A stretch of DNA of 64,000 nt. It comes from an uncultured virus (IMG/VR IMGVR_UViG_3300025327_000500) (lineage: Duplodnaviria > Heunggongvirae > Uroviricota > Caudoviricetes). The stretch lies in IMG/VR virus record IMGVR_UViG_3300025327_000500; one strand, written 5' to 3'. The notes below the pieces were generated by a model. It was given only the letters and a program-made list of their open reading frames with translations, was not told the DNA's origin and did no database searches. This document shows, piece after piece, positions 1 to 64,000 of the stretch. Positions within the stretch are counted from its first letter, which is position 1. Each line of letters opens with the position of its first letter. The position numbers and the translations under genes were made by a program.

Positions 1-751
1 CTACTTTGGTTGTAAGTCCAGCATTTTTAGGTCTAGGAGCAATTCCACCAACTTTATTCGTTGGATGGAGCAAATCTATTCTATCTCCCCACCCAAACAT
101 ATTTATTGCCATTATCGCCAGATCGTATCTGCTCATTACTTCTTTACCAACAATGTTCACAATTTTAGGTCTGGCATCCAGTAAGGCCAATGCTACTAAT
201 GCCTCAGCTAAATGTAAAATATATGTGGGATTTCCAAATAAATTATTAGGAATTGTAATCTCCTTTCCATCTTTGATTTGTTTCAGAACCTTAGTTACAA
301 AATCTGCCTTATGCCCACCATATAAGGACATCGTTCTGACAACACAATCCCCACGCACATCATATTCTAATAGTCGTTGTTCCCCACCTAATTTAGACCT
401 ACCATATACAGAGATTGGATTTGGCTCATCTTGTTCAGTATAAGGAGCTTTCTTTTTGCCATCGAATACATAAGCTGTACTAATATGGATAATATTATCC
501 ATAAATTCATCTCTGACGTTTGCTATTGCAGCGCAGTTTACTTGATATGCTAGCTGTGATAATTCATCCTCACATTCATCTACATCAGTCACAGCAGCAG
601 CATTGATAATTATATCAGGATGCACTTTCTTGAGAGATTGAGCAATAGATTTTTTATTCTGGATGTTACACTCCATAGGAATACAACCATGACTTATAAG
701 CTCGTATCCTAAGTTTCCATTACATCCAATTACCCCAATGGTTTTTTTCAC
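1..751 (-). CDS. rmlD: dTDP-4-dehydrorhamnose reductase (RmlD-like SDR), truncated by window edge
   Basis: Not in ORF track. My translation from GTG at 751: MKKTIGVIGCNGNLG...IINAAAVTDVDECE...ISTAYVFDG...YGRSKLGGE (Rossmann glycine motif, YxxxK); open to position 1. Confidence 0.85.
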   Translation of the reverse strand, partial: MKKTIGVIGCNGNLGYELISHGCIPMECNIQNKKSIAQSLKKVHPDIIINAAAVTDVDECEDELSQLAYQVNCAAIANVRDEFMDNIIHISTAYVFDGKKKAPYTEQDEPNPISVYGRSKLGGEQRLLEYDVRGDCVVRTMSLYGGHKADFVTKVLKQIKDGKEITIPNNLFGNPTYILHLAEALVALALLDARPKIVNIVGKEVMSRYDLAIMAINMFGWGDRIDLLHPTNKVGGIAPRPKNAGLTTKV

Positions 752-753
752 AA

Positions 754-1506
754 TTATAAATCTCCAAATATATTATAAAACAAACTGCCATCTAAACATC
801 CATTGCGAGACCGAAATGCTTTGTCATCAATCTCTTTATCTCTAGGAAGTGCATTTGCACTTCTAGACTGGTTCAACCAAAATTCGTAATGGGACATATC
901 TTCGTTCTTGGACACTAAATTAATTATATTTGGAACTCTATCCCAATTTTGTGCCATCAAACGCAAGCCTTTTATTACATACCACAACGAAATGTAAGAT
1001 CGTTTTATAAATGTTGGAAAAGAAATAACATCTCCACTCAATAATCTTTCCACAGTTGGCTTTATACTTTCTTTCGACCAAACAGAACCTAATCTTACAA
1101 TCTTTGCATTCTTATTATCAGCAGTGCAAATTAATTCTCCTGCCCACTTCGTAAATCCATATACATTTTTTGGTCTACAAATAGACTTTTCTTTATATGG
1201 TTTTATAGAGTGTCCAGAAAATACATGGAAAGTAGAAAGATAAAGTAACTTTACTCCTGCATACCGACAAGCGAAATCTACATTACTCGTTCCTCTTACA
1301 TTTACTCTGAATGCTTCTTTTTCGTTTGCCTCACACCAATCTACATCTGTCTTTGCAGCAGCATGAATAAGAACGTCAGGACTGATGGTTGCTAATTCTT
1401 CTCGTAGTTTTGGATAATCTGTAATATCTGACGTAATTGGAATACAACCATTCTTTACTAATTCCGAACCTATAAATCCTTTATGTCCAGTAACAGCAAT
1501 CTTCAT
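754..1506 (-). CDS. rmlD: dTDP-4-dehydrorhamnose reductase (RmlD-like SDR)
   Basis: TGHKGFIG, HAAAKTDVDWCE, LSTFHVFSG, YGFTK motifs. Confidence 0.85.
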   Translation of the reverse strand: MKIAVTGHKGFIGSELVKNGCIPITSDITDYPKLREELATISPDVLIHAAAKTDVDWCEANEKEAFRVNVRGTSNVDFACRYAGVKLLYLSTFHVFSGHSIKPYKEKSICRPKNVYGFTKWAGELICTADNKNAKIVRLGSVWSKESIKPTVERLLSGDVISFPTFIKRSYISLWYVIKGLRLMAQNWDRVPNIINLVSKNEDMSHYEFWLNQSRSANALPRDKEIDDKAFRSRNGCLDGSLFYNIFGDL

Positions 1507-1530
1507 ATATCTTTTATCCTCTATAAACTA

Positions 1531-1558
1531 AATAGGCTTATATTTCTATAAGCCTATT
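1531..1558. terminator. perfect 12-bp hairpin, terminator-like
   Basis: AATAGGCTTATA-tttc-TATAAGCCTATT between the holin-like gene and rmlD. Confidence 0.45.
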
Positions 1559-1599
1559 CTACACCTAAACTATTCCAAACTACATTAGAGTTGGATTAA
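1556..1599 (-). promoter_or_regulatory. promoter with TTAA-N7-CTAA box and TAGAAT -10
   Basis: Box at 1599-1585; -10 starts 23 nt downstream at 1561, the same geometry as promoters at 22566, 24743 and 30275. Confidence 0.45.
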
Positions 1600-1604
1600 T
1601 ACTT

Positions 1605-1922
1605 TTACAGAAGGCGATCCTTAGTCCAGGTAAGAACTTCAAATACCTTAGATAAAAGCACATTGTAAATTAGAGTTGCAAAACCAAATACAGCAGTTGC
1701 AGCGACTAGAAGCGCCAAGGCAAACTGCATTGGATCAGTAATTGGAGGCAGTTCTGGCCTAAGCCATACCCAACCCAAAGCAACCGATATTACAACAACG
1801 ATAATCGTAATCACCAAGCGAGATGTACTATACCCAAATTTAGCTAACAGAAGTTTAGCTAACTGAGATAATACGCTTGCAACCAAACCCAAAAGCAATA
1901 ATTGTTCAGCCGATAGTTCCAT
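1605..1922 (-). CDS. holin-like membrane protein
   Basis: 105 aa with three hydrophobic segments, in the late operon. Confidence 0.5.
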   Translation of the reverse strand: MELSAEQLLLLGLVASVLSQLAKLLLAKFGYSTSRLVITIIVVVISVALGWVWLRPELPPITDPMQFALALLVAATAVFGFATLIYNVLLSKVFEVLTWTKDRLL

Positions 1923-1925
1923 AAT

Positions 1926-2129
1926 TTACTCCTTCTTATTTGCTTCAAAAATTCTTCTAATTCTTACCGACATATTATTATCAGGAACTTCCTGAGGTAC
2001 GTTATAGTAATCGTGTAATAGTTGTGCTAATTCAGCCTTCTCTAATCCTCCTGTATTTATATCTAAATATTCTGCCAAGTTTTCCAAATCTGAAATCTTA
2101 TACTTCATCAATTCATTATAGGTAAACAC
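1926..2129 (-). CDS. small Rho-N/HeH-like protein
   Basis: LMKYKISDLENLAEYLDI...KAELAQLL pattern; good RBS. Confidence 0.4.
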   Translation of the reverse strand: MFTYNELMKYKISDLENLAEYLDINTGGLEKAELAQLLHDYYNVPQEVPDNNMSVRIRRIFEANKKE

Positions 2130-2130
2130 T

Positions 2131-2397
2131 TTATCTACCTAATCCTAACCATAATCTAACCGCTAATTCATTTGCCAATACATATTTTGGCCTGGAAAAA
2201 CCTCCACAGCATTCCTTCTTTACAGCCATTATAGCCGATAAATGATCTGGATGCACCCAGGTTAGATTTACATTATACTGCACCGAAAACAAATATTCTG
2301 TTCCTACTACCAAAACAATGTGAGGAATGGTTGTAGGATACATAACAGCAATGTTTCCAGCCTCATTTACAATTTTATCGTCTTGAACTGCGTACAT
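2131..2397 (-). CDS. hypothetical protein with CCGG motif
   Basis: Tightly packed in operon; KKECCGG resembles GGCCGG in 46443-46685. Confidence 0.6.
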   Translation of the reverse strand: MYAVQDDKIVNEAGNIAVMYPTTIPHIVLVVGTEYLFSVQYNVNLTWVHPDHLSAIMAVKKECCGGFSRPKYVLANELAVRLWLGLGR

Positions 2398-2400
2398 ATT

Positions 2401-2700
2401 TTATTGTGAAACTAAAGATTGCAAGCTGGCTTTTACTTCTTTCAAACACTCAGGATATGTTCCTAAGAACATAACCTTGCGAGCAAGATAATAAGTTTCC
2501 AGATCAGATAGGTCTAATTCCATCTGCTCTGGAACATCATCTTCCATAATCCAAAATTTGGTATTTAGATGTTCGTTGAAAACAAATCGTTGATATTTTG
2601 GATGGGTTTTTTCTACTCTGACTGGTCTAATTCTATGAGAAAGAAGCAAAGCTACTAAATATATATCGCCTATCGCTCTTTGTTCATTTACATTATCCAC
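2401..2700 (-). CDS. hypothetical protein (DUF5659-like)
   Basis: DIYLVALLL...FVF pattern; AGGAG RBS before GTG. Confidence 0.45.
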   Translation of the reverse strand: MDNVNEQRAIGDIYLVALLLSHRIRPVRVEKTHPKYQRFVFNEHLNTKFWIMEDDVPEQMELDLSDLETYYLARKVMFLGTYPECLKEVKASLQSLVSQ

Positions 2701-2726
2701 GATGTTTTATCTCCTATATATTTATG

Positions 2727-2757
2727 GAGGAGAGGGAGGATAATCGCTCCCTCTCCA
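2727..2757. other. GC-rich hairpin directly after the capsid gene
   Basis: GGAGAGGGAG...CTCCCTCTCC inverted repeat; no U-tract on the minus strand. Confidence 0.4.
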
Positions 2758-2778
2758 TTGACACTTTTACGCAGTGTT

Positions 2779-3951
2779 TTATCCGATTGAGGTACAAGTC
2801 GAAACGCTGTACCTCCCGCTGAACTGGGATGTGTAAGCTCCCTGGGCGCAGCAGTATTTGATTACTAGTGCAGTAGCTTTCCAAATTTCAAAGCTGACAG
2901 CAGTACAGCCAGGAACTAAGTCTACGTAGCTCAATGGGATTTGGGTAATCCGGTACACCAACGGTTCTCCGTTATGGGTCATACGTAAGGCCCAAATCTT
3001 AGCCTGGAACGCAGTTGCGCTTCCAAAGTTGGTCTTAGTAAAGTTGGTATCCGCAACCACAGTTAGAGCACCGATACCAGTATTTACAACGCCACCAAAG
3101 TTGAAGCCTGGAGTAATTCTGCTTCCGTTAGCGTAGTTGATAATCTGAGAACCCTGGAAACCAAGGCTAAAGTAACTCAGCATCACTTCTTGAATGGCCT
3201 GAGGATGCCCAAACAGATGAGTTGGCTTTGCACAGGCTTCACTCAAATAACGGTCAAAATCAGTCGATGCAAAAGTACCTGAGGCTGTATTGCTGTTGGT
3301 GTGCATAGTACAGCTATAGCGAGTTGCCCACTGTTCGATACCGGTAAATGCTAAAGCATTAGCTACATGGTCACCAGTAATGAGCAGTTTATCTTCACCA
3401 TTCAAAACTAAAGTCATGGCGAGACGGATTTCTTTTGCTTTCACGCCTTGCACAACCTCACGTTGGAATGTACCCAAATCGCTTGCACCAGGCAAACCCT
3501 CACCAGCAGGGATGCCACCAACCAAAGTATTGATACCATTCCAATTAGCCGCAGCAACCGCAGTTGAGTGACGGATGTCCCTAACACTCAAGGATTTCTT
3601 TGCGCCAATATTCTTAATATCAACAGTCTGATTGGAACCATTGTGAGTATATTCCTCTGGACACTCACCATCTGCGAAGGCCAAGTAAGCACTACCAGAG
3701 GTAAAAGCCAAAGTAGTCAGTTCACGCCAGGTATGAGACTTCAAAGCAGTTACCTGTTCAGGAATTGCTTGGAGCGCAGTAACTTCCTCACACATCGCTA
3801 TAATTTCAGTTGGATCGAGCGGTGTGGGGTACTGCGCAGCAAAGTCAGCAGGACTGGCATAAGGCTGAGGCAGAATTAGAGGATCAGTTGTCTTAGCGAC
3901 AAATGCCTTTTCTACACCAGCACCGAGATTTAGAACGGTTTCACCTTCCAT
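2779..3951 (-). CDS. major capsid protein
   Basis: About 390 aa, follows protease/scaffold; AAAGGAG RBS before ATG 3951; HK97-like pattern (LAFADGECP, EDKLLITGD...FTGI). Confidence 0.8.
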   Translation of the reverse strand: MEGETVLNLGAGVEKAFVAKTTDPLILPQPYASPADFAAQYPTPLDPTEIIAMCEEVTALQAIPEQVTALKSHTWRELTTLAFTSGSAYLAFADGECPEEYTHNGSNQTVDIKNIGAKKSLSVRDIRHSTAVAAANWNGINTLVGGIPAGEGLPGASDLGTFQREVVQGVKAKEIRLAMTLVLNGEDKLLITGDHVANALAFTGIEQWATRYSCTMHTNSNTASGTFASTDFDRYLSEACAKPTHLFGHPQAIQEVMLSYFSLGFQGSQIINYANGSRITPGFNFGGVVNTGIGALTVVADTNFTKTNFGSATAFQAKIWALRMTHNGEPLVYRITQIPLSYVDLVPGCTAVSFEIWKATALVIKYCCAQGAYTSQFSGRYSVSTCTSIG

Positions 3952-4035
3952 TGTTGAAACTCCTTTCAAAAATAAACAAAATTTTCAATCGTTGTTCCGA
4001 CACCTGGATTTAGGCTTTACCGGAAATATTGCAAT

Positions 4036-5580
4036 TTAGGTTGTGCGATTTACAATCTCCGCCACAGAATATTGCGCTTTAGATTGTACCATAGGTTTCC
4101 CTGTATTTACAGGGGGCTGAATGCTTCTACGTTGAGGAATTTGTGGCTGATCTATTCTTTCTACTGGCTTATTCAGCAGCATATCCAATTTCTGTGCAAT
4201 TGGAGACATTACAGCAGATAAAGCCTTCACCATAGCATCAGCAGTTGGATCAGAAATCTCTGATTTTGGCTCTTCTTTCACATCAGAACGGATGATCTCT
4301 GCCAGTTCTCCACCAAGTTTATTGAATGGCGCTTGGATGCTTTGAAGTTTATCATTTGCTCCTGCACCAGACAATTGAATCTGGTCATAATCTCGCTTAA
4401 ATTCTTCAAAGATTGCATCCAAAGGATGTTCAGGAATGACTAATTGGCTTTTCAAGTTCGCAAATTCGGTGTTGAGAGTATCCAATTTGGTGAGAAGAGC
4501 TTCAATGCTATCGAAACGAGAAAGAACAGGTGAGAAATCAATTGCCGCAACCGGACTTACTACAGTCTCAAAAGCAACATCAGATTTCTTCTCTTCTTTC
4601 TTTTTCTTCTTGGTTTCCTCTTCCTCATCATCCTCTTCGTCATCGTGCATGGGCATATCTTCCTTCCCATGCTTTGCTTCCTCTACTTCGTCAGCCTTGA
4701 TGATAAGCTCAGATTTACCAACCAGTTTAGCCTTTTCTTCAATAGGCTCGATCAATTCCTCATCCTCAACGATGCTAAGAGCATCTTCTTTACGAGTAGT
4801 CATAGATTTTTCTACCTCCATATCCGTCCGTTCATTCATAGGAACTCTCGTCATCGCTAGATGAATGAGATGTCCTTTAATATAACGCTTCCCAACACCA
4901 GACATATTCATAAATTCTTTTAGACATTCTTCACAATAATCTTCTTCATCATTTCGTATAAACTTGAAATTGTTGCTTTTATGAATGTGTCCATAATCCA
5001 AAAATGCAATTGAAATTCGTACAGGGCCTATTGGATGGGGTGGGCCGCTGGTATCTAGTTTTACTGCTTTGAAACATGCCTCTCCGAGAGGAGTGTCAAG
5101 AAAACTACCTTTAGCTTTGAACCTATCTCCATCTATCCAAACGCTTTCAGTCATTCCAGGAACAGCATCCCCATTCAAATCTGGATAATGAGATAAAGAC
5201 ACGTAAGGCATACCACCCTTCCAGAAATCAGAACGGTACTCCTCTGGAGGTTGTGTACCCAAAGTAATATGGTTTATAAAATCATTATAAAGATCAAGAG
5301 ACATTTCATCGTTGGCTTTGTCTACGCCCACATCAGAAGCAGTTGCTTTCCATTTCATGCCAGCATCTTTGGTATAGGATGCTCGCTCAATGTGCATAGA
5401 AAGTTCTATGGCATTAGATTTCTTATGCCATTTACCTCCATCATCTTTTGACCATCCAGCATTTTCTACCGCACCCCACGCCATCTTAGCCGCCTTTGCC
5501 TCTCCATGTTCTTTTTTATTGGCGTTATAAACTTCTTCCCAAACCTTCTTACCTGATGCTGGCAAATTTCCCGTAGGCAT
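4036..5580 (-). CDS. prohead protease/scaffold with N-terminal ChaB-like domain
   Basis: N-terminal LP...WEEVYN...AWGAV...W ChaB pattern; ASD.GVD, SLSHY, HLAMTRVPMN protease-like core; acidic coiled-coil C-terminus; lies between portal and capsid. Confidence 0.7.
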   Translation of the reverse strand: MPTGNLPASGKKVWEEVYNANKKEHGEAKAAKMAWGAVENAGWSKDDGGKWHKKSNAIELSMHIERASYTKDAGMKWKATASDVGVDKANDEMSLDLYNDFINHITLGTQPPEEYRSDFWKGGMPYVSLSHYPDLNGDAVPGMTESVWIDGDRFKAKGSFLDTPLGEACFKAVKLDTSGPPHPIGPVRISIAFLDYGHIHKSNNFKFIRNDEEDYCEECLKEFMNMSGVGKRYIKGHLIHLAMTRVPMNERTDMEVEKSMTTRKEDALSIVEDEELIEPIEEKAKLVGKSELIIKADEVEEAKHGKEDMPMHDDEEDDEEEETKKKKKEEKKSDVAFETVVSPVAAIDFSPVLSRFDSIEALLTKLDTLNTEFANLKSQLVIPEHPLDAIFEEFKRDYDQIQLSGAGANDKLQSIQAPFNKLGGELAEIIRSDVKEEPKSEISDPTADAMVKALSAVMSPIAQKLDMLLNKPVERIDQPQIPQRRSIQPPVNTGKPMVQSKAQYSVAEIVNRTT

Positions 5581-5588
5581 TTTGCCTC

Positions 5589-5885
5589 CTAATTAATTAC
5601 AATCGTTCCAAACTTCTCTTGCCATCCAATTCTTAATAAGTGTACTATCAATGATGTTCCTGAACCGATGATTAGTTCAGATAGAATTGGAACGTAAAAA
5701 CTAAACATGTTTACATTTACAAAGAATGATAAGAATGTGTATACCCAAACTCCTAAACATAAATCACATTCAAACAATTCCTGCAAAAATCTCCATTTAT
5801 AAATAAGTTTATGATATGGAGATTTCTGCAAAAGATAGACGAATAACCTACCAACCAGAATATATACCAGGTAAAGTTCCATCAA
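5589..5885 (-). CDS. small membrane protein (DUF1360-like)
   Basis: LFECDLCLGVW motif with hydrophobic helices. Confidence 0.55.
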   Translation of the reverse strand: MMELYLVYILVGRLFVYLLQKSPYHKLIYKWRFLQELFECDLCLGVWVYTFLSFFVNVNMFSFYVPILSELIIGSGTSLIVHLLRIGWQEKFGTIVIN

Positions 5886-6151
5886 TCTCTTACAAGGACG
5901 TATAGCAACCCATATCCTTCTGCATTTTCACCAAGATAGTGTGTACTGATAACTTTATAGCCTTCTTTCAACCACACATCTACCTCAGCATCCACAGTCC
6001 AGACGGTCTTTTGCGCCTGTGCTACATCCGGCCCACCCTTAGAAATATATCTGACCATGTGGTGAATGTCTGCATAATACTCAGTTGCAATGCTTTTCTG
6101 TACTGCTACTTCCTTAGTATCTACATTTCCAAACTCATCTGTTTTAGCCAT
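5882..6151 (-). CDS. hypothetical protein
   Basis: GGAGG RBS, operon packing. Confidence 0.6.
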   Translation of the reverse strand: MAKTDEFGNVDTKEVAVQKSIATEYYADIHHMVRYISKGGPDVAQAQKTVWTVDAEVDVWLKEGYKVISTHYLGENAEGYGLLYVLVRD

Positions 6152-6171
6152 ATACTTTTATCCTCCAAAAT

Positions 6172-7569
6172 TTAATTTTCTACTAACGAATTATCATTTA
6201 TATCATCACTAATGTCAAGTAAATTTGCATTTATTTCATCTTTTGTCATACTTTTTTGCCCATAACCACCCTGAGACGGAGCAACCGATCTACCAAGCTG
6301 GTCAGAATTTGCCTGGTCAGAACCACCTGAAGGAGCGATTTCTAGCGGTTTATCTCCACCTTCAATGCTCTCTTTCATAGGAATAGTAAATAAACCATCT
6401 GAGATAACCTGTTGTCTGGCCTCGTTAGGCACGATAACTTTATTCTGTAAGAATATCTGCATGGCTGTAGCAGTAGCTAATCTGGCTCTACCAATCGCCA
6501 CATTCAATTCATCATCCATATCAATAAATTTGAAGTTTAGATAACTAGGAAGCAATCTATTGAAATATAAATTTAGTTTCTTTTTGAACAGGGCACGACC
6601 AGTTTGACGGGTTTTGCGTTCTTGCCTGATACTCCCAGCTAAAGTATCACCACCACTAGATGTAGCAGAAATACCTATATCTGATGGAGACATACCATAA
6701 GCAGCGGTTGTTAGCGTTTCATATTTGGCAGTGGCCTTATCAAACATTAGTTCTGTTGGAGGCCTGGTAAAACTAATAAATTCTGCTTTCTTTTCATGCT
6801 CATACAATACAGGAATTTTGAACGGGTCTACACCTTTCAGCAATGTAGCCCATGAATCAATCCAACTCTCAGCAGATGCTTTGGACATATCTATCAGGTC
6901 GAGAATACCAACCTGAGGAGTATCCAAAAGGAGATTAGCATAATATACATCTCCACGGTTTAGAAGCTGAATTGCCAGATAAATCTTTTCTGGTGGTGCG
7001 CATCCCCAACCTTTCCGCAGAAAACTGGTTTTTGGAGACATATATATTCTATTTATGCCATAATAAGGAAAATATACAGGATTGTTACCAGCTACTTGCT
7101 GGCCTACTGGATAATCGTAATTCAAGGTAGGAAACAATGTAGCCCCATCCAAGAGAGCAAGCCATACAACTCTGCCATTTGGATCATTATTTTCTCTACC
7201 TACTTCTGTTGCGCCTCCAAATGGTAGATCGAGGTAATCTTTTCCTATCCATTCTACGTGCTCTACATAATCAAATTCCTCATTATCTGTAAGGAATTGA
7301 ATGTAATATTTTATTTCTTCGTCTAGTTCATCTCTGGTGTTTGGGTCTTTAGCCTCGATTGTCCAATCTAAATTTACAACTGTAGAAATAAGAGTATCTC
7401 TACAATCCACAGCCACAGGCTGTTGAGCTACTACAGCCCTCCATATTTCCCCTTCTAGCCACTCTGGATTTCTCCATTGTGGAAGTATTCTGTTGAGATA
7501 TAAAGGCTCTTGGGAACGCTGACCTTTATGATGAGTGACAGTTGGAGCAGTTTGCTTAATTCGAGGCAT
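6172..7569 (-). CDS. portal protein
   Basis: 465 aa immediately after terL; GWGCAPPE, AYGMSPSDIG, PNEARQ portal-like motifs. Confidence 0.8.
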   Translation of the reverse strand: MPRIKQTAPTVTHHKGQRSQEPLYLNRILPQWRNPEWLEGEIWRAVVAQQPVAVDCRDTLISTVVNLDWTIEAKDPNTRDELDEEIKYYIQFLTDNEEFDYVEHVEWIGKDYLDLPFGGATEVGRENNDPNGRVVWLALLDGATLFPTLNYDYPVGQQVAGNNPVYFPYYGINRIYMSPKTSFLRKGWGCAPPEKIYLAIQLLNRGDVYYANLLLDTPQVGILDLIDMSKASAESWIDSWATLLKGVDPFKIPVLYEHEKKAEFISFTRPPTELMFDKATAKYETLTTAAYGMSPSDIGISATSSGGDTLAGSIRQERKTRQTGRALFKKKLNLYFNRLLPSYLNFKFIDMDDELNVAIGRARLATATAMQIFLQNKVIVPNEARQQVISDGLFTIPMKESIEGGDKPLEIAPSGGSDQANSDQLGRSVAPSQGGYGQKSMTKDEINANLLDISDDINDNSLVEN

Positions 7570-7624
7570 GATTCACCTATAACATTACACAAAATAATTG
7601 TTCTAATTATACCCCGAAACAATA

Positions 7625-10099
7625 TCAAATGCCCACTATCGGAGCTTTCTCTTCTTCTTTCTTCTCCTCTTTCTGCTGCCCTAAAAACCTAAAATCTATG
7701 TCCTTCCATGTTTTCAATGGGGCAACTGATATTCTAGCACCCGTAACTGATGTAACCCTGTCATCATGTCTGACATCTGGAAACCCATCTAAACAAGATA
7801 AAAACGGTTCATTCCATGCGCCTTTGACAATGTAGAACAATCCTCTACTCGCCTCCCCAAACCACACGTTTGCTAAAATTACTCTATCCTGATCCGGCCT
7901 CCAACCCAATTTATCGGCATCTATAGGCCATCCTGGTAGCTGTTCTTTAAGATATTTAGCAATAGCGGCGACTTGATTTTTACCGCCTGATGCTGCCTCT
8001 TGCTCAACCACAATTTTGACTGTTGGGCCATCCTGCATAGCGGTATCTCGAATAAGATTTAGCAGCCCATCCCATTCCACAAATGCCCCCACCTGATGCT
8101 CTATAACAAATCGGTTATCTTCTGTATACGACATCAACGTACCGACAGTCTCATCAGGATCGTTTAGTATCTTATCTCCCATCATCTTTTTTTCAGTTGC
8201 AGCCAAATCATAATAACGAACCCTAATTTTAGCATTTTCAGGTGGACTTTCCAATACCTTTCCATCAAACCACAATCTATCTCCTAACGATCCGCCTGGA
8301 CTTACAAATTCACCAAAGATTTCCTGTCTGCGTAAATATCCTGAATGGTATGTAGCCAACATTGTAGCCATAAATACAGGATTGAGGTTCTTTTGGTTAT
8401 CATAAATAGAACCAAAATATACATCATCAATCAGATTTCTATTGAGTTGTAGTTTTGTAAACATTTCCAAAGCATCTTGAGGAATATTCTTTTTTACAAA
8501 AAACTCATAAATCCAATGTTCTCTTCCACCAGGAGTACCAGTAATCCACGCTTGAGGGTCTTTACCCACACGCACAGCAGCCAAAGCAATCATCCAGGAT
8601 AACCCTAACAAGTCCCTGGCTGGCTCGTCATACCATAACCAATTGATGTTCGGGCCTCTTGCACTATCAGGGCTTTTCAATCCTTTAATCAACATCCATG
8701 CTTTATTCTTGAATACCAATCGGAACGGTTGCAGAGGTTGAAATGATTCTTCTTTTCTATATTGATGTTTAGGAATAACTAAATCCCAAGGTATCCATTG
8801 ACGCAATTCAGGCCACGTTGAAGTTTTTAGGTTCTCAAAATCTGGATTAAATACTGCACCAGATTCGCCTTGCTTAATCTTTATCAAAGCCTTTTGTGCC
8901 CCCGCAGCCGTCTTGCCACTATTATGATGATATAAACCACCAGCAGAATAATGTTCAAAATATGGCACAGTCAAATCATAAAATTCTCCAACACGAATAA
9001 ATTTTATGTCTACTATTGAATCAAAAAATGATGTATAATTGTAGGCATTCAACGGAGGTAGAGATGAAGAAACTTGGTAGACATCCAAGAATAAACCATG
9101 ATGAAGTAATTCGACAAATTCAAGAAATTCGGCTCGTAAAAACTGTGGCAATAAATCTAAATCTTTCTGAAAAATATGTCCAAAGCATTGCGAGAAAATA
9201 CAAAATTCAGATTGATGACCAAAGAGGTAAACATAATCAAAACCCAAGAACAATTTTTCTGGATAAAAAACTGGTTGTTCAGAGATATTTGAGTGGTGAG
9301 GGAACAAATGAGATTGGAAAAAGCCTAAATATTGATGGAGAAGTTGTTCGTAGGAGATTAAAGAAATGGAATATTCCACGAAGAGTCGGAAAAGCAATCG
9401 GGCCAAAGAATCCGCAATGGAAAGGAAATAGGAGTGCACCCATGCACTATTTTCGTAAACAGTCTTATGAAGTTGCTGCAATATGTCTAGGGCAACCCGT
9501 TCCGAAAGGATACGTAATTCATCATTTAGATGAAAACGCAAAGAATAATAATCCTGAAAATTTGATTTTATTTCCTTCCCAATCCTTACATGCCAAGTTC
9601 CATCAGAAAGTATTAAATCTCCGACTTGAAGTTGATTCAAAGGAATCCAACCAGCTAATGTTAGAAATCGGTGGTGTCCAGTTACCAAAGCCTCCGCACC
9701 CTCTAACGTTTTTACAGAATATAAACAATCTTTACCCTTCAAATAGCCAGGGGTAGATAAATATTTTCCATATAAAGTATCAACCACACCATAAGACTTT
9801 CTATCTGCTATAGGAATGTCCCCTATCATAGTTTCTGGTGCTATACATCCTCTTCCTCCCATGAACGCTGAAAGAACTGCTGTACTTTTTACAAAGGCTT
9901 CTTGCTTTTCACTTGGATTATATTCCTTGCTGTCTATCCTATGAAAATAACCTCTCTCAGAAAGAGGCCAAGTTAGATGTCTCTGCGTTCCCTCTAACAA
10001 TTCAGGGGGGATTTGCAATCCCCTACTTTTCAGTTCAGATACTAATGCCGCAAGTTTCTGCCTTCGGGCATCATAAAATCTTCCACCACCAATGCTCAT
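7625..10099 (-). CDS. terL: terminase large subunit, intein-containing
   Basis: Walker A GGRG|SGKT split by intein; Walker B WLWYDEP; GTP coupling motif; RuvC-like nuclease (YYDLA, HDDRVT). ATG 10099 overlaps the gmd stop (ATGA). Confidence 0.93.
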   Translation of the reverse strand: MSIGGGRFYDARRQKLAALVSELKSRGLQIPPELLEGTQRHLTWPLSERGYFHRIDSKEYNPSEKQEAFVKSTAVLSAFMGGRGCIAPETMIGDIPIADRKSYGVVDTLYGKYLSTPGYLKGKDCLYSVKTLEGAEALVTGHHRFLTLAGWIPLNQLQVGDLILSDGTWHVRIGKEIKSNFQDYYSLRFHLNDELRILSERVALDILQQLHKTVYENSAWVHSYFLSIADSLARLLFRLFVEYSISLISYEQLLHQYLGFFQSHLFPHHSNISEQPVFYPEKLFLGFDYVYLFGHQSEFCIFSQCFGHIFQKDLDLLPQFLRAEFLEFVELLHHGLFLDVYQVSSSLPPLNAYNYTSFFDSIVDIKFIRVGEFYDLTVPYFEHYSAGGLYHHNSGKTAAGAQKALIKIKQGESGAVFNPDFENLKTSTWPELRQWIPWDLVIPKHQYRKEESFQPLQPFRLVFKNKAWMLIKGLKSPDSARGPNINWLWYDEPARDLLGLSWMIALAAVRVGKDPQAWITGTPGGREHWIYEFFVKKNIPQDALEMFTKLQLNRNLIDDVYFGSIYDNQKNLNPVFMATMLATYHSGYLRRQEIFGEFVSPGGSLGDRLWFDGKVLESPPENAKIRVRYYDLAATEKKMMGDKILNDPDETVGTLMSYTEDNRFVIEHQVGAFVEWDGLLNLIRDTAMQDGPTVKIVVEQEAASGGKNQVAAIAKYLKEQLPGWPIDADKLGWRPDQDRVILANVWFGEASRGLFYIVKGAWNEPFLSCLDGFPDVRHDDRVTSVTGARISVAPLKTWKDIDFRFLGQQKEEKKEEEKAPIVGI
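9034..9059 (+). promoter_or_regulatory. -10 box (TATAAT) and RBS (GGAGGT) for the antisense HNH gene
   Basis: TATAAT at 9034-9039, GGAGGT at 9054-9059, ATG at 9064. Confidence 0.6.
9064..9756 (+). CDS. HNH homing endonuclease (two HTH-like repeats + HNH), antisense and nested within the intein
   Basis: HTH-like segments, GPKNPQWKG motif, VIHHLDENAKNNNPENL...HAKFH; strong RBS. Confidence 0.88.
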   Translation: MKKLGRHPRINHDEVIRQIQEIRLVKTVAINLNLSEKYVQSIARKYKIQIDDQRGKHNQNPRTIFLDKKLVVQRYLSGEGTNEIGKSLNIDGEVVRRRLKKWNIPRRVGKAIGPKNPQWKGNRSAPMHYFRKQSYEVAAICLGQPVPKGYVIHHLDENAKNNNPENLILFPSQSLHAKFHQKVLNLRLEVDSKESNQLMLEIGGVQLPKPPHPLTFLQNINNLYPSNSQG

Positions 10100-11112
10100 A
10101 ACCACCGATAAATAGAACTATAATGATCTTCAAAATATGCGTAACCCCAACCATTGTAAACGCCATAAGAGAGACGAGAAATTTCTGCATCAACCATAAT
10201 CTTTACAAGCATATCAAATTGAGTTTTAGCCTTCCAGTCTAAATCTCTATATGCTGAAAAAGTATCACATTGCAAAGAATCAACTTCGCGTGGACGCAAA
10301 AATTTATCGGAGATAGAAAAATCAATTTTCTTGCCGATATAAGTAGATGCGGCATCTAAAAATCCTTGAACCGTATGACTATCTCCAGTTCCAATTACGT
10401 AAGTATGTGATCCATCTTGCTGCAACATTTTCCACATCACCTCAACATAGTCCGGCGCAAATCCCCAATCTCTAATCGCACTCACATTACCAAGTTCTAG
10501 TTTATAAGGCATATTCAAATATGCTTTTGCAGCGGCTTTAGCAATCTTTTTAGTTACAAAATTATCCCCACGCCTAGGAGATTCGTGATTGAACATGATT
10601 CCACAAGCAATAAATTGTCCCATCTTTCGATATATCTCTGCCAAATGATGAGCAGCAACTTTAGAAACTGCATAAGGACTACGAGGAAAAAACTCATTAT
10701 GCTCATTATAAAACCTATCAAAACTTCCACCAAACATTTCAGAAGTGGATGCCTGATAGATTTTTGTGTTTCTTGGAGCACATTCTAATATATTCAACAG
10801 GCCTAATGTATTCACTCGGAATGTATAATCAGGAATATCAAAACTAGTATGGACATGAGATTGTGCGGCAAGATTATAAATTTCATCTGGAAAAGTTTCC
10901 ATTATTGTAAACTTCACAAAATTACTGTCTGTTATATCTCCCTCATGCAAGGTAATTTTATCTAGGATGTGTGCTATTCGATATAAACTTTGTTCCTGAG
11001 AGGATGATCTGCGCACAATCCCATGTACTTCATAGCCCTTAGACAACAGAAGTTCAGCTAAGTAAGAACCGTCCTGGCCTCCAATCCCCGTCACTAAAGC
11101 AATTTTATTCAT
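10096..11112 (-). CDS. gmd: GDP-mannose 4,6-dehydratase
   Basis: TGIGGQDGSYLAELLL, NLAAQSHV, QASTSEMFG, PRSPYAVSK, FNHESPRRG, RDWG. Confidence 0.95.
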   Translation of the reverse strand: MNKIALVTGIGGQDGSYLAELLLSKGYEVHGIVRRSSSQEQSLYRIAHILDKITLHEGDITDSNFVKFTIMETFPDEIYNLAAQSHVHTSFDIPDYTFRVNTLGLLNILECAPRNTKIYQASTSEMFGGSFDRFYNEHNEFFPRSPYAVSKVAAHHLAEIYRKMGQFIACGIMFNHESPRRGDNFVTKKIAKAAAKAYLNMPYKLELGNVSAIRDWGFAPDYVEVMWKMLQQDGSHTYVIGTGDSHTVQGFLDAASTYIGKKIDFSISDKFLRPREVDSLQCDTFSAYRDLDWKAKTQFDMLVKIMVDAEISRLSYGVYNGWGYAYFEDHYSSIYRWL

Positions 11113-11650
11113 CTATAATTTCATCCTCCAATGGTGCTTCTTCAAAGGTTTTTACTATCTCTTTCAAAAGCTGCTCATCTGATAGGCTGGTTAGTTTTGC
11201 TAATGCCTCTGGAATACTCCTGCTCTCTCGTTCTATCCTGATGCCTTCTACCAAAAGTCGAACGGCAGCAGGAGCAGACATTTCCTCGGCATGTTCCTCA
11301 AGATACTCTAACGCTATATCCTGCATCTTTGTACCTACTTGAGCATGACGCTCTAACATTTCTACCTTGGTTTGGATCAGAACTAAATCTACAGATTTCT
11401 GCACTCCTGCATCTAGCTCTTTAGCTCTGGCTCTCCAAGCATCTGACGAAATCCAACTCCACATCGTCTTTGCAGCCGGTTTTATGCCATAGTTAGTTTC
11501 TGGTATAGGTATTTTCTCGAATAAGACGGAGGCAATCGGTTTTCCGAGATTATACCAAATCGTAAAAACCTCATTCTTGTAATCATCCGTAAAACCGGTA
11601 TTAGTTGATCTACGAATATCCTTGTTTATTACATCGTCAAACACGTCCAC
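11105..11650 (-). CDS. probable terminase small subunit
   Basis: Helical 181-aa protein with N-terminal HTH-like W..RA segment, between HNH and terL. Confidence 0.5.
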   Translation of the reverse strand: MDVFDDVINKDIRRSTNTGFTDDYKNEVFTIWYNLGKPIASVLFEKIPIPETNYGIKPAAKTMWSWISSDAWRARAKELDAGVQKSVDLVLIQTKVEMLERHAQVGTKMQDIALEYLEEHAEEMSAPAAVRLLVEGIRIERESRSIPEALAKLTSLSDEQLLKEIVKTFEEAPLEDEIIDE

Positions 11651-11894
11651 GTAACTTATCCCTATGCCATTCTAAGATTGGCTTTGAAAACTTTGTGCCA
11701 TACTTATGTGCCCAATCGTGACAAACTGAACATACACAAACCCTGTTATCCTTCAACATCCAAGTCTTAGGCGCTAAAGACTTTGGAGTTAGCTCATGTA
11801 GAGTTACAGCGTCATACCCACATCGGATACACTTATACCCAAATTCCTCAAAGATTTCTAACTGATCTGGCTTCCAGAGGCTTTTATCAATCAT
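11637..11894 (-). CDS. small HNH endonuclease (packaging-associated type)
   Basis: CIRCG...HEL...N...CSVCHDWAH. Confidence 0.8.
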   Translation of the reverse strand: MIDKSLWKPDQLEIFEEFGYKCIRCGYDAVTLHELTPKSLAPKTWMLKDNRVCVCSVCHDWAHKYGTKFSKPILEWHRDKLRGRV

Positions 11895-12369
11895 CGCCTA
11901 ACACATCATCAAAAGCATTATAATCTGCATCTGTCAAGTGATAAGTAGTTTTGAAGATGTGAAATGCTTTTTTGTAATATTTATGACGAACAGCCCAGGC
12001 AATAAACTTATTCTTGGTTATAAATTGCTTTGCAGCAAGAGTAATTAAGTAAAGATACCACTCATTATCACCATTTTTTGTGTCAGGAAATAAGTTGTTG
12101 TTTTCCTGTAAATATTTTCTGGCTTGTTCAGGATTGTTCACCACATAGTTTATAGCATGTACTCGGAAAGTAGTAATGTGTGTATTTTCTGTAAAGTTTT
12201 CAATCTTTTCACCTGAATCTACCACCAGTTTTTTAGCTTTTACCAGAGAACCAGTTTTCATCCATGCCTCAAAACATACTCTCTGAACCTCGTAATAAAC
12301 ATTTCCAGGATAAAATCTGGTTCTACCAGATAGATTTAGTTGAAAATTTTTGGAAACTTCATCAGACAT
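11887..12369 (-). CDS. hypothetical protein
   Basis: AAGGAG RBS; first gene of the leftward operon. Confidence 0.6.
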   Translation of the reverse strand: MSDEVSKNFQLNLSGRTRFYPGNVYYEVQRVCFEAWMKTGSLVKAKKLVVDSGEKIENFTENTHITTFRVHAINYVVNNPEQARKYLQENNNLFPDTKNGDNEWYLYLITLAAKQFITKNKFIAWAVRHKYYKKAFHIFKTTYHLTDADYNAFDDVLGDD

Positions 12370-12464
12370 ATTAGATATATACTCCTTAATCTTAGTTATT
12401 TATAGCTCGCTTACGCTCGCCTTGTCCTATTACTTAATATATTATATATACTCAAAGACCTATT

Positions 12465-12497
12465 ATTATAATAATGCCTATATTACAATTCTGTCAA
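12465..12497 (-). promoter_or_regulatory. leftward sigma70-like promoter
   Basis: TTGACA at 12497-12492 with TATTAT/TATAAT 18-21 nt downstream. Confidence 0.45.
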
Positions 12498-12580
12498 GGG
12501 CAAAAAATAGAACAAAAAATTACAGTTTCGTTGCAATTTAGAACACCAGATTAGTAAACCATTAGAGCATCTAAAATCGC

Positions 12581-12608
12581 TTGACAAAATTCCAATTTCT
12601 GATACGAT
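12581..12608 (+). promoter_or_regulatory. rightward sigma70-like promoter
   Basis: TTGACA-16 nt-TACGAT with TGn extension. Confidence 0.6.
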
Positions 12609-12647
12609 AGGCATACTCAAAGACAAATAGACTAAACACAGGAGATT

Positions 12648-12902
12648 ATGTCCAACCGATTATTTTTCCGATTTTCTAATCACAACACCAAAATAACCTT
12701 GCCTGACAGGATACGAACATGCCTCGCAAAATTTAGGGAAAAATTCAAAATTATTCCTGCGGCAATCTATCTGAATGGTGTTCACGAAAACGAGATCGGT
12801 GCTAGTTTTGTAGATATTCCTGTAAAATATAAATCTACTCTGAACCTTAACGAATTAGATTTTGAATTTCCAGATGGATTTGTGCCTTCGCAATCTATCT
12901 GA
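12648..12902 (+). CDS. hypothetical protein
   Basis: AGGAG RBS, downstream of promoter. Confidence 0.6.
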   Translation: MSNRLFFRFSNHNTKITLPDRIRTCLAKFREKFKIIPAAIYLNGVHENEIGASFVDIPVKYKSTLNLNELDFEFPDGFVPSQSI

Positions 12903-12911
12903 TCTATCAAT

Positions 12912-13045
12912 TTGGGCAGGTGTCATGGGATGCACAATAGATGCCGAACCAACGAATAGGATAATAAACCCATGTAATCTTATTCGCTATGAAACCACCT
13001 TGTAACCTCGTCCTTTGTCGGCTTGGAGTAATCGAGGCTGCCCAA
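12912..13045 (+). ncRNA. candidate structured RNA, family unassigned
   Basis: Closing stem TTGGGCAG/CTGCCCAA, two internal hairpins and two possible loop pairings. Confidence 0.45.
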
Positions 13046-13059
13046 CAGGAGAATGATGT

Positions 13060-14121
13060 TTGAAAAATGTATTAGTGACGGGTGGAGCAGGTTTCATTGG
13101 TTCTAACTTCGTCCATTATATATCAGATAAATTACCGAACGTGTCTATTATTGTATTGGATTTGCTGACATACGTTGCTAATTTAGAGGCCTTAGATGCA
13201 GTAAATCACAAGTTTTATCGTGGAAACATAAAAAATAAATCTTTGGTTCGACAAATCCTCGAAGAGAATAATATAGACACAGTAGTCAATTTTGCTGCTG
13301 AAACTCACATAGACCGATCTATTTTATATCCAGAAGATTTTATAGAAACTAATATCTTTGGGACTTTTAATTTATTATTCCAATCCTTTAAGCATGGAGT
13401 ATCCAGATTTCATCACATATCTACAGACGAAGTATATGGTTCTTTGGGTATAAATGATGATCCGTGGACTGAAGATGCTCCTTATCAACCCAACACCCCC
13501 TATTCAGCTTCAAAAGCTGGTAGTGACCATCTGGTAAGAGCTTTTGGTCACACTTATGGTCTACCTTATACAATCTCTAACAGCTCCAATAATTTTGGCC
13601 CGTATCAGTTTCCAGAAAAGTTAGTGCCTATTGTCGTAGATCGGCTTTTACATTCTCGAAACATTCCTATTCATGGAGATGGATCACAAATCAGAGATTG
13701 GTTATATGTTAAAGATCATTGTTCAGCTATTCTTATGATTTTACAAAAGGGCAAGATTGGTGAATGTTACAATGTTGGCGCTTCCGATGACCATTCAGTT
13801 TTAGAAATTGTGAATACGATCTGTTATATTTTCGATATTTTATTTCCAAATAACGTTCCTCATAACAGATTTATAGAATTTATTCCTGATAGACCTGGAA
13901 ATGATAAACGATATGCTCTCAATTCTGAAAAGATAACAGACTTAGGATGGTTTACAGAACAAGCCTTAGACGAATCTATGTATAAAACTGTAAAATGGTA
14001 CGTAGATCATCAAGATTGGTTAGATCGTGCCAGAAATACCAGGGCATATAAGATTTGGCAGAAAAAGGATTATTTTGGCAAAATAAAGAAACTGATGCTT
14101 TATAATCCCATAAAAGACTAG
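13060..14121 (+). CDS. rmlB: dTDP-glucose 4,6-dehydratase
   Basis: TGGAGFIGSNF, NFAAETHIDRSI, HISTDEVYG, YSASKA, DRPGNDKRY. Confidence 0.95.
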   Translation: MKNVLVTGGAGFIGSNFVHYISDKLPNVSIIVLDLLTYVANLEALDAVNHKFYRGNIKNKSLVRQILEENNIDTVVNFAAETHIDRSILYPEDFIETNIFGTFNLLFQSFKHGVSRFHHISTDEVYGSLGINDDPWTEDAPYQPNTPYSASKAGSDHLVRAFGHTYGLPYTISNSSNNFGPYQFPEKLVPIVVDRLLHSRNIPIHGDGSQIRDWLYVKDHCSAILMILQKGKIGECYNVGASDDHSVLEIVNTICYIFDILFPNNVPHNRFIEFIPDRPGNDKRYALNSEKITDLGWFTEQALDESMYKTVKWYVDHQDWLDRARNTRAYKIWQKKDYFGKIKKLMLYNPIKD

Positions 14122-14353
14122 TTATTTTCCTTATTTCGTTTGTTTTCCTTCCTATTTTTGGTTTATTTTCTCATTACTTTATTATCCTCCTCTAACCTTA
14201 TTTTCATCTGTCTGTGGCATAATATAGAAAATAAATCTTTTGGAGGTTTCTTATGCGAAAATTTCTAACTCGATTACAAATATTTCTAACTTTACTCTTG
14301 TTTGCCTTTTCTATTGGATGGGCATTGGTTATATTTTTCACTGGACAATATAA

Positions 14354-14896
14354 ATGACAGAACCAGTAATATTTCCAGAGATTGAAATTCGTAATGCAGA
14401 GAAGTTATGGGATAACAGAGGATATTTGGTACAGCCAACACTTCCTATGCCGATTGTCCACCAGTTTATGACATATTCCACACAAAATGTAATTAGAGGT
14501 TTACATTGGCAGACAGAGCCGTTTGAAACCTGGAAGATCGTTTATCCTATAAATGGAACAATCTATGATGTAGTTGTAGATATTAGAAAAGGTTCTGAAA
14601 CATTTGGGAAATGGATGGGATACTATTTACGATTCAATTCTCCCAAGCAAATTGATTGCGTTTGTATTCCACCAGGCTTTGCTCATGGATTTCGAGTAAA
14701 CAGTCAAGACGTATTAGTAATGTACAATTATTCAAATATTTGGGTTCAAAGTTCTGTAAAAACCCTATTATGGAACGATAAAGATATTGGAATAGACTGG
14801 CATATCACAGCACCATACAACGACATTATTATATCTGAAAACGATGCAAAAGGAATGACATTAAATGAGTACAAGCAAGAACTTGACAGAGGATAA
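14354..14896 (+). CDS. rmlC: dTDP-4-dehydrorhamnose 3,5-epimerase
   Basis: DNRG, RGLHWQ, DVVVDIRKGSETFGKW, IPPGFAHGF, WND..IGIDW. Confidence 0.93.
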   Translation: MTEPVIFPEIEIRNAEKLWDNRGYLVQPTLPMPIVHQFMTYSTQNVIRGLHWQTEPFETWKIVYPINGTIYDVVVDIRKGSETFGKWMGYYLRFNSPKQIDCVCIPPGFAHGFRVNSQDVLVMYNYSNIWVQSSVKTLLWNDKDIGIDWHITAPYNDIIISENDAKGMTLNEYKQELDRG

Positions 14897-15101
14897 GTTA
14901 GAAGCTCTAGATGGAATTGATGCTGCCATTCGAGTAAGTTTGAAATGGTTAGAAAACTCATTCAGTGACATAAGGAATTTACATGAGGATCACTCTGTTG
15001 ACGCCATAAAAAATCCATTAGTATCTGCGCTTATGGCTGTAAATAATTTGCAAACCCAAATCAACTTATGGAGTGAGCACGAACAGGCGACAAATAAATA
15101 G
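14865..15101 (+). CDS. hypothetical protein
   Basis: ORF in co-oriented cluster. Confidence 0.5.
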   Translation: MSTSKNLTEDKLEALDGIDAAIRVSLKWLENSFSDIRNLHEDHSVDAIKNPLVSALMAVNNLQTQINLWSEHEQATNK

Positions 15102-15125
15102 TATAATAAAAATAGAGGATGAAAT

Positions 15126-15350
15126 ATGTATAACTACATGCTTGTAAAATTGAGAAACCAAGATTGGAAAAGGTATAAGCTGATCGGGCCTTGTAATGAA
15201 GATGACGTATATAATGTTACACACAAGGCGAACCAAAATAAAATGTTGTCTGTGAAGATTGTAGAAGTCGATGACAACCCTACCAGAACCAAACGTGCAG
15301 TATTATTGAATATAAATCTAAGAGAAGTAGAAGAATTCAGATTTGTGTAA
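15126..15350 (+). CDS. hypothetical protein
   Basis: TATAAT and GAGG RBS upstream. Confidence 0.6.
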   Translation: MYNYMLVKLRNQDWKRYKLIGPCNEDDVYNVTHKANQNKMLSVKIVEVDDNPTRTKRAVLLNINLREVEEFRFV

Positions 15351-15362
15351 GGAGATGATCTT

Positions 15363-15530
15363 ATGCCTCTTATGTTTCCTGAGAATGAATACGATGAGTG
15401 CGGTACATATTCAGATGAAGATACTCTGATATGGTATGATACAGAAGGTTGTCAGCACGTAACTTTTTTATCAGATTATTTGTTGGAAGATTTTGAAGAT
15501 GTATATGATATTTCGGTGTTGCAAAGATGA
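15363..15530 (+). CDS. 55-aa highly acidic protein
   Basis: AAGGAG RBS; MPLMFPENEYDECGTYSDEDTLIWYDTEGCQHVTFLSDYLLEDFEDVYDISVLQR. Confidence 0.55.
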   Translation: MPLMFPENEYDECGTYSDEDTLIWYDTEGCQHVTFLSDYLLEDFEDVYDISVLQR

Positions 15531-15632
15531 AGTATGCAAGAGTTGATTGTTTCCATCTTATCAGTAATTATTTTTGTGGCGCTTCTGTTAGGCTTTATTA
15601 TATTTAGCATAAAGATTTTTGGAGAATAGAAA

Positions 15633-15725
15633 ATGAAGAAACAATTGTGGTGGGTATGCAGATTTTGTAGCCATTTGAATTGGGGAGGATCGGTGTGCAC
15701 GCATTGTAAGTATCCTCGAAGGTAA
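15633..15725 (+). CDS. 30-aa zinc-finger microprotein
   Basis: GGAG RBS; WVCRFCSHLNWGGSVCTHC. Confidence 0.55.
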   Translation: MKKQLWWVCRFCSHLNWGGSVCTHCKYPRR

Positions 15726-15728
15726 AAT

Positions 15729-15836
15729 GTGAAAATAACATGGTGTAGTTATTGTAAAGCATATAGAATATTCTACAGAATATTTGACAATTGGTATAAA
15801 TGTAAAATCTGTGGAACTAAGAAAATGATGAGTTAG
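15729..15836 (+). CDS. 35-aa zinc-ribbon microprotein
   Basis: WCSYC...YKCKICG. Confidence 0.5.
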   Translation: MKITWCSYCKAYRIFYRIFDNWYKCKICGTKKMMS

Positions 15837-16044
15837 GAGAATGATATGAAATTAAAACTTGAGGTTGGTTGGTTTCCAGGAGAACTTTTCACTCTTTTTC
15901 ATTTTGAATTGTTTGGATATTGGGGTGATAGTGATAATGAGGAGGAGTTTACGATTATTTCTATTAAAATTGCAAAGTTTGCTATTAGTCTTTATTGGTG
16001 TTTAGATTATGATAAAGAATGAAAGAATATAGGAAGGATAAAAC

Positions 16045-16353
16045 ATGCCAGTACAATTAAGAGCAGTTGAAACTAAATTATTATTTGAGCGGCATGATCC
16101 AGTTATTGTATCAAAGAAATTTGAAGCCAATCTTATGAGTGGAGATTCGTTACATGTAACGACTTTGTTTGAATGCAATGGTGTTGACGTGATTGGTGAC
16201 GAACCATATATAGCTTCACTTGGTTTAGATGCTCTTTGGAAAACAAAACATAGATTTGACCGTATAATGAAAGAATATAAACTTATATCTGATTCTTCCC
16301 ATAAGCGTTTTCCAAGCGAGTTACGAAGAGTATTAGATTCTTACATTGAGTAA
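16045..16353 (+). CDS. hypothetical protein
   Basis: AAGGA RBS. Confidence 0.6.
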   Translation: MPVQLRAVETKLLFERHDPVIVSKKFEANLMSGDSLHVTTLFECNGVDVIGDEPYIASLGLDALWKTKHRFDRIMKEYKLISDSSHKRFPSELRRVLDSYIE

Positions 16354-16376
16354 GTCGCATGAAAGGATAAAATATA

Positions 16377-16601
16377 ATGGATAAGACAGAGTTTTTCTTA
16401 TGGGTAATAGCAGTGTTGTCAATAGTGGGATTTGTATTTATGATGGTTATTGTAGTTAGTGATTATGTTCAATGTGAGAGATTTGGAACAGAATTTGCAG
16501 TGAGAACTAAAATACTAAATGGAGATTGTTACCTGGAACTCAGGGATGGTTACCTTATCAGACAGGATAAATATTTAGAGCTTATAGAGGGAAAATATTA
16601 G
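16377..16601 (+). CDS. small membrane-anchored protein
   Basis: N-terminal TM then C...C.L...DG; similar to 26252-26503. Confidence 0.6.
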   Translation: MDKTEFFLWVIAVLSIVGFVFMMVIVVSDYVQCERFGTEFAVRTKILNGDCYLELRDGYLIRQDKYLELIEGKY

Positions 16602-16646
16602 GCAGATGTAGTATAATAACTGAAGTTGATTCCGCCTCTCCTCTCT

Positions 16647-16689
16647 AAAACTACCTTTATGGTTTTCTCCTTCCATAGAGGTAGTTTTT
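16647..16689. terminator. bidirectional intrinsic terminator, possibly the 3' end of a small RNA
   Basis: AAAACTACCTTTATGG...CCATAGAGGTAGTTTT between convergent genes. Confidence 0.7.
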
Positions 16690-16694
16690 ATTTA

Positions 16695-17318
16695 TTATGT
16701 CAGAAGATCGAACCTGTTGTGGAATTGTTGGAACTTACCAAGAGATGGTCTTTTGGTAGGCCAGCAGAAATAAATATTTTTCTGTTTAGCCAGACTAAAA
16801 GGAATAATGAAGAAATCTTCAGTGGTAGAGATATAGAATATAAAGAAATCCAAATCTTCTTTTGATCTATTGTTGAAATGATATTGTAGGCTGATAGTTT
16901 TAGGAGAGGTTTTGCACGCCACTCCAGCCTGGCTGATCTTTACTTTGTGTTTACCATTAATAAGAATTACACCTTTAGATAATCTGGTAAAGGAGATACC
17001 CATTTCTTTCAGCTTGCGCAGCACATTAATGTTGTAAGTACTGTAATTAGAATAATTATTTAATGCCTGATGGGTATAACCAGGATTACATCCAATTATT
17101 TCAGTAACCTCTGCTACAGAAAGAGTATATAGATCAGGGATAGAATTAATTTTATCTTTTATATCGAGAGTTATTCTACCGGTACTGCCAAGAATTTGTA
17201 GAACTCGTTGTCTAGAGATACCAAATCTATTTCCAATCTCTTGCAGAGATAGACGATCTATAAATCTAAGTCTTTCTATTTCAGCAATATCTAAGGGATT
17301 TCTTTTCTGAGACGCCAT
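16695..17318 (-). CDS. HTH (sigma70 region 4-like) protein with possible PD-(D/E)xK-like C-terminal domain
   Basis: SLQEIGNRFGISRQRVLQIL; C-terminal DFFIFY....FFIIP pattern. Confidence 0.6.
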   Translation of the reverse strand: MASQKRNPLDIAEIERLRFIDRLSLQEIGNRFGISRQRVLQILGSTGRITLDIKDKINSIPDLYTLSVAEVTEIIGCNPGYTHQALNNYSNYSTYNINVLRKLKEMGISFTRLSKGVILINGKHKVKISQAGVACKTSPKTISLQYHFNNRSKEDLDFFIFYISTTEDFFIIPFSLAKQKNIYFCWPTKRPSLGKFQQFHNRFDLLT

Positions 17319-17339
17319 AGTATTATTTTCTCCTTTTTA

Positions 17340-17774
17340 TTAGTGAAATAGACGGTGATACATAACAATTGATCCGGCGACTGCAACGTTATAGGATAAC
17401 ACGTTTACTGCATCCAAGGATATAATGGTTTGGCATTCTGCTAAAATTTCTGGTGGCAGACCAAAATCTTCAGCGCCTAATAAATAGATTGCGCTCTTGG
17501 GATGTGCAAAGTTAGATAACAGACCTCCACCCATTTCAATTCCTACTAAGACTGCATTAGCAGGCAATACTTGTTTGAATTGCTCAAAACTTTCATAATG
17601 TCGCAAAGGAATGTGACGAAAGGTTTTAGTGGTATCGCTGCTTTCGTGTGTATAACGCCTCTCGATTGTAAATATTCCAGAAGCCCCCAATTGGTATGCA
17701 GAACGCCAGAGAGTACCAATATTCTCCTCTTTTTTAGTTTTATAGATTCCAATCTCAAAATATCCATTTTTCAT
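17340..17774 (-). CDS. SpoU/TrmH-family (SPOUT) RNA methyltransferase
   Basis: NIGTLWRSA, LLGAEDFGL, SYNVAVAGSIVMY. Confidence 0.9.
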   Translation of the reverse strand: MKNGYFEIGIYKTKKEENIGTLWRSAYQLGASGIFTIERRYTHESSDTTKTFRHIPLRHYESFEQFKQVLPANAVLVGIEMGGGLLSNFAHPKSAIYLLGAEDFGLPPEILAECQTIISLDAVNVLSYNVAVAGSIVMYHRLFH

Positions 17775-17812
17775 AGTATCTTCTCCTAGTATATAATCTA
17801 AATCTATAAGAT

Positions 17813-17840
17813 ATTATACCACATTCAAGTATATTGTCAA
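17813..17840 (-). promoter_or_regulatory. consensus sigma70 promoter for the SPOUT gene
   Basis: TTGACA-16 nt-TATAAT with TGn. Confidence 0.75.
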
Positions 17841-17939
17841 TAGTCCAATTTTGAGAAAAATTAATTTTATAAAAAGTCAGCACGGCCCGTATAAATGGGG
17901 TTTCGCCTTCGTTCGCTACTTCTGGCGGATGAGTAAACT

Positions 17940-17987
17940 CTAATCTAAGTCTAATCTTAATCTAATCAATCATTCACCTGGCTCTCA
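17940..17987 (+). repeat. five YTMA boxes phased at 11 bp
   Basis: CTAA 17940, CTAA 17951, CTAA 17962, TTCA 17973, CTCA 17984. Confidence 0.6.
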
Positions 17988-18210
17988 TATAAGCCTCTAA
18001 TCAATCGATCACTTGAATACTTACCTTATACTCATGTAGTTGTCAGACAGGTGTAGGGTATATAGGGTATAAACGGGCAGGTATGGCTATATATGGGGGA
18101 TGCTGTCCCTGATAAATGAGAGTAGGGTAGCACAGATGATAGGTTACTCATAAATGGATTGACAGGGGGTGAGCCTACATTTAGACTGACAACCATGCAT
18201 GGATTTTTGG

Positions 18211-18272
18211 TTTTTTGGGTTAGTTCAACCTTCCAGGGTAGTACCTGGAGGGCAGGTTCATATTTCAGAGAG
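18211..18272 (+). repeat. 62-bp direct repeat copy 1 (hairpin with variable 8-nt centre)
   Basis: 26 identical nt + GGTAGTAC + 28 identical nt versus copy 2. Confidence 0.9.
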
Positions 18273-18287
18273 AGAGAGGATAAGAAA

Positions 18288-18434
18288 ATGAAGGCTAGAC
18301 TATGTGTGGGTAGGTCTCTTGTTGAGCGTCGGTTTGTTTTTGGTAAGTTCATTGGGGGTATGTATTTGGAGGTGCGGTTAATCGGGATTAGGGTTTACTT
18401 GGAGGTGAAGCATCCCTCAATTCGCCCGTGGTAG
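18288..18434 (+). CDS. small early protein
   Basis: GAGGA RBS at the end of repeat copy 1; MKARLCVG... Confidence 0.45.
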   Translation: MKARLCVGRSLVERRFVFGKFIGGMYLEVRLIGIRVYLEVKHPSIRPW

Positions 18435-18453
18435 TAGTAGTTTGTATCTCTGT

Positions 18454-18515
18454 TTTTTTGGGTTAGTTCAACCTTCCAGATGCGTTACTGGAGGGCAGGT
18501 TCATATTTCAGAGAG
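18454..18515 (+). repeat. 62-bp direct repeat copy 2
   Basis: 26 identical nt + ATGCGTTA + 28 identical nt. Confidence 0.9.
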
Positions 18516-18526
18516 GATGGATAAAA

Positions 18527-18760
18527 ACGTTAAATTGTAGACTGGTTGATGATATAACGGGGGAAATATTATCTGATACGTGGACATATGAGAATGTATC
18601 AGAAATGCGGATATCCGATTTTAATTCTTACCTATCTGGATTGTTGGCTGCACATCGTAAATATCCGGTCGATGCCATACGTTGTCAAATATGGCAAGAG
18701 GGTAATTATGAGCTTGCAGGATATTTCACTTTTGAACAATTGAAAGGATGGATAAAATGA
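18527..18760 (+). CDS. 77-codon ORF with ACG at the expected start
   Basis: RBS context GGATGGATAAAA shared with the next gene; its stop overlaps the next ATG. Confidence 0.4.
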   Translation, partial: TLNCRLVDDITGEILSDTWTYENVSEMRISDFNSYLSGLLAAHRKYPVDAIRCQIWQEGNYELAGYFTFEQLKGWIK

Positions 18761-18870
18761 AACACAGATCGTACCAGGATAATGAAAGCGTGTTGTGGGC
18801 CGTTATCGTCTTGATAACATGCCTGGTATCCATAGCGTATAAATTAGTTCATTAGAGAGGATGAATCAGA

Positions 18871-19053
18871 ATGAATACTCAAAATCCAAACCAATACTAT
18901 GAACCTAAAACTATTCAACCCACTGGTAAGGCAATTTATACCTCTAATGGATGGATAGCTATCCATGAGGTCAAGCCTAAGTCGGGTTGTGGTAGTACTC
19001 TCTTAGTAGTGTTATCTATCGTTACGATAATCGCTTTTCGGTTAGTTTCGTAA
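18871..19053 (+). CDS. small membrane protein
   Basis: GAGG RBS; C-terminal TM. Confidence 0.55.
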   Translation: MNTQNPNQYYEPKTIQPTGKAIYTSNGWIAIHEVKPKSGCGSTLLVVLSIVTIIAFRLVS

Positions 19054-19226
19054 CGCTATTGTTATAGTGTGGATTTTACACTAAGAAAAGGAGTAGAAAA
19101 TGAAGAATCCTAAAAAAGTCAAAATCAAAGTCAATAATCTTAATACTATACCTCTCAAGAGTGTACGTATTCAACATAATGTTTATAACCGTAAAGCCAA
19201 CAACAAAAAATAAGGAGAATAAAAAA

Positions 19227-19790
19227 ATGATACATCTGCCAAAAGAAGTGATAGATAATATTTTTGTGGAAGCCTGTGTTGATGGATACCATCAACAAAA
19301 GGCGCTCATTGCGTTGTATAAGGTGGCTTTCCCAAATTGGGATAATATTCGTAAACTTTCAGGCTGGCCTAAAATTTCCGTGGAAACATGGAAATACATT
19401 CACTCTAAATTTTCACCTCTAGATCGTAAATATCATCCTAACTGTATGGCGGGGGGACTATGGTTTAATTCAGGCTTTGGAAACGATAAGACTATAGCAG
19501 ACTGGATGATTGCACCTATTGAGCCTGAAAAAATCCTGTATAAAAACCAAAAAAATCGTATTCAACGAATCTACATTTACTATTCGTGGTATGAGGACAA
19601 AAAAGCCGACACAAAAGAACTTATAACACGAATACAATTTGTCCGCCCATTTGAGCTTGGAACTACTAAAACATGGTTTTATCCGCATGGGCTATATAGC
19701 CTGCTGCGGGTCGCTAAACTCGCAGCAAGCGCACAAGAGGCTAAACTTGATGCTAAAAATCAATTCAAAGAATATATCCTGTCAGTATAA
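19227..19790 (+). CDS. hypothetical early protein
   Basis: AAGGAG RBS before ATG 19227. Confidence 0.65.
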   Translation: MIHLPKEVIDNIFVEACVDGYHQQKALIALYKVAFPNWDNIRKLSGWPKISVETWKYIHSKFSPLDRKYHPNCMAGGLWFNSGFGNDKTIADWMIAPIEPEKILYKNQKNRIQRIYIYYSWYEDKKADTKELITRIQFVRPFELGTTKTWFYPHGLYSLLRVAKLAASAQEAKLDAKNQFKEYILSV

Positions 19791-19805
19791 AAATGGAGGC
19801 CAAAA

Positions 19806-20276
19806 ATGACAACGATTAACCATTGGGGTAAATGGGTAGATTCGGAAGTTCCTATCACTGGCGTGTATAACTCAAATGATATCGCATGGGAAATGATATC
19901 GGATGAAATTTGTCTTGATTGCGAACAAATGTATAAAGCGCATAGTGATACAGATGAGTACAATCCTGAATGTGAAAACTGTCAGGAATGTGAAGGATTT
20001 TGTTTAGACTGGATTGAATGCATCGAACATGATAAGCTGTTGGGGGACTGGATTTTGGATACTAAAACCGGTGAATACGAAATTGATAAAAAAGGGGAAT
20101 TTAGCGCAATTGAAAACGGTAGTATGTATACCATACAGGTTGTTTGGAGTAAATCCACGTCTCGCCATGCGCTTTGCTCCCCATGCTACCCAGGCCAAGG
20201 GGATGTTGACTCGGAGGGTGAGTTTTTGACATACACCTTACCAGATTATTTGCTTAATCATATAGTCACCGGTTGA
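19806..20276 (+). CDS. acidic Cys-rich hypothetical protein
   Basis: GGAGG RBS; CLDC, CENCQEC, CSPCYPG. Confidence 0.7.
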   Translation: MTTINHWGKWVDSEVPITGVYNSNDIAWEMISDEICLDCEQMYKAHSDTDEYNPECENCQECEGFCLDWIECIEHDKLLGDWILDTKTGEYEIDKKGEFSAIENGSMYTIQVVWSKSTSRHALCSPCYPGQGDVDSEGEFLTYTLPDYLLNHIVTG

Positions 20277-20300
20277 CAAGTTTTTTCTACATTTTCACTG

Positions 20301-20330
20301 AAGTAGACCCTCATTTTAGGGTCTACTTTT
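20301..20330 (+). terminator. intrinsic terminator
   Basis: AAGTAGACCCT-loop-AGGGTCTACTTTT. Confidence 0.75.
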
Positions 20331-20441
20331 CGTTTATACCCTATAAATTAATTGGCTTACACGATAGAAAAATGGTGGGAATACGCATATAAATGAAGGA
20401 TAATGAAAATAGAGGCGCCTATACGCATAAGCGGATGGGGG

Positions 20442-20510
20442 TTAGTGTGGATTTGACACTAAGGCTTAGTGTAGAAATGACAATAAGCCTTAGTGTGGAT
20501 TTGACACTAA
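20442..20510. promoter_or_regulatory. three tandem 21-bp palindromic operator-like sites
   Basis: TTAGTGT-N7-ACACTAA at 20442, 20466 (variant) and 20490; fourth copy at 19064. Confidence 0.7.
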
Positions 20511-20675
20511 CTCACCTCGAATCCTCGAAAAATAGAATTTATATGACTGCAATAACTTTTTTGGAAACTGCAATACTGCAATAAAAATTTCTGGAAATTA
20601 ATTATTAGAAAATAAATGTGTTAATGTGTTTTTGGATAAATCGAGTATATAATAAAAACAAAAAAGGAGTGTATT

Positions 20676-20870
20676 ATGATCTACACAATTAAACTAATTC
20701 ATCATGTACCACCAGCGGGGGGATACCCAAAATATGACGAAGTATGGGAAACCAACGGCTTTACACTTGAGCAGGCGAAAGAACGAGGATATGCACTCCT
20801 TGAAAAATTAGGTTTTGATTGCATAACAAAAGTAAAACCTGATGAGTGGATTATTGAAAAGTTGAGCTAA
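20676..20870 (+). CDS. hypothetical early protein
   Basis: TATAAT at 20648 and AAGGAG RBS. Confidence 0.65.
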   Translation: MIYTIKLIHHVPPAGGYPKYDEVWETNGFTLEQAKERGYALLEKLGFDCITKVKPDEWIIEKLS

Positions 20871-20916
20871 AAATCAAGTATATAATTTGTGTAAATAAAA
20901 GAAAAGAGGTGCAAAC

Positions 20917-21201
20917 ATGACAACCATTAGAGACGCATACAAACAGGGTTATGATGTAGGTTATGATATTGCAAGCGAAAATATCCATGATTTCCGCCCA
21001 GGTGAGAACAATAAAGAAGAATTTGTTTCTTTATGTTGCGTGATTGAATCCGATCATTACCGGCAGTTCTCGCCATTCGAGTTTACTGCAAAAGAATTTA
21101 ATGAGAGTCGGAATCCTGACCGAGTTTGGGAAAGTTATGAGGACGGAGTATATAAAGGCGTTCTAAAACGAATAAAAGAATATTTTAGAAATGGAGGATA
21201 A
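20917..21201 (+). CDS. hypothetical early protein
   Basis: GAGGT RBS. Confidence 0.65.
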   Translation: MTTIRDAYKQGYDVGYDIASENIHDFRPGENNKEEFVSLCCVIESDHYRQFSPFEFTAKEFNESRNPDRVWESYEDGVYKGVLKRIKEYFRNGG

Positions 21202-21209
21202 ATAAAACA

Positions 21210-21515
21210 ATGTTAATCGAAGAACAATATCGTAATGCAACAGAAAATTATATGATAGGGGAATCAGGTTTATTTGAGCCGTTTACCGATAATATCGGTA
21301 AATTGTTCCACACTTTTCAACGTAACTATGGTAGGTGCATCAGTAAAGTATACGTTGACAATCCTGATAAAACTGCAAAAGCTATCGGATGGGTTTTCGA
21401 GAAGTTAGCAAAGTATGAGGATACAGGAGAAAAATATCTGCAAGAAGTGTGGATTACATTACACGAATCACGGCCCACAGAAACTACTGAATACCATTAC
21501 ATAGAACTGCAATAA
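21210..21515 (+). CDS. hypothetical early protein
   Basis: GGAGG upstream, operon packing. Confidence 0.65.
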   Translation: MLIEEQYRNATENYMIGESGLFEPFTDNIGKLFHTFQRNYGRCISKVYVDNPDKTAKAIGWVFEKLAKYEDTGEKYLQEVWITLHESRPTETTEYHYIELQ

Positions 21516-21537
21516 ATAAAAAGGAGAATAAAATAAC

Positions 21538-21759
21538 ATGAAAATTAGGACAATCAAATCAAATATGACTGAACTAGAAATAAATGGTGCAACCATTTTA
21601 TTTTCGTATGAAACACCTGTTGCAGCGAATGTAAAAGGTAAATTCTATCGCACACAAACAAAATGGAGTGTTACCACTAGCAAACATATTAATCAGTGGT
21701 TAAACGGTGCAAAAGCTGAATTAAAACCACAATCGTTTTTCGATGATCTTGTAAAATAA
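21538..21759 (+). CDS. hypothetical early protein
   Basis: AAGGAG RBS; FSYETPVA...WSVTTSKHIN. Confidence 0.65.
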   Translation: MKIRTIKSNMTELEINGATILFSYETPVAANVKGKFYRTQTKWSVTTSKHINQWLNGAKAELKPQSFFDDLVK

Positions 21760-21856
21760 AATGGATAACTTTTCTTGGATTATGCTTATAATTGCAATAA
21801 TCCTGTTTATTCTTACAGGATACCATATTAGAAAGTTACCGAAAGGATAAAATAAT

Positions 21857-22141
21857 ATGACTGATACACAAATACGTTTAGATTATTCCTTCGAATTATC
21901 TTGTCATATTAATAGTGAAGATTTCAAAAATGTGCGCCAGGCCATAGCTAAAGGCATTGATTCACGATTGACAGGATTTACTAAATCAAGGTTTACATAT
22001 AAGGATGAAAGACTTTATTGTTGGATACACTCAAGCGAGATTGAAGTTCTAATCAGAAGATTGTTAGAATTAGAAATGGAATCGGCTGAACAATTAGCTG
22101 ATGACATTGTACTAATACAATACGGAAAAGAAACAATCTAA
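21857..22141 (+). CDS. hypothetical early protein
   Basis: AAGGA RBS. Confidence 0.65.
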   Translation: MTDTQIRLDYSFELSCHINSEDFKNVRQAIAKGIDSRLTGFTKSRFTYKDERLYCWIHSSEIEVLIRRLLELEMESAEQLADDIVLIQYGKETI

Positions 22142-22247
22142 ATTCTGATTCTCATTCACTTCTAACTTCGTAATAATGCGAGGTTTATTTTTATAGACTA
22201 TAATTGCTTTTAGAAGATATTTCTATTCCAAAAAGGAGCGAAAAAAT

Positions 22248-22544
22248 ATGCCTAAAAAACTCAAAGAACGTTTTGGCTATACTGCAACAGAAATTGAAAG
22301 TATTTTAGCTCATATTGAATCCTATGCAGCTAAAAAGCAAAAATTTTATCCACCTTATACTATAGTTTCTGGTAATAATATAATGACAATCACCAGCTTG
22401 ACGGGCATTTATTGGGTATATATCAGTTTAACAGGCGAACATCATCCTCAAGAAATTACTACATATGAAAGGGGAAAATTACGATTGGTAACAGATGAAA
22501 TATTTAGAAAAATGAAAAGAATAAAAGAATATGGTTATGCCTAA
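22248..22544 (+). CDS. hypothetical protein
   Basis: AAGGAG RBS. Confidence 0.6.
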   Translation: MPKKLKERFGYTATEIESILAHIESYAAKKQKFYPPYTIVSGNNIMTITSLTGIYWVYISLTGEHHPQEITTYERGKLRLVTDEIFRKMKRIKEYGYA

Positions 22545-22565
22545 AAAACAATGTGCAATAAATCT

Positions 22566-22609
22566 CTAACCAAACTCTAAAGTAAATACTGCAATATCTA
22601 TTATATAAT
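22566..22609 (+). promoter_or_regulatory. promoter: CTAA-N7-CTAA box + TATAAT
   Basis: Box 22566-22580; TATAAT at 22604. Confidence 0.55.
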
Positions 22610-22639
22610 AACTGTATACTGCAAAAAGGAGAGTGCAAT

Positions 22640-23008
22640 ATGAAAATAGAATATAATGGCGAGTTTGTGCGCTCACATGATAGTTTTGCTGGTGGTAGAA
22701 TTTTAGTTGCCCCTGCAATAAATGAAGATTATTGGATTATTCGAGTTCCAGTATCTAAAAATCAAGCGATTGTGTGTTTTCCTAAATTTGGAACAATCGG
22801 AATTGGTTTTCAACATGAAGAAGATTGGAATACGAATCTACCTTATACAAGTGAGGCAGAAAAAATTTACGATCATATCAAACACAATAAAGGCAATAAG
22901 AATATCCGAAGAGAAACTTGTATTGCTGCAATTTTATTACTGCAAAAAGAAATTGAAAATCCTAATCTTAATGAGCTGGGTTTACAAATAAAAAGGAGTA
23001 ACTATTGA
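22640..23008 (+). CDS. hypothetical protein
   Basis: AAGGAG RBS. Confidence 0.65.
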   Translation: MKIEYNGEFVRSHDSFAGGRILVAPAINEDYWIIRVPVSKNQAIVCFPKFGTIGIGFQHEEDWNTNLPYTSEAEKIYDHIKHNKGNKNIRRETCIAAILLLQKEIENPNLNELGLQIKRSNY

Positions 23009-23186
23009 TGGACAAGACCCAAAATAAAAATATAGTTGCTGGAAGTTTAGAGGCTATAGCATACGAATTTTTTCACTTTGTAGATGAAATATTTCATGCT
23101 ATTGGACTTGATAACTTTACATTAGGTTGTCAGTTCTGCCAATGGGCACATAGAAAAGACTAAACTGCAAAAGGAGCAAAGAAAAT

Positions 23187-24647
23187 ATGACAGAAAGAAA
23201 ATGGAGTAAATACCAAACTGCAATATTTGATTGGGTCACTAATACAAATGACGCTTCTGGTAATCTCATGGTAGAAGCTGTGGCTGGCAGCGGCAAAACC
23301 ACTACTGGTGTGGAGGCTTTCAAATTGTTACCAGAAAATTGTGTTAGCATCTTTGTAGCTTTCAATAAACATATTCAATTAGAACTGCAACAAAGATTAC
23401 CACAAACTGCAATAGCCATGACATATCACGCTCTTGGTTTCAAAGCAATTCGAGATGCGTTCGGTAAAGTGGCAGTTGATGGATATAAAAATGATACCAT
23501 TCTAAAAAGCAGAATCGGGAAGAATCTGCAATATCTGTTTGGTTCTATCAAACAAATAACCTCCTTATTCAAATCCAATAATGAAGAATTTGATTATGAA
23601 ATAATGAAAGATACAATTTCATATTATGGGATTGATATTGGGGATGATGATGAGAAGAATCTTCCGATTATTGCAAAAGAAGTTGAGTATCTTCTTCGAC
23701 CAGATCATATAGAGGATAAAATAATCGACTTCGATGATATGACCTGGTTGCCCATAAAATTGAAATTGCCATGCCCTAAATACGATTTTATTTTTGTAGA
23801 TGAGGTGCAAGATACTAACAAAGTACAAATGGAATTGGCCCTGATGCACGTAAATGGTTATAGTAGAATTGCTGCATGCGGGGATAAATTTCAAAGCATT
23901 TATGGTTGGCGAGGAGCGGATGTAAATTCTATTTCTAACTTAACCAATAAATTGCAGGCTGACATTTTACCTTTGAGTATTACTTATCGCAATCCCACAA
24001 AAGTAATAGATTTAGTAAAATCTAAATATCCTCACATTCTAATTGAACCAAGAGAAAATGCACCTGAAGGTATTGTAGAAGATATTTCTTATGATAAAGC
24101 GTTACCAAAGATGGTATCTGGCGATATGATTTTGTGTAGGCTAAATGCTCCTTTGGTTCAGCCTTGTATGCAATTAATCTCCCAAGGCAGAAAAGCGATT
24201 ATAAAAGGCAAGGATATAGGCAAAAATTTAGTTGTTTTGATAAAGAAAATTCAAAAATTGCGTAATCCATACAATATTTATGAGTTTATGAGTGATCTGA
24301 AAGACTTCACAGAAATCGAAACTCAAAAATTATATATGGCAGAGAAGTTTACTCAAGCAACCATTCTGCAAGATAAATGCGATACGATTATCGCACTTGC
24401 TGAAGGTAGCAATTCTGTATATGATTTGATTTATAAAACAGAAATGATTTTCAATGATGAAACAGAAGGAATTACGTTTTCTACGGTGCATAAGGCAAAA
24501 GGGTTGGAGGCTGAAAGTATATATATCCTTCGACCAGATTTAATACCATTCAGTAGAGCTAAACTTCCCTGGCAAGTTCAGCAGGAAGCAAACATTGAAT
24601 ATGTAGCTTATACAAGATCACTAAATAATTTGTTCTTTATTCGATGA
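23187..24647 (+). CDS. UvrD/Rep-family SF1 helicase
   Basis: AVAGSGKTT, VDEVQD, GDKFQSIYGWRGA, TVHKAKGLE, YVAYTR. Confidence 0.92.
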   Translation: MTERKWSKYQTAIFDWVTNTNDASGNLMVEAVAGSGKTTTGVEAFKLLPENCVSIFVAFNKHIQLELQQRLPQTAIAMTYHALGFKAIRDAFGKVAVDGYKNDTILKSRIGKNLQYLFGSIKQITSLFKSNNEEFDYEIMKDTISYYGIDIGDDDEKNLPIIAKEVEYLLRPDHIEDKIIDFDDMTWLPIKLKLPCPKYDFIFVDEVQDTNKVQMELALMHVNGYSRIAACGDKFQSIYGWRGADVNSISNLTNKLQADILPLSITYRNPTKVIDLVKSKYPHILIEPRENAPEGIVEDISYDKALPKMVSGDMILCRLNAPLVQPCMQLISQGRKAIIKGKDIGKNLVVLIKKIQKLRNPYNIYEFMSDLKDFTEIETQKLYMAEKFTQATILQDKCDTIIALAEGSNSVYDLIYKTEMIFNDETEGITFSTVHKAKGLEAESIYILRPDLIPFSRAKLPWQVQQEANIEYVAYTRSLNNLFFIR

Positions 24648-24742
24648 AGGAGGTCTAAAATGGGATTACTTGCAATAGTTCTAATTCTAATCGTAATGTT
24701 AGGTAGCTTGTATCTGAATGAAAAGATGTGGAACGGAAAACT

Positions 24743-24785
24743 CTAATCCAACATTAATCGTGTAACAAAGAATATAGTCTATAAT
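24743..24785 (+). promoter_or_regulatory. promoter: CTAA-N7-TTAA box + TATAAT
   Basis: Box 24743-24757; TATAAT at 24780. Confidence 0.55.
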
Positions 24786-24810
24786 AAAAATAAAATTGGA
24801 GGCATAAAAT

Positions 24811-25185
24811 ATGACGACACCAGAAGAGTTAATGACAACTTATGAAAGCCTGCTAGATAAATTAGAAATTGTACAAGCAGAACGGGAACTCATTGTGAAA
24901 AAAGCATTAGAAACTGTGGCGCACGAATTAGAAATATTAGATGAATCTCTTACTACCCTTAACAACGTAGCCGCTTCTGCCAAAACTGAAGTGGAAGTTG
25001 CTGTCTTAGATAAAAAAGAAACAATTTCCGGTGAGCACTATATGGCAGTTTGGAACAAGGGCAGAGAAAGTTGGGATGGCTCTAAACTAAATGGCTTTGC
25101 TATGGCCCATCCTGAAATCTTACAAGCAAAAAAGATTGGTGAACCGACTGTTTCATTCAGAAAGATTACTAAAAAGGATAAATAA
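24811..25185 (+). CDS. coiled-coil protein (Gam/Gp157-like)
   Basis: Long N-terminal coiled coil then SWD..KL...HPE...K.GEPTVSF. Confidence 0.45.
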   Translation: MTTPEELMTTYESLLDKLEIVQAERELIVKKALETVAHELEILDESLTTLNNVAASAKTEVEVAVLDKKETISGEHYMAVWNKGRESWDGSKLNGFAMAHPEILQAKKIGEPTVSFRKITKKDK

Positions 25186-25186
25186 T

Positions 25187-25504
25187 ATGGAAGGAGAACG
25201 ATCATTTTCTCTCAAAAACGGGACTAAAGTTTATTTCAATATAAAATGGCTTCCAGTAGAAGAATATCGCAAAATGACCGTTTGTGTTATTGAAACCAAA
25301 GCTCATAAATTTTATTCTGGAGTGGCTGTGAGAGCACCCAATGATGAATTTGACTTGAGAACTGGTAGACAAGTCAGTTTGAAAAGAGCTTGTGAAGCAA
25401 TGTATCACACTAAGATTGTATCACATTGGAATTATAAACTAATTTGGTCTGAAATTCGTTGTCAGTTGCGACAAGAAAAAGAGGAAAAAAATGTTGAACA
25501 ATAA
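25187..25504 (+). CDS. hypothetical protein
   Basis: GVAVRAPNDEFD..TGR..SLKRA motif typical of small phage proteins. Confidence 0.6.
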   Translation: MEGERSFSLKNGTKVYFNIKWLPVEEYRKMTVCVIETKAHKFYSGVAVRAPNDEFDLRTGRQVSLKRACEAMYHTKIVSHWNYKLIWSEIRCQLRQEKEEKNVEQ

Positions 25505-25904
25505 AAAGATTGTGAAAGTGCCGATTGCTGGTATTTTATATTCTGGCAATGAGAAATACGATTTACTCAAACCTGATCCAGTTGCAAAGGATAGTTGGCA
25601 ACCTGATAATGTTTTGAGATTTTTTGGAGTTCCACATGAAACCGAGGCAAAAAAGATTGATGGCTATGATTGGCAACAAGTACATGATTTTCCTCGCCAT
25701 ATTATTGTATCTGGAACATGGCATATAGATTATGGTTCCAATGGCAAGGAAATTTGGATAACTTCTTACGATCAAGATGAAACCTATATTTCTAATGCCG
25801 AAGAACCAACCAAAGATGAGAGTTATAAAATTGTTGACCCTAAAGATGGCACGGTTTATAAATATGCTGAATTAGAACTGGCAATGAATAGAGCACAAAA
25901 ATGA
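25491..25904 (+). CDS. hypothetical protein
   Basis: Operon packing, GAGG RBS. Confidence 0.6.
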   Translation: MLNNKKIVKVPIAGILYSGNEKYDLLKPDPVAKDSWQPDNVLRFFGVPHETEAKKIDGYDWQQVHDFPRHIIVSGTWHIDYGSNGKEIWITSYDQDETYISNAEEPTKDESYKIVDPKDGTVYKYAELELAMNRAQK

Positions 25905-26236
25905 CAGATGAACCTAAAAAACCGCTGACTCTAACTATCCCTATAAATTTTATGTGGAGTAAAGTAATACCTGATCCTCGGCCATATAAACCTGGCAAGC
26001 CAGTTCTAATGCCAATAGATGTTGTAGTTGTAATAGATGTACCTCTAGCTGGTGTATACGTGTATAATGCTTTTGAGATTTTAGAAGCTCAATTAACATC
26101 AGGCAATTCAAAAGTTCCAAGCCCTTTGCTTACTCCAAAAGGGATGCAATTTTGTGTATCTACATTAGAAGATGCCATGACACAGCGTGCAACTTCTATT
26201 GATGATTTTGATAAAGTCGAATGGGATGAGAAATAG
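25901..26236 (+). CDS. hypothetical protein
   Basis: ATGA overlap with the previous gene. Confidence 0.6.
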   Translation: MTDEPKKPLTLTIPINFMWSKVIPDPRPYKPGKPVLMPIDVVVVIDVPLAGVYVYNAFEILEAQLTSGNSKVPSPLLTPKGMQFCVSTLEDAMTQRATSIDDFDKVEWDEK

Positions 26237-26251
26237 AAAGGGAAAAATAAT

Positions 26252-26503
26252 ATGCACGAAGAAATAAAAGGATTTTTAATAGGAATCTGTTTTTCTTTAC
26301 TAATCTTTGTATTGCTTGGTTCAGCCTTAATTGATTTGACAATACAAGGACAACAAGATTTTCATTGTGAAATTTTGGCTAAACAAATAAGTGCACAAAC
26401 TCAACGAGTTGTCAATAAAAGCTGTGAATTACAATTTGAAGATGGAATTTGGATCACTCAAGCTAAATATATCAAACAATTAATTTCAGAAAGGGAAAAA
26501 TAA
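26252..26503 (+). CDS. small membrane-anchored protein
   Basis: N-terminal TM; C...C.L..EDG like 16377-16601. Confidence 0.6.
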   Translation: MHEEIKGFLIGICFSLLIFVLLGSALIDLTIQGQQDFHCEILAKQISAQTQRVVNKSCELQFEDGIWITQAKYIKQLISEREK

Positions 26504-26504
26504 A

Positions 26505-27347
26505 ATGACTTACAGACCTCCAACAGTTTCACGTCAATCTCTGAAAGGCAAAGCAAAGGTTCAAAAAGGCAAGGTAAATGGTAAAGAAGTTCTCGGTGTT
26601 ACTTTCGAGGATAACACTGAGATGACGTACACAATTATGAGAAAAGATGCCCCATCTTACGCCGCCGCTGGTATGTTTTATGTGCGTCTCTCACAAGACA
26701 AAACTAAGATTGATTCGATGTCGCCTCTCAACGGATCATTCAAAGTAAAAACTTCTTCTTTTCCATCCAAAGAAGGGGAAGAACCAGCACCTTATGTTGT
26801 AGTCAACAAACAATATGGTACGTCCAGCGAGAAATTCAATGTCTTGCTGGATGTGGTTGGCCCAAAACATGCTGGAATGTCAATCTTGCTGATCCTTCCT
26901 TATTATTGGTTCGAGAGCGCCCAAGAAGAGGTAAAGGGTAAAATGTATGATGTTCTTGGATTAATTGAACCAAAAAAACCAAGTCCAGGACATAGAGTTC
27001 TACGCAATTATTTATTGGTTTCTGGTGCTTGGGATGCTGGCCCTATCCAATTCAAAGACAACGTATTACCTTCTTTACAGAAGCGTATTCTTCGAGCAAA
27101 TAAAGAGTTTGATGTAGTGCTCCAAGATGGATTTGTGTCGACTATCGTTATGGAAGATGATGAAGATTTTGGCGAGGAAAAATCTGATGCCCCTAGCAGT
27201 TGGGGAGATGAAAAAGAAGAAACTGAAACCAAATCAACAACTAAGAAAACTGAAGAGACGACATCTTGGGGTGAACCAGATGAGGCCGAAGAGTTTACCG
27301 AAGAAAAAGAAACAGAAGATGCTGTTGCTCCTTGGAATGAAGTTTAG
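26505..27347 (+). CDS. probable single-stranded DNA-binding protein
   Basis: Long acidic C-terminal tail ending APWNEV; upstream of primase/helicase. Confidence 0.5.
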   Translation: MTYRPPTVSRQSLKGKAKVQKGKVNGKEVLGVTFEDNTEMTYTIMRKDAPSYAAAGMFYVRLSQDKTKIDSMSPLNGSFKVKTSSFPSKEGEEPAPYVVVNKQYGTSSEKFNVLLDVVGPKHAGMSILLILPYYWFESAQEEVKGKMYDVLGLIEPKKPSPGHRVLRNYLLVSGAWDAGPIQFKDNVLPSLQKRILRANKEFDVVLQDGFVSTIVMEDDEDFGEEKSDAPSSWGDEKEETETKSTTKKTEETTSWGEPDEAEEFTEEKETEDAVAPWNEV

Positions 27348-27385
27348 TAGTATAATAGCAAAACTATAACTTCTCTTTGAAAATT

Positions 27386-27411
27386 GGGCACGTTTCTTAT
27401 CAGACGTGCCC
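27386..27411. terminator. GC-rich hairpin after the SSB-like gene
   Basis: GGGCACGT...ACGTGCCC; weak U-tract. Confidence 0.4.
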
Positions 27412-27486
27412 GAAACAATTTATAGAGCAAAAATATAAAAATTGAATGCACAAATCATATAAGCAATTCTTATTGCAAAGGAATGT

Positions 27487-27885
27487 ATGAATTATCCTAC
27501 AATATCATTCAATAGCTACCTTAATAAAATGTCTAAGATGAGGAACACTGGATATGCTATAAAAGATTGGCTGATGGTAGGATGGGCTGATAGTCAGTAC
27601 AAAATCATCCACATCTTCAATTGCTTTGGATACAGAATTACCACATTGAAATTTGTATCCTGGCATGACGCAGTACAGACAGCAGATTTTATAGACAAAT
27701 GCTACGGAGATCACTATTTCCACTTATGGCTAGAAAATCCAGAAGCAAATGTAATTCAACTCACTCGTTACACTGTTCCAGATGGAGAAATCTTATACAA
27801 TCTTCTACAGATAAAACATGAGAACCAAATTATTGAATTTGAAACTCTAATGGGTGAATATGAACAACTTAGATTTGGTGTTTGA
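27487..27885 (+). CDS. hypothetical protein
   Basis: AAGGA RBS. Confidence 0.6.
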   Translation: MNYPTISFNSYLNKMSKMRNTGYAIKDWLMVGWADSQYKIIHIFNCFGYRITTLKFVSWHDAVQTADFIDKCYGDHYFHLWLENPEANVIQLTRYTVPDGEILYNLLQIKHENQIIEFETLMGEYEQLRFGV

Positions 27886-28672
27886 GAGATTAGGAGGAAA
27901 AAGATATGAAAGATACCTCGCCGTTCTTTGCCCCTTTCATCCAGATACAAAACCCTCGTGCTTTGTTTATCTTGATAGATACTTTTGCTCGGCTTGTGGA
28001 GCTGGAGGCACAACCTCTAATCTCCTACGAAAGATTGGATCACTCCCTGAAAGAGCTAATGTACAGTCTACATCAGCAACTCGAAATCCGTTTACAAGAT
28101 GGCTTACACAATTTAGAACTATACAAAGAATATGTAATACTAGTAGCAAAAGAACTTCGACTTACTTGGGGCAGCGAGGCATATCTGAGCACATACAGCG
28201 ATCACTCAAATTGGGAGTTTTGGAGAATTGGATTGTATTTCCGATCCTCGACCACTTTGGGGATATTACAGGTGCGGTTGCTAGACGAGGAGGGGAAAGT
28301 ATATCAAGGACTAAATATGTCCTTCCCTATGGACAAAATTCAGGACTTCTTTACGTTCCTAGCTGGCAAACAATAAAAGAGCAAAAAGAAATTTTTGTTA
28401 CTTTTGGCATTATAGATGCAATCACACTGTTTATATTAGGTAAAGCCTCTTGTTCCACTACAACAGGACAACATATAAATATAGAAGCCTTTTCAAATAT
28501 AAAAAAGAAGATTACTTTTATTCCAGATGAATTAGAAGAGAAATCTGCATATCAAATATCTACCCAGTTAGGTTTGCGAGGATCAGTAAAAGTATTGCCT
28601 TATCCGTATGGTACAAAGGACGTTTCAGACTGGTTCATGCAAGATAGAAAATCTTTGGAGGCTATATTATGA
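27854..28672 (+). CDS. DNA primase (CHC2 zinc finger + TOPRIM-like)
   Basis: CPFHPDTKPS..YFCSACGAGG; FGIIDAIT (catalytic E apparently replaced); KDVSD. Confidence 0.8.
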   Translation: MNMNNLDLVFERLGGKRYERYLAVLCPFHPDTKPSCFVYLDRYFCSACGAGGTTSNLLRKIGSLPERANVQSTSATRNPFTRWLTQFRTIQRICNTSSKRTSTYLGQRGISEHIQRSLKLGVLENWIVFPILDHFGDITGAVARRGGESISRTKYVLPYGQNSGLLYVPSWQTIKEQKEIFVTFGIIDAITLFILGKASCSTTTGQHINIEAFSNIKKKITFIPDELEEKSAYQISTQLGLRGSVKVLPYPYGTKDVSDWFMQDRKSLEAIL

Positions 28673-29859
28673 GTACATGGGGTGAAACTTCGGCTGCTGT
28701 TTTAGGTTTGTGTATGGAACATCGTCTCGCCAGTAATGTAGTAAATAAAAGTTATCTTATGCCTCCATTTGATGAAGCATTTGAAGAGTTCAAGAAAACT
28801 GGTGATGTCGGTCTTACAATCGAAAAAGTAGGATTAGATATAATCCAAGATGCTTTAGACAAATCGAAAGCAATCAATGGCACATCCAAGCTCGCTGATT
28901 GGGTTGCTATGTTAGAACGATCCAAGAATAATTACGAAGCTGGTGAGCTTTTAGGTAGAATGTCTAAAAAATTGCTACAAGGTGAACAGGTGGATTGGGC
29001 TAGAGTTTCTTCTATTGCAACCAAAGCTACAATAGGCACAGGAAATGGTTTTACCCCTGCCAGTCAGATAACAGCAATGGAAATTCCTTTCAAAAAGACT
29101 GGTTTCAAAGCAATAGATTGCCATTTTGGAGGTATTCCTGCAATCGGTCAGGTATTGGTAGGTGCTATGCCAGGTGCAGGTAAAACTACATTTATGCTGC
29201 AATTGGCTGCTTGTTGGGTAAAGATGTATCCAAAAGAGGTTGTACTAATTTTTACTTTGGAGATGACTAAAGAAGAATTGAAAATGAGATTACAAGAATT
29301 GGCTAACCTTTCTCAAGATGAATTAGATAGAATACTTGTAGAAGATGCTCCAATGACGGTTGAAGAAACTCTTAGCAAGGCTGCAACCATAGATAAACGT
29401 GGCCTAATGTGCGTAGATTTTATTGATCTTCTGGTACAGGGAGAGGCCAATGAGAGTAATTATTCTCGTATCTATATGAATTATATGTTAGGAGCAAAAT
29501 CTTTACGAATGCCAATTGTTGTTTTGGTGCAGCTCTCTTACAAATATATTGGTGGCATTCCTAGAACTCATCACATTCGTTATACATCATTAGCTCAATC
29601 TTTAGCCTGGATGTTGTTGATGTTATATAATCCTAATTCTGGATGGTTCAAAGAAGAGAAAGAAGATGAAATTTTACCATGTGTTAAAGATACTGCTTAT
29701 ATTATAGGATGGAAAGCGAGAGGAGGATTTAGACCAGAAAAAGATGATACTAAACTAAAAAATGGATTGCCTAGAGCAATCCAAATACCCTATGTAGGCT
29801 CTAAAGGTTGGCATCCTGCCCATCCTGGTAAATTGTATATGTTAGATAAACTATCTTAG
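28669..29859 (+). CDS. DnaB-like replicative helicase
   Basis: GAMPGAGKTT, FTLEM, CVDFIDLL, VVLVQL. Confidence 0.85.
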   Translation: MSTWGETSAAVLGLCMEHRLASNVVNKSYLMPPFDEAFEEFKKTGDVGLTIEKVGLDIIQDALDKSKAINGTSKLADWVAMLERSKNNYEAGELLGRMSKKLLQGEQVDWARVSSIATKATIGTGNGFTPASQITAMEIPFKKTGFKAIDCHFGGIPAIGQVLVGAMPGAGKTTFMLQLAACWVKMYPKEVVLIFTLEMTKEELKMRLQELANLSQDELDRILVEDAPMTVEETLSKAATIDKRGLMCVDFIDLLVQGEANESNYSRIYMNYMLGAKSLRMPIVVLVQLSYKYIGGIPRTHHIRYTSLAQSLAWMLLMLYNPNSGWFKEEKEDEILPCVKDTAYIIGWKARGGFRPEKDDTKLKNGLPRAIQIPYVGSKGWHPAHPGKLYMLDKLS

Positions 29860-29870
29860 GAGATGATAAT

Positions 29871-30281
29871 ATGACTAAAAAAATAGAACGTAAATTCAAA
29901 AAAGGTGATAAAGTATTAGTTAAAGCAATTGTGATGACTAAGAAAACGTACCGACTTCCCTTAGGAGGTGGCTTGGAATGGACTAAGAAAACTGTCTTAC
30001 GAGATATACCATTTCAGCCTGAAATTGGCACTCCAAGGCCATTTATGAGATATGAAATAAATAAATCCTTTCCTGGAGTTGTAGTAGGATGGTCTACTCG
30101 TATTTCTGGATTATATACAAACCATAATATAGAATATGCTCCTGATGGTGATAGTTGGGAAAGTGTAGGTATTCTAACTAAAACACAAGTTCATACAGTT
30201 ATTATGGTTTGTCCGATGACTTCAGAGCGTTGGCAGCCTCCAATTGCATGTTTAGAAGAAGATTTAGACAAACTCTCATAG
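29871..30281 (+). CDS. hypothetical protein
   Basis: AGGAG RBS. Confidence 0.6.
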   Translation: MTKKIERKFKKGDKVLVKAIVMTKKTYRLPLGGGLEWTKKTVLRDIPFQPEIGTPRPFMRYEINKSFPGVVVGWSTRISGLYTNHNIEYAPDGDSWESVGILTKTQVHTVIMVCPMTSERWQPPIACLEEDLDKLS

Positions 30282-30317
30282 ATTTCTAATCTTGTATTCA
30301 GATTTATAGTATATAAT
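30275..30317 (+). promoter_or_regulatory. promoter: CTCA-N7-CTAA box + TATAAT
   Basis: Box 30275-30289; TATAAT at 30312. Confidence 0.55.
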
Positions 30318-30339
30318 AAAAGGAAAAGGAGATGATAAT

Positions 30340-30561
30340 ATGAAAGATAAACAAATTACTGGAATAATGCTCTATGGCGTCCAAAGGTGCATCATCGAAA
30401 GAAAAGTAGAAAATGCACCTCATATTTTTGAGACTAGAACATATAAAATCCCATTACATAATAAAGAATTTGCATATCGGCGCATACAAAGACTCATGAA
30501 AATGTTGGAGTTAGATATTAAAAATAAATGGGATTGGAATTTCCTCCATGAAAAGATATAA
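30340..30561 (+). CDS. hypothetical protein
   Basis: AAGGAG RBS. Confidence 0.6.
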   Translation: MKDKQITGIMLYGVQRCIIERKVENAPHIFETRTYKIPLHNKEFAYRRIQRLMKMLELDIKNKWDWNFLHEKI

Positions 30562-30657
30562 ACAGCTTCTTGAAACAATTTTCATAGTGATATTTTTCAG
30601 TTTATTATTTACAAGTATCATAGGAATTTATTTGCTCTCGATTTTATTCATCTTATC

Positions 30658-32343
30658 ATGAATATACTATATCAGATACCTCCTAAATTGACATCTAAAG
30701 ATTGGGTTGGAGTAGACTTAGAAATCTTCGACCTAAATCAAAAGCAAATGCACAGACCTATTTCTGGCAGATTTGCTTTGTTATCTGTTGCTAATGAGGA
30801 GGATGTATATATAGTAGATAAACAAGAACAGGTTGCCCCCGCACTTGAACAGATTAATAGTGCCTGGTGGATCATTCAAAACGCTAAATTTGATCTTACC
30901 CATCTACGGAGATGGGCTACTGTGCCTCCTAGAGAACGTCTATGGGATACGATGCTGATTGAACGTATTTTATTTGGTGGGTATTATGACACATTCGCCT
31001 TAGATGATCTTGTGCGCAGACATCTTTTCACTCACATCGAAAAAGAACTGCAAAAATCTTTCACTGGTAATGAAATCACACCAGAACAAATCCAATATTC
31101 TGCTATGGATGCTTACGTACTCCCTAAGATTGCTGATGCACAAAAGAAACACATGGATAATAAATCCTGGTCTATTTGGCATGAAATAGACCGACCAGCT
31201 ATGTTCGCTTTTATGGATTTTCAAGGCTTTGGAATTGATGTAGAAAAATGGAAATTATTAGCAATCAGAAATAAAGAACACCAAGAAAGGATAGATGCTG
31301 AACTTCCTGTCAATCCTCGCTCACCAAAACAAGTAGTAGAATTTCTAAAAGCAAATGGATTCAAAAGACTAGAAAATTCTAAAGCTGATAGTTTAGAGAA
31401 ATTCGGTCTAAAATATCCGAATACAATTGCTGCAAATGTGGCCCGAAAAATTCTTGAAAGTAGAGTTTACGGGAAAAGAGCTTCCACTTATGGAATTGAT
31501 TTCATCGAAGAATATTTAGAATATGAAGGTGACTTCCCCTTTATTTACTGTAATTATTGGGTAACAGGAGCAGAAACAGGTCGAAGTGCATCAGATCATC
31601 CCAACATGCAAAACATTGTGGCTAGAGATACCAACGAATTTCGAGAATGTTTCATCCCACGTCCAAATCGCAAACTTCTGATTGCTGACTTTTCTGCTCA
31701 AGAAGTATTTATCAATGCTTATATTACTCAAGATAAAAATTTGATGGGTGTATGCAATTCTGGAAAAGATATTTATTGCCTGATGGCAAAGATGATGTAC
31801 GATGTAGATATTGATAAAAAGCATCCACTCAGAAAAAGGATGAAAGCAGTAGTTTTGGGTATTGATTATGGAATGTCCACACAAGGATTGGCACGCAAGG
31901 AAAATATTTCCGATGAAGAGGCTGAAGAAACATTATTCAAATTCTTCAAGATTTTTCCTGGTGTGAAAAAGTGGATGAATAAACAGGAAAGCGCAGGAAA
32001 ATATGTAACTACTGTAGATGATAGAAAATGTTGGCTAAATCCACTCAATAACCAAAGTTATCGTAATGCTCTCAATTCACCCATTCAAGGCTCTGCTAGT
32101 GATTGTATGAAAAAAGCATTGGGCAATTTACATCGTCATTGGCCCAATGTATTTACAAATGTACCTTTTCCTGTTGTGGGATACATTCATGACGAATTGA
32201 TATTAGATGTTCCAGACGAACATGTTGTAAGTGTATCTAAATTTGTAAAACATATTATGGAGGAGGCTGCTAATAAAATGTTTCCTGGAATGAACTTCAA
32301 AGTAGATGTAAAAATTGCTAATAACTGGTCAGAGAAAGACTAA
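30658..32343 (+). CDS. polA: family A DNA polymerase with 3'-5' exonuclease
   Basis: Exo DLE, NAKFDL, YSAMDA; TGR.AS..PNMQNI; ADFSAQE; RKRMKAVVLGIDYG; NSPIQGSASD; IHDEL. Confidence 0.93.
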   Translation: MNILYQIPPKLTSKDWVGVDLEIFDLNQKQMHRPISGRFALLSVANEEDVYIVDKQEQVAPALEQINSAWWIIQNAKFDLTHLRRWATVPPRERLWDTMLIERILFGGYYDTFALDDLVRRHLFTHIEKELQKSFTGNEITPEQIQYSAMDAYVLPKIADAQKKHMDNKSWSIWHEIDRPAMFAFMDFQGFGIDVEKWKLLAIRNKEHQERIDAELPVNPRSPKQVVEFLKANGFKRLENSKADSLEKFGLKYPNTIAANVARKILESRVYGKRASTYGIDFIEEYLEYEGDFPFIYCNYWVTGAETGRSASDHPNMQNIVARDTNEFRECFIPRPNRKLLIADFSAQEVFINAYITQDKNLMGVCNSGKDIYCLMAKMMYDVDIDKKHPLRKRMKAVVLGIDYGMSTQGLARKENISDEEAEETLFKFFKIFPGVKKWMNKQESAGKYVTTVDDRKCWLNPLNNQSYRNALNSPIQGSASDCMKKALGNLHRHWPNVFTNVPFPVVGYIHDELILDVPDEHVVSVSKFVKHIMEEAANKMFPGMNFKVDVKIANNWSEKD

Positions 32344-32344
32344 T

Positions 32345-32881
32345 ATGCCTTGGGATACTATCGAAACTAAAGATACTGTTGATCCTTTCATCTGTGAAGT
32401 TTGTGGATCAGATGAATGTGTGCCTCCATCTGGCGATGAAGATAGTCCTGTACTTTTCATTGGTGAATATCCAGGCAATGAAGAGATTGCTAAAGGCAGA
32501 CCCTTTATAGGTAGAACTGGAACAATCATCAAAAATGAACTGTTACATGCAGGTTATCAATTCAGCCAATATCGAGTGATGAATTTATGGAGGCATCCAG
32601 CCAACGGCAATGCAGCCTGCTTTGAAATTGGAGTAAAACAATGTCTTGAAGAGGCGAAAAATAAGAGATTGATTGTTTTGATTGGCTCTGAAACAGTAAA
32701 ATACTTTGCCAATAAAAAAGTCAGTGAATGGAATGGATTGCTAGTGCAATCTTCAATGCTAAATTGTGAAAAGATATTAGCGATGGTTCAACCTGCAACA
32801 GTTTTTCATGGTTCAATTGGTGAGATGAAATTCTCTATACAAAGATTGATATATTATCTGAAGGAATTAGAAAATGAATGA
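32345..32881 (+). CDS. uracil-DNA glycosylase family 4-like protein
   Basis: CEVC, FIGEYPGNEE..KGRPFIGRTG; motif B reads QPA rather than HPA. Confidence 0.8.
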   Translation: MPWDTIETKDTVDPFICEVCGSDECVPPSGDEDSPVLFIGEYPGNEEIAKGRPFIGRTGTIIKNELLHAGYQFSQYRVMNLWRHPANGNAACFEIGVKQCLEEAKNKRLIVLIGSETVKYFANKKVSEWNGLLVQSSMLNCEKILAMVQPATVFHGSIGEMKFSIQRLIYYLKELENE

Positions 32882-33557
32882 TGAGATTGTTTTATCTTTT
32901 GATACTGGAATAAAAGATGTGCTTAGATCAGATTGGCAAATTGCATCTGATCTTGCTATAAATATTATTACTGAAACTGAAAATAGGAACGATCCTTTTT
33001 ATGCTTTGGACGCCCTACGGGTTCTACAACGTATGCAGGCTACATCAGGATTGGCTAAAGCACAAATCTTATATTACTTGAATAAGAATTGGACAAAGTT
33101 TGGTATCGAAGATAATCTTATCCACATTGCCGTTCAGTATGGCTTCAAATCTCCAGTTATTATCAAACGGTACATAGATGTTTGGAGTATGTTTGCAGAG
33201 AATAAAATACCTATCCATATACAAGATAAACTAAAAGAAAAACCTATCAATGACTTAGTACCTGTGATGGGTATGTTGAAACGTGGATACACTGCAACCG
33301 ATGAACAATGGAATGAGATTACTAAAAGAGATGGACACACTAAAATTTCTCAGTACATCCGAGAAAATGTAAAGCAAGAACAACCTAGAACTAGTGCTAT
33401 CTTATTTCGAGTGGATAAGAGTGAGAGTATGTTGTATGTAATAAATGATGGAAAGAAATATAAAGTTGCTAAATTGAATTTAGATACAGATGAAACAGTA
33501 ATCCAAACAGCTATAAATAGATTGCTCCATGCAGTAGGAGTTCCAGATGCAATTTAG
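32874..33557 (+). CDS. hypothetical protein
   Basis: Overlap-coupled in the replication operon. Confidence 0.65.
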   Translation: MNDEIVLSFDTGIKDVLRSDWQIASDLAINIITETENRNDPFYALDALRVLQRMQATSGLAKAQILYYLNKNWTKFGIEDNLIHIAVQYGFKSPVIIKRYIDVWSMFAENKIPIHIQDKLKEKPINDLVPVMGMLKRGYTATDEQWNEITKRDGHTKISQYIRENVKQEQPRTSAILFRVDKSESMLYVINDGKKYKVAKLNLDTDETVIQTAINRLLHAVGVPDAI

Positions 33558-34554
33558 AATTATTGGTGGAAAGATAGAACCTATTAAGCGCATTCCACTA
33601 GGATTATATTCCTTCGATAAGGCATTTGAAAATAATCGAGGAGAAATCGGTATTCCCGTTCGTGGAATTGTAGAAATTGCAGGTCCTACTGGATGTGGAA
33701 AGACTACTGCTACTCTCAGCCTTGCAGGAATGTTGGGAGCAAAAGAAAATAAAGATATTGGGTTTGCGTTTATAGAAAGTTTCGATCCTACAACACTAGC
33801 AGACATCATACAATCCACATCATTTTCTGGATCACTCTACCCAATTGTAGAAAAATCTGACGAGGAAACTTTAGATGCTCTGGTAGATATTCTACGAGAA
33901 CAAAATGTAATGGTTGGCATCTTCGATAGTATTGGTGCAATCTCTCCTCTCTCAGAAGCCCAAGGAGAGATTGGAGAAGCTAATATGGGCAGACGTGCAA
34001 AGGCTTTAGCTCAATTTTCTCGTAAGGTAGAACATCTTCTATATACTAATCCACATAAAATTGTATTTATGAACAATCATGTTCATCCTAAAATTGGAGG
34101 TCGGGGAACTATCACACCCGGAGGAGAAACTACAAAATATATCGCTACTCTAAACATTCGTTTGAAAAGAGCATACTATAAGAATACATGGGAAGAATTT
34201 CCTGATGGTTCTTATGTCTTAGAAGGGAAAGTGGAAAAGAATAGATTTGGATTTGAAAATAGAATTTTCAATTTGGTTATATTAGGAGGAAAAGGTATCC
34301 ATCCTGGTCTAACAGCAATGTATGATTGTATCCAATTGAAGATTGCTAATCGAGGTAGAGGCAACAAAGTTACAATTGGCGATACCGATTTTGGTACTTT
34401 TAGAACTATCTTCGGCAAAGCACATGAGGGAAATGAGGATTTCTTTAGACCCTTCTTTGATGCTTTGCAAACATCTAAGCCAGATGTAGAAGAAATCAGA
34501 ACTGATAATAAGGAAGAAACTAATAATGATACCGAATTTGACAATCCTGAATAA
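33547..34554 (+). CDS. recA: RecA-family recombinase
   Basis: VEIAGPTGCGKTT, FDSIGA, TPGG, VEKNRFG. Confidence 0.9.
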   Translation: MQFRIIGGKIEPIKRIPLGLYSFDKAFENNRGEIGIPVRGIVEIAGPTGCGKTTATLSLAGMLGAKENKDIGFAFIESFDPTTLADIIQSTSFSGSLYPIVEKSDEETLDALVDILREQNVMVGIFDSIGAISPLSEAQGEIGEANMGRRAKALAQFSRKVEHLLYTNPHKIVFMNNHVHPKIGGRGTITPGGETTKYIATLNIRLKRAYYKNTWEEFPDGSYVLEGKVEKNRFGFENRIFNLVILGGKGIHPGLTAMYDCIQLKIANRGRGNKVTIGDTDFGTFRTIFGKAHEGNEDFFRPFFDALQTSKPDVEEIRTDNKEETNNDTEFDNPE

Positions 34555-35041
34555 ACAAGAAGGTATTTATGCTTCCTGGAAATCTGAACATAAAATTACT
34601 CGAATAGATACGATTATGGAAACATCCATACCTATAAATTCTCGCTATGCAGGTCTTGACCCTGGAACTCGACATATTGGAATAGCATTGGGAACTATAT
34701 TGTGGGAAATTGAAATGGAAAGAGCTGATACTACTCCAATGAGAATGATCCATATATGGAGATTATTGAATGAATTAATTCCTTACGCTAAATATTTGAC
34801 TATCGAGGGTGCTAGTTATGCAGATAGATACCGGCAAGTAGAATTACAAGATATTCGTTGTGGAGCTACTTGTTGGGCTATGAATGACTCAAGAAATATC
34901 GAGGTTCAAATAGTCCCACCCCTCACTATTCGTAAAGCTGTATTCGGTTCTGCCAAGGTAAAAAATCCTTGGAAAGAATTAGGCATACCTGATAACGCTG
35001 CCGCTGCATTAGGTTGTGCTTTATATCCTATAATGAAATAA
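34526..35041 (+). CDS. RuvC-like Holliday junction resolvase
   Basis: GLDPGTRHIGIA, TIEG, VPPLTIRK..FG, DNAAAA. Confidence 0.75.
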   Translation: MIPNLTILNKQEGIYASWKSEHKITRIDTIMETSIPINSRYAGLDPGTRHIGIALGTILWEIEMERADTTPMRMIHIWRLLNELIPYAKYLTIEGASYADRYRQVELQDIRCGATCWAMNDSRNIEVQIVPPLTIRKAVFGSAKVKNPWKELGIPDNAAAALGCALYPIMK

Positions 35042-35267
35042 TGGGGGCATAGATTACACACTCCTTACCATTTCTGGCAAACACTACTCTGGAGATTAGC
35101 TTACCATCTGTAATTAATTTTTCAGCCATTCCTGTTGCTCTTCGTTCACTTACATTCCATAATCTAGCTAATTCTCGAATAGACTTCTCGTAAGGTTGTT
35201 TCTTTGCATATTGTATTCCTACAATTTGGTCTATTTCTTTCCATAATTCTTCATAACTTTTAGGCAT
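35028..35267 (-). CDS. small winged-HTH-like protein
   Basis: SIRELARLWNVSERRA. Confidence 0.55.
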   Translation of the reverse strand: MPKSYEELWKEIDQIVGIQYAKKQPYEKSIRELARLWNVSERRATGMAEKLITDGKLISRVVFARNGKECVIYAPIISL

Positions 35268-36133
35268 TAGAATATTTCCTTATTTCTTATGTCGAGGGTC
35301 TTTCTGTACCACCAGGGAAAGAATGTAATCTTATCATTGGTATTTATAATCTCTAATGCTACCATACCAACAGTAACCAGATAAACACCTTTCGTTATCT
35401 GCCTGGCAAAATCTCCAGGAAAGCATAGCGGGGGTGTTATTATTCCACAAGTCCTATGATCCTCTATAACAATCCACTCTTCTATTGGCTCATGCGTATG
35501 TGCCCTCACAATTACATCCGGTGGCTTTATTCCTCGCATCAATTCTTGTGTTATCAAACTACGAATGTAATATCTAAACTCATTCCCTCGAAGCCATACC
35601 CTTCTACCGGCATGAGGCCCATGATGAGTTACATCTACTAAAGCTCCATTTATATTCAATAAACCATAGTATTGAGTTTTTATATCTACCTTCGGATACT
35701 TTGTTTTCAAGTAGTTTTCAACTAAGACATCTGAAGAGTTCTCTCCCAGGCTGTGAGAAGGTGTTCCTGAAAGCAGCCTCATCTTTTTGACGTTCTTATA
35801 CTGCAACCAAATTTCGAGATTTTTGGTTGCAATTAAAATTTGATCTGAGATTTTGTTTGATAATAATTTTTCGGGGTATTTTATACCTTGAGTTACGTCT
35901 CCCATGTGAAAAGGAAATACTTCATCCTTACCTGCAAACACCATAATTTCTTGCATAAATGGTATATATACTTCATTCCACAAAAATTCCTGGATTGAAT
36001 TTAGTTTTGGCTTTGCTGTTTGAACAACACCATCAGGCGATTCGATTGAAAGTTCTGTATCTGGATTGAGTAAGCCTAATGAACTCCCTGCATGTGTATC
36101 CCCAAAGAAAGGTACAATAATTCGTTTCGACAA
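35267..36133 (-). CDS. calcineurin-like metallophosphoesterase
   Basis: GDTHAG, HMGDV, GTPSH, HHG, RAHTH. Confidence 0.75.
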   Translation of the reverse strand: MSKRIIVPFFGDTHAGSSLGLLNPDTELSIESPDGVVQTAKPKLNSIQEFLWNEVYIPFMQEIMVFAGKDEVFPFHMGDVTQGIKYPEKLLSNKISDQILIATKNLEIWLQYKNVKKMRLLSGTPSHSLGENSSDVLVENYLKTKYPKVDIKTQYYGLLNINGALVDVTHHGPHAGRRVWLRGNEFRYYIRSLITQELMRGIKPPDVIVRAHTHEPIEEWIVIEDHRTCGIITPPLCFPGDFARQITKGVYLVTVGMVALEIINTNDKITFFPWWYRKTLDIRNKEIF

Positions 36134-36159
36134 AAGGTTTTCCCTTCCATAAAAAGAAC

Positions 36160-37059
36160 CTATTCAATCCTTTTCATGTATGAAATTCCATTATAATTTA
36201 CTGCACTCCACCCATCATTATCTTTTATCCAAAAGTTTTTACCCCCAAATTCTAGTACAGTAACTATATCTCCAACTTTTCTTTGTCCAACACTGTTACC
36301 AGCTATAATCTGTGGCTCAGAACGAATATGTAAACCATCCACAAGCACTTCATATTTTACAAGCTGAGATGGAGGTTGAACAATTGCTCCATATTCTCTT
36401 TCAAAATCTTCTTTAGTTCCATTGTAATAGCTTATATCAATGTCATTATCTCCAACAGGATAACCTGGAAATCCAAATTCAATCGCTCTTCCATTTCCAT
36501 TAGCTTCTTTTTGCCAAAATTTCCATGTAGGCCAATCTCTAAATTTATATCGCCCATCTCCCCAAGGACTAAGCAAAGGATCACTTGTCCATCTTGCAGC
36601 CCATAAGTCTATTGTAGACCATAATGGATCAGGAGCGATGCCAAAATCCCATGTCGTTTGTCGAGTGTAAATTATTACTTTGAAGCCAAAGGATTGCAAT
36701 TGATGAATTATTTTCTTGATATTTTCGGCTGCAATTGTTGGAGTTTCTGCAAATTCTTCTACATCTACAACCGCAGGCAATTTCATCTGCTCTTGATATG
36801 GTTTTAGTAGATTAGCAAAATATCTTCCCTGAATATTCCCATCAAATTTAGGTCGAGAGTAAAAGTATGCTCCAAATGGAACAGAATATTGGATTGCATC
36901 TGAAACATTTTCGTGGAAAATATAATCGGTATATGGAAGTCCATTAGAATTATCTATTGAACCTGCCCGAATAAATGTTGCAATAGCTCCAGAGGCAATA
37001 GCTTTTGGAAAATAGCATCGCTTGTTCCAATGAGATTGATCGAGAATTATTCCAAGCAT
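36160..37059 (-). CDS. endolysin, GH25 muramidase with C-terminal SH3b-like domain
   Basis: LDQSHWN, GAYFY, VDVE, IYT, LWAARW, FWQ, DIDIS; LHIRSEP...GW. Confidence 0.88.
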   Translation of the reverse strand: MLGIILDQSHWNKRCYFPKAIASGAIATFIRAGSIDNSNGLPYTDYIFHENVSDAIQYSVPFGAYFYSRPKFDGNIQGRYFANLLKPYQEQMKLPAVVDVEEFAETPTIAAENIKKIIHQLQSFGFKVIIYTRQTTWDFGIAPDPLWSTIDLWAARWTSDPLLSPWGDGRYKFRDWPTWKFWQKEANGNGRAIEFGFPGYPVGDNDIDISYYNGTKEDFEREYGAIVQPPSQLVKYEVLVDGLHIRSEPQIIAGNSVGQRKVGDIVTVLEFGGKNFWIKDNDGWSAVNYNGISYMKRIE

Positions 37060-37065
37060 AATAAC

Positions 37066-37314
37066 TTAATTACTCCATAATCTTGCAATACGTGTAAAGA
37101 CCAAGATAAAGCTAATCCAAGCAACAATGACACCAACAATATGAAAGGGGCGTCCTGATTGAGTTGCAAGATTTTCCCATGTAATCGGTATGCCCTTGAG
37201 GATAAGTACGAATAAATGGTCAATGTCCAAACTAAGGCCAAAACAGATACCAATGATCCAAAAAAAGCATGTTGCAATAAATCCAAAAACCACATACTTA
37301 ATTCCATCTTTCAA
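37066..37314 (-). CDS. small membrane protein (lysis-associated?)
   Basis: TTG start right after the upstream stop; TM-LDIDH...GRPFH-TM; an overlapping alternative frame (37047-37307) cannot be excluded. Confidence 0.4.
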   Translation of the reverse strand: MKDGIKYVVFGFIATCFFWIIGICFGLSLDIDHLFVLILKGIPITWENLATQSGRPFHIVGVIVAWISFILVFTRIARLWSN

Positions 37315-37315
37315 G

Positions 37316-38059
37316 CTATATTCCCCATCTATAGACTTTATTAATTTCCTCAGGAGAACTAGAACGATTAAGTAAAATTGCATGAACTAACCAACCCAAC
37401 CAAACATTAGATGTTGCACTACTACTTGCAGCACCTATAACTGTTGTAGTTGATGCCAATGAGCCTACCCATGTTTGCAAACCGGTTTGAGTAACACCAG
37501 ATTGGATACCATCTACAAATATTTTAACTTGATCTGCTGTTTTAGAAATAGTTATAGCCAAATGATGCCAATTGTATGTTGAAATAGTTGGAGCTACTAT
37601 TTCAAGGACATTAGATGCCTCCCACCACAAATCAAAACCATTATTAGCCGTACTTTTTTGTATTACAATTCTATTATCTGTGTCAGCTTGAAATCGAAGT
37701 ATGGAATGTGCTAAACCATCTGTTAACGAAGGACTATTGGGTTTGATCCATATTCCAACTGTGCATTCATTCGGATCGAAATCTGTTGATAATCCAGCAC
37801 TATATATATTAACAGTACCACTGATACCATTAATATATGGAGCTTTAGTTCTGGTTTTTGTTGGAGCATTCGTATCTGCAAACAATATTGGCCCAACATA
37901 AGTACCATTATTTACTTGTGGACTAGAATCTCTTGCGACTGTTCCAGCAGATTCATTCAGTTGCCAATATGCAACCAAAGAATTTCCAAATAAATTCTTT
38001 ATTCTATTTGCATATCGGATACCTGCTTTATTATAATCAAATAATAAAGGTATTGTCAT
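37316..38059 (-). CDS. LamG/concanavalin-like tail protein
   Basis: VAYWQLNE..GTVARDSS, TVGIWIK, WHHLAIT, IFVDG. Confidence 0.8.
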   Translation of the reverse strand: MTIPLLFDYNKAGIRYANRIKNLFGNSLVAYWQLNESAGTVARDSSPQVNNGTYVGPILFADTNAPTKTRTKAPYINGISGTVNIYSAGLSTDFDPNECTVGIWIKPNSPSLTDGLAHSILRFQADTDNRIVIQKSTANNGFDLWWEASNVLEIVAPTISTYNWHHLAITISKTADQVKIFVDGIQSGVTQTGLQTWVGSLASTTTVIGAASSSATSNVWLGWLVHAILLNRSSSPEEINKVYRWGI

Positions 38060-38358
38060 CCCTGTACCCAGGCTGATACATAACTTGAACCAGAAGAAGC
38101 ATTCTGATAAAACTCATTTAGATTATTTCCGCTAAACCAACCAGTATCATAACTAGATTCCATTTCATAAGGCAGTGGAAATTGACCCGTCACCCAAGCA
38201 GTACCTATAAAAAAAGAACCTGCATTTCCGCTTCTGGTTTTTAGACGAAACAATCTACCTGGAATATCTGGAAATCTGGATAAAGCATAAGTTCCAGTGA
38301 TTGTTATTAAAATATTCTTATCGAATGGATTGGAGAAGTAACTACGAATAGTTGTCAT
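38056..38358 (-). CDS. small tail-associated protein
   Basis: Operon position; N.G.FFIG motif. Confidence 0.55.
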   Translation of the reverse strand: MTTIRSYFSNPFDKNILITITGTYALSRFPDIPGRLFRLKTRSGNAGSFFIGTAWVTGQFPLPYEMESSYDTGWFSGNNLNEFYQNASSGSSYVSAWVQG

Positions 38359-38386
38359 ATAAAGCCTCCATGCTTATTTTACCACG

Positions 38387-39148
38387 TTAGAAGAAGTTTC
38401 TAAGATCATAGATATTATCCCACACAATTCTCGCTGTTCCACTGACTAGCCTTACAGCAGCTAATACTGTTCCTGTTGCTGGGCTAGGTAAGTAAGGAGT
38501 AATTGCTGCTGATCCAGTTATTGTTCCAGCAAATAAGCCTCCAGTTACGATCCAAGGATTGCCTTCATTTCCTAATCCAATCAGCATCATTCTTGCATTG
38601 CCATCTGTGGGTTTTGCTACCAATAAACTAGGTGTGCCAGTTCCACCTAATACCTGCCATTGGTTATTTCTATAAACTATATCCTGATTAATAATTACCG
38701 ACCCACCACCAGCACTTCCAGAGGGTGTAACCAGCAAAGGCATAATCTGTTCTGAATACACCCAAACTATATCCCCACCTCCACCGAACTCTGGTGCAAA
38801 ACTATGTTGATTACCATGTCTAGGCAGATAAGGACTTACAGTTTGCCAATTGGCATATCTGGATGTTTCTCTACCCACTACTACATATCGAGTGGTATCT
38901 ATTGTATCTCTGGATATTAGTACAGGTAATCCATAAACAGGAGAAACGGATTGATTGGAGGCTTGAATTATCTCAGATAGATTATCTCGAAGCCTGACGT
39001 AAACGTAACCAATCCTGTTAGGAACTTCTACAAGGTATTGACCATTGATTAGAAAACCTAAGATGCCAGAAATATAATCTTTACGATCTTCTTTCTGCTT
39101 GTTAGAAAGTGTTAGAGATTCTTGTAATCGTTTACGTCCTACAGCCAT
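38387..39148 (-). CDS. baseplate/tail-tip protein
   Basis: Follows the hub-like gene. Confidence 0.5.
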   Translation of the reverse strand: MAVGRKRLQESLTLSNKQKEDRKDYISGILGFLINGQYLVEVPNRIGYVYVRLRDNLSEIIQASNQSVSPVYGLPVLISRDTIDTTRYVVVGRETSRYANWQTVSPYLPRHGNQHSFAPEFGGGGDIVWVYSEQIMPLLVTPSGSAGGGSVIINQDIVYRNNQWQVLGGTGTPSLLVAKPTDGNARMMLIGLGNEGNPWIVTGGLFAGTITGSAAITPYLPSPATGTVLAAVRLVSGTARIVWDNIYDLRNFF

Positions 39149-39154
39149 ATAACC

Positions 39155-41602
39155 TCAAGAGTAAACAATATAAATTCCGGTGAGACCTAAAGCCTTTGTA
39201 AATGTGCCCAATGATCCATCTCTTTGAAACCAAGCACCAATTAATTCTCCTCCCAAAACTGGAATATCAAGAGGCAATACTAACTGAATATTGTCTACAG
39301 CTACTGTAATAGAAATATATTCATATCCAGCAGCATAGTACGTGTCATCCGAATATGTTAAAGAACCGGCTGAAAATGTTCTTTTTCCTGCCTCTATAAG
39401 AGCAAAAATAGTTCCATTTACGCCCGGCGCTCCTACTGGCATAACTCCGGTATAAATTGTTATAGTTCCAGCATAATTGTCTGGAACACGAAAACTAACC
39501 CAAGCCTCTCCAGAAGGCCAAGCAGTATTTAATAATAGATGAGAAGTACCTCGACTTGGTTCAATGAATGCGTCCCACCCATATTGTGCATTCCAACCAG
39601 CTATAAAAGGTACGTAAACAGGACGACTATCACTTGGAAATGTAATAATAGGATAAGCCGGAATAGCCGGAATTTGTAATGTAGGTACAGTAAATCCACC
39701 ACCCGTTGTTAGATTAGTAGTGGGAGGAACAGGAGGAATAACAATCGTAGCTCCATCTATTCCCTGTGTAATTTCATGTAAATCTACATTCGGTAAGAAC
39801 ATTTCTTTAGATGGATCATATTCAAAGTCCATTCCAGAGATAACAAAATTCTTTCTGTTCCAAGATATTCCACGAATATTATCATCAGATGATACTGTAA
39901 GCTGTACTTTTTCAATTGGTGCAATATCCAAGTTTCGATAATGTCCAGACAAAGCTAATTGCACACTTGGATACCTAGAATTTTTCCAGGCAAAAGCATT
40001 ACCGACTAAAGTATTTAGTTGCGCCTGAGATGCTAAAGCTAGTCCTGATAATCTTTGAATAGAACCTCTATAAGATGGAGATGCCCCAGGCGAGGAGGCT
40101 AAAAGTGGAGTAGATTCAAATCCAGGCCCAGGAAAATATATGCCTCCCATCTCAAGGAATGAAACTGATCTATTGGTTACTTCATTGATTCTTATATCTC
40201 CAATCCAATCAAATTTTTCTAAAGATATATTCAATGGGAATGTATTTGAAGCATTGTTAGTTGCAGCAGCAGAAATTTCGACCCACATTTTTCCAGAACG
40301 ATTACAAACAGCCTCGCCTGCTAATGCTCCTTCCATTATAGAAAGTATGGCTGAATAGATTGATTCTCTATCTGCATCGAAGAATTGTATATCCTGATCT
40401 GTTCCAGAAAACTCAAAATCATTCGTCATTAGTACCGTAGAATGCCAACGTAGATAATGATACAAAGCACGCTTGACATTCATATTTTTTACAACGGCCC
40501 AGGATGAGGGAATGTTTTCATTTACAGATGGTTCATTTGCCGGATCAGAAGAACTGTTTACTCCCACTGCAAATGCTTCTATCAATTTCATCATCTCAGA
40601 CGGAGAACCAACAGTAAATTCTAAGGATGAGTTCCTATAATTGATAGAAATACTTCCATCTAATATGTAACCTATAAAGACAATTGAACCTCTGTTTAGA
40701 GCAGTACCGATACTTTGTTTAGTTTGTCCATAATAGTCATCAGAAAATATGACTACCAATGCTCCATCTACAATCGAACCAAATTGTTCGTACACAGAAA
40801 TTTTTGCAGAGTAACCTCCTGCGTCCCTCGAACCTCCTAAGGATTGCAAGCTCCATCTGAGTATAGGAACATTTACACCACTTTCAGGACGGTCATAAAT
40901 GGAAACATGTCTATAAGAAGTGTCTACTGTTCCACTTGGAGTTGTTACTTGTAATCGAGTTGTGTAATAACCTGGTGTGTTATAGACTATATTACCAGGT
41001 GTGTGAGAAGATGATCCAGTGGTTGTAGCGCCTTGAAACCACCAATTATAAGTTACTGCATCTCCCATCACATTAGATGTTCCAGAGGCAGTATAGTAGA
41101 CCTGATGACTTCCACCCTCCAGAAAACCAGCATAATGTGAACCCATACACACGAATGATCCATTGACATCATTTTGAAGTGTGTAGACCGTATCGTAATC
41201 TTTATACCAGATTGTATTTTCAAGATCGGCAGGGTCTTGGATAATTCTTGGGAAGATTGCATTGATTTCCCAAAATCGTATGATAGTTAGATATTGATTA
41301 TCAACCCAACTAATATCTGCATTTTCAGCAACAGTGATTTGAGAGGCAGTGGCGCTTCTAACCCTAATCTTGCCAACATCTGATGCTCCTGGTGTGCTAC
41401 CTACATACATTGTCATACCAGATTCAACAGATGCGAAAGAACCGCTGGTCACAGTATCATAATTGATTTGATAAGACCCAACAGCATGAGTACCAGATAC
41501 CTGACAAGCCAAAACTGTTGGAGGCTTATACACACTAAGCCATAATCGAGTAGATTGTGGTCTGGTTCTAAGCAAAGTAAGTTCTGATGCGCTGGGTATC
41601 AT
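39155..41602 (-). CDS. tail tip / baseplate hub protein with PKD-like insert
   Basis: Two genes after tape measure; TYNWWFQG...YNTPGYYTTRLQVT. Confidence 0.65.
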   Translation of the reverse strand: MIPSASELTLLRTRPQSTRLWLSVYKPPTVLACQVSGTHAVGSYQINYDTVTSGSFASVESGMTMYVGSTPGASDVGKIRVRSATASQITVAENADISWVDNQYLTIIRFWEINAIFPRIIQDPADLENTIWYKDYDTVYTLQNDVNGSFVCMGSHYAGFLEGGSHQVYYTASGTSNVMGDAVTYNWWFQGATTTGSSSHTPGNIVYNTPGYYTTRLQVTTPSGTVDTSYRHVSIYDRPESGVNVPILRWSLQSLGGSRDAGGYSAKISVYEQFGSIVDGALVVIFSDDYYGQTKQSIGTALNRGSIVFIGYILDGSISINYRNSSLEFTVGSPSEMMKLIEAFAVGVNSSSDPANEPSVNENIPSSWAVVKNMNVKRALYHYLRWHSTVLMTNDFEFSGTDQDIQFFDADRESIYSAILSIMEGALAGEAVCNRSGKMWVEISAAATNNASNTFPLNISLEKFDWIGDIRINEVTNRSVSFLEMGGIYFPGPGFESTPLLASSPGASPSYRGSIQRLSGLALASQAQLNTLVGNAFAWKNSRYPSVQLALSGHYRNLDIAPIEKVQLTVSSDDNIRGISWNRKNFVISGMDFEYDPSKEMFLPNVDLHEITQGIDGATIVIPPVPPTTNLTTGGGFTVPTLQIPAIPAYPIITFPSDSRPVYVPFIAGWNAQYGWDAFIEPSRGTSHLLLNTAWPSGEAWVSFRVPDNYAGTITIYTGVMPVGAPGVNGTIFALIEAGKRTFSAGSLTYSDDTYYAAGYEYISITVAVDNIQLVLPLDIPVLGGELIGAWFQRDGSLGTFTKALGLTGIYIVYS

Positions 41603-41946
41603 ATACGGATTTTGCTTACAAGGAGAACAACATCAGAAACATGCTCTGCAAAATAATTTCCGAACTCTGGTTGGTGTACTATACATCCAGAATAAGAATA
41701 AAATGTATATTCGCTGTGAGCAAATCTAGGTAAATCTACTACGACTGTTCCTGTTATGGTAATAGAATTGAAGAACTGCTGAAGTTGGTATGTTCCAGAT
41801 GGATTATTCAAATTCCATTTAATTTCAAACTCTCTGATAGCTGGATAGATAGGATGCCCATTTCCATCAATATTAATAGGAGATTGAGTTACCCAATGAC
41901 CATAAGTAGGCTGGATAATAAATTCTACTCCATTGATTTTATACAT
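41599..41946 (-). CDS. distal tail protein-like
   Basis: 115 aa directly after tape measure. Confidence 0.55.
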   Translation of the reverse strand: MYKINGVEFIIQPTYGHWVTQSPINIDGNGHPIYPAIREFEIKWNLNNPSGTYQLQQFFNSITITGTVVVDLPRFAHSEYTFYSYSGCIVHQPEFGNYFAEHVSDVVLLVSKIRI

Positions 41947-44853
41947 TTAGAGCGCCTCTCTTACTCGATTATTTTCTATAATCACATTTGCAACACCATT
42001 CAAGGCTTGATCTACAATGCTGGCTTCCAATCCAGGAGATAACATTATCCGAATACCTAGATTACCTTGAGCATTACCACCCATCATACCCCCCAAGAGT
42101 TTAGGTAACTGGTCAAGTTTATTCAAAGGAGCAAAAATAGCTACCTCAGGAACTTCTCCAAATGTGGCTGTAACTGGTTGACGAGCTATCATTGCTCCAC
42201 CAGATGCAAATGGCTTTGTTGGGTCTTGTGTAATTGTTGTCGGTGTTAATTTTGGTGTGCGACTTGGAGGCCCTTGAGGATACTGAGATTTGATATTTCC
42301 AATGGCATTTACATAAGCTAAATATCCCTCATATACTCTTCTTGCCAATCCTCCCTCACCAAAGTAAGCTAAGAGAACTCTAAGTACCTGATCTGCTCCC
42401 ATTTTAGCCAATGCAGCTTGTTTGGCAACGGCCTCAGCCATAATAGCAATCTTATCATCTTCGAATTTTTGAAGTTCAGTTAACTCAGTTTCATATTGCA
42501 ACATCCGTCTGAGTGTTTCAGCTTTCTCCTGATCCTCCTGGTTTCGTTTAGCCTCCAAATAAGCAATATATCGCTCGTAGTTTTCACGGGCTAATTTTAT
42601 TTTCAAATCTTCTAAGTCACGTTCGTATTTACGTTGTGCTTCTTCACGTTCTCTCTGTGCTTGACGCCGTAACTCAGCAATGCGTTGTGCTAACTCGAAT
42701 TGCAAATCACGTAAGCGAGCATCCCGTCTACGGGCAATCTCTTCTAATTCTTGTTTGTAACCTTCCTCATTGCCTACCTTAGCGGCCTCATTTTCTCTTC
42801 GTGCTCTTTCTTGTTCTAACTTATAAGCCCGCCTCGCTCTCAAAACTGCCCTGGCATCTCTGTTTTCTAAGGCTTCTTCCAAGTCTATTAGATAATCTTC
42901 ACGCAAGCGTAATAATTCTTCTTGGAATTTACGCTCACGCTCAATTTCTTTCTGACGATAATCTTCTGCTGCTTTAGCTATATCTTCTTGGAATTTTATA
43001 GCTACTTCTTTTACATCAAAAGCATACCGGATATTAGCCTCAGAAATACCGACATCTAAGTTTCTGTCTATATCTGCTAACCGTTGTTGTAAATCTCTAG
43101 CTAAATCTGCTCTACGGTGGGCTGCATCTCTTTCCAACTTATCCAAATCTTCAAGATAATCACGTTCAATCTTTAGCCTATCACCAACACCATCTTGCTC
43201 TATTTTAGCTAAATCTTTCTGCAAGTCCTCATTCAATTTCTTTCGCTTTTCGGCTGTTTCTTCTTCTAGAGTAAGAGTTTTATTACCTGCATCTTCTATG
43301 GCGCTTATTAATCTATCTACATTTTCATCCCATATCTCTTTTCCCAATCCAACTTGTTCACCAAATATACCCTCCCGAATGGATATTTTGGGTTGCTTTA
43401 GATTTAATTCTATATCCACAATAACTTCTTTATCCCTAAAAGCACTCAAAAGACGAGAAAAGAAAGTCTCTACAAATATTTCAGCAGTATCAACAGCTTT
43501 ATCAAACCAAAATTTTCCGCTGAAAATTTTCCCTTCACTTATTATCTTTTCTGTTTCTTCTATGCTTTCTCCCCAAGATGTCAAAACAGCACCAAAAGCA
43601 TCAACAACAGCTATAAAAGGAGTAAATACTTTTATAATTACTCTCAATGTATTGTAAAAAGTAATCAATAAATTATTCCATGCTTTTTGCAATGGAAGAA
43701 TATCTTTACCCAATAATGCCTTTTGATCTACTAATTGTGCATTGGTAATCTCTAAACCGCCTGCTAATGTAGTCTGATATGTTGCAAGATCGTTTGCATA
43801 TAAAGCGGCCTGTTCTAGTAAGATTATTTGGGTTGCCATAGCCCTTTGTTGTTCTGTTAGTGCCGTATATCCACCCTCAAAACCTAATGTAGCAGCCTTC
43901 TCAGCAATGGTAAGACGGTTAATAGAAACACCCAAACGTTGCAAACCTTCTGTATAACCAGAAGATAGAGCTAAAGCTATTGTTCTCTGTACGTCATCCA
44001 TTGCCCTACCATTTACCACAGCAAAGGTAGCCACAGCCTTTTGTAATTCAAATATCTCATCTTTCGTAAATCCAAGATTACGGATAAGATTGGAAAACTG
44101 TGCAGCGCCTTCTATTAATTGGACTTTGGAAAATACCATTCCTAGACTGGCATTGATCTTATCTAGATTATTTAACATTTCTTGAGTTGTTATATCAATC
44201 CCAACCCTACGTAATGCTCGAATGCCTAATTCTAATTGGAATATAGCTTTGACAAATTTATTGGCTTTTTCTGCTGCCTCTGTAAGTAGAGATATAAATT
44301 GTCTAAATACTCCTATAATTGAACCACCTAACAATCCAGCGAATACAAATTTTAGAATATCTCCAATACCTTTGATTGTAACCCCAAAAATCTTGAAGCC
44401 TTTTTCTGCTGTCTTAGCCTCGGCGGTAGTTTCTCTCAAAGCTCCACCCACAGATGCTCTAAAGTGTTCACCTTCGATGGATATTTTCATTAATTCGTCT
44501 TTTAATTCTCTAAAACGTGCCACATTTGGAGCTAGTTCGTCTAACTTTACTGCTTGGGTTGGAGATGGAGGCGTTTCTTTGAGAAGTCTGTTATATTCTT
44601 GCACAGATTTTCTAAGTTCTTGCATCTCTTCTCTGATTTCTCGTATTCTCTTTTTAGATTCTTCGCTGAAAGCTAATCTTAGAGATGTAGCCACTTCTTT
44701 GAAAGATTGACCAGTCTCTTTGGCAGTGCTTTTCATAGTCTCTTTCATGGCATCAATCTCTTGACGAAGTTTTTGTGTATCATCAAAAGACTTTTGCGTC
44801 TCCACTACAATTCGCCAGATTATAGTTTCATCAGCATTAGTTGGAGTTGCCAT
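41947..44853 (-). CDS. tape measure protein
   Basis: 968 aa, helical/coiled-coil, hydrophobic patches, C-terminal FASGG...GEVPEVAIFAPL. Confidence 0.88.
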   Translation of the reverse strand: MATPTNADETIIWRIVVETQKSFDDTQKLRQEIDAMKETMKSTAKETGQSFKEVATSLRLAFSEESKKRIREIREEMQELRKSVQEYNRLLKETPPSPTQAVKLDELAPNVARFRELKDELMKISIEGEHFRASVGGALRETTAEAKTAEKGFKIFGVTIKGIGDILKFVFAGLLGGSIIGVFRQFISLLTEAAEKANKFVKAIFQLELGIRALRRVGIDITTQEMLNNLDKINASLGMVFSKVQLIEGAAQFSNLIRNLGFTKDEIFELQKAVATFAVVNGRAMDDVQRTIALALSSGYTEGLQRLGVSINRLTIAEKAATLGFEGGYTALTEQQRAMATQIILLEQAALYANDLATYQTTLAGGLEITNAQLVDQKALLGKDILPLQKAWNNLLITFYNTLRVIIKVFTPFIAVVDAFGAVLTSWGESIEETEKIISEGKIFSGKFWFDKAVDTAEIFVETFFSRLLSAFRDKEVIVDIELNLKQPKISIREGIFGEQVGLGKEIWDENVDRLISAIEDAGNKTLTLEEETAEKRKKLNEDLQKDLAKIEQDGVGDRLKIERDYLEDLDKLERDAAHRRADLARDLQQRLADIDRNLDVGISEANIRYAFDVKEVAIKFQEDIAKAAEDYRQKEIERERKFQEELLRLREDYLIDLEEALENRDARAVLRARRAYKLEQERARRENEAAKVGNEEGYKQELEEIARRRDARLRDLQFELAQRIAELRRQAQREREEAQRKYERDLEDLKIKLARENYERYIAYLEAKRNQEDQEKAETLRRMLQYETELTELQKFEDDKIAIMAEAVAKQAALAKMGADQVLRVLLAYFGEGGLARRVYEGYLAYVNAIGNIKSQYPQGPPSRTPKLTPTTITQDPTKPFASGGAMIARQPVTATFGEVPEVAIFAPLNKLDQLPKLLGGMMGGNAQGNLGIRIMLSPGLEASIVDQALNGVANVIIENNRVREAL

Positions 44854-45154
44854 AACCTAATCTTTCCATAAACTGCTTCAATAACCACAAACGATTTTCA
44901 AGAATACAATCCACAAATAAACTTGTTCTTTCTACTTCATTCATCTTTATTAATGCCATAAAGTTTACTTTAGACATCATTCCTAATGCTCGTACAAACG
45001 CATCAGGGTTTTTATCTTCTATAATGTTATTTACTATCTGCTTGGAATATTCTAACACATCTAAATCACCTTCCTGAACCTGCGGAAGATACTTGCCAAT
45101 TACTTTATACAGCGTTAGAACCTCCAACATCGTCAGTGGTATTATCTTTATCAC
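44837..45154 (-). CDS. tail assembly chaperone-like protein
   Basis: Between tail tube and tape measure. Confidence 0.5.
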   Translation of the reverse strand: MIKIIPLTMLEVLTLYKVIGKYLPQVQEGDLDVLEYSKQIVNNIIEDKNPDAFVRALGMMSKVNFMALIKMNEVERTSLFVDCILENRLWLLKQFMERLGYGNSN

Positions 45155-45800
45155 GTATAATTATTCCTACTGGCATAAATATTCGTTTCATCTTTATTTG
45201 TTTGGCAGGCTGTTCCAAAGATTTCTGGTAACTTCTCGAACCCATGCTCATCCAAGGTGGTCTAGGTAAAGCCCTAAGTTTAGATTTTTTCGATCCTTTA
45301 TCATACTCATAAGCAACTTCTGAAAGTGACCATTCCCATTCTCTTTGGAATTGATCCTGCAAGGATATTTCTTGGATCAAAGCTAAAGCATTGTCTACGT
45401 CCAATTCTGCTATATATTCTACGTCCCATCCATATTCTTTAGCGAGCAGATGTAACCATACATACCAGGTTCGCTCCTCATAATCCCATACCTCAGGAAT
45501 GGATTTCTTTTGTATCTTCTTAGATTCATGAATAATAGATAAATCTAATCTTGGAGCGGTTTCTAAGGAACAATAATAATATGCCTCTGCAACTTCATGC
45601 CAAGGTAATAATCTGACCTTCTCTTCTGGAATATCTAAAAGTGCTGATAAGAAAGAGGAAATTCCAAAGACTATTCCAGGATCATCTCTCTTATCAGCAC
45701 TCTCTATTACCTTGTCTCTGAAGTTCTCAGCGTATAACCATTTCTGTAACTTGGGTCTGATTACAGAATATTTCTTATCGCCAATAGAAACTTCAATCAC
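45105..45800 (-). CDS. tail assembly chaperone-like protein
   Basis: After tail tube; LAKEYGWDVEYIAEL motif. Confidence 0.55.
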   Translation of the reverse strand: MIEVSIGDKKYSVIRPKLQKWLYAENFRDKVIESADKRDDPGIVFGISSFLSALLDIPEEKVRLLPWHEVAEAYYYCSLETAPRLDLSIIHESKKIQKKSIPEVWDYEERTWYVWLHLLAKEYGWDVEYIAELDVDNALALIQEISLQDQFQREWEWSLSEVAYEYDKGSKKSKLRALPRPPWMSMGSRSYQKSLEQPAKQIKMKRIFMPVGIIIRDKDNTTDDVGGSNAV

Positions 45801-46433
45801 TTACAGCACGCTAGGATCATGCCTCACAACAACCGCAAACTGTTGGGCTGTTGGTTTTGTGGTATCTGCAAAACCACGCAATGCCAATCCTGTGATTGAC
45901 CATTGATTAGCATAAGGCATTTCAATTGTCCAAGAGTTTACAAATTTTGCTTTGTGAATATGGAAAGCTACATAATCACCTACATCTTCATCGTAAACTT
46001 TAGGTGCATAGACATGCCAGAATTGGTTGTTATTGATCTTCCCAATTCCAACCTTCTCTGTATTCTGACTGGCATTTACTGTTGCCGCAGACGCAGCCAA
46101 AATGCGACTGAGATTGGTAAATGGGAACAAAGATTTCACAGATAGCTGAAACTCAACATAATCTCTGGTCTGAACAGTATCTTTCACACCAACATTATCG
46201 CATTGTACGTCATTGAGGGTTCTACCCTCTGTGAAAGTCACTCCCTCGACACAAGCAAACTCATATACAGGATATGTTGCCGTTCCACTTACCTGCCAAT
46301 AATACCCATCGCTATCTGGACTGAAAAAGGCTGGTGCAGCACTATCTTGGAAATAAATATATGGAGCATCAGAGAGGTAAATATCTTCGGATGCAGTTAT
46401 CGTACCATAAGGACTACCTGTAATCAACGGCAT
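45801..46433 (-). CDS. major tail (tube) protein
   Basis: 210 aa, beta-rich, canonical position; GGAGG-like RBS. Confidence 0.75.
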   Translation of the reverse strand: MPLITGSPYGTITASEDIYLSDAPYIYFQDSAAPAFFSPDSDGYYWQVSGTATYPVYEFACVEGVTFTEGRTLNDVQCDNVGVKDTVQTRDYVEFQLSVKSLFPFTNLSRILAASAATVNASQNTEKVGIGKINNNQFWHVYAPKVYDEDVGDYVAFHIHKAKFVNSWTIEMPYANQWSITGLALRGFADTTKPTAQQFAVVVRHDPSVL

Positions 46434-46442
46434 AAGAACCTC

Positions 46443-46685
46443 CTACAAAACTAAATCAAAATATGGAGAGGGTTTCCCTCCACAACAACCACCTTTCATA
46501 CGTTGTAACATAATATCTGCATCATCCTTATTTACTTCTAATATTTCTGCTCTTATAAACTCATATATTTTTCCTGTAATTGGCCCAGGATATATTACTT
46601 TCCCTGCACCCAACAAAGAACGTAATCTAACAGTTTCTTCTATGTCCTGCTGACGAACCCTTCTACTACTACTTCTGATCTCCAT
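46443..46685 (-). CDS. small protein with CCGG motif
   Basis: GPITGKIYEF...GGCCGG. Confidence 0.55.
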   Translation of the reverse strand: MEIRSSSRRVRQQDIEETVRLRSLLGAGKVIYPGPITGKIYEFIRAEILEVNKDDADIMLQRMKGGCCGGKPSPYFDLVL

Positions 46686-47083
46686 ACTAAAGTTCCTACT
46701 CCCGTGGCTGGAATAATACTAACTCCTCCACAAGAAAAGTGATAGGTGCTGCTTTGAAATACTACACTGAACTGCCTAGTTTGAAAGTATGTTGCAATTA
46801 TACCAGAAATTTCATCGCACGTTGCAGAGGATTGATCTTCGGTAAAAACTACCCAAGAGAAAGATATTTCTGATTTAGTACAATCTCCATTATCAGGAGC
46901 ATTCCTTACCATCCTGAAACGAACAGCAGGATAAGCAAAATCGTCGCTTTTCCATTGGATTTCTCTAATCTCTAATGCAGTAGACCCATATTCTACTAAT
47001 TTATTTGTAACAGTATCCACTGTTTTTAAATAAGAAATGAGTGCACCTTTGATTAGATCAGTACGAATAATAGTTACAGTCAC
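46640..47083 (-). CDS. tail terminator-like protein
   Basis: YPAV motif and position before tail tube. Confidence 0.6.
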   Translation of the reverse strand: MTVTIIRTDLIKGALISYLKTVDTVTNKLVEYGSTALEIREIQWKSDDFAYPAVRFRMVRNAPDNGDCTKSEISFSWVVFTEDQSSATCDEISGIIATYFQTRQFSVVFQSSTYHFSCGGVSIIPATGVGTLVWRSEVVVEGFVSRT

Positions 47084-47604
47084 TTTATTATTTCCACCCG
47101 TTTTCCAATGCTCTTCATTCCGGATGCAAAAGCATTAGCTATTTTCGTTTTGAAATTAGGTTTATATGCAGCAATAGCGGGCGCTAAGAAAGCTCTTTGT
47201 GCTACACCTGGATGGTCTACCTCTTTGAAAATCCATAAATCAGATTCATCAATATAGTCTATAAACTTCTCACTAGCCATAGCACCTAACGGATTTTCTG
47301 GTTTCCATCCCCCCAAAAAAGCTAATGCTCTTTTATTCTTAGGTAAGATTTTATAAGTTCCTTTTGCTCCTCTAGTAGCATGGATACCTGATCCATACTC
47401 AAACGCGGCAGCCTCAGGTGCTTTCTTCAAATCTAATTGGATTACAATTTCATATCCTGTTGGAGTTACTTGTGCTTGACCAGCAGTAACAGCATCAGGA
47501 ATACGAGAACTCCAAGCAGCATTAGAACGAGCAACATTTACAATTTGGTTTGCTCCTTCGGTTAGTGCTTTTATCATCCAACGATCTAAGAATTTTGCCA
47601 TCAC
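47080..47604 (-). CDS. HK97 gp10-like neck/tail completion protein
   Basis: AAFEYGSG...VDHPG...RAFLAPA. Confidence 0.75.
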   Translation of the reverse strand: MMAKFLDRWMIKALTEGANQIVNVARSNAAWSSRIPDAVTAGQAQVTPTGYEIVIQLDLKKAPEAAAFEYGSGIHATRGAKGTYKILPKNKRALAFLGGWKPENPLGAMASEKFIDYIDESDLWIFKEVDHPGVAQRAFLAPAIAAYKPNFKTKIANAFASGMKSIGKRVEIIK

Positions 47605-47972
47605 TGCTCCGTATGTGCTCTCACACTTCTGGTAAGAAATAAGATCATATACTTTCTTGCATCATTGAAATCAGAATATCTAACTCTAATAATTCTAAAC
47701 CTACTATTGATGTAAGGATAACTTGGAGGAAAAGTAATCTCGGCTTCATCTCGTTCTCGAATATCTAAGTTTCCTGGATGGATTACCATGTTGAAAGTTC
47801 GTAAAGTTTCCAGTCCCTGTTGAAAATACATTTGCTCTTCTGGATTGGCTTGCATTCTTGCTTGAAGATTACTATATACCATAGAACCTGTAATAGAAAC
47901 TCCTCCGGCATAGTCGTCTATACCTGGTGTCATCCTGTAAATAGTAACTTTTATATTTGCTCCGGCGGTCAT
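47601..47972 (-). CDS. head-tail joining (stopper) protein
   Basis: D.AGG, LDIRERD patterns; position. Confidence 0.65.
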   Translation of the reverse strand: MTAGANIKVTIYRMTPGIDDYAGGVSITGSMVYSNLQARMQANPEEQMYFQQGLETLRTFNMVIHPGNLDIRERDEAEITFPPSYPYINSRFRIIRVRYSDFNDARKYMILFLTRSVRAHTEQ

Positions 47973-48631
47973 ATTCCCACTCGTCTATATTTGCGGACAC
48001 CATCTAACAACAGATGTATAAACTGTGATTCAGCAGAGTTGCCATAAACTGTATTCAACAGCTTTGTTCTGATCTCTGAATACTGTTGATTTCTAAATTC
48101 TTGCACACCTACATTTCCAACACCTTCATTTCCATAACCCATTAACTCATTCAAAATAATGGTTGAAAATTTAGTGAGAGCTAATAAAACATTAGGACGA
48201 TAAGATGAACCAGAATATAAACCCGCTTGAAAAGTTACTTCTAATTGAAATGGATAACCAGATGAGGAACATCCACAGTGACGATAAAGATAATCTATAT
48301 CTAAGATGCCATAATCAGCATCATATAAACGAGTGTAATAGTTGAATGTACCTGTCGATGTGTAATATACTGCACCTAAACTATCAATAAACCTTACTCG
48401 ATATACTTGATGAATGTCTCCAACTTCTAAAAGCAATCGAGGAGAATAAGAATATGTGCCAGTTACAATTGTAGGCAAAAGATAAGTGCCTAAATCATTA
48501 GATACTTTTTCCTCGGCTATTACAAATGCAATCTGTCTTTGATTTACAGAGGTTTCACCCAAGTCACCCCCATAAGATTGAAAGATTGGATCAGTTAATA
48601 TGATTGGGCTTGCATAAGGAAATGTAATCAT
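47969..48631 (-). CDS. head-tail adaptor protein
   Basis: EVTFQAG, VQEF....YSE patterns; position. Confidence 0.65.
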   Translation of the reverse strand: MITFPYASPIILTDPIFQSYGGDLGETSVNQRQIAFVIAEEKVSNDLGTYLLPTIVTGTYSYSPRLLLEVGDIHQVYRVRFIDSLGAVYYTSTGTFNYYTRLYDADYGILDIDYLYRHCGCSSSGYPFQLEVTFQAGLYSGSSYRPNVLLALTKFSTIILNELMGYGNEGVGNVGVQEFRNQQYSEIRTKLLNTVYGNSAESQFIHLLLDGVRKYRRVGI

Positions 48632-48927
48632 ACTTTAGATAACCTCACAACAAAATTCTTTTCTTCTGCTCCCCAAGCCGTTCCGCTGGCAAAGAACCTG
48701 TATGCGTATTGTCCAGTCTCATTCGCAAAATAATCTAAGTAATACTTTCCAATTCCAAACTTTACAAATGTTCCAGTTTGACCATAAATGAAGTTGTAAT
48801 CTATGCCAGCAGGGGATTGGACTGTGAGCAATAAGTGATTAGGGTCTACATAAGAACCACTGATTTTGATTTCAGTATCAAGACGGATAAGATCGCCAAG
48901 GTCATAAGTATTATACATGGCTGACAT
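48628..48927 (-). CDS. Ig-like fibre attachment protein (BppU-N-like)
   Basis: YDLGD...VDP...TVQSP.G...GKYY...GQYAYRF. Confidence 0.5.
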   Translation of the reverse strand: MSAMYNTYDLGDLIRLDTEIKISGSYVDPNHLLLTVQSPAGIDYNFIYGQTGTFVKFGIGKYYLDYFANETGQYAYRFFASGTAWGAEEKNFVVRLSKV

Positions 48928-51900
48928 CCTCTATAAATAAATCGAAGTTTGAACTGTCACTGATTATATCATCATTGGGTACACGTTTGTCCGATATATT
49001 CATTGTCCATATTGTTGAATCACCTATACGTAGACGGATCGGGGTTTGACCTAAGAATAAGATTATCTGATAAACAATCTCAATTGTCCTAGATATATCT
49101 ACTGCAATTGCATCATCATATCCCAACCCACCACTTAAGGAAATCTGAATTATCTTACCAAGCGCAACATCCTCGATCATAGATATATTTATACTGGGAG
49201 TTATACCGAGAGACTTCCCCAAGCTCAATTGTGATAACATGTTGACAATATTGCTATCACTGATACCTTCTGTTATCGGTAATCCTATAGTCTCATTCAA
49301 GGTTACTGTAGTAGAATCGCTTGCTGTAGCTATCTTACCTAAGGAAATCAGGCTTTCTATAATCAAGTTTGCTAAAACAGAAATGGATACTGCCTTTGAT
49401 AAGGCAATTATGCTGTCCATGTTTGCTATACTTGTTGAAGCAATTGTTACGTTTTTATCTATAAGAACCGATGGGTTAGTTATCAAACCACCGATCATTG
49501 AAACCAGCAAAGATTTAGCCATCGCTAAGGTTTCAAAGTATTCCTGTGTTCCAGGTATTACCTCTGCCAGAGCAGTAATGGCAATAGCTCTCGCTAATGT
49601 TATGGCCTCGCTAAGCTGTAGTGCGCCCCCACTTACAATAGATAAAGACCTCGCAAGAGTTATCACTCCCGATGCAACTAACGATGCAGAGGCAGCTATG
49701 CCTAATTGTTTACCTAAAGTTATAGATGGGCTTGAAACGTTCTGACTACTTAGAATAACATTCAAAGCTCTTTGTAGTGCTAAAGAGGTTTCAAAGTTTG
49801 CCCCTCCACTCAAGATGATGTTTCGGATGTTAGATAATGTAATGCTATCTGACATTGTGACAACAGATGCAGCTAATATGTTTAACTGTTTGTTGAAAGA
49901 AACAGATGCTAAAGCCGTAAGTAATGAAGATAACGTGACACCAATGGATTTAGAAAGTGTAACATTCTCACTCAAAACCATATCAGGTCGGTTTACTAAA
50001 TCTAGCTGTCTAGCTAAAGTTATTGCAGATTCAAACTGAAACGATGCCGATTCAGTTATACCGATTGCTTTAGATAAAGTTATAAGCTCATCAGATTGGA
50101 TAAATGTAGAACTGGTTATACTTACAGACTTCTGTAAGAGGATACTCTCTAATATTGTTAATATAGCAGATAAACTTATACCAATCTGCTTACCCAAAGA
50201 TACAGATAGGTCTAATATATTCTGGCTACTTGTAACTAAATTTAGAACTCTCTGTAAAGCAAAATCAGATTCAAAGTCTGCACCACCTCTAAGTAAAATG
50301 TCTCTAATAGCAGACAATAAAATATTTTCATTCATTACAGTGGTTGCTGATGAGAGTATACCTAACTGTTTTCCAAGAGAGACGGATGCTAACGCAGTTA
50401 GAAGAGAAGATATTGTGATCCCACCAGATTTGGATAATGTAATAGTCTCGCTGGCATCAATGGAAAGCTGATTGACTAAATCTAACCGTCTAGCCAATAA
50501 CAATACTTCATCGAATTGAGGCGAGGCTACATCTGTTATTCCGAGTATTCTGGATAAAGTTATAACCTCATCTATTCCAATAATTGCAGTATTAGTAATC
50601 CCAATATTTTTCTGTAAAAGAATACTTGCAAGTGCGCTTATTACAGCAGATAAAGATACTCCATCTATCCTTCCTAAACTAATAAGTTCATAGACATCTA
50701 TACTTAATTGACTAGATACAGACAAAGATTTTGCAAGAGCAAAGGTTACTACAGCATCTAATAGTGTAGAAGAACTTAAACCTAAAACCTTTTGCAAAGA
50801 TAGATCAGATTCAAAGTTAGCGCCACCACTCGAAAGCAAATATTGGATTATAGATAATGTCATCTCACTATTCATCACAGCAGAAGATGACACCAAAACA
50901 TCCAATTGCTTGCTCAATGAAATGATCGCTACAGCAGTTAGTAAAGACGAAGTCGTAATATTAATTGACTTAGCAAATGTTAGCGTCTCTTCTAATGTAA
51001 CTTCAAATTGGCTTGCTATGGCTAACTGTTTAGCTAACAATATCGTAGCGTTGAATTGAGCTAAGGCCGAATCAGTTATGCCTAGGCTTCTTGCTAAAGT
51101 TATAACCTCACTCAACTCAACCGTTGCAGAATCAGTTATGCTGAGGTTCTTTTGCAAGAATGTGCTTACCAAAATATTCAATGTATCAGATAAGTCTATG
51201 CTTATTTGTTTCCCCAAAGTTGTAGATAACTCTAAAGTATTTTGACTACTTGTAAGCACATCTAAAATTTTCTGTAAAGCAAACGCAGATTCAACATTCA
51301 ATCCACCACTTAAGACGATGTTCCTAACATCAGATAACATAATACTTTCTGACATCACAGTAGATAAAGCCGAAGTTATATCTAACTGCTTACTGAGAGT
51401 GGTTGCTGCTAAAGCTGTCAGTAAAGAAGATGTTGTAATACTATTGGATTTAGAAAGTGTAATTGAATTTTCAGCAGTAGTTGTAGCTTGATGTACCAGA
51501 TCAATCTGTTTAGCTAACGTCAGTGTGTCAAACAGTTGGGGTAATGCTGAGACTGTTACTATGTCTAACAGCCGAGCTAAAGTTATAAGCTCATCTATCT
51601 GGACAGTTGCAGTATTACGTACATCTAAACTTCTTTGGAGAAGAATAGCCTCTACAATTGTTACTATATCAGATACAACAAGTCCCTCGGTTCTACCAAG
51701 AGTAATAGTTTCAGCTAATGTAATGTTAGATTGGACAACCAGATTTAGAATTTTTGCTGCTGTTATAGTTGCTTCATATACCAATGAAGATATATTTGTA
51801 ATGCCCAAAGATTTAGCCAATAAAATATCAGACAAGTATGTGGCGTTTACTGTAGATGTAATATCAAGTATCTTTGATAACGACAGTGATGGTTGATAAG

Positions 51901-52885
51901 TAGAACCGTCAGCACTAAATATAGAAGATAAACTTCTGCTTAATGTAAAGGCCGAATTATATGTAGTACCTGATGCAGCAACCTGTTCTACAGCCGACCA
52001 AGGCCATACTTCTCCACCAACCCAATAATCCATTGTACCTGGATTTAGATTTGTCCGCCCAAATCCAGGTACAAGCTCGTCACCTATAAATGCTGTATCA
52101 AATCCATTAGGAGGTAGTTCCCCCGCCAATTCAGAAATTGAGATGATGAATATACTTTTAGCTAATGAAAATGTATGTCCATACGTTCCTAATACACTCC
52201 CAACAATACCTAGACTTTTAGATAAAGTTAATGCATCTTCGTATGTATCCCCCTCAATAACCTCTTTGAAGGCTACCGCTATTGCCCCATAGTCATCCGA
52301 TGTTGCTTCTGTCCAACTCATCGTTTGAGAACCAACATCAGTTTTTATGAGATATTGACCAGCACTACCATAAGCAGCTATGTCCTCCTCATATAACGAT
52401 ACGCCTGTGCGTGCTGTTGGAGCGAAAGTATTATCCCCCGTAGCAACTACAGCAAAGATAAAAGTACCGGAAACAAGTGTAGTTAAAGCTACGCTAGGAT
52501 TTGCAGCGGTTGTAGCGTTTACTCCACTTGAATCGAATGCACAAGTATACCCAACTGCTGCATTAGCACTAGCAACATAGACCCACATGGTTCTAGCATT
52601 ATCATTGGGTACAAGTACCTGCAATGACTGGCTTACAGGTGGCGACAACATGTACCACATCTCACAAGACGCCTCTGTCACCCCCCGCCTTGATTCAACT
52701 TGTACTAGTGCTACACCATTATAAGTTGGCGCTCCTCCGGTTCTGGCTGTAACTCCTGCATACATAATCTGCACTGCCAAAACTTCTGCATCTGTTCCAC
52801 AGGTATAACTGCCAGTAGCCGCACTTGTAGTTGTAGAAAGTGCGGTTGATGGGATGCGAGCTTTGGTATCGAAGGTTAAAGCCAT
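48911..52885 (-). CDS. long virion fibre protein with about 50 20-aa repeats
   Basis: N-terminal beta domain followed by repeats of type E.ITL.K.LGI..S. Confidence 0.7.
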   Translation of the reverse strand: MALTFDTKARIPSTALSTTTSAATGSYTCGTDAEVLAVQIMYAGVTARTGGAPTYNGVALVQVESRRGVTEASCEMWYMLSPPVSQSLQVLVPNDNARTMWVYVASANAAVGYTCAFDSSGVNATTAANPSVALTTLVSGTFIFAVVATGDNTFAPTARTGVSLYEEDIAAYGSAGQYLIKTDVGSQTMSWTEATSDDYGAIAVAFKEVIEGDTYEDALTLSKSLGIVGSVLGTYGHTFSLAKSIFIISISELAGELPPNGFDTAFIGDELVPGFGRTNLNPGTMDYWVGGEVWPWSAVEQVAASGTTYNSAFTLSRSLSSIFSADGSTYQPSLSLSKILDITSTVNATYLSDILLAKSLGITNISSLVYEATITAAKILNLVVQSNITLAETITLGRTEGLVVSDIVTIVEAILLQRSLDVRNTATVQIDELITLARLLDIVTVSALPQLFDTLTLAKQIDLVHQATTTAENSITLSKSNSITTSSLLTALAATTLSKQLDITSALSTVMSESIMLSDVRNIVLSGGLNVESAFALQKILDVLTSSQNTLELSTTLGKQISIDLSDTLNILVSTFLQKNLSITDSATVELSEVITLARSLGITDSALAQFNATILLAKQLAIASQFEVTLEETLTFAKSINITTSSLLTAVAIISLSKQLDVLVSSSAVMNSEMTLSIIQYLLSSGGANFESDLSLQKVLGLSSSTLLDAVVTFALAKSLSVSSQLSIDVYELISLGRIDGVSLSAVISALASILLQKNIGITNTAIIGIDEVITLSRILGITDVASPQFDEVLLLARRLDLVNQLSIDASETITLSKSGGITISSLLTALASVSLGKQLGILSSATTVMNENILLSAIRDILLRGGADFESDFALQRVLNLVTSSQNILDLSVSLGKQIGISLSAILTILESILLQKSVSITSSTFIQSDELITLSKAIGITESASFQFESAITLARQLDLVNRPDMVLSENVTLSKSIGVTLSSLLTALASVSFNKQLNILAASVVTMSDSITLSNIRNIILSGGANFETSLALQRALNVILSSQNVSSPSITLGKQLGIAASASLVASGVITLARSLSIVSGGALQLSEAITLARAIAITALAEVIPGTQEYFETLAMAKSLLVSMIGGLITNPSVLIDKNVTIASTSIANMDSIIALSKAVSISVLANLIIESLISLGKIATASDSTTVTLNETIGLPITEGISDSNIVNMLSQLSLGKSLGITPSINISMIEDVALGKIIQISLSGGLGYDDAIAVDISRTIEIVYQIILFLGQTPIRLRIGDSTIWTMNISDKRVPNDDIISDSSNFDLFIEDVSHV

Positions 52886-52892
52886 TCACGTT

Positions 52893-53141
52893 TTACACTA
52901 GGATGTTTCCATCCTCATCCATGTGACCTTTGCCAATTGCTATTGCTCGGATCAACTGAATAGCAATTTGCTCTCGATCATCTACTCGAATGCTGAACAT
53001 ATCATCAGGAATGAAATATTGGAATGTTGTCCAATTTTTACCATTATCGGTTGAATACTCAAACCTAATCCTAATTCTCTGCACATTTTGAGATGCAGCA
53101 GCATTGAAAGAAATATTTTGTAGATCAGCCATTGTCCACAC
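52893..53141 (-). CDS. small hypothetical (fibre-associated) protein
   Basis: YSTDNGKNW Asp-box. Confidence 0.55.
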   Translation of the reverse strand: MWTMADLQNISFNAAASQNVQRIRIRFEYSTDNGKNWTTFQYFIPDDMFSIRVDDREQIAIQLIRAIAIGKGHMDEDGNILV

Positions 53142-53144
53142 TCC

Positions 53145-55100
53145 TTATGTAACTGTCAAATCATCGAAGAAACAATCTCCATCACGGCTGGTATCATTAC
53201 TGACTAACCGCACTCGACATACACCTACCGCTGTTGGAGTAAAGTTGATACTCAATTCTTCCCATGTATTAGCTGCTCCAACCATTGTATCTGTCTGGTC
53301 AGCTACTCCTGGAATATTCATAATCTTTAGCTGTGGAAGCGTACCTGTATAATCGCTGTCATAACGTCCATATACCGCTATCGTAGTGCTGGACGCTGCC
53401 ACAGGAACAAATATATCGTGATAACCAGCCCCCTCGAAGCGGAGCGCATTAGTGCCTGTCCTAACTGTAGTTGTTTCCTTCTCTGGCCTGGCTCTAGCTT
53501 CTACTGCTCCAATATCATCCGCTGGAACAGTTTGAACTTCCAGTTGACAACTAGCCACAAGAACAGCAAATGCTCCACTATCCGCAGTTCTCCAAAACAC
53601 GACCTCCAAAGCAGCAAGTTTTGTGTAATCCCAACCACCACTCGGAGTTGATAATGTTGTCCAACTCGTCCAAGTAGCCGCAGCATTATTCCATGTAAGT
53701 GATCCTAAACTCTCGCCCAATCCATCTGTAAATACCTCAGCATGTCCAACTGTATTATTTCCAGCACTAGACACACTACCATATAAACGCACACGTACGG
53801 TTAGAATTGTTGGCCCACTAGAAGGCGCATTTGTTCCTTGCCCATATAATTCATTGAAGGTACTACTACCTGTTGTAGTAGTGTTGGCAGAATTACCAAT
53901 AGCACTATCAAAAGCTGACGCATCACCAGCCCATGCCGCATCATTATCTGTAGGCCCACCATCCGATACATCAAACCAATAATATTGTTGCTCTCCAGTT
54001 CCTTGTGGTCTGGCTTCGTTATATAAATCAAATGCTGGAGCATAATCAGATGATCCTGCTCCTAATGTTTCTGGCATATAGGTATCGTCTAATAATCTAA
54101 TCGGTTCCCAAGGACGATAGGGCGACCAACCCCAAAAACGGTAAAGCGGAATGTCATTGATTGCCCCCATCAAAATAGGCCCAAGATCGGCGTCTGTTCG
54201 GCTTTGTAATCCAGCGGTAACATTGGTACGTTCAGTAGAACACTGATAAAACCGATTAAAATTTTCCACCAATGCACCATCATTATCAGTGAATTTAAGG
54301 ACAGAACTACTATTTCTATAAAAAATTGAATTATAAACTGCAACATTAAAGCTACCCGTTGCTGACCCATCATCTACGACGACTCCATAATCTGTTCCAA
54401 TCCACGAACAAGCATTAAAAGTTAGACCACCACTACCATAAGTATTAGCGGTACTCAAATCCCAATAAAAACCATCAAAGGAACTATTATTACCATTTAC
54501 AACCCATTTACAAGAATTAAAAGCAATTTTCATGTTTTGTTCTGCTGTCACATTACCATCAAATTTTAATCGTGAACGTCCACCGAACATACAACGGTCA
54601 AAAGTGTACCCATTATTTGTTGGAGTTGTGGCGGCATTCATATCTACATCAAAAGCGAAATCTCCAACATCATGTCCACCCTGAAATACACAATCCTCAA
54701 ATTTGCAGCCTTCATAATTATCATCTGTTATGTTTCCACTAAAAACTGCTGCTGTTGTCCCCCCATTGAAAACGAAGCCACGCCAGGTAATAAATATTCT
54801 GCCATCAGGATCGAGACATGCCACTCTCGTTGCCTGTGTCTCATCACTTGGATAAGCAGAGACAATAACCAATCCTGCATCACCTGTTTTACTGCCATCT
54901 ACATCAGCAATATAAGATATAGAACTTCCACTAACACCACTCGTATTCATTGTCACTAATTCACGATATACTCCCGCCCCGACGTAAACTGTATCCCCCG
55001 CAACCATTGTATTAGCCGCTTTATCAATGGTTAACCAAGCAGTTCCAGCAGAACTACCTGATGCGGCGTCCGAACCTGATTTTCTCACATAGTAATTCAT
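53145..55100 (-). CDS. right-handed beta-helix (pectin lyase-like) protein with carbohydrate-binding-like C-terminus
   Basis: YYV..SGSD...G.....W.TI.KA...AGDTVYV.AGVY.E; F..C.F repeats; FFDDLTV end. Confidence 0.75.
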   Translation of the reverse strand: MNYYVRKSGSDAASGSSAGTAWLTIDKAANTMVAGDTVYVGAGVYRELVTMNTSGVSGSSISYIADVDGSKTGDAGLVIVSAYPSDETQATRVACLDPDGRIFITWRGFVFNGGTTAAVFSGNITDDNYEGCKFEDCVFQGGHDVGDFAFDVDMNAATTPTNNGYTFDRCMFGGRSRLKFDGNVTAEQNMKIAFNSCKWVVNGNNSSFDGFYWDLSTANTYGSGGLTFNACSWIGTDYGVVVDDGSATGSFNVAVYNSIFYRNSSSVLKFTDNDGALVENFNRFYQCSTERTNVTAGLQSRTDADLGPILMGAINDIPLYRFWGWSPYRPWEPIRLLDDTYMPETLGAGSSDYAPAFDLYNEARPQGTGEQQYYWFDVSDGGPTDNDAAWAGDASAFDSAIGNSANTTTTGSSTFNELYGQGTNAPSSGPTILTVRVRLYGSVSSAGNNTVGHAEVFTDGLGESLGSLTWNNAAATWTSWTTLSTPSGGWDYTKLAALEVVFWRTADSGAFAVLVASCQLEVQTVPADDIGAVEARARPEKETTTVRTGTNALRFEGAGYHDIFVPVAASSTTIAVYGRYDSDYTGTLPQLKIMNIPGVADQTDTMVGAANTWEELSINFTPTAVGVCRVRLVSNDTSRDGDCFFDDLTVT

Positions 55101-55125
55101 AAGGCTATTCCCTCAATTATACTAT

Positions 55126-57561
55126 CTAGTCCACCAATATATCCGCTATATTCATCGTCCACACACTTGAATCACCAACAATAATTTCAGCGGGCAAATC
55201 ACCAACAAACATAACAACTTGAGATACTAATGAGATTGTTCTTGAAAGGTTTAGTGCAAAAGTGTCACCGTAATCTAATCCACCTATAATAGAAATAGAT
55301 AGCACTTTCCCCAAAGCAATATCTGTATTAATAGATAAAATTGCAATGTTGAATATAGTAACTGATTTACCTAATAAGAGTTGTTCAGCCAAATCTAAAA
55401 CCATAAAGGTAGAGATACCTAAAGATTTACCTAATCCGATAGATTGATTGATAAACAATTCTCTTGAGGTTGATATGCTATGGCTTCTATTCAAAGTAAT
55501 TGCATCTGAAATTAGAAATGCTGCTGATACCGATAATGCAATCAGCTTATTCAAAGACACATTAGAATTTAAATTTGCTCCTGGACTGGATGTTATTCCA
55601 ATAGATTTAGGTAATAAAATATCTCCAACAGCAGATAAAGTAGTTGCGTTATTGATTGCCATACTCCTGCCAAGCAATAATGTTTCCTCAATAACTCCTT
55701 GAACTGTAGCAAGTGTAGAGATTATTAGGCTTCGTGCTAACGAGGATGTAGCTTGAAAATCACTTGTATTACTAACTAGAATATCTATCGTCTTTGCTAA
55801 AGATAAAGCAGCAACAAATACAGTCTCAACAGATGTAGATATTCCTAACGACTTTCCCAATGTAAGAGAATTGTTCAAGAATATTTCACTGGTTAATAAC
55901 ATTGCCAAAGACTTAATAAAAACAGTCGAAGCCTCGAAAGATGCACCCCCCAACACAACAATCCCATCAGACTTTGCTAATGCTACAGATGCTAATATGG
56001 ATGTGGCTGCATCTGAGGATATGTTCAGTATCCTCCCAAGAGAAATAATACTTTGAATATCTAATGTAGATGACCCAAGAATGTTATTGATCTTACCCAA
56101 AGTTATTGAATTTTGAGCATCCAACTGGCTTGACGATATAAGAGATAAACTCCTTCCTAAAGCGAATAATGCCTCATAAGATAAAAATGATAATGGAGAT
56201 ATACCTAATAACCTAGCCAAAGACAGCGTTGAATTTATTAATAATTCAGATGGAACATCAACAGATAAAATCCTTCCAAGAGTTAATAAATGACTATAAG
56301 TTCCCACTACACTGACAAGCATCCCTATAGATTTAGCAAAAGAAACTGATGGATTGTGAGTTGTTAATGTAGAATTTGCTAGTCCCAAACTTCTAGCCGC
56401 AGAAAACGTATCAGAATATGTGTTACCAGATGCGTACGCATACTCTAACATCGCCGCCTGCCAATAAGGATCAGGGTTGGCATCCTGCGAATAGCCAATC
56501 CTCATCACCATAGCGTTTGCCATCTCCTGTGTCCAGGCGCTTCCAGTTGGAGCTATCATATTGGACTTGAAAAATGCTGTGGTTTCTGACATATCTACTG
56601 GAGTGGCAGCAGTACCATAGATTGATCTTTCTATACCTCCAGATAAAATCATAACGGTTGCTCCATTATTACCTACCGCAGTAGCAGAAGAGTATTCTAA
56701 ATACCCTTTTACAGCATAGACCGTTCCACTGACATTTGGGATTTGCATTTCAACATAATTGGTAGAACCTGCCAAGTTACTCTGGATACGATCTCTCAAT
56801 CCAGTAGACCAAGGCATGTCATCAATCTGAGGATAGGCTAAAACAGTAGTCCCGTTAATATCTGATCCATCATTAATCTCAAGAACATTCGTAGTATTGT
56901 TGTGCGTTCCATCTGCATTTGGAACTAGCCCTCCGATCTTAATATCTCTCATATTCATAAAATCAGCAGCGGTTATAGAATAGGCAACATCATCAAAATG
57001 TATTCTTCCGGCACTAGCACCTCCATTCACGTTGCCTATTTGAACACCTCCAACGTTTGTACCTGTACCCGCCTGTGTAATTTGTGTTTGTTGAACACCA
57101 TCTATTGACCAATCTAAGGTTGATGGATCAGCAGATAATACAAGCTTCAATTCAAGCTGATGCCAGACATTTAATTGAAGATTTACAGATGAATATTGAA
57201 AGGATGCTCCAAGGAAAGATGCTCTCACTTGTCCAGTTTCATTCGTAATCTCAAACCAACAATTATTAACAACTTCGTTATCAATTACTGCAAATCTGAA
57301 AATGCCGGTCGGCATTGCAGTGACAAGCATAAAGTTTACGATACCCACAAAAGTAGTTGTAGATGACTGTATTCTAGGTTGGACATAATTAGTTGTTCCC
57401 CCAATTGCACGCAGATAATAATCGCCTGTTCGTGCCGTTCCAGATTCAATTGCTATCTGTGTGCCTGTTATTCCAGATATAGCAGAATATAACCCTCCAC
57501 CTGCGACAGATAGAACGTCACCTTGCTCAAACCCAAATATATCCGAAGGAGTAGAAGGCAT
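55126..57561 (-). CDS. second fibre protein: lectin-like N-terminus + about 20 20-aa repeats
   Basis: FGFEQG...WHQLELK...HFDDV head; same repeats and C-terminus as 48911-52885. Confidence 0.7.
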   Translation of the reverse strand: MPSTPSDIFGFEQGDVLSVAGGGLYSAISGITGTQIAIESGTARTGDYYLRAIGGTTNYVQPRIQSSTTTFVGIVNFMLVTAMPTGIFRFAVIDNEVVNNCWFEITNETGQVRASFLGASFQYSSVNLQLNVWHQLELKLVLSADPSTLDWSIDGVQQTQITQAGTGTNVGGVQIGNVNGGASAGRIHFDDVAYSITAADFMNMRDIKIGGLVPNADGTHNNTTNVLEINDGSDINGTTVLAYPQIDDMPWSTGLRDRIQSNLAGSTNYVEMQIPNVSGTVYAVKGYLEYSSATAVGNNGATVMILSGGIERSIYGTAATPVDMSETTAFFKSNMIAPTGSAWTQEMANAMVMRIGYSQDANPDPYWQAAMLEYAYASGNTYSDTFSAARSLGLANSTLTTHNPSVSFAKSIGMLVSVVGTYSHLLTLGRILSVDVPSELLINSTLSLARLLGISPLSFLSYEALFALGRSLSLISSSQLDAQNSITLGKINNILGSSTLDIQSIISLGRILNISSDAATSILASVALAKSDGIVVLGGASFEASTVFIKSLAMLLTSEIFLNNSLTLGKSLGISTSVETVFVAALSLAKTIDILVSNTSDFQATSSLARSLIISTLATVQGVIEETLLLGRSMAINNATTLSAVGDILLPKSIGITSSPGANLNSNVSLNKLIALSVSAAFLISDAITLNRSHSISTSRELFINQSIGLGKSLGISTFMVLDLAEQLLLGKSVTIFNIAILSINTDIALGKVLSISIIGGLDYGDTFALNLSRTISLVSQVVMFVGDLPAEIIVGDSSVWTMNIADILVD

Positions 57562-57933
57562 CTAAGGGGTATCCCTGCCTCCTTGTAATCCGGCATAATA
57601 TGGAGGCCATAATACTAAGCCATCTCTATGTTGTGCATTTACACAGGCTGCAAATGGATACCTTCGTAATCCATCTGGACTTACTAGCATCCTCCCTATA
57701 ACTTGATGGTTTTCGTCACATCTAACAGAGTTTGAAAAGTATAAACTATTTTCAGAGGGCGTTGGAGCTTCTTGAGTAAACCCTAATTTTCTTAGAGTAT
57801 TGCCCACCATCCAAAGACTATAGAAACTAACTGCATCTGCTCCTAACTCTATTGGAGGCCAAGAGGGATATGTGCCACTGGGAGGAGGCCAATTGACGGG
57901 CATACCTTTTTTCTTCCTTGCCTGTACCGACAC
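57562..57933 (-). CDS. hypothetical protein
   Basis: ORF abutting the fibre gene. Confidence 0.45.
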   Translation of the reverse strand: MSVQARKKKGMPVNWPPPSGTYPSWPPIELGADAVSFYSLWMVGNTLRKLGFTQEAPTPSENSLYFSNSVRCDENHQVIGRMLVSPDGLRRYPFAACVNAQHRDGLVLWPPYYAGLQGGRDTP

Positions 57934-58006
57934 ATATAATAACGAAGCAATACCGACAACAAAATACTGTTAGTCAGTATTGCTTCTCCATATAGAAAAA
58001 TCCTAG

Positions 58007-58750
58007 TTATGCGCTGGCAGCCGTAAGGCTTACCGTAACATTAAGTGTATCGCCGTTTACAACACTTCTGTTGCCACCAGTAAACGCAGCCCCACCGTAT
58101 AGTGTTCCTGAGGTCTGACCCTGTGTTGGAAGAGTAACCAAGAAAGCTCCACCAACTACCATTGTAGCTGTAATAGCGTAGACCGCTTTAGAAGCAGCAT
58201 TGTCAACACTTCCGGTAACTACTGTCCCCAAAGTAAGAGTTGGCCTAGCACCAGCAAAAGGCCCAACCTCGAACCAACCAGCATGGGACGCCATTGTATC
58301 GGCCTCGGCAAATGTTGGAGTACCAGAAACCAACCCAACATACCACGCAGCAGTATAAGCAGACGCCTTGAAGTGCTTATCCAAACTGTCGGTTCGTCCA
58401 GCCATCACAACGAGGTTCGGAATTTCATAAGACCATACCGGAGGAAGTTCATAAAGGGTCTTAACTTCAACTTCCGAAAGTGGATCACCAAGATCGGAAA
58501 GCAGTTGGATTAGACCACCAATAGGAACTCGTTGCTCTCCATCCCGATATACCAATACCTCTGAGGAAATGTCCGGCCAGAACTTGAGAAATCTTTCCTC
58601 TCCAAGAACGCTCCGAACTGTATCGAGTGAAAGTGGAGCATAGTTTTGAAAATTATAGCTTGTGCTTCTTACCATCGTGCCAATGGGGACATCCTTGTTC
58701 ATTTCAACTTGGGCTGAGAAGGATGCGTCGCTTTCAAGAGAATATTCCAT
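58007..58750 (-). CDS. virion structural (fibre-subunit-like) protein
   Basis: GGAGG RBS; NLVV..G, WYVGL, GGAFL, GTLY, V.NGDTLNVT motifs. Confidence 0.65.
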   Translation of the reverse strand: MEYSLESDASFSAQVEMNKDVPIGTMVRSTSYNFQNYAPLSLDTVRSVLGEERFLKFWPDISSEVLVYRDGEQRVPIGGLIQLLSDLGDPLSEVEVKTLYELPPVWSYEIPNLVVMAGRTDSLDKHFKASAYTAAWYVGLVSGTPTFAEADTMASHAGWFEVGPFAGARPTLTLGTVVTGSVDNAASKAVYAITATMVVGGAFLVTLPTQGQTSGTLYGGAAFTGGNRSVVNGDTLNVTVSLTAASA

Positions 58751-58760
58751 AAAGTGCCTC

Positions 58761-59003
58761 CTACCTAGGAACAATTAGATTAGAATTAGGTTTAATTATC
58801 TTATTTGCCTCATCATTTATTCTTTTCTGCTCTTCTTGCTGTTCCATAAGTGTAATGCCCATATGTTTTAAATATTCTCCCACAAAAATAAGCTGTCCAG
58901 GATACACACCTTTTGTCTCCACATTTACAAACGTAGAACTTGGTGCAGCGAACCTAATAATTATAACACTTTCTGGTATTGTCTCGTCTTGTCTATCATT
59001 CAC
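58761..59003 (-). CDS. hypothetical protein
   Basis: Operon packing. Confidence 0.55.
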   Translation of the reverse strand: MNDRQDETIPESVIIIRFAAPSSTFVNVETKGVYPGQLIFVGEYLKHMGITLMEQQEEQKRINDEANKIIKPNSNLIVPR

Positions 59004-59012
59004 ATTATTATC

Positions 59013-59858
59013 CTACCAGTACAAATATTCATCCCATTGAAGGTCTTTAGAACATCTGGACATAAATAGTTGCTTGTTCTCATTTAATGGATAGGTAAAT
59101 CCGTATGCAGATGCCGTAGCATTAACCATATGATATGCCGTTGCTTGAGAACAGATAACATTATACCCTAAATTGCGAACATTTACCGCAAAATTTACAT
59201 CCTCGTAAGTCCCTAAGCCATATCCAAGATAGAAACCTCTAATATTTTTCCAGATATTACGCCTGGTCATAAATACAGCACCAGTTACAGCAAAACAATC
59301 TCGCATTGCCAAAACTTTAGGATGGTCTGCTCTCCATCCTATAAATTGGTGTTGCACTTCGGCCCTAATATTTACAGATAATCCCACATGCTGAACCTTC
59401 TCAGCAGGCCCATGAGGAGATTCGGGTGGAAATAGTAGTTTCATTCCCACTAAACCATTTTTAGGATCATCCATTTCTCGAACCAGTTTATCCAACGATC
59501 CTTCATGTAAAAACACATCATTAGTCAGGATTAGAATTAGTGGCGACTTGCCTTGTTTAGCGGCAAAATTGCAAGCTAATGGGTATCCTTTTGGGTCTGG
59601 AAATATCGTTGGATGTATCCGTCTATCTCTAATATATTCAGCATAAAACTTTTCTGCCTCTCCTTTAGGACTTCCATTATCACAAATCCAAACATTATAG
59701 GATATATCCTTAGCAGCAGACGGAATTGCATCCAAACATCTAGCCAACAAATCAAATCTGCCTCGATTGGGCATAACTATATCTACCAACGAAGGTAAGA
59801 TAACTTCTACCTTTTTAGATGCTGTAATGTTCTTAGACTTTCTGTGGTTCTTCGACAT
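59013..59858 (-). CDS. glycosyltransferase family 2 (rhamnosyltransferase-like)
   Basis: DIVMP, CDNGS, ACNFAA, LTNDV, AVTGA, YEDV. Confidence 0.9.
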   Translation of the reverse strand: MSKNHRKSKNITASKKVEVILPSLVDIVMPNRGRFDLLARCLDAIPSAAKDISYNVWICDNGSPKGEAEKFYAEYIRDRRIHPTIFPDPKGYPLACNFAAKQGKSPLILILTNDVFLHEGSLDKLVREMDDPKNGLVGMKLLFPPESPHGPAEKVQHVGLSVNIRAEVQHQFIGWRADHPKVLAMRDCFAVTGAVFMTRRNIWKNIRGFYLGYGLGTYEDVNFAVNVRNLGYNVICSQATAYHMVNATASAYGFTYPLNENKQLFMSRCSKDLQWDEYLYW

Positions 59859-61026
59859 TAGTCTTTTCTCTTTTCTTCATCACTTTCTGTAAAGTTGTTT
59901 CCACAATATCTACAGATTTAGACCACTCTCTAGTATTAGCAAACTCTTTTGCTTTCTTAATCATTTCCGTATTATCTGAGTTGTAGGTTTCTAAAAGCAG
60001 TTTTGCTCCTTTTGACCTGCTGGCATAATACCTTCTACCATTCCCAAAAGGATCACGAATTGTATAGTCATAAGGAATTAACCTTCCTCTCCCATCTGAT
60101 AGCAATTCATGGATACCCGTACAATCTGTACCAATACAAGGAATACCACTAGCCATTGCTTCAAGGATGGGAAGGCACATTCCTTCGGCCTTCGATGAAA
60201 TCAGAAATACGTCACTTGCTACATAGATACCCCATAATCTATTTTGTGACATACCTCTCTCTATGATTATCAACTCGGAACCTATTCCAAACTCTTGTGC
60301 TAAATCTTGTAATCTCCATCCTACTGTCGACTGTTCAGCAGTAACCATAACATATTTAGAATTTGGAATTTGCTTGTGAAACTCAACGAACATCTCCATT
60401 GATCGGGATAGAAATTTCCTCTCTTGGTTATACGCTACGGTAAGCACAATATAATCATTCTCTTTGAAACCTAAAGCATTCCTCAAAGCGGTCCTTTCTT
60501 CTGGATTTGCAAATCTCCAGGCATCGGAATTTATACCGACCGGCATGTACTCAGCTTCCACACCAACCTTTCTGGCTTCCTCTGTACCAAACTGAGAAAT
60601 AATTAATGCCTTATCCATAGACATTAGATTTAGTGCCCACGTCATACATAATGGATCAGCCTCGATTGGCATGATGCCAACGTAAGGAATATTCATGCCA
60701 TTCGACCTGAGATATGCTAAATACTGTTCTTGAACAGGAATATCCATTGCGATTAACAGAATGTCAAATTTCCATATCTGTAACAAGTTTTGTAGCATCG
60801 CAATAGATTCTTGAAAGTTTCTGCATGGAATTATGCTAAAGGGAAAGTCATGCTCTTCCCCCAAGTATCCTAAACCAATTGCTTTTATATTATGTCCCCG
60901 CAATCCCAACCCGCTTCCAATTGAAATTGCAACATTAAAGTATCCAGAAAACCTAAAATCGAAATCACTCAAAAGGCAAATCTTCATTGATCTCTTTTCT
61001 TCTTGTATATTATCCATAAGGCTCAT
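59833..61026 (-). CDS. glycosyltransferase family 4
   Basis: N..RK; SDVFLISSKAEGMCLPILEAMASG.P. Confidence 0.92.
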   Translation of the reverse strand: MSLMDNIQEEKRSMKICLLSDFDFRFSGYFNVAISIGSGLGLRGHNIKAIGLGYLGEEHDFPFSIIPCRNFQESIAMLQNLLQIWKFDILLIAMDIPVQEQYLAYLRSNGMNIPYVGIMPIEADPLCMTWALNLMSMDKALIISQFGTEEARKVGVEAEYMPVGINSDAWRFANPEERTALRNALGFKENDYIVLTVAYNQERKFLSRSMEMFVEFHKQIPNSKYVMVTAEQSTVGWRLQDLAQEFGIGSELIIIERGMSQNRLWGIYVASDVFLISSKAEGMCLPILEAMASGIPCIGTDCTGIHELLSDGRGRLIPYDYTIRDPFGNGRRYYASRSKGAKLLLETYNSDNTEMIKKAKEFANTREWSKSVDIVETTLQKVMKKREKTNVEEPQKV

Positions 61027-61204
61027 CCATTATTTCTCTCCAAATTGCATAATCCCCCTCAATGCCACTAAGTAAATCAATCACGGCTTGTACTGGATCA
61101 GGGTAGAGCTTTCTTATCTCAACTGATTCAGCTAATATTTCTGGCAACCTCAATAATAATCGCCTTTGTAAAATGGATTGTACATTATCCATTAAATGCC
61201 TCAC
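61010..61204 (-). CDS. hypothetical protein
   Basis: Overlap-coupled ORF. Confidence 0.5.
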   Translation of the reverse strand: MRHLMDNVQSILQRRLLLRLPEILAESVEIRKLYPDPVQAVIDLLSGIEGDYAIWREIMDEPYG

Positions 61205-61422
61205 CTTTCCATCGTTAATATATATAATTCGTTTTGTTCTAATGGATATTGAATTAATAATTCATTCCTTAACCATTTCAAGTCCTTTATATCCATTAAT
61301 AACAATTCTTGCTTTCCTCTTATTCGTATATATAATGTACATCCATTTACACGCAAAAAATGTAATTCCTTGTTTAATATTGTTGGGCTTGGTATAACTT
61401 GAAGAAATGTATCATTGCTCAT
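61201..61422 (-). CDS. hypothetical protein
   Basis: Overlap-coupled ORF. Confidence 0.5.
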   Translation of the reverse strand: MSNDTFLQVIPSPTILNKELHFLRVNGCTLYIRIRGKQELLLMDIKDLKWLRNELLIQYPLEQNELYILTMER

Positions 61423-61578
61423 TGAAAACTTTACCTCTTTTTGCGATTATTTTTCCATATTTTATGATTATAAATACTTCTTTTCCAATTAATCAGTTTC
61501 TTATACCAACTTGGAATCATTATTACAGAGTAGTTATCCATCGCCAATCTCTGACTAACTATTTTATCGTATTCTTTA

Positions 61579-62604
61579 CTATCCATTGAACACTTTTTTA
61601 TCCCATTCCTTTGCTATTATATCGGGTTCAAATCTTGCAAATGCTTTTAGCTTTATATCTCTAATATCTATTGGATTATTTATTGCGTTTACAACAGCAT
61701 CCACAAACCGAGGTCGGAAATTTGATTCTCCTCTTGGAACTATCTTGCACATATTTGTAGTCGATAATGCACCTGCATCGCTAGTTATAGTATATATACC
61801 ACAACATTGCGCCTCGGCTACTGACACACACATTAATTCGTCATAAGAACATGGATATAAAAGAAACTCAGAACTCAACTGTTCCTGGATTAAATCTTTC
61901 CTAAGAATTGCTCCTAAGAATCTGATGTTATCCGTATACATCCATTTCAATCTATGAGGCATGTTTCTTTCATCCACTCCCCACAATCTATAATCAGATG
62001 TGATTGTTAGAGTTATATCTGGAATGGATTGTTTTATTGAAGGCCAACATTCGTATAAATCCATCAACCCTCTATCCGGTACAGAAGTAAAAATACACTT
62101 GTTCTTTATTTTCACTGTAGGTTCATCTATCACAAGATCATCTAACCGGATTGGCAAATCTATTACTTCTGTATTTGTTATCTGATAAACACCTCTAAAA
62201 TAATCTTGATGAAACTTAGAAATACACACAATCTTTTGCACATAAGGAGCAAAAACTTTGAAATCTCCTTCTGTATATTGGTCACAGGATAACCATACCT
62301 TAAGTCCATTTGATATAATAGACAATGAATTAGGAGAACGAAACGTAATCAGAACATCTCTATTTGCTTTAGGCTCAAATTGACTGACGTATCTTTGCTC
62401 GAATGGACTTGCACCTAACTCTGTAGGATTATTATATAAAATAACTTCGTGTCCTAATTTATTCCAGGTTTCACACAAAGTTAATAACCCATACTCACTG
62501 CCTCCAACTCCGATCCCTCGTCTACCTTCTCCCCATAAGTCTTTTAGAGTCACTCCTAATGAGCTTCCACCATTTTCATTGTTACATAGAATGTCTATTT
62601 TCAT
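61579..62604 (-). CDS. GT-B fold glycosyltransferase (GT4-like)
   Basis: GVGGSE, TSVPDRGL, LYPCSYDELMCVSVAEAQ..G. Confidence 0.88.
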   Translation of the reverse strand: MKIDILCNNENGGSSLGVTLKDLWGEGRRGIGVGGSEYGLLTLCETWNKLGHEVILYNNPTELGASPFEQRYVSQFEPKANRDVLITFRSPNSLSIISNGLKVWLSCDQYTEGDFKVFAPYVQKIVCISKFHQDYFRGVYQITNTEVIDLPIRLDDLVIDEPTVKIKNKCIFTSVPDRGLMDLYECWPSIKQSIPDITLTITSDYRLWGVDERNMPHRLKWMYTDNIRFLGAILRKDLIQEQLSSEFLLYPCSYDELMCVSVAEAQCCGIYTITSDAGALSTTNMCKIVPRGESNFRPRFVDAVVNAINNPIDIRDIKLKAFARFEPDIIAKEWDKKVFNG

Positions 62605-63236
62605 AATTTAGATAACCTATCTATCGTAGTTTTTATTGCATTCTCATCTATATCAATTCCAATCCATCGTCTGCCTAATCTTTCACAAGCCTCAAGAAAT
62701 GTTCCAGAACCACAAAACGGGTCTAATATCAATTCTTCTGGCTTAGTAACTTTCTCAATAAGATACATAGACCAGTCTAAAGATTGTTGCCATTCGTGTA
62801 AATTCTTTTCTTTATTTTTACTTAGTAATTTATCTTTCAAGAAACCATAATGCCGTTCTTTTGGAAACTTATGTTTTACATACCAAAGCAAAGGTTTCCA
62901 ACATACCTCTATACCCATAGCCATTCTAGCATGTGAATCATTTTCCTGATCTAAATTTAGTATCCAACGATATTTTAATCTACCTCGAAATAATGACATT
63001 ACATTTTCCAACTGATAATGACCGAGAAGCATAAATAATGATGCTCCACTTTTCATAACCGTTGGAATACTCAAAGCAAGATATTGAAAACAAGAAAAAT
63101 ATGCTTTAGGATATGGAGGATCAGTAAAAACTAAATCTATTGAATCTGGTTCAACATATAATAATAAGTCTTTTGTATCACCATGATATAGTTCTCCTAA
63201 ATCTGTTTCATATACTAATTTCATTTCTTTTTCCAT
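62601..63236 (-). CDS. DNA amino-methyltransferase (m6A/m4C, beta class)
   Basis: TDPPY before LDPFCGSGT. Confidence 0.9.
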   Translation of the reverse strand: MEKEMKLVYETDLGELYHGDTKDLLLYVEPDSIDLVFTDPPYPKAYFSCFQYLALSIPTVMKSGASLFMLLGHYQLENVMSLFRGRLKYRWILNLDQENDSHARMAMGIEVCWKPLLWYVKHKFPKERHYGFLKDKLLSKNKEKNLHEWQQSLDWSMYLIEKVTKPEELILDPFCGSGTFLEACERLGRRWIGIDIDENAIKTTIDRLSKL

Positions 63237-63814
63237 CCTATTATTCTAGTTTCTTTGAAAATATCTTCATCCAACCTTTCAAAAGTCTCATCATTATCCA
63301 AATGTTTTACATCTTCTGGTTTCACCTCAGGGGTGAAATACTCTCTCGGAACAGTTCTTACTTTTCGTATTCCATCATGAAAATCATGCGCCATTATAAT
63401 ATCACCATAGTTGCAAGCGTTTTTGAAATGACGCAATTCTGTTACTTTATTTCCACCATCACAATAAATAATCTTACTATTCAAATTGATTAATTTGTCA
63501 TGGATTTCAGGACTGAAACAATCTCCACAAATAAGTTCAGCATAATTCTGAGAAATTCTTTGATTTCGTTTATACATTTCTATTACTGCTGGTCGCACTA
63601 AATTACAATCTAATTCAATTCCAATATATTTAACATCAGCTAATGCTCGCATAAGACAGTAGGACAGTCCACCCTCATGCACTCCAACTTCTATGAACCA
63701 GATAGGATGCTGATTTATAATAAAATGTTCAAGTGTAAAATATTCAAACCAACTATGCCCCAATCGAATATCATCTATTATTTCTGTTCCAACAATTGGT
63801 TCTAATCTTCCCAT
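63221..63814 (-). CDS. class I SAM-dependent O-methyltransferase (CmcI/Methyltransf_24-like)
   Basis: IEVGVHEGG, YIGIE, CDGGNK, AHD. Confidence 0.7.
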   Translation of the reverse strand: MGRLEPIVGTEIIDDIRLGHSWFEYFTLEHFIINQHPIWFIEVGVHEGGLSYCLMRALADVKYIGIELDCNLVRPAVIEMYKRNQRISQNYAELICGDCFSPEIHDKLINLNSKIIYCDGGNKVTELRHFKNACNYGDIIMAHDFHDGIRKVRTVPREYFTPEVKPEDVKHLDNDETFERLDEDIFKETRIIGWKKK

Positions 63815-63828
63815 ATATTATCTCCTTT

Positions 63829-64000
63829 TTATGCTCTAGGACAAGAAGAACAATAAGGATGGTTCAACCGTCCGTTTACGTTCCTCAAATTCAAAGCTAT
63901 TGTTCTATGTGGTTCACCAAACCAAAAATCTTCAATACCAATATCAGGAAAGTAACCCAATCTAAAGTTACCTACCACGTCATCACAACACAACAAATAC
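63829..64000 (-). CDS. C-terminal SPASM/Twitch domain of a probable radical SAM protein (partial)
   Basis: My translation: YLLCCDDVVGNFRLGYFPDIGIEDFWFGE...HPYCSSCPRA*. Confidence 0.6.
   Translation of the reverse strand, partial: YLLCCDDVVGNFRLGYFPDIGIEDFWFGEPHRTIALNLRNVNGRLNHPYCSSCPRA

What the first reader, a model, noticed from the sequence alone, without database searches (positions are those of the whole stretch)
8921..9847. Terminase intein whose homing endonuclease is a separate gene on the opposite strand
Seen: terL is interrupted in its Walker A motif (GGRG|SGKT) by a 309-aa in-frame intein with Cys1, block B TxxH and terminal HN/Ser+1. The roughly 200 residues between the splicing blocks have no LAGLIDADG or HNH motifs and read like antisense text (rich in F/L/S/H/Y). 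The reverse strand of the same DNA (9064-9756) encodes a 230-aa protein with two HTH-like repeats, GPKNPQWKG and an intact HNH motif (HHLDENAKNNNPENL...H..FH), preceded by GGAGGT. Both frames are stop-free across 230 codons. At 3/64 stops per codon that is roughly 1e-5 by chance, and less in AT-rich DNA, which suggests selection to keep the terminase frame open. Established: mobile inteins normally carry the endonuclease in-frame, within the spliced-out polypeptide. Inference: this is a bipartite, two-strand homing element. The sense strand supplies splicing, making the insertion harmless; the antisense strand supplies mobility. It probably arose when a free-standing HNH gene invaded a mini-intein in reverse orientation. 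I do not know of a described intein with this architecture, and gene callers would normally discard the nested ORF.
Basis: partly seen in the sequence, partly recalled or inferred. Interest (0 to 1): 0.95.

Follow-up and report, generated by a model that had tools for sequence, protein, structure and literature searches.

The report
Terminase intein with antisense HNH gene
A phage DNA-packaging gene is interrupted in its ATP-binding loop by a self-splicing intein whose homing nuclease is a separate, intact HNH gene on the opposite DNA strand; the layout is real and widespread in uncultured phages, but it is an HNH version of a rare arrangement already described for other nucleases.

Summary
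terL (minus strand, 7625-10099) carries a 309-aa class-1 intein (8921-9847) between GGRG and SGKT. A 230-aa HTH-HTH-HNH_3 gene (9064-9756, plus strand) lies wholly inside it.

Both frames are kept open by selection. None of 20,000 synonymous shuffles of the HNH gene left the terL frame stop-free (mean 12.6 stops). Codon-position variability shows the splicing domains constrained in the intein frame and the middle constrained in the HNH frame. AlphaFold2 folds intein residues 1-85 and 272-309 as a mini-intein and leaves 86-271 below pLDDT 50.

The layout recurs:
- 39 of 45 full-length related inteins in viral contigs carry the antisense HNH in the same phase; the other 6 are mini-inteins.
- Hosts include several terminase families and one SNF2 helicase.
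- The nearest terL relatives (82-89% identity) and 45 of 46 family loci have an uninterrupted P-loop, which points to mobility.

Antisense LAGLIDADG and VSR-like endonucleases in inteins are in print (Gorbalenya 1998, as cited; Gosselin et al. 2025). I found no report of an antisense HNH. Verdict: a new variant of a known kind. Splicing, expression and homing remain inferred.

The parts
7625..10099 (-). terL, terminase large subunit precursor (824 aa from ATG 10099; the ORF list starts it at GTG 10105)
   Evidence: ORF. PHROG terminase large subunit 8e-23 and Pfam Terminase_6N 6e-5. Homologues begin MSIGGG. Its own record, P0165, is 824 aa.
9848..10099 (-). N-extein, ending in the first half of Walker A (..FMGGRG)
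   Evidence: Translation. Intein-less homologues read G(G/S)RGSGKT without a break.
8921..9847 (-). Class-1 intein, 309 aa (Cys1 ... His308-Asn309, followed by Ser+1)
9593..9847 (-). Intein N-terminal splicing domain (aa 1-85; block A Cys1, block B Thr56/His59)
   Evidence: pLDDT 79-93. Invariant columns. Variation concentrates at the intein wobble position.
9035..9592 (-). Intein linker (aa 86-271): translated, stop-free, not predicted to fold; antisense of the HNH gene body
   Evidence: pLDDT below 50 across 86-271. No Pfam or PHROG family. Its second codon positions vary most. 0 stops against 12.6 expected.
8921..9034 (-). Intein C-terminal splicing domain (aa 272-309; FYDLTVP, HHN)
   Evidence: pLDDT 80-96. 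Invariant Y290, D291, H307, H308 and N309. Variation at the intein wobble.
7625..8920 (-). C-extein (SGKT... to the stop codon): rest of the ATPase domain and the nuclease domain
   Evidence: 718 homologues at E<=0.001; the 120 best listed are 387-611 aa, nearly all ~500 aa. The three checked for Walker A are uninterrupted.
9064..9756 (+). Antisense homing-endonuclease gene (230 aa + stop): HTH1 aa 12-45, HTH2 aa 68-101, HNH beta-beta-alpha core aa 132-186, tail aa 187-230
   Evidence: Pfam HNH_3 1.7e-9. Family alignment with invariant H153, H154, N166, H176 and H180. AlphaFold2 mean pLDDT 80.6. Variation at its own wobble position over aa 1-183.
9622..9753 (+). HNH C-terminal tail, encoded over the intein N-domain. 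The EIGGVQLPKPP motif is the antisense of intein block B (VTGHHRFLT).
   Evidence: Selection switches to the intein frame from about 9613. The 125-aa mini-intein L161, which lacks the HNH body, still matches the HNH profile through this part (4e-17).
9034..9039 (+). TATAAT, candidate -10 element of the HNH gene, inside the intein codons N-Y-T
   Evidence: Sequence. A TAnnnT hexamer sits at the homologous place in 23 of 31 distinct relatives, against 7% of control windows. It is at a fixed offset from the FWD codon. The simple promoter scan did not list it, as there is no -35.
9054..9059 (+). GGAGGT Shine-Dalgarno sequence, 4 nt before ATG 9064; encoded within the intein's L-P-P codons
   Evidence: L004 has the same GGAGGT leader.

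Best explanation
This is a two-strand homing element sitting in the Walker A (P-loop) codons of a phage terminase gene.

**Minus strand.** The whole 824-aa TerL precursor is translated. Intein residues 1-85 and 272-309 form a mini-intein-like HINT domain. The ~186 residues between them are an unstructured loop whose only requirement is to contain no stop codon. Splicing (Cys1, Thr56/His59, His308-Asn309, Ser+1) rejoins GGRG-SGKT and restores the ATPase.

**Plus strand.** The same DNA encodes a 230-aa nuclease with two helix-turn-helix modules and an HNH_3 catalytic core. It has its own -10 element and ribosome-binding site embedded in intein codons. The nuclease most likely recognises and nicks or cuts intein-less P-loop alleles in co-infecting phages. 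Repair from the intein-bearing copy then copies intein and nuclease gene together.

**Shown here:**
- the anatomy;
- selection on both frames, each in its own segment;
- the fold predictions;
- recurrence of the layout;
- a sporadic distribution with empty, full and mini alleles.

**Inferred:** splicing, transcription and translation of the HNH gene, its target, and homing itself.
For: 1. **Stop avoidance.** The window gave 0 of 20,000 synonymous shuffles open. In 10 further distinct loci the intein frame has 0 stops where shuffles give means of 1.5-15.6.
2. **Segmented selection (11 sequences).**
   - 8923-9030 and 9613-9847: variability at the intein wobble is 0.38-0.75, against 0.19-0.53 at the HNH wobble.
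   - 9031-9600: the HNH wobble is at 0.48-0.79, against 0.13-0.67 at the intein wobble.
3. **Folds.**
   - The intein model has pLDDT 79-96 at both ends and below 50 for residues 86-271.
   - Foldseek's top hits are mini-inteins: Ssp DnaB 2e-5, Npu DnaB TM 0.74.
   - The HNH model has mean pLDDT 80.6, with two HTH modules and a beta-beta-alpha unit.
4. **Recurrence.**
   - 12 of 12 close HNH loci are nested antisense in a 405-928-aa open frame.
   - 39 of 45 full-length related inteins carry an antisense HNH-profile hit (E <= 7e-16), always in the same phase.
   - The dipeptide F[IMTNK] cannot be encoded if that phase is to stay open. It occurs 0 times where 50.9 are expected in 40 family proteins.
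   - It also occurs 0 times in 47 further representatives. In 91 unrelated HTH-repeat proteins it occurs 265 times against 314 expected.
5. **Mobility.**
   - terL relatives at 82-89% identity lack the intein.
   - 45 of 46 family loci in viral contigs have an uninterrupted P-loop.
   - Splicing domains are 41-78% and HNH 33-74% identical across hosts, while C-exteins often align only at 25-35% over parts.
   - Hosts include Terminase_6N/6C and Terminase_3 types and one LPD3+SNF2 protein.
   - Full and mini pairs occur in one terL lineage (L164/L170, L214/L188).
6. **Expression signals.**
   - TATAAT at 9034-9039 and GGAGGT at 9054-9059.
   - A -10-like hexamer at the homologous place in 23 of 31 relatives, against 7% background.
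   - A start codon exactly 6 nt after that hexamer in 11 of 31.
Against: - No experiment or RNA data: no RNA run holds the stretch.
- Pfam Intein_splicing is 0.7 bits under its gathering score for this intein.
- For the two GC-richest relatives the open antisense frame is not significant on its own (496 and 313 of 3,000 shuffles were open).
- The HNH catalytic part found no solved-structure match, so its identity rests on sequence profiles.
- The -10 element is not universal (8 of 31 lack it under the script's rule). Part of its conservation could come from the intein's own codons or from shared ancestry.
- The simple promoter scan did not list the -10 element.
- Contigs of four other samples show only the intein-bearing form and no empty-site joint. 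Contigs drop rare variants, so this says little.
- A 186-residue hydrophobic loop in an essential enzyme's precursor may carry a cost that is not explained.
Confidence: 0.85

Rival explanations
1. The HNH protein is not a homing enzyme. Instead it is a packaging accessory nuclease of the kind that many phages encode beside their terminase genes, and it is nested here only to save space.
For: HNH endonucleases next to cos sites and terminase genes are common (abstract of PMC3592412, seen in the listing). Most hosts of this element are terminases.
Against: - The gene travels with the intein, not with terL. It is absent from 45 of 46 related terL loci and from the closest relatives.
- It is also found inside an intein in an SNF2 helicase (L048).
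- It carries two sequence-reading HTH modules.
- Mini-intein alleles that have lost it persist in the same terL lineage.
Confidence: 0.05
2. The antisense HNH ORF is a decaying relic of a past invasion. The intein is now inherited vertically, and the open HNH frame is left over.
For: Mini-inteins without the HNH exist (6 of 45). No expression data exist.
Against: - Variation over HNH aa 1-183 concentrates at its wobble position.
- Catalytic residues are invariant in 22 sequences.
- The start context and -10 element are conserved.
- The ORF is intact in 39 of 45 relatives that differ by 26-67% in HNH sequence.
Confidence: 0.05
3. The sense-frame middle of the intein is itself a functional folded domain, for example a new in-frame endonuclease or a regulator of splicing. 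On this view the region would be truly dual-function throughout.
For: AlphaFold2 draws long helices in residues 116-252. The sense frame keeps a weakly conserved D.L.QL..T..D.SA stretch.
Against: - Those helices have pLDDT 25-44.
- No Pfam or PHROG family is found.
- Intein length varies from 259 to 421 aa, and the middle barely aligns.
- Its second codon positions vary most.
- The conserved stretch is the antisense of the invariant HNH core.
Confidence: 0.03
4. The insertion is not removed at all. It would stay as a tolerated loop in mature TerL, as proposed for the ShiLan insertion in a phage methylase.
For: Out-of-frame HNH insertions without any splicing domain exist (PMC11855218, abstract and passages).
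Against: Here all intein nucleophiles and blocks are present and under selection. The ends fold as a HINT domain. The insertion splits the Walker A motif, which could not bind ATP with 309 residues inside it (established knowledge of P-loop ATPases).
Confidence: 0.02

Closest known systems
Non-canonical inteins with an antisense homing endonuclease. Examples: antisense LAGLIDADG in Synechocystis DnaX and a Chloroflexus SpoVR-like protein (Gorbalenya 1998 and Gogarten 2002, as cited by Gosselin et al.; not read); antisense LAGLIDADG and VSR-like/EDxHD in actinophage inteins (Gosselin, Arsenault, Gogarten, bioRxiv 10.1101/2025.01.02.630785; sections 8 and 15 read)
   Same: - The endonuclease ORF lies on the opposite strand between the splicing blocks.
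- The in-frame middle is predicted to be unstructured.
- Terminase large subunit is among the hosts.
- Distribution is sporadic.
- Origin by invasion of an intein by a free-standing endonuclease has been proposed.
   Different: - The nuclease here is HTH-HTH-HNH_3. That paper lists HNH only in-frame.
- The ORF overlaps the N-terminal splicing domain, block B included.
- The element has an embedded -10 with a leaderless or SD start.
- The family spans many uncultured, non-actinobacterial phages and an SNF2 helicase.
- That paper's supplements could not be seen, so an antisense HNH hidden in its tables cannot be excluded.
Cyanobacterial DnaX intein with an out-of-frame (+2) LAGLIDADG endonuclease (Phillips, DeSimone, Gogarten, bioRxiv 10.64898/2026.09.14.751524; sections 3, 11, 17 read)
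   Same: - Splicing and homing functions are in separate overlapping frames.
- The in-frame middle is disordered.
- Selection is frame-dependent.
- Full, mini and empty alleles coexist.
   Different: There the endonuclease is on the same strand, is a LAGLIDADG type, and sits in a bacterial host gene.
In-frame HNH_3 intein of cyanophage vB_AphaS-CL131 dCTP deaminase (PMC6293099, passages read)
   Same: A Hint domain combined with an HNH_3 nuclease in one phage intein. Self-excision was shown in E. coli for that one.
   Different: There the HNH_3 is part of the intein polypeptide. Here it is a separate antisense gene.
Fractured genes: split inteins with a free-standing endonuclease gene between the halves (Dassa et al. 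2009; known through Gosselin et al. and recall, not read)
   Same: A free-standing-type endonuclease gene lodged inside an intein-coding region of a phage or environmental gene.
   Different: There the host gene is broken into two ORFs and spliced in trans. Here the frame is continuous in 45 of 45 relatives.
ShiLan-type hidden out-of-frame HNH insertions in phage methylases (Arsenault et al. 2025, PMC11855218)
   Same: A hidden HNH gene in another frame of an in-frame, stop-free insertion at a conserved site, with a leaderless start proposed.
   Different: ShiLan has no splicing domain and lies on the same strand. Here there is a complete intein and the gene is on the opposite strand.

Membership tests
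Intein (class 1, HINT domain) | In-frame insertion at a conserved site of a host protein | tested here: met
   It splits Walker A as GGRG|SGKT. Intein-less homologues read G(G/S)RGSGKT.
Intein (class 1, HINT domain) | N-terminal Cys/Ser, block B TxxH, C-terminal His-Asn, and Cys/Ser/Thr at +1 | tested here: met
   C1, T56, H59, H308 and N309 are invariant in 11 sequences; +1 is S or C.
Intein (class 1, HINT domain) | Profile match and HINT fold | tested here: met
   Pfam Intein_splicing 1.4e-8, though 35.1 bits against a cut-off of 35.8. Relatives score up to 48.9 bits. The AF2 ends have pLDDT 79-96. Foldseek's top 10 hits are all inteins, E 2e-5 to 8e-4.
Intein (class 1, HINT domain) | Protein splicing activity | not testable with these tools
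   Needs expression of the precursor.
HNH_3 / His-Me finger nuclease | Profile match above the curated cut-off | tested here: met
   PF13392, 37.6 bits against 24.8; PHROG HNH families down to 2e-9.
HNH_3 / His-Me finger nuclease | Conserved His...Asn...His residues on a beta-beta-alpha unit | tested here: met
   H153, H154, N162, N166, H176 and H180 are invariant in 22 sequences. The model has strands 151-154 and 167-170 and helix 173-186 at pLDDT 90-94. Which residue plays which catalytic role is recalled, not tested.
HNH_3 / His-Me finger nuclease | Structural likeness to a solved HNH nuclease | tested here: inconclusive
   Foldseek found nothing at E<=1e-3. VIA-align rows cover only the HTH modules. 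The PDB sequence search found HTH proteins only. The HNH part was not searched alone.
Mobile (homing) intein | Sporadic distribution, with empty alleles among close relatives | tested here: met
   P0045-47 (82-89% identity) are empty. 45 of 46 family loci are empty.
Mobile (homing) intein | Element more conserved than, and shared between, divergent host genes | tested here: met
   Pairwise identities; host families. No formal tree-incongruence test was run.
Mobile (homing) intein | Endonuclease cuts the intein-less allele; gene conversion follows | not testable with these tools
   Needs purified protein and a homing assay.
Described antisense-endonuclease inteins (LAGLIDADG or VSR-like) | Endonuclease ORF on the opposite strand inside the intein | tested here: met
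Described antisense-endonuclease inteins (LAGLIDADG or VSR-like) | Endonuclease of LAGLIDADG or VSR-like/EDxHD type | tested here: not met
   The ORF is HNH_3 with HTH modules. It is therefore a new variant, not a member of the described groups.
Fractured gene / split intein with a free-standing endonuclease | Host gene split into two ORFs around the endonuclease gene | tested here: not met
   0 stops in the sense frame in the window and in 45 of 45 relatives.
Terminase-associated packaging HNH (HK97 gp74 type) | Small stand-alone HNH gene beside terS/terL, kept with the packaging module | tested here: not met
   It is nested in the intein, 230 aa with two HTH modules, and absent from 45 of 46 related terL loci. 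The family's features are recalled, plus the abstract of PMC3592412.

The most novel reading that the evidence does not exclude
This is one member of a large, so far unpublished family of two-strand homing elements specialised on the Walker A codons of phage ATPases. The family combines a mini-intein on one strand with a free-standing-type HTH-HNH_3 gene on the other. The HNH gene's own, often leaderless, promoter is written into the intein's C-terminal domain codons, and its 3' end is written over intein block B. Because the target is the near-universal GxxGxGK[ST] coding sequence, the unit can switch between unrelated terminases and even an SNF2 helicase. Full, mini and empty alleles all occur, which would make the family a natural system for testing the 'splicing first, endonuclease invades later' model and the homing cycle.
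Probability: 0.55. Interest if true: 0.75.

Novelty: new variant of a known kind. Interest (0 to 1): 0.6.

Why it matters
- **Annotation.** A whole class of intein-borne homing endonucleases is invisible to standard annotation, because the nuclease is on the other strand of a gene that is already called. Inteins scored as lacking an endonuclease may in fact be fully mobile.
- **Overlapping genes.** The family is a clean natural example of antisense overlapping genes. Selection can be assigned segment by segment to one strand or the other, and the overlap leaves a protein-level signature (the missing F[IMTNK] dipeptide) usable without DNA.
- **Intein evolution.** It adds an HNH case, with many members and with full, mini and empty alleles, to the argument that free-standing endonuclease genes colonise pre-existing inteins.
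- **Tools.** The splicing domain tolerates a ~190-residue arbitrary loop, which is of interest to intein engineers. The nuclease may be a P-loop-DNA-specific nickase or cutter.

Tried and rejected
- **Phage GenBank records.** No DNA match to terL. Only 5 weak protein matches to the HNH core.
- **The search for related loci with single proteins.** Nothing found. Alignments were needed.
- **Own-genome search.** No genome is held for this window.
- **Region-restricted search with the intein.** Only 3 proteins, one of them the window's own. This reflects the word-index limit and is no measure of family size.
- **Structure searches for the HNH model.** Foldseek PDB gave nothing at E<=1e-3. VIA-align wide gave only HTH rows, Z<=6.4. 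A PDB sequence profile gave HTH proteins only.
- **Promoter scan.** It did not list the 9034-9039 TATAAT, as there is no -35.
- **Expression.** No RNA holder is listed for the stretch.
- **Empty site in the same populations.** Contigs of 4 further DNA runs are identical to the window, bridge both intein junctions, and show no joint that skips the intein. Contigs cannot show absence.
- **L030.** This locus has a 269-aa antisense open frame over an HNH gene in DNA rich in Ala/Arg/Pro/Gly codons, without intein motifs. I counted it as chance.
- **L025.** Terminase hits but no Pfam intein hit at E<=0.001. Its intein N-terminus is cut off by the locus end.
- **P0241.** Picked up by my motif filter. 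It is a 525-aa HTH-repeat protein (best stretch profile 14-168), not a family member.
- **Antisense phase.** I considered whether the shared phase is the least stop-prone one. By reasoning on the code it is not, since the codon-opposite phase forbids no dipeptide. The shared phase is therefore better read as common descent.
- **Gorbalenya 1998.** The paper could not be fetched.


Full report
**What is there.** The window's minus strand carries a terminase large-subunit gene (ORF 7625..10105).
- It matches PHROG terminase families down to 8e-23 and Pfam Terminase_6N.
- Its likely start is ATG 10099. Homologues begin MSIGGG and the protein on record is 824 aa.
- The Walker A motif is split...FMGGRG | CIAPET ... 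GLYHHN | SGKTAAGA.
- The 309 codons in between (8921-9847) have every hallmark of a class-1 intein: Cys1, Thr56/His59, Asp291, His308-Asn309 and Ser+1. All are invariant in an alignment with ten relatives.
- Pfam finds only Intein_splicing in this frame (1.4e-8; 35.1 bits, 0.7 under the curated cut-off) and no endonuclease.

On the plus strand, ORF 9064-9756 encodes 230 residues.
- It hits Pfam HNH_3 (1.7e-9, above cut-off), gives weak HTH hits and matches several PHROG HNH families.
- GGAGGT (9054-9059) lies 4 nt before the ATG, and a perfect TATAAT lies at 9034-9039.

**Is the double open frame more than chance?** Yes.
- I reshuffled the HNH gene's own synonymous codons 20,000 times. None of the shuffles left the intein frame open, and they gave 4-21 stops. 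The mean was 12.6 stops (3,000 shuffles).
- The other four frames of the segment carry 16-30 stops.

**Which strand is selected where.** I aligned the window with ten distinct related loci in the HNH frame and measured nucleotide variability by codon position. L003 and L082, duplicates of L002 and L005, were left out.
- In this antisense phase the HNH wobble base pairs with the intein's second codon position, and the intein wobble pairs with the HNH second position. The comparison therefore shows directly which frame is constrained.
- Over 8923-9030 (intein C-terminal domain) and 9613-9847 (N-terminal domain), variation peaks at the intein wobble.
- Over 9031-9600 (HNH residues 1-183), variation peaks at the HNH wobble, which is the intein's second position.
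- So the splicing domains are under purifying selection as intein. The middle is under purifying selection as HNH, and there the intein frame is only kept free of stops.
- The last ~47 HNH codons run over the intein N-domain. The conserved HNH tail motif EIGGVQLPKPP is the antisense of block B (VTGHHRFLT).
- A 125-aa mini-intein that lacks the HNH body still matches the HNH profile through this tail (L161, 4e-17). The tail's conservation is thus probably borrowed from the intein.

**Folds.**
- With the 11-sequence alignment, AlphaFold2 gives pLDDT 79-93 for intein residues 1-85 and 80-96 for 272-309. Residues 86-271 fall below 50.
- Foldseek's ten hits at E<=0.001 are all inteins: Ssp DnaB mini-intein 2e-5, Npu DnaB at TM 0.74 on the target, Mtu RecA.
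- The HNH protein, modelled with 22 sequences, has mean pLDDT 80.6. It shows two three-helix HTH modules (12-45, 68-101), a low-confidence connector (111-129) and a beta-beta-alpha unit (151-186).
- Structure searches recognised only the HTH modules and no solved HNH. The nuclease assignment rests on sequence profiles and on the invariant H153, H154, N166, H176 and H180.

**It is a family, not a singleton.**
- The HNH protein has 41 database relatives of 169-324 aa.
- All 12 loci that encode close relatives have a 405-928-aa open frame on the opposite strand covering the whole HNH gene (viral contigs and two MAG contigs).
- In each distinct locus that frame reads as a terminase split at G|[SC]GK[TS] by an intein, in the same relative phase. 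Pfam finds Intein_splicing in all ten distinct loci sent and a terminase family in eight; L008 and the short L081 gave no terminase hit.
- Their shuffle tests give means of 1.5-15.6 expected stops against 0 observed. Only the two GC-richest loci (L005, L007) are not significant on their own.
- I then searched viral contigs with the intein alignment. Of 79 loci, 45 cover the full intein and the other 34 partial matches were not analysed.
- All 45 are stop-free in the sense frame. 39 have an antisense HNH-profile hit (E<=7e-16), always in the same frame. The remaining 6 are mini-inteins of 125-157 aa.
- Among 71 more distant HNH_3 loci, 11 had an opposite-strand open frame over at least 95% of the HNH ORF, and 10 of these read as inteins. 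The other 60 had no such frame and look free-standing. One further locus, L030, is a chance open frame.
- Of those 10, 8 were sent to Pfam (L023 and L046 are duplicates and were not). 7 showed Intein_splicing; L025 did not, being cut at the locus end.
- Hosts are terminases of different Pfam types (Terminase_6N/6C, Terminase_3, or none recognised). One is a 1778-aa LPD3+SNF2 protein, split in its helicase P-loop AAGTG|SGKS.

**A protein-level signature.**
- In this phase, Phe followed by a residue whose codons all start with A (I, M, T, N, K) inevitably places a stop on the other strand.
- F[IMTNK] occurs 0 times in 40 family proteins (10,779 residues; 50.9 expected).
- It occurs 0 times in 47 further 50%-identity representatives. 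All 5 occurrences in my filtered set of 48 are in P0241, an HTH-repeat protein that the filter picked up wrongly.
- By contrast, 91 HTH-repeat proteins hit by the same profile have 265 occurrences against 314 expected.
- So essentially the whole HNH family, including members for which I have no DNA, appears to live antisense in an open frame.

**Mobility.**
- A search with the C-extein found 718 relatives at E<=0.001; the 120 best listed are 387-611 aa, nearly all about 500 aa.
- The closest are 89%, 83% and 82% identical (511-515 aa) and read G(G/S)RGSGKT without interruption.
- Of 56 loci of this terL family in viral contigs, 46 include the P-loop region. 45 of those are uninterrupted, and the single intein carrier is the contig of L001.
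- Across the 11 carriers, splicing domains are 41-78% identical and HNH cores 33-74% identical. Many C-extein pairs align only at 25-35% over part of their length.
- Full-length and mini alleles occur within one terL lineage. L164 (359 aa) and L170 (149 aa) are 72% identical outside the deletion, and L214/L188 form a second such pair.
- Empty, full and mini alleles together are what the homing cycle predicts. Because phase and position are shared, the mini-inteins are more simply read as deletions than as ancestors. This was not tested.

**Expression signals.**
- With the sequences anchored on the intein's FWD codon, a -10-like hexamer sits at a fixed offset. It is TATAAT in the window, L001, L002, L004, L006 and L081, TACAAT in L005 and L007, and TAGAAT in L009.
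- Over 31 distinct sequences, a TAnnnT hexamer with at least 4 of 6 matches lies in the homologous 18-nt window in 23. The rate in control windows of the same sequences is 7% (87 of 1,270). Eight are perfect TATAAT.
- By eye, five more sequences carry TAGTAT 3 nt upstream.
- In 11 of 31 a start codon follows exactly 6 nt after the hexamer. That spacing is expected for a leaderless mRNA (an inference from established promoter geometry).
- The window, L004 and others instead have a GGAGG leader.
- Relatedness and the intein's own codons may inflate these counts, and the consensus promoter scan did not list the site.
- No RNA run holds the stretch, so expression is inferred.

**The DNA is not an assembly artefact.** Contigs identical to the window occur in four further runs and bridge both intein junctions. 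None skips the intein.

**Comparison with what is known.** Seven literature searches found no antisense HNH in an intein, but they did find the architecture itself.
- Gosselin, Arsenault and Gogarten (bioRxiv 2025; abstract, sections 8 and 15 and passages read) report 63 actinophage inteins with non-canonical endonucleases. Hosts include terminase large subunits.
- They credit antisense LAGLIDADG inteins to Gorbalenya 1998 and Gogarten 2002, which I could not read.
- They propose the same origin, a free-standing endonuclease invading an intein. Their supplements were not visible to me.
- Phillips et al. (bioRxiv 2026; sections 3, 11, 17) show a same-strand +2-frame LAGLIDADG in cyanobacterial DnaX inteins, with frame-dependent selection.
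- Arsenault et al. 2025 (PMC11855218, abstract and passages) describe hidden out-of-frame HNH insertions without any intein.
- An in-frame HNH_3 intein that self-excises is known in cyanophage CL131 (PMC6293099, passages).
- This element is therefore a new variant (antisense HTH-HNH_3) of a known, rare kind.
- Earlier notes of this scan describe the same family in other genomes and reach the same verdict. They are not independent evidence.

**Context.** The window looks like an uncultured phage genome. It encodes DNA polymerase, two helicases and a UvsX-like recombinase, and 465-aa and 396-aa ORFs lie next to terL (the first of which I took for a portal on sight; no family search supports it). 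It also carries an unusual load of nucleotide-sugar enzymes and glycosyltransferases. No whole genome is held for it.

**Limits.**
- Nothing here shows splicing, transcription of the HNH gene, its cleavage site or homing.
- The selection analysis is a codon-position comparison on 11 related sequences, not a tree-based model.
- No formal test of tree incongruence was run.

Noticed in passing
window 10006-10024 (+): A terminator-like hairpin (8 pairs, then a T-run) lies on the plus strand about 250 nt downstream of the HNH stop, inside the terL N-extein codons. It could end the antisense HNH transcript. The region has 6 terminator-like sites against 1.2 expected from shuffles.
   Followed up: no
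window 10096-10099: The terL ATG (10099-10097) overlaps the stop codon (10098-10096) of the upstream GDP-mannose 4,6-dehydratase gene as ATGA. This suggests translational coupling of a sugar-metabolism gene with the terminase.
   Followed up: partly
window 754-1506, 10096-11112, 13060-14121, 59833-61026, 61579-62604: The phage-like window carries three nucleotide-sugar epimerase/dehydratase genes and two glycosyltransferases. One sits between the putative small terminase region and terL. This may reflect DNA or virion glycosylation, or host-surface modification.
   Followed up: no
window 11637-11894 (-): An 85-aa ORF with CxxC ... CxxCH spacing that resembles a small zinc/HNH-type nuclease, just upstream of the terminase region. 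It has no Pfam or PHROG hit.
   Followed up: partly
L048:1851-7184 (-): A 1778-aa open frame with LPD3 and SNF2 domains. It carries the same kind of intein, with an antisense HTH-HNH gene, in its helicase P-loop (AAGTG|SGKS). This indicates a switch of host gene between unrelated ATPases.
   Followed up: partly
L164:1501-2577 vs L170:1501-1947; L214:1501-2448 vs L188:1501-1890: Full-length (HNH-bearing) and mini-intein alleles occur at the same site of closely related terminases. They differ by clean removal of the middle part.
   Followed up: partly
proteins P0181, P0182, P0207, P0210, P0270 and others: The HNH family's HTH modules match, at E 1e-32 to 1e-67, long proteins of 500-4460 aa that contain 4-13 tandem copies of the same HTH unit and no HNH motif. 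Their nature is unknown.
   Followed up: no
window 4036-5580 (-): A 514-aa ORF with an N-terminal ChaB domain (1.7e-6) and no other recognisable family, located in the structural/packaging region.
   Followed up: no
L159:1501-2397: A related intein with an antisense HNH sits at a different junction (..MSGLMC|C...FNHN|SPNLPH), not a GK[ST] P-loop. The host protein was not identified.
   Followed up: no
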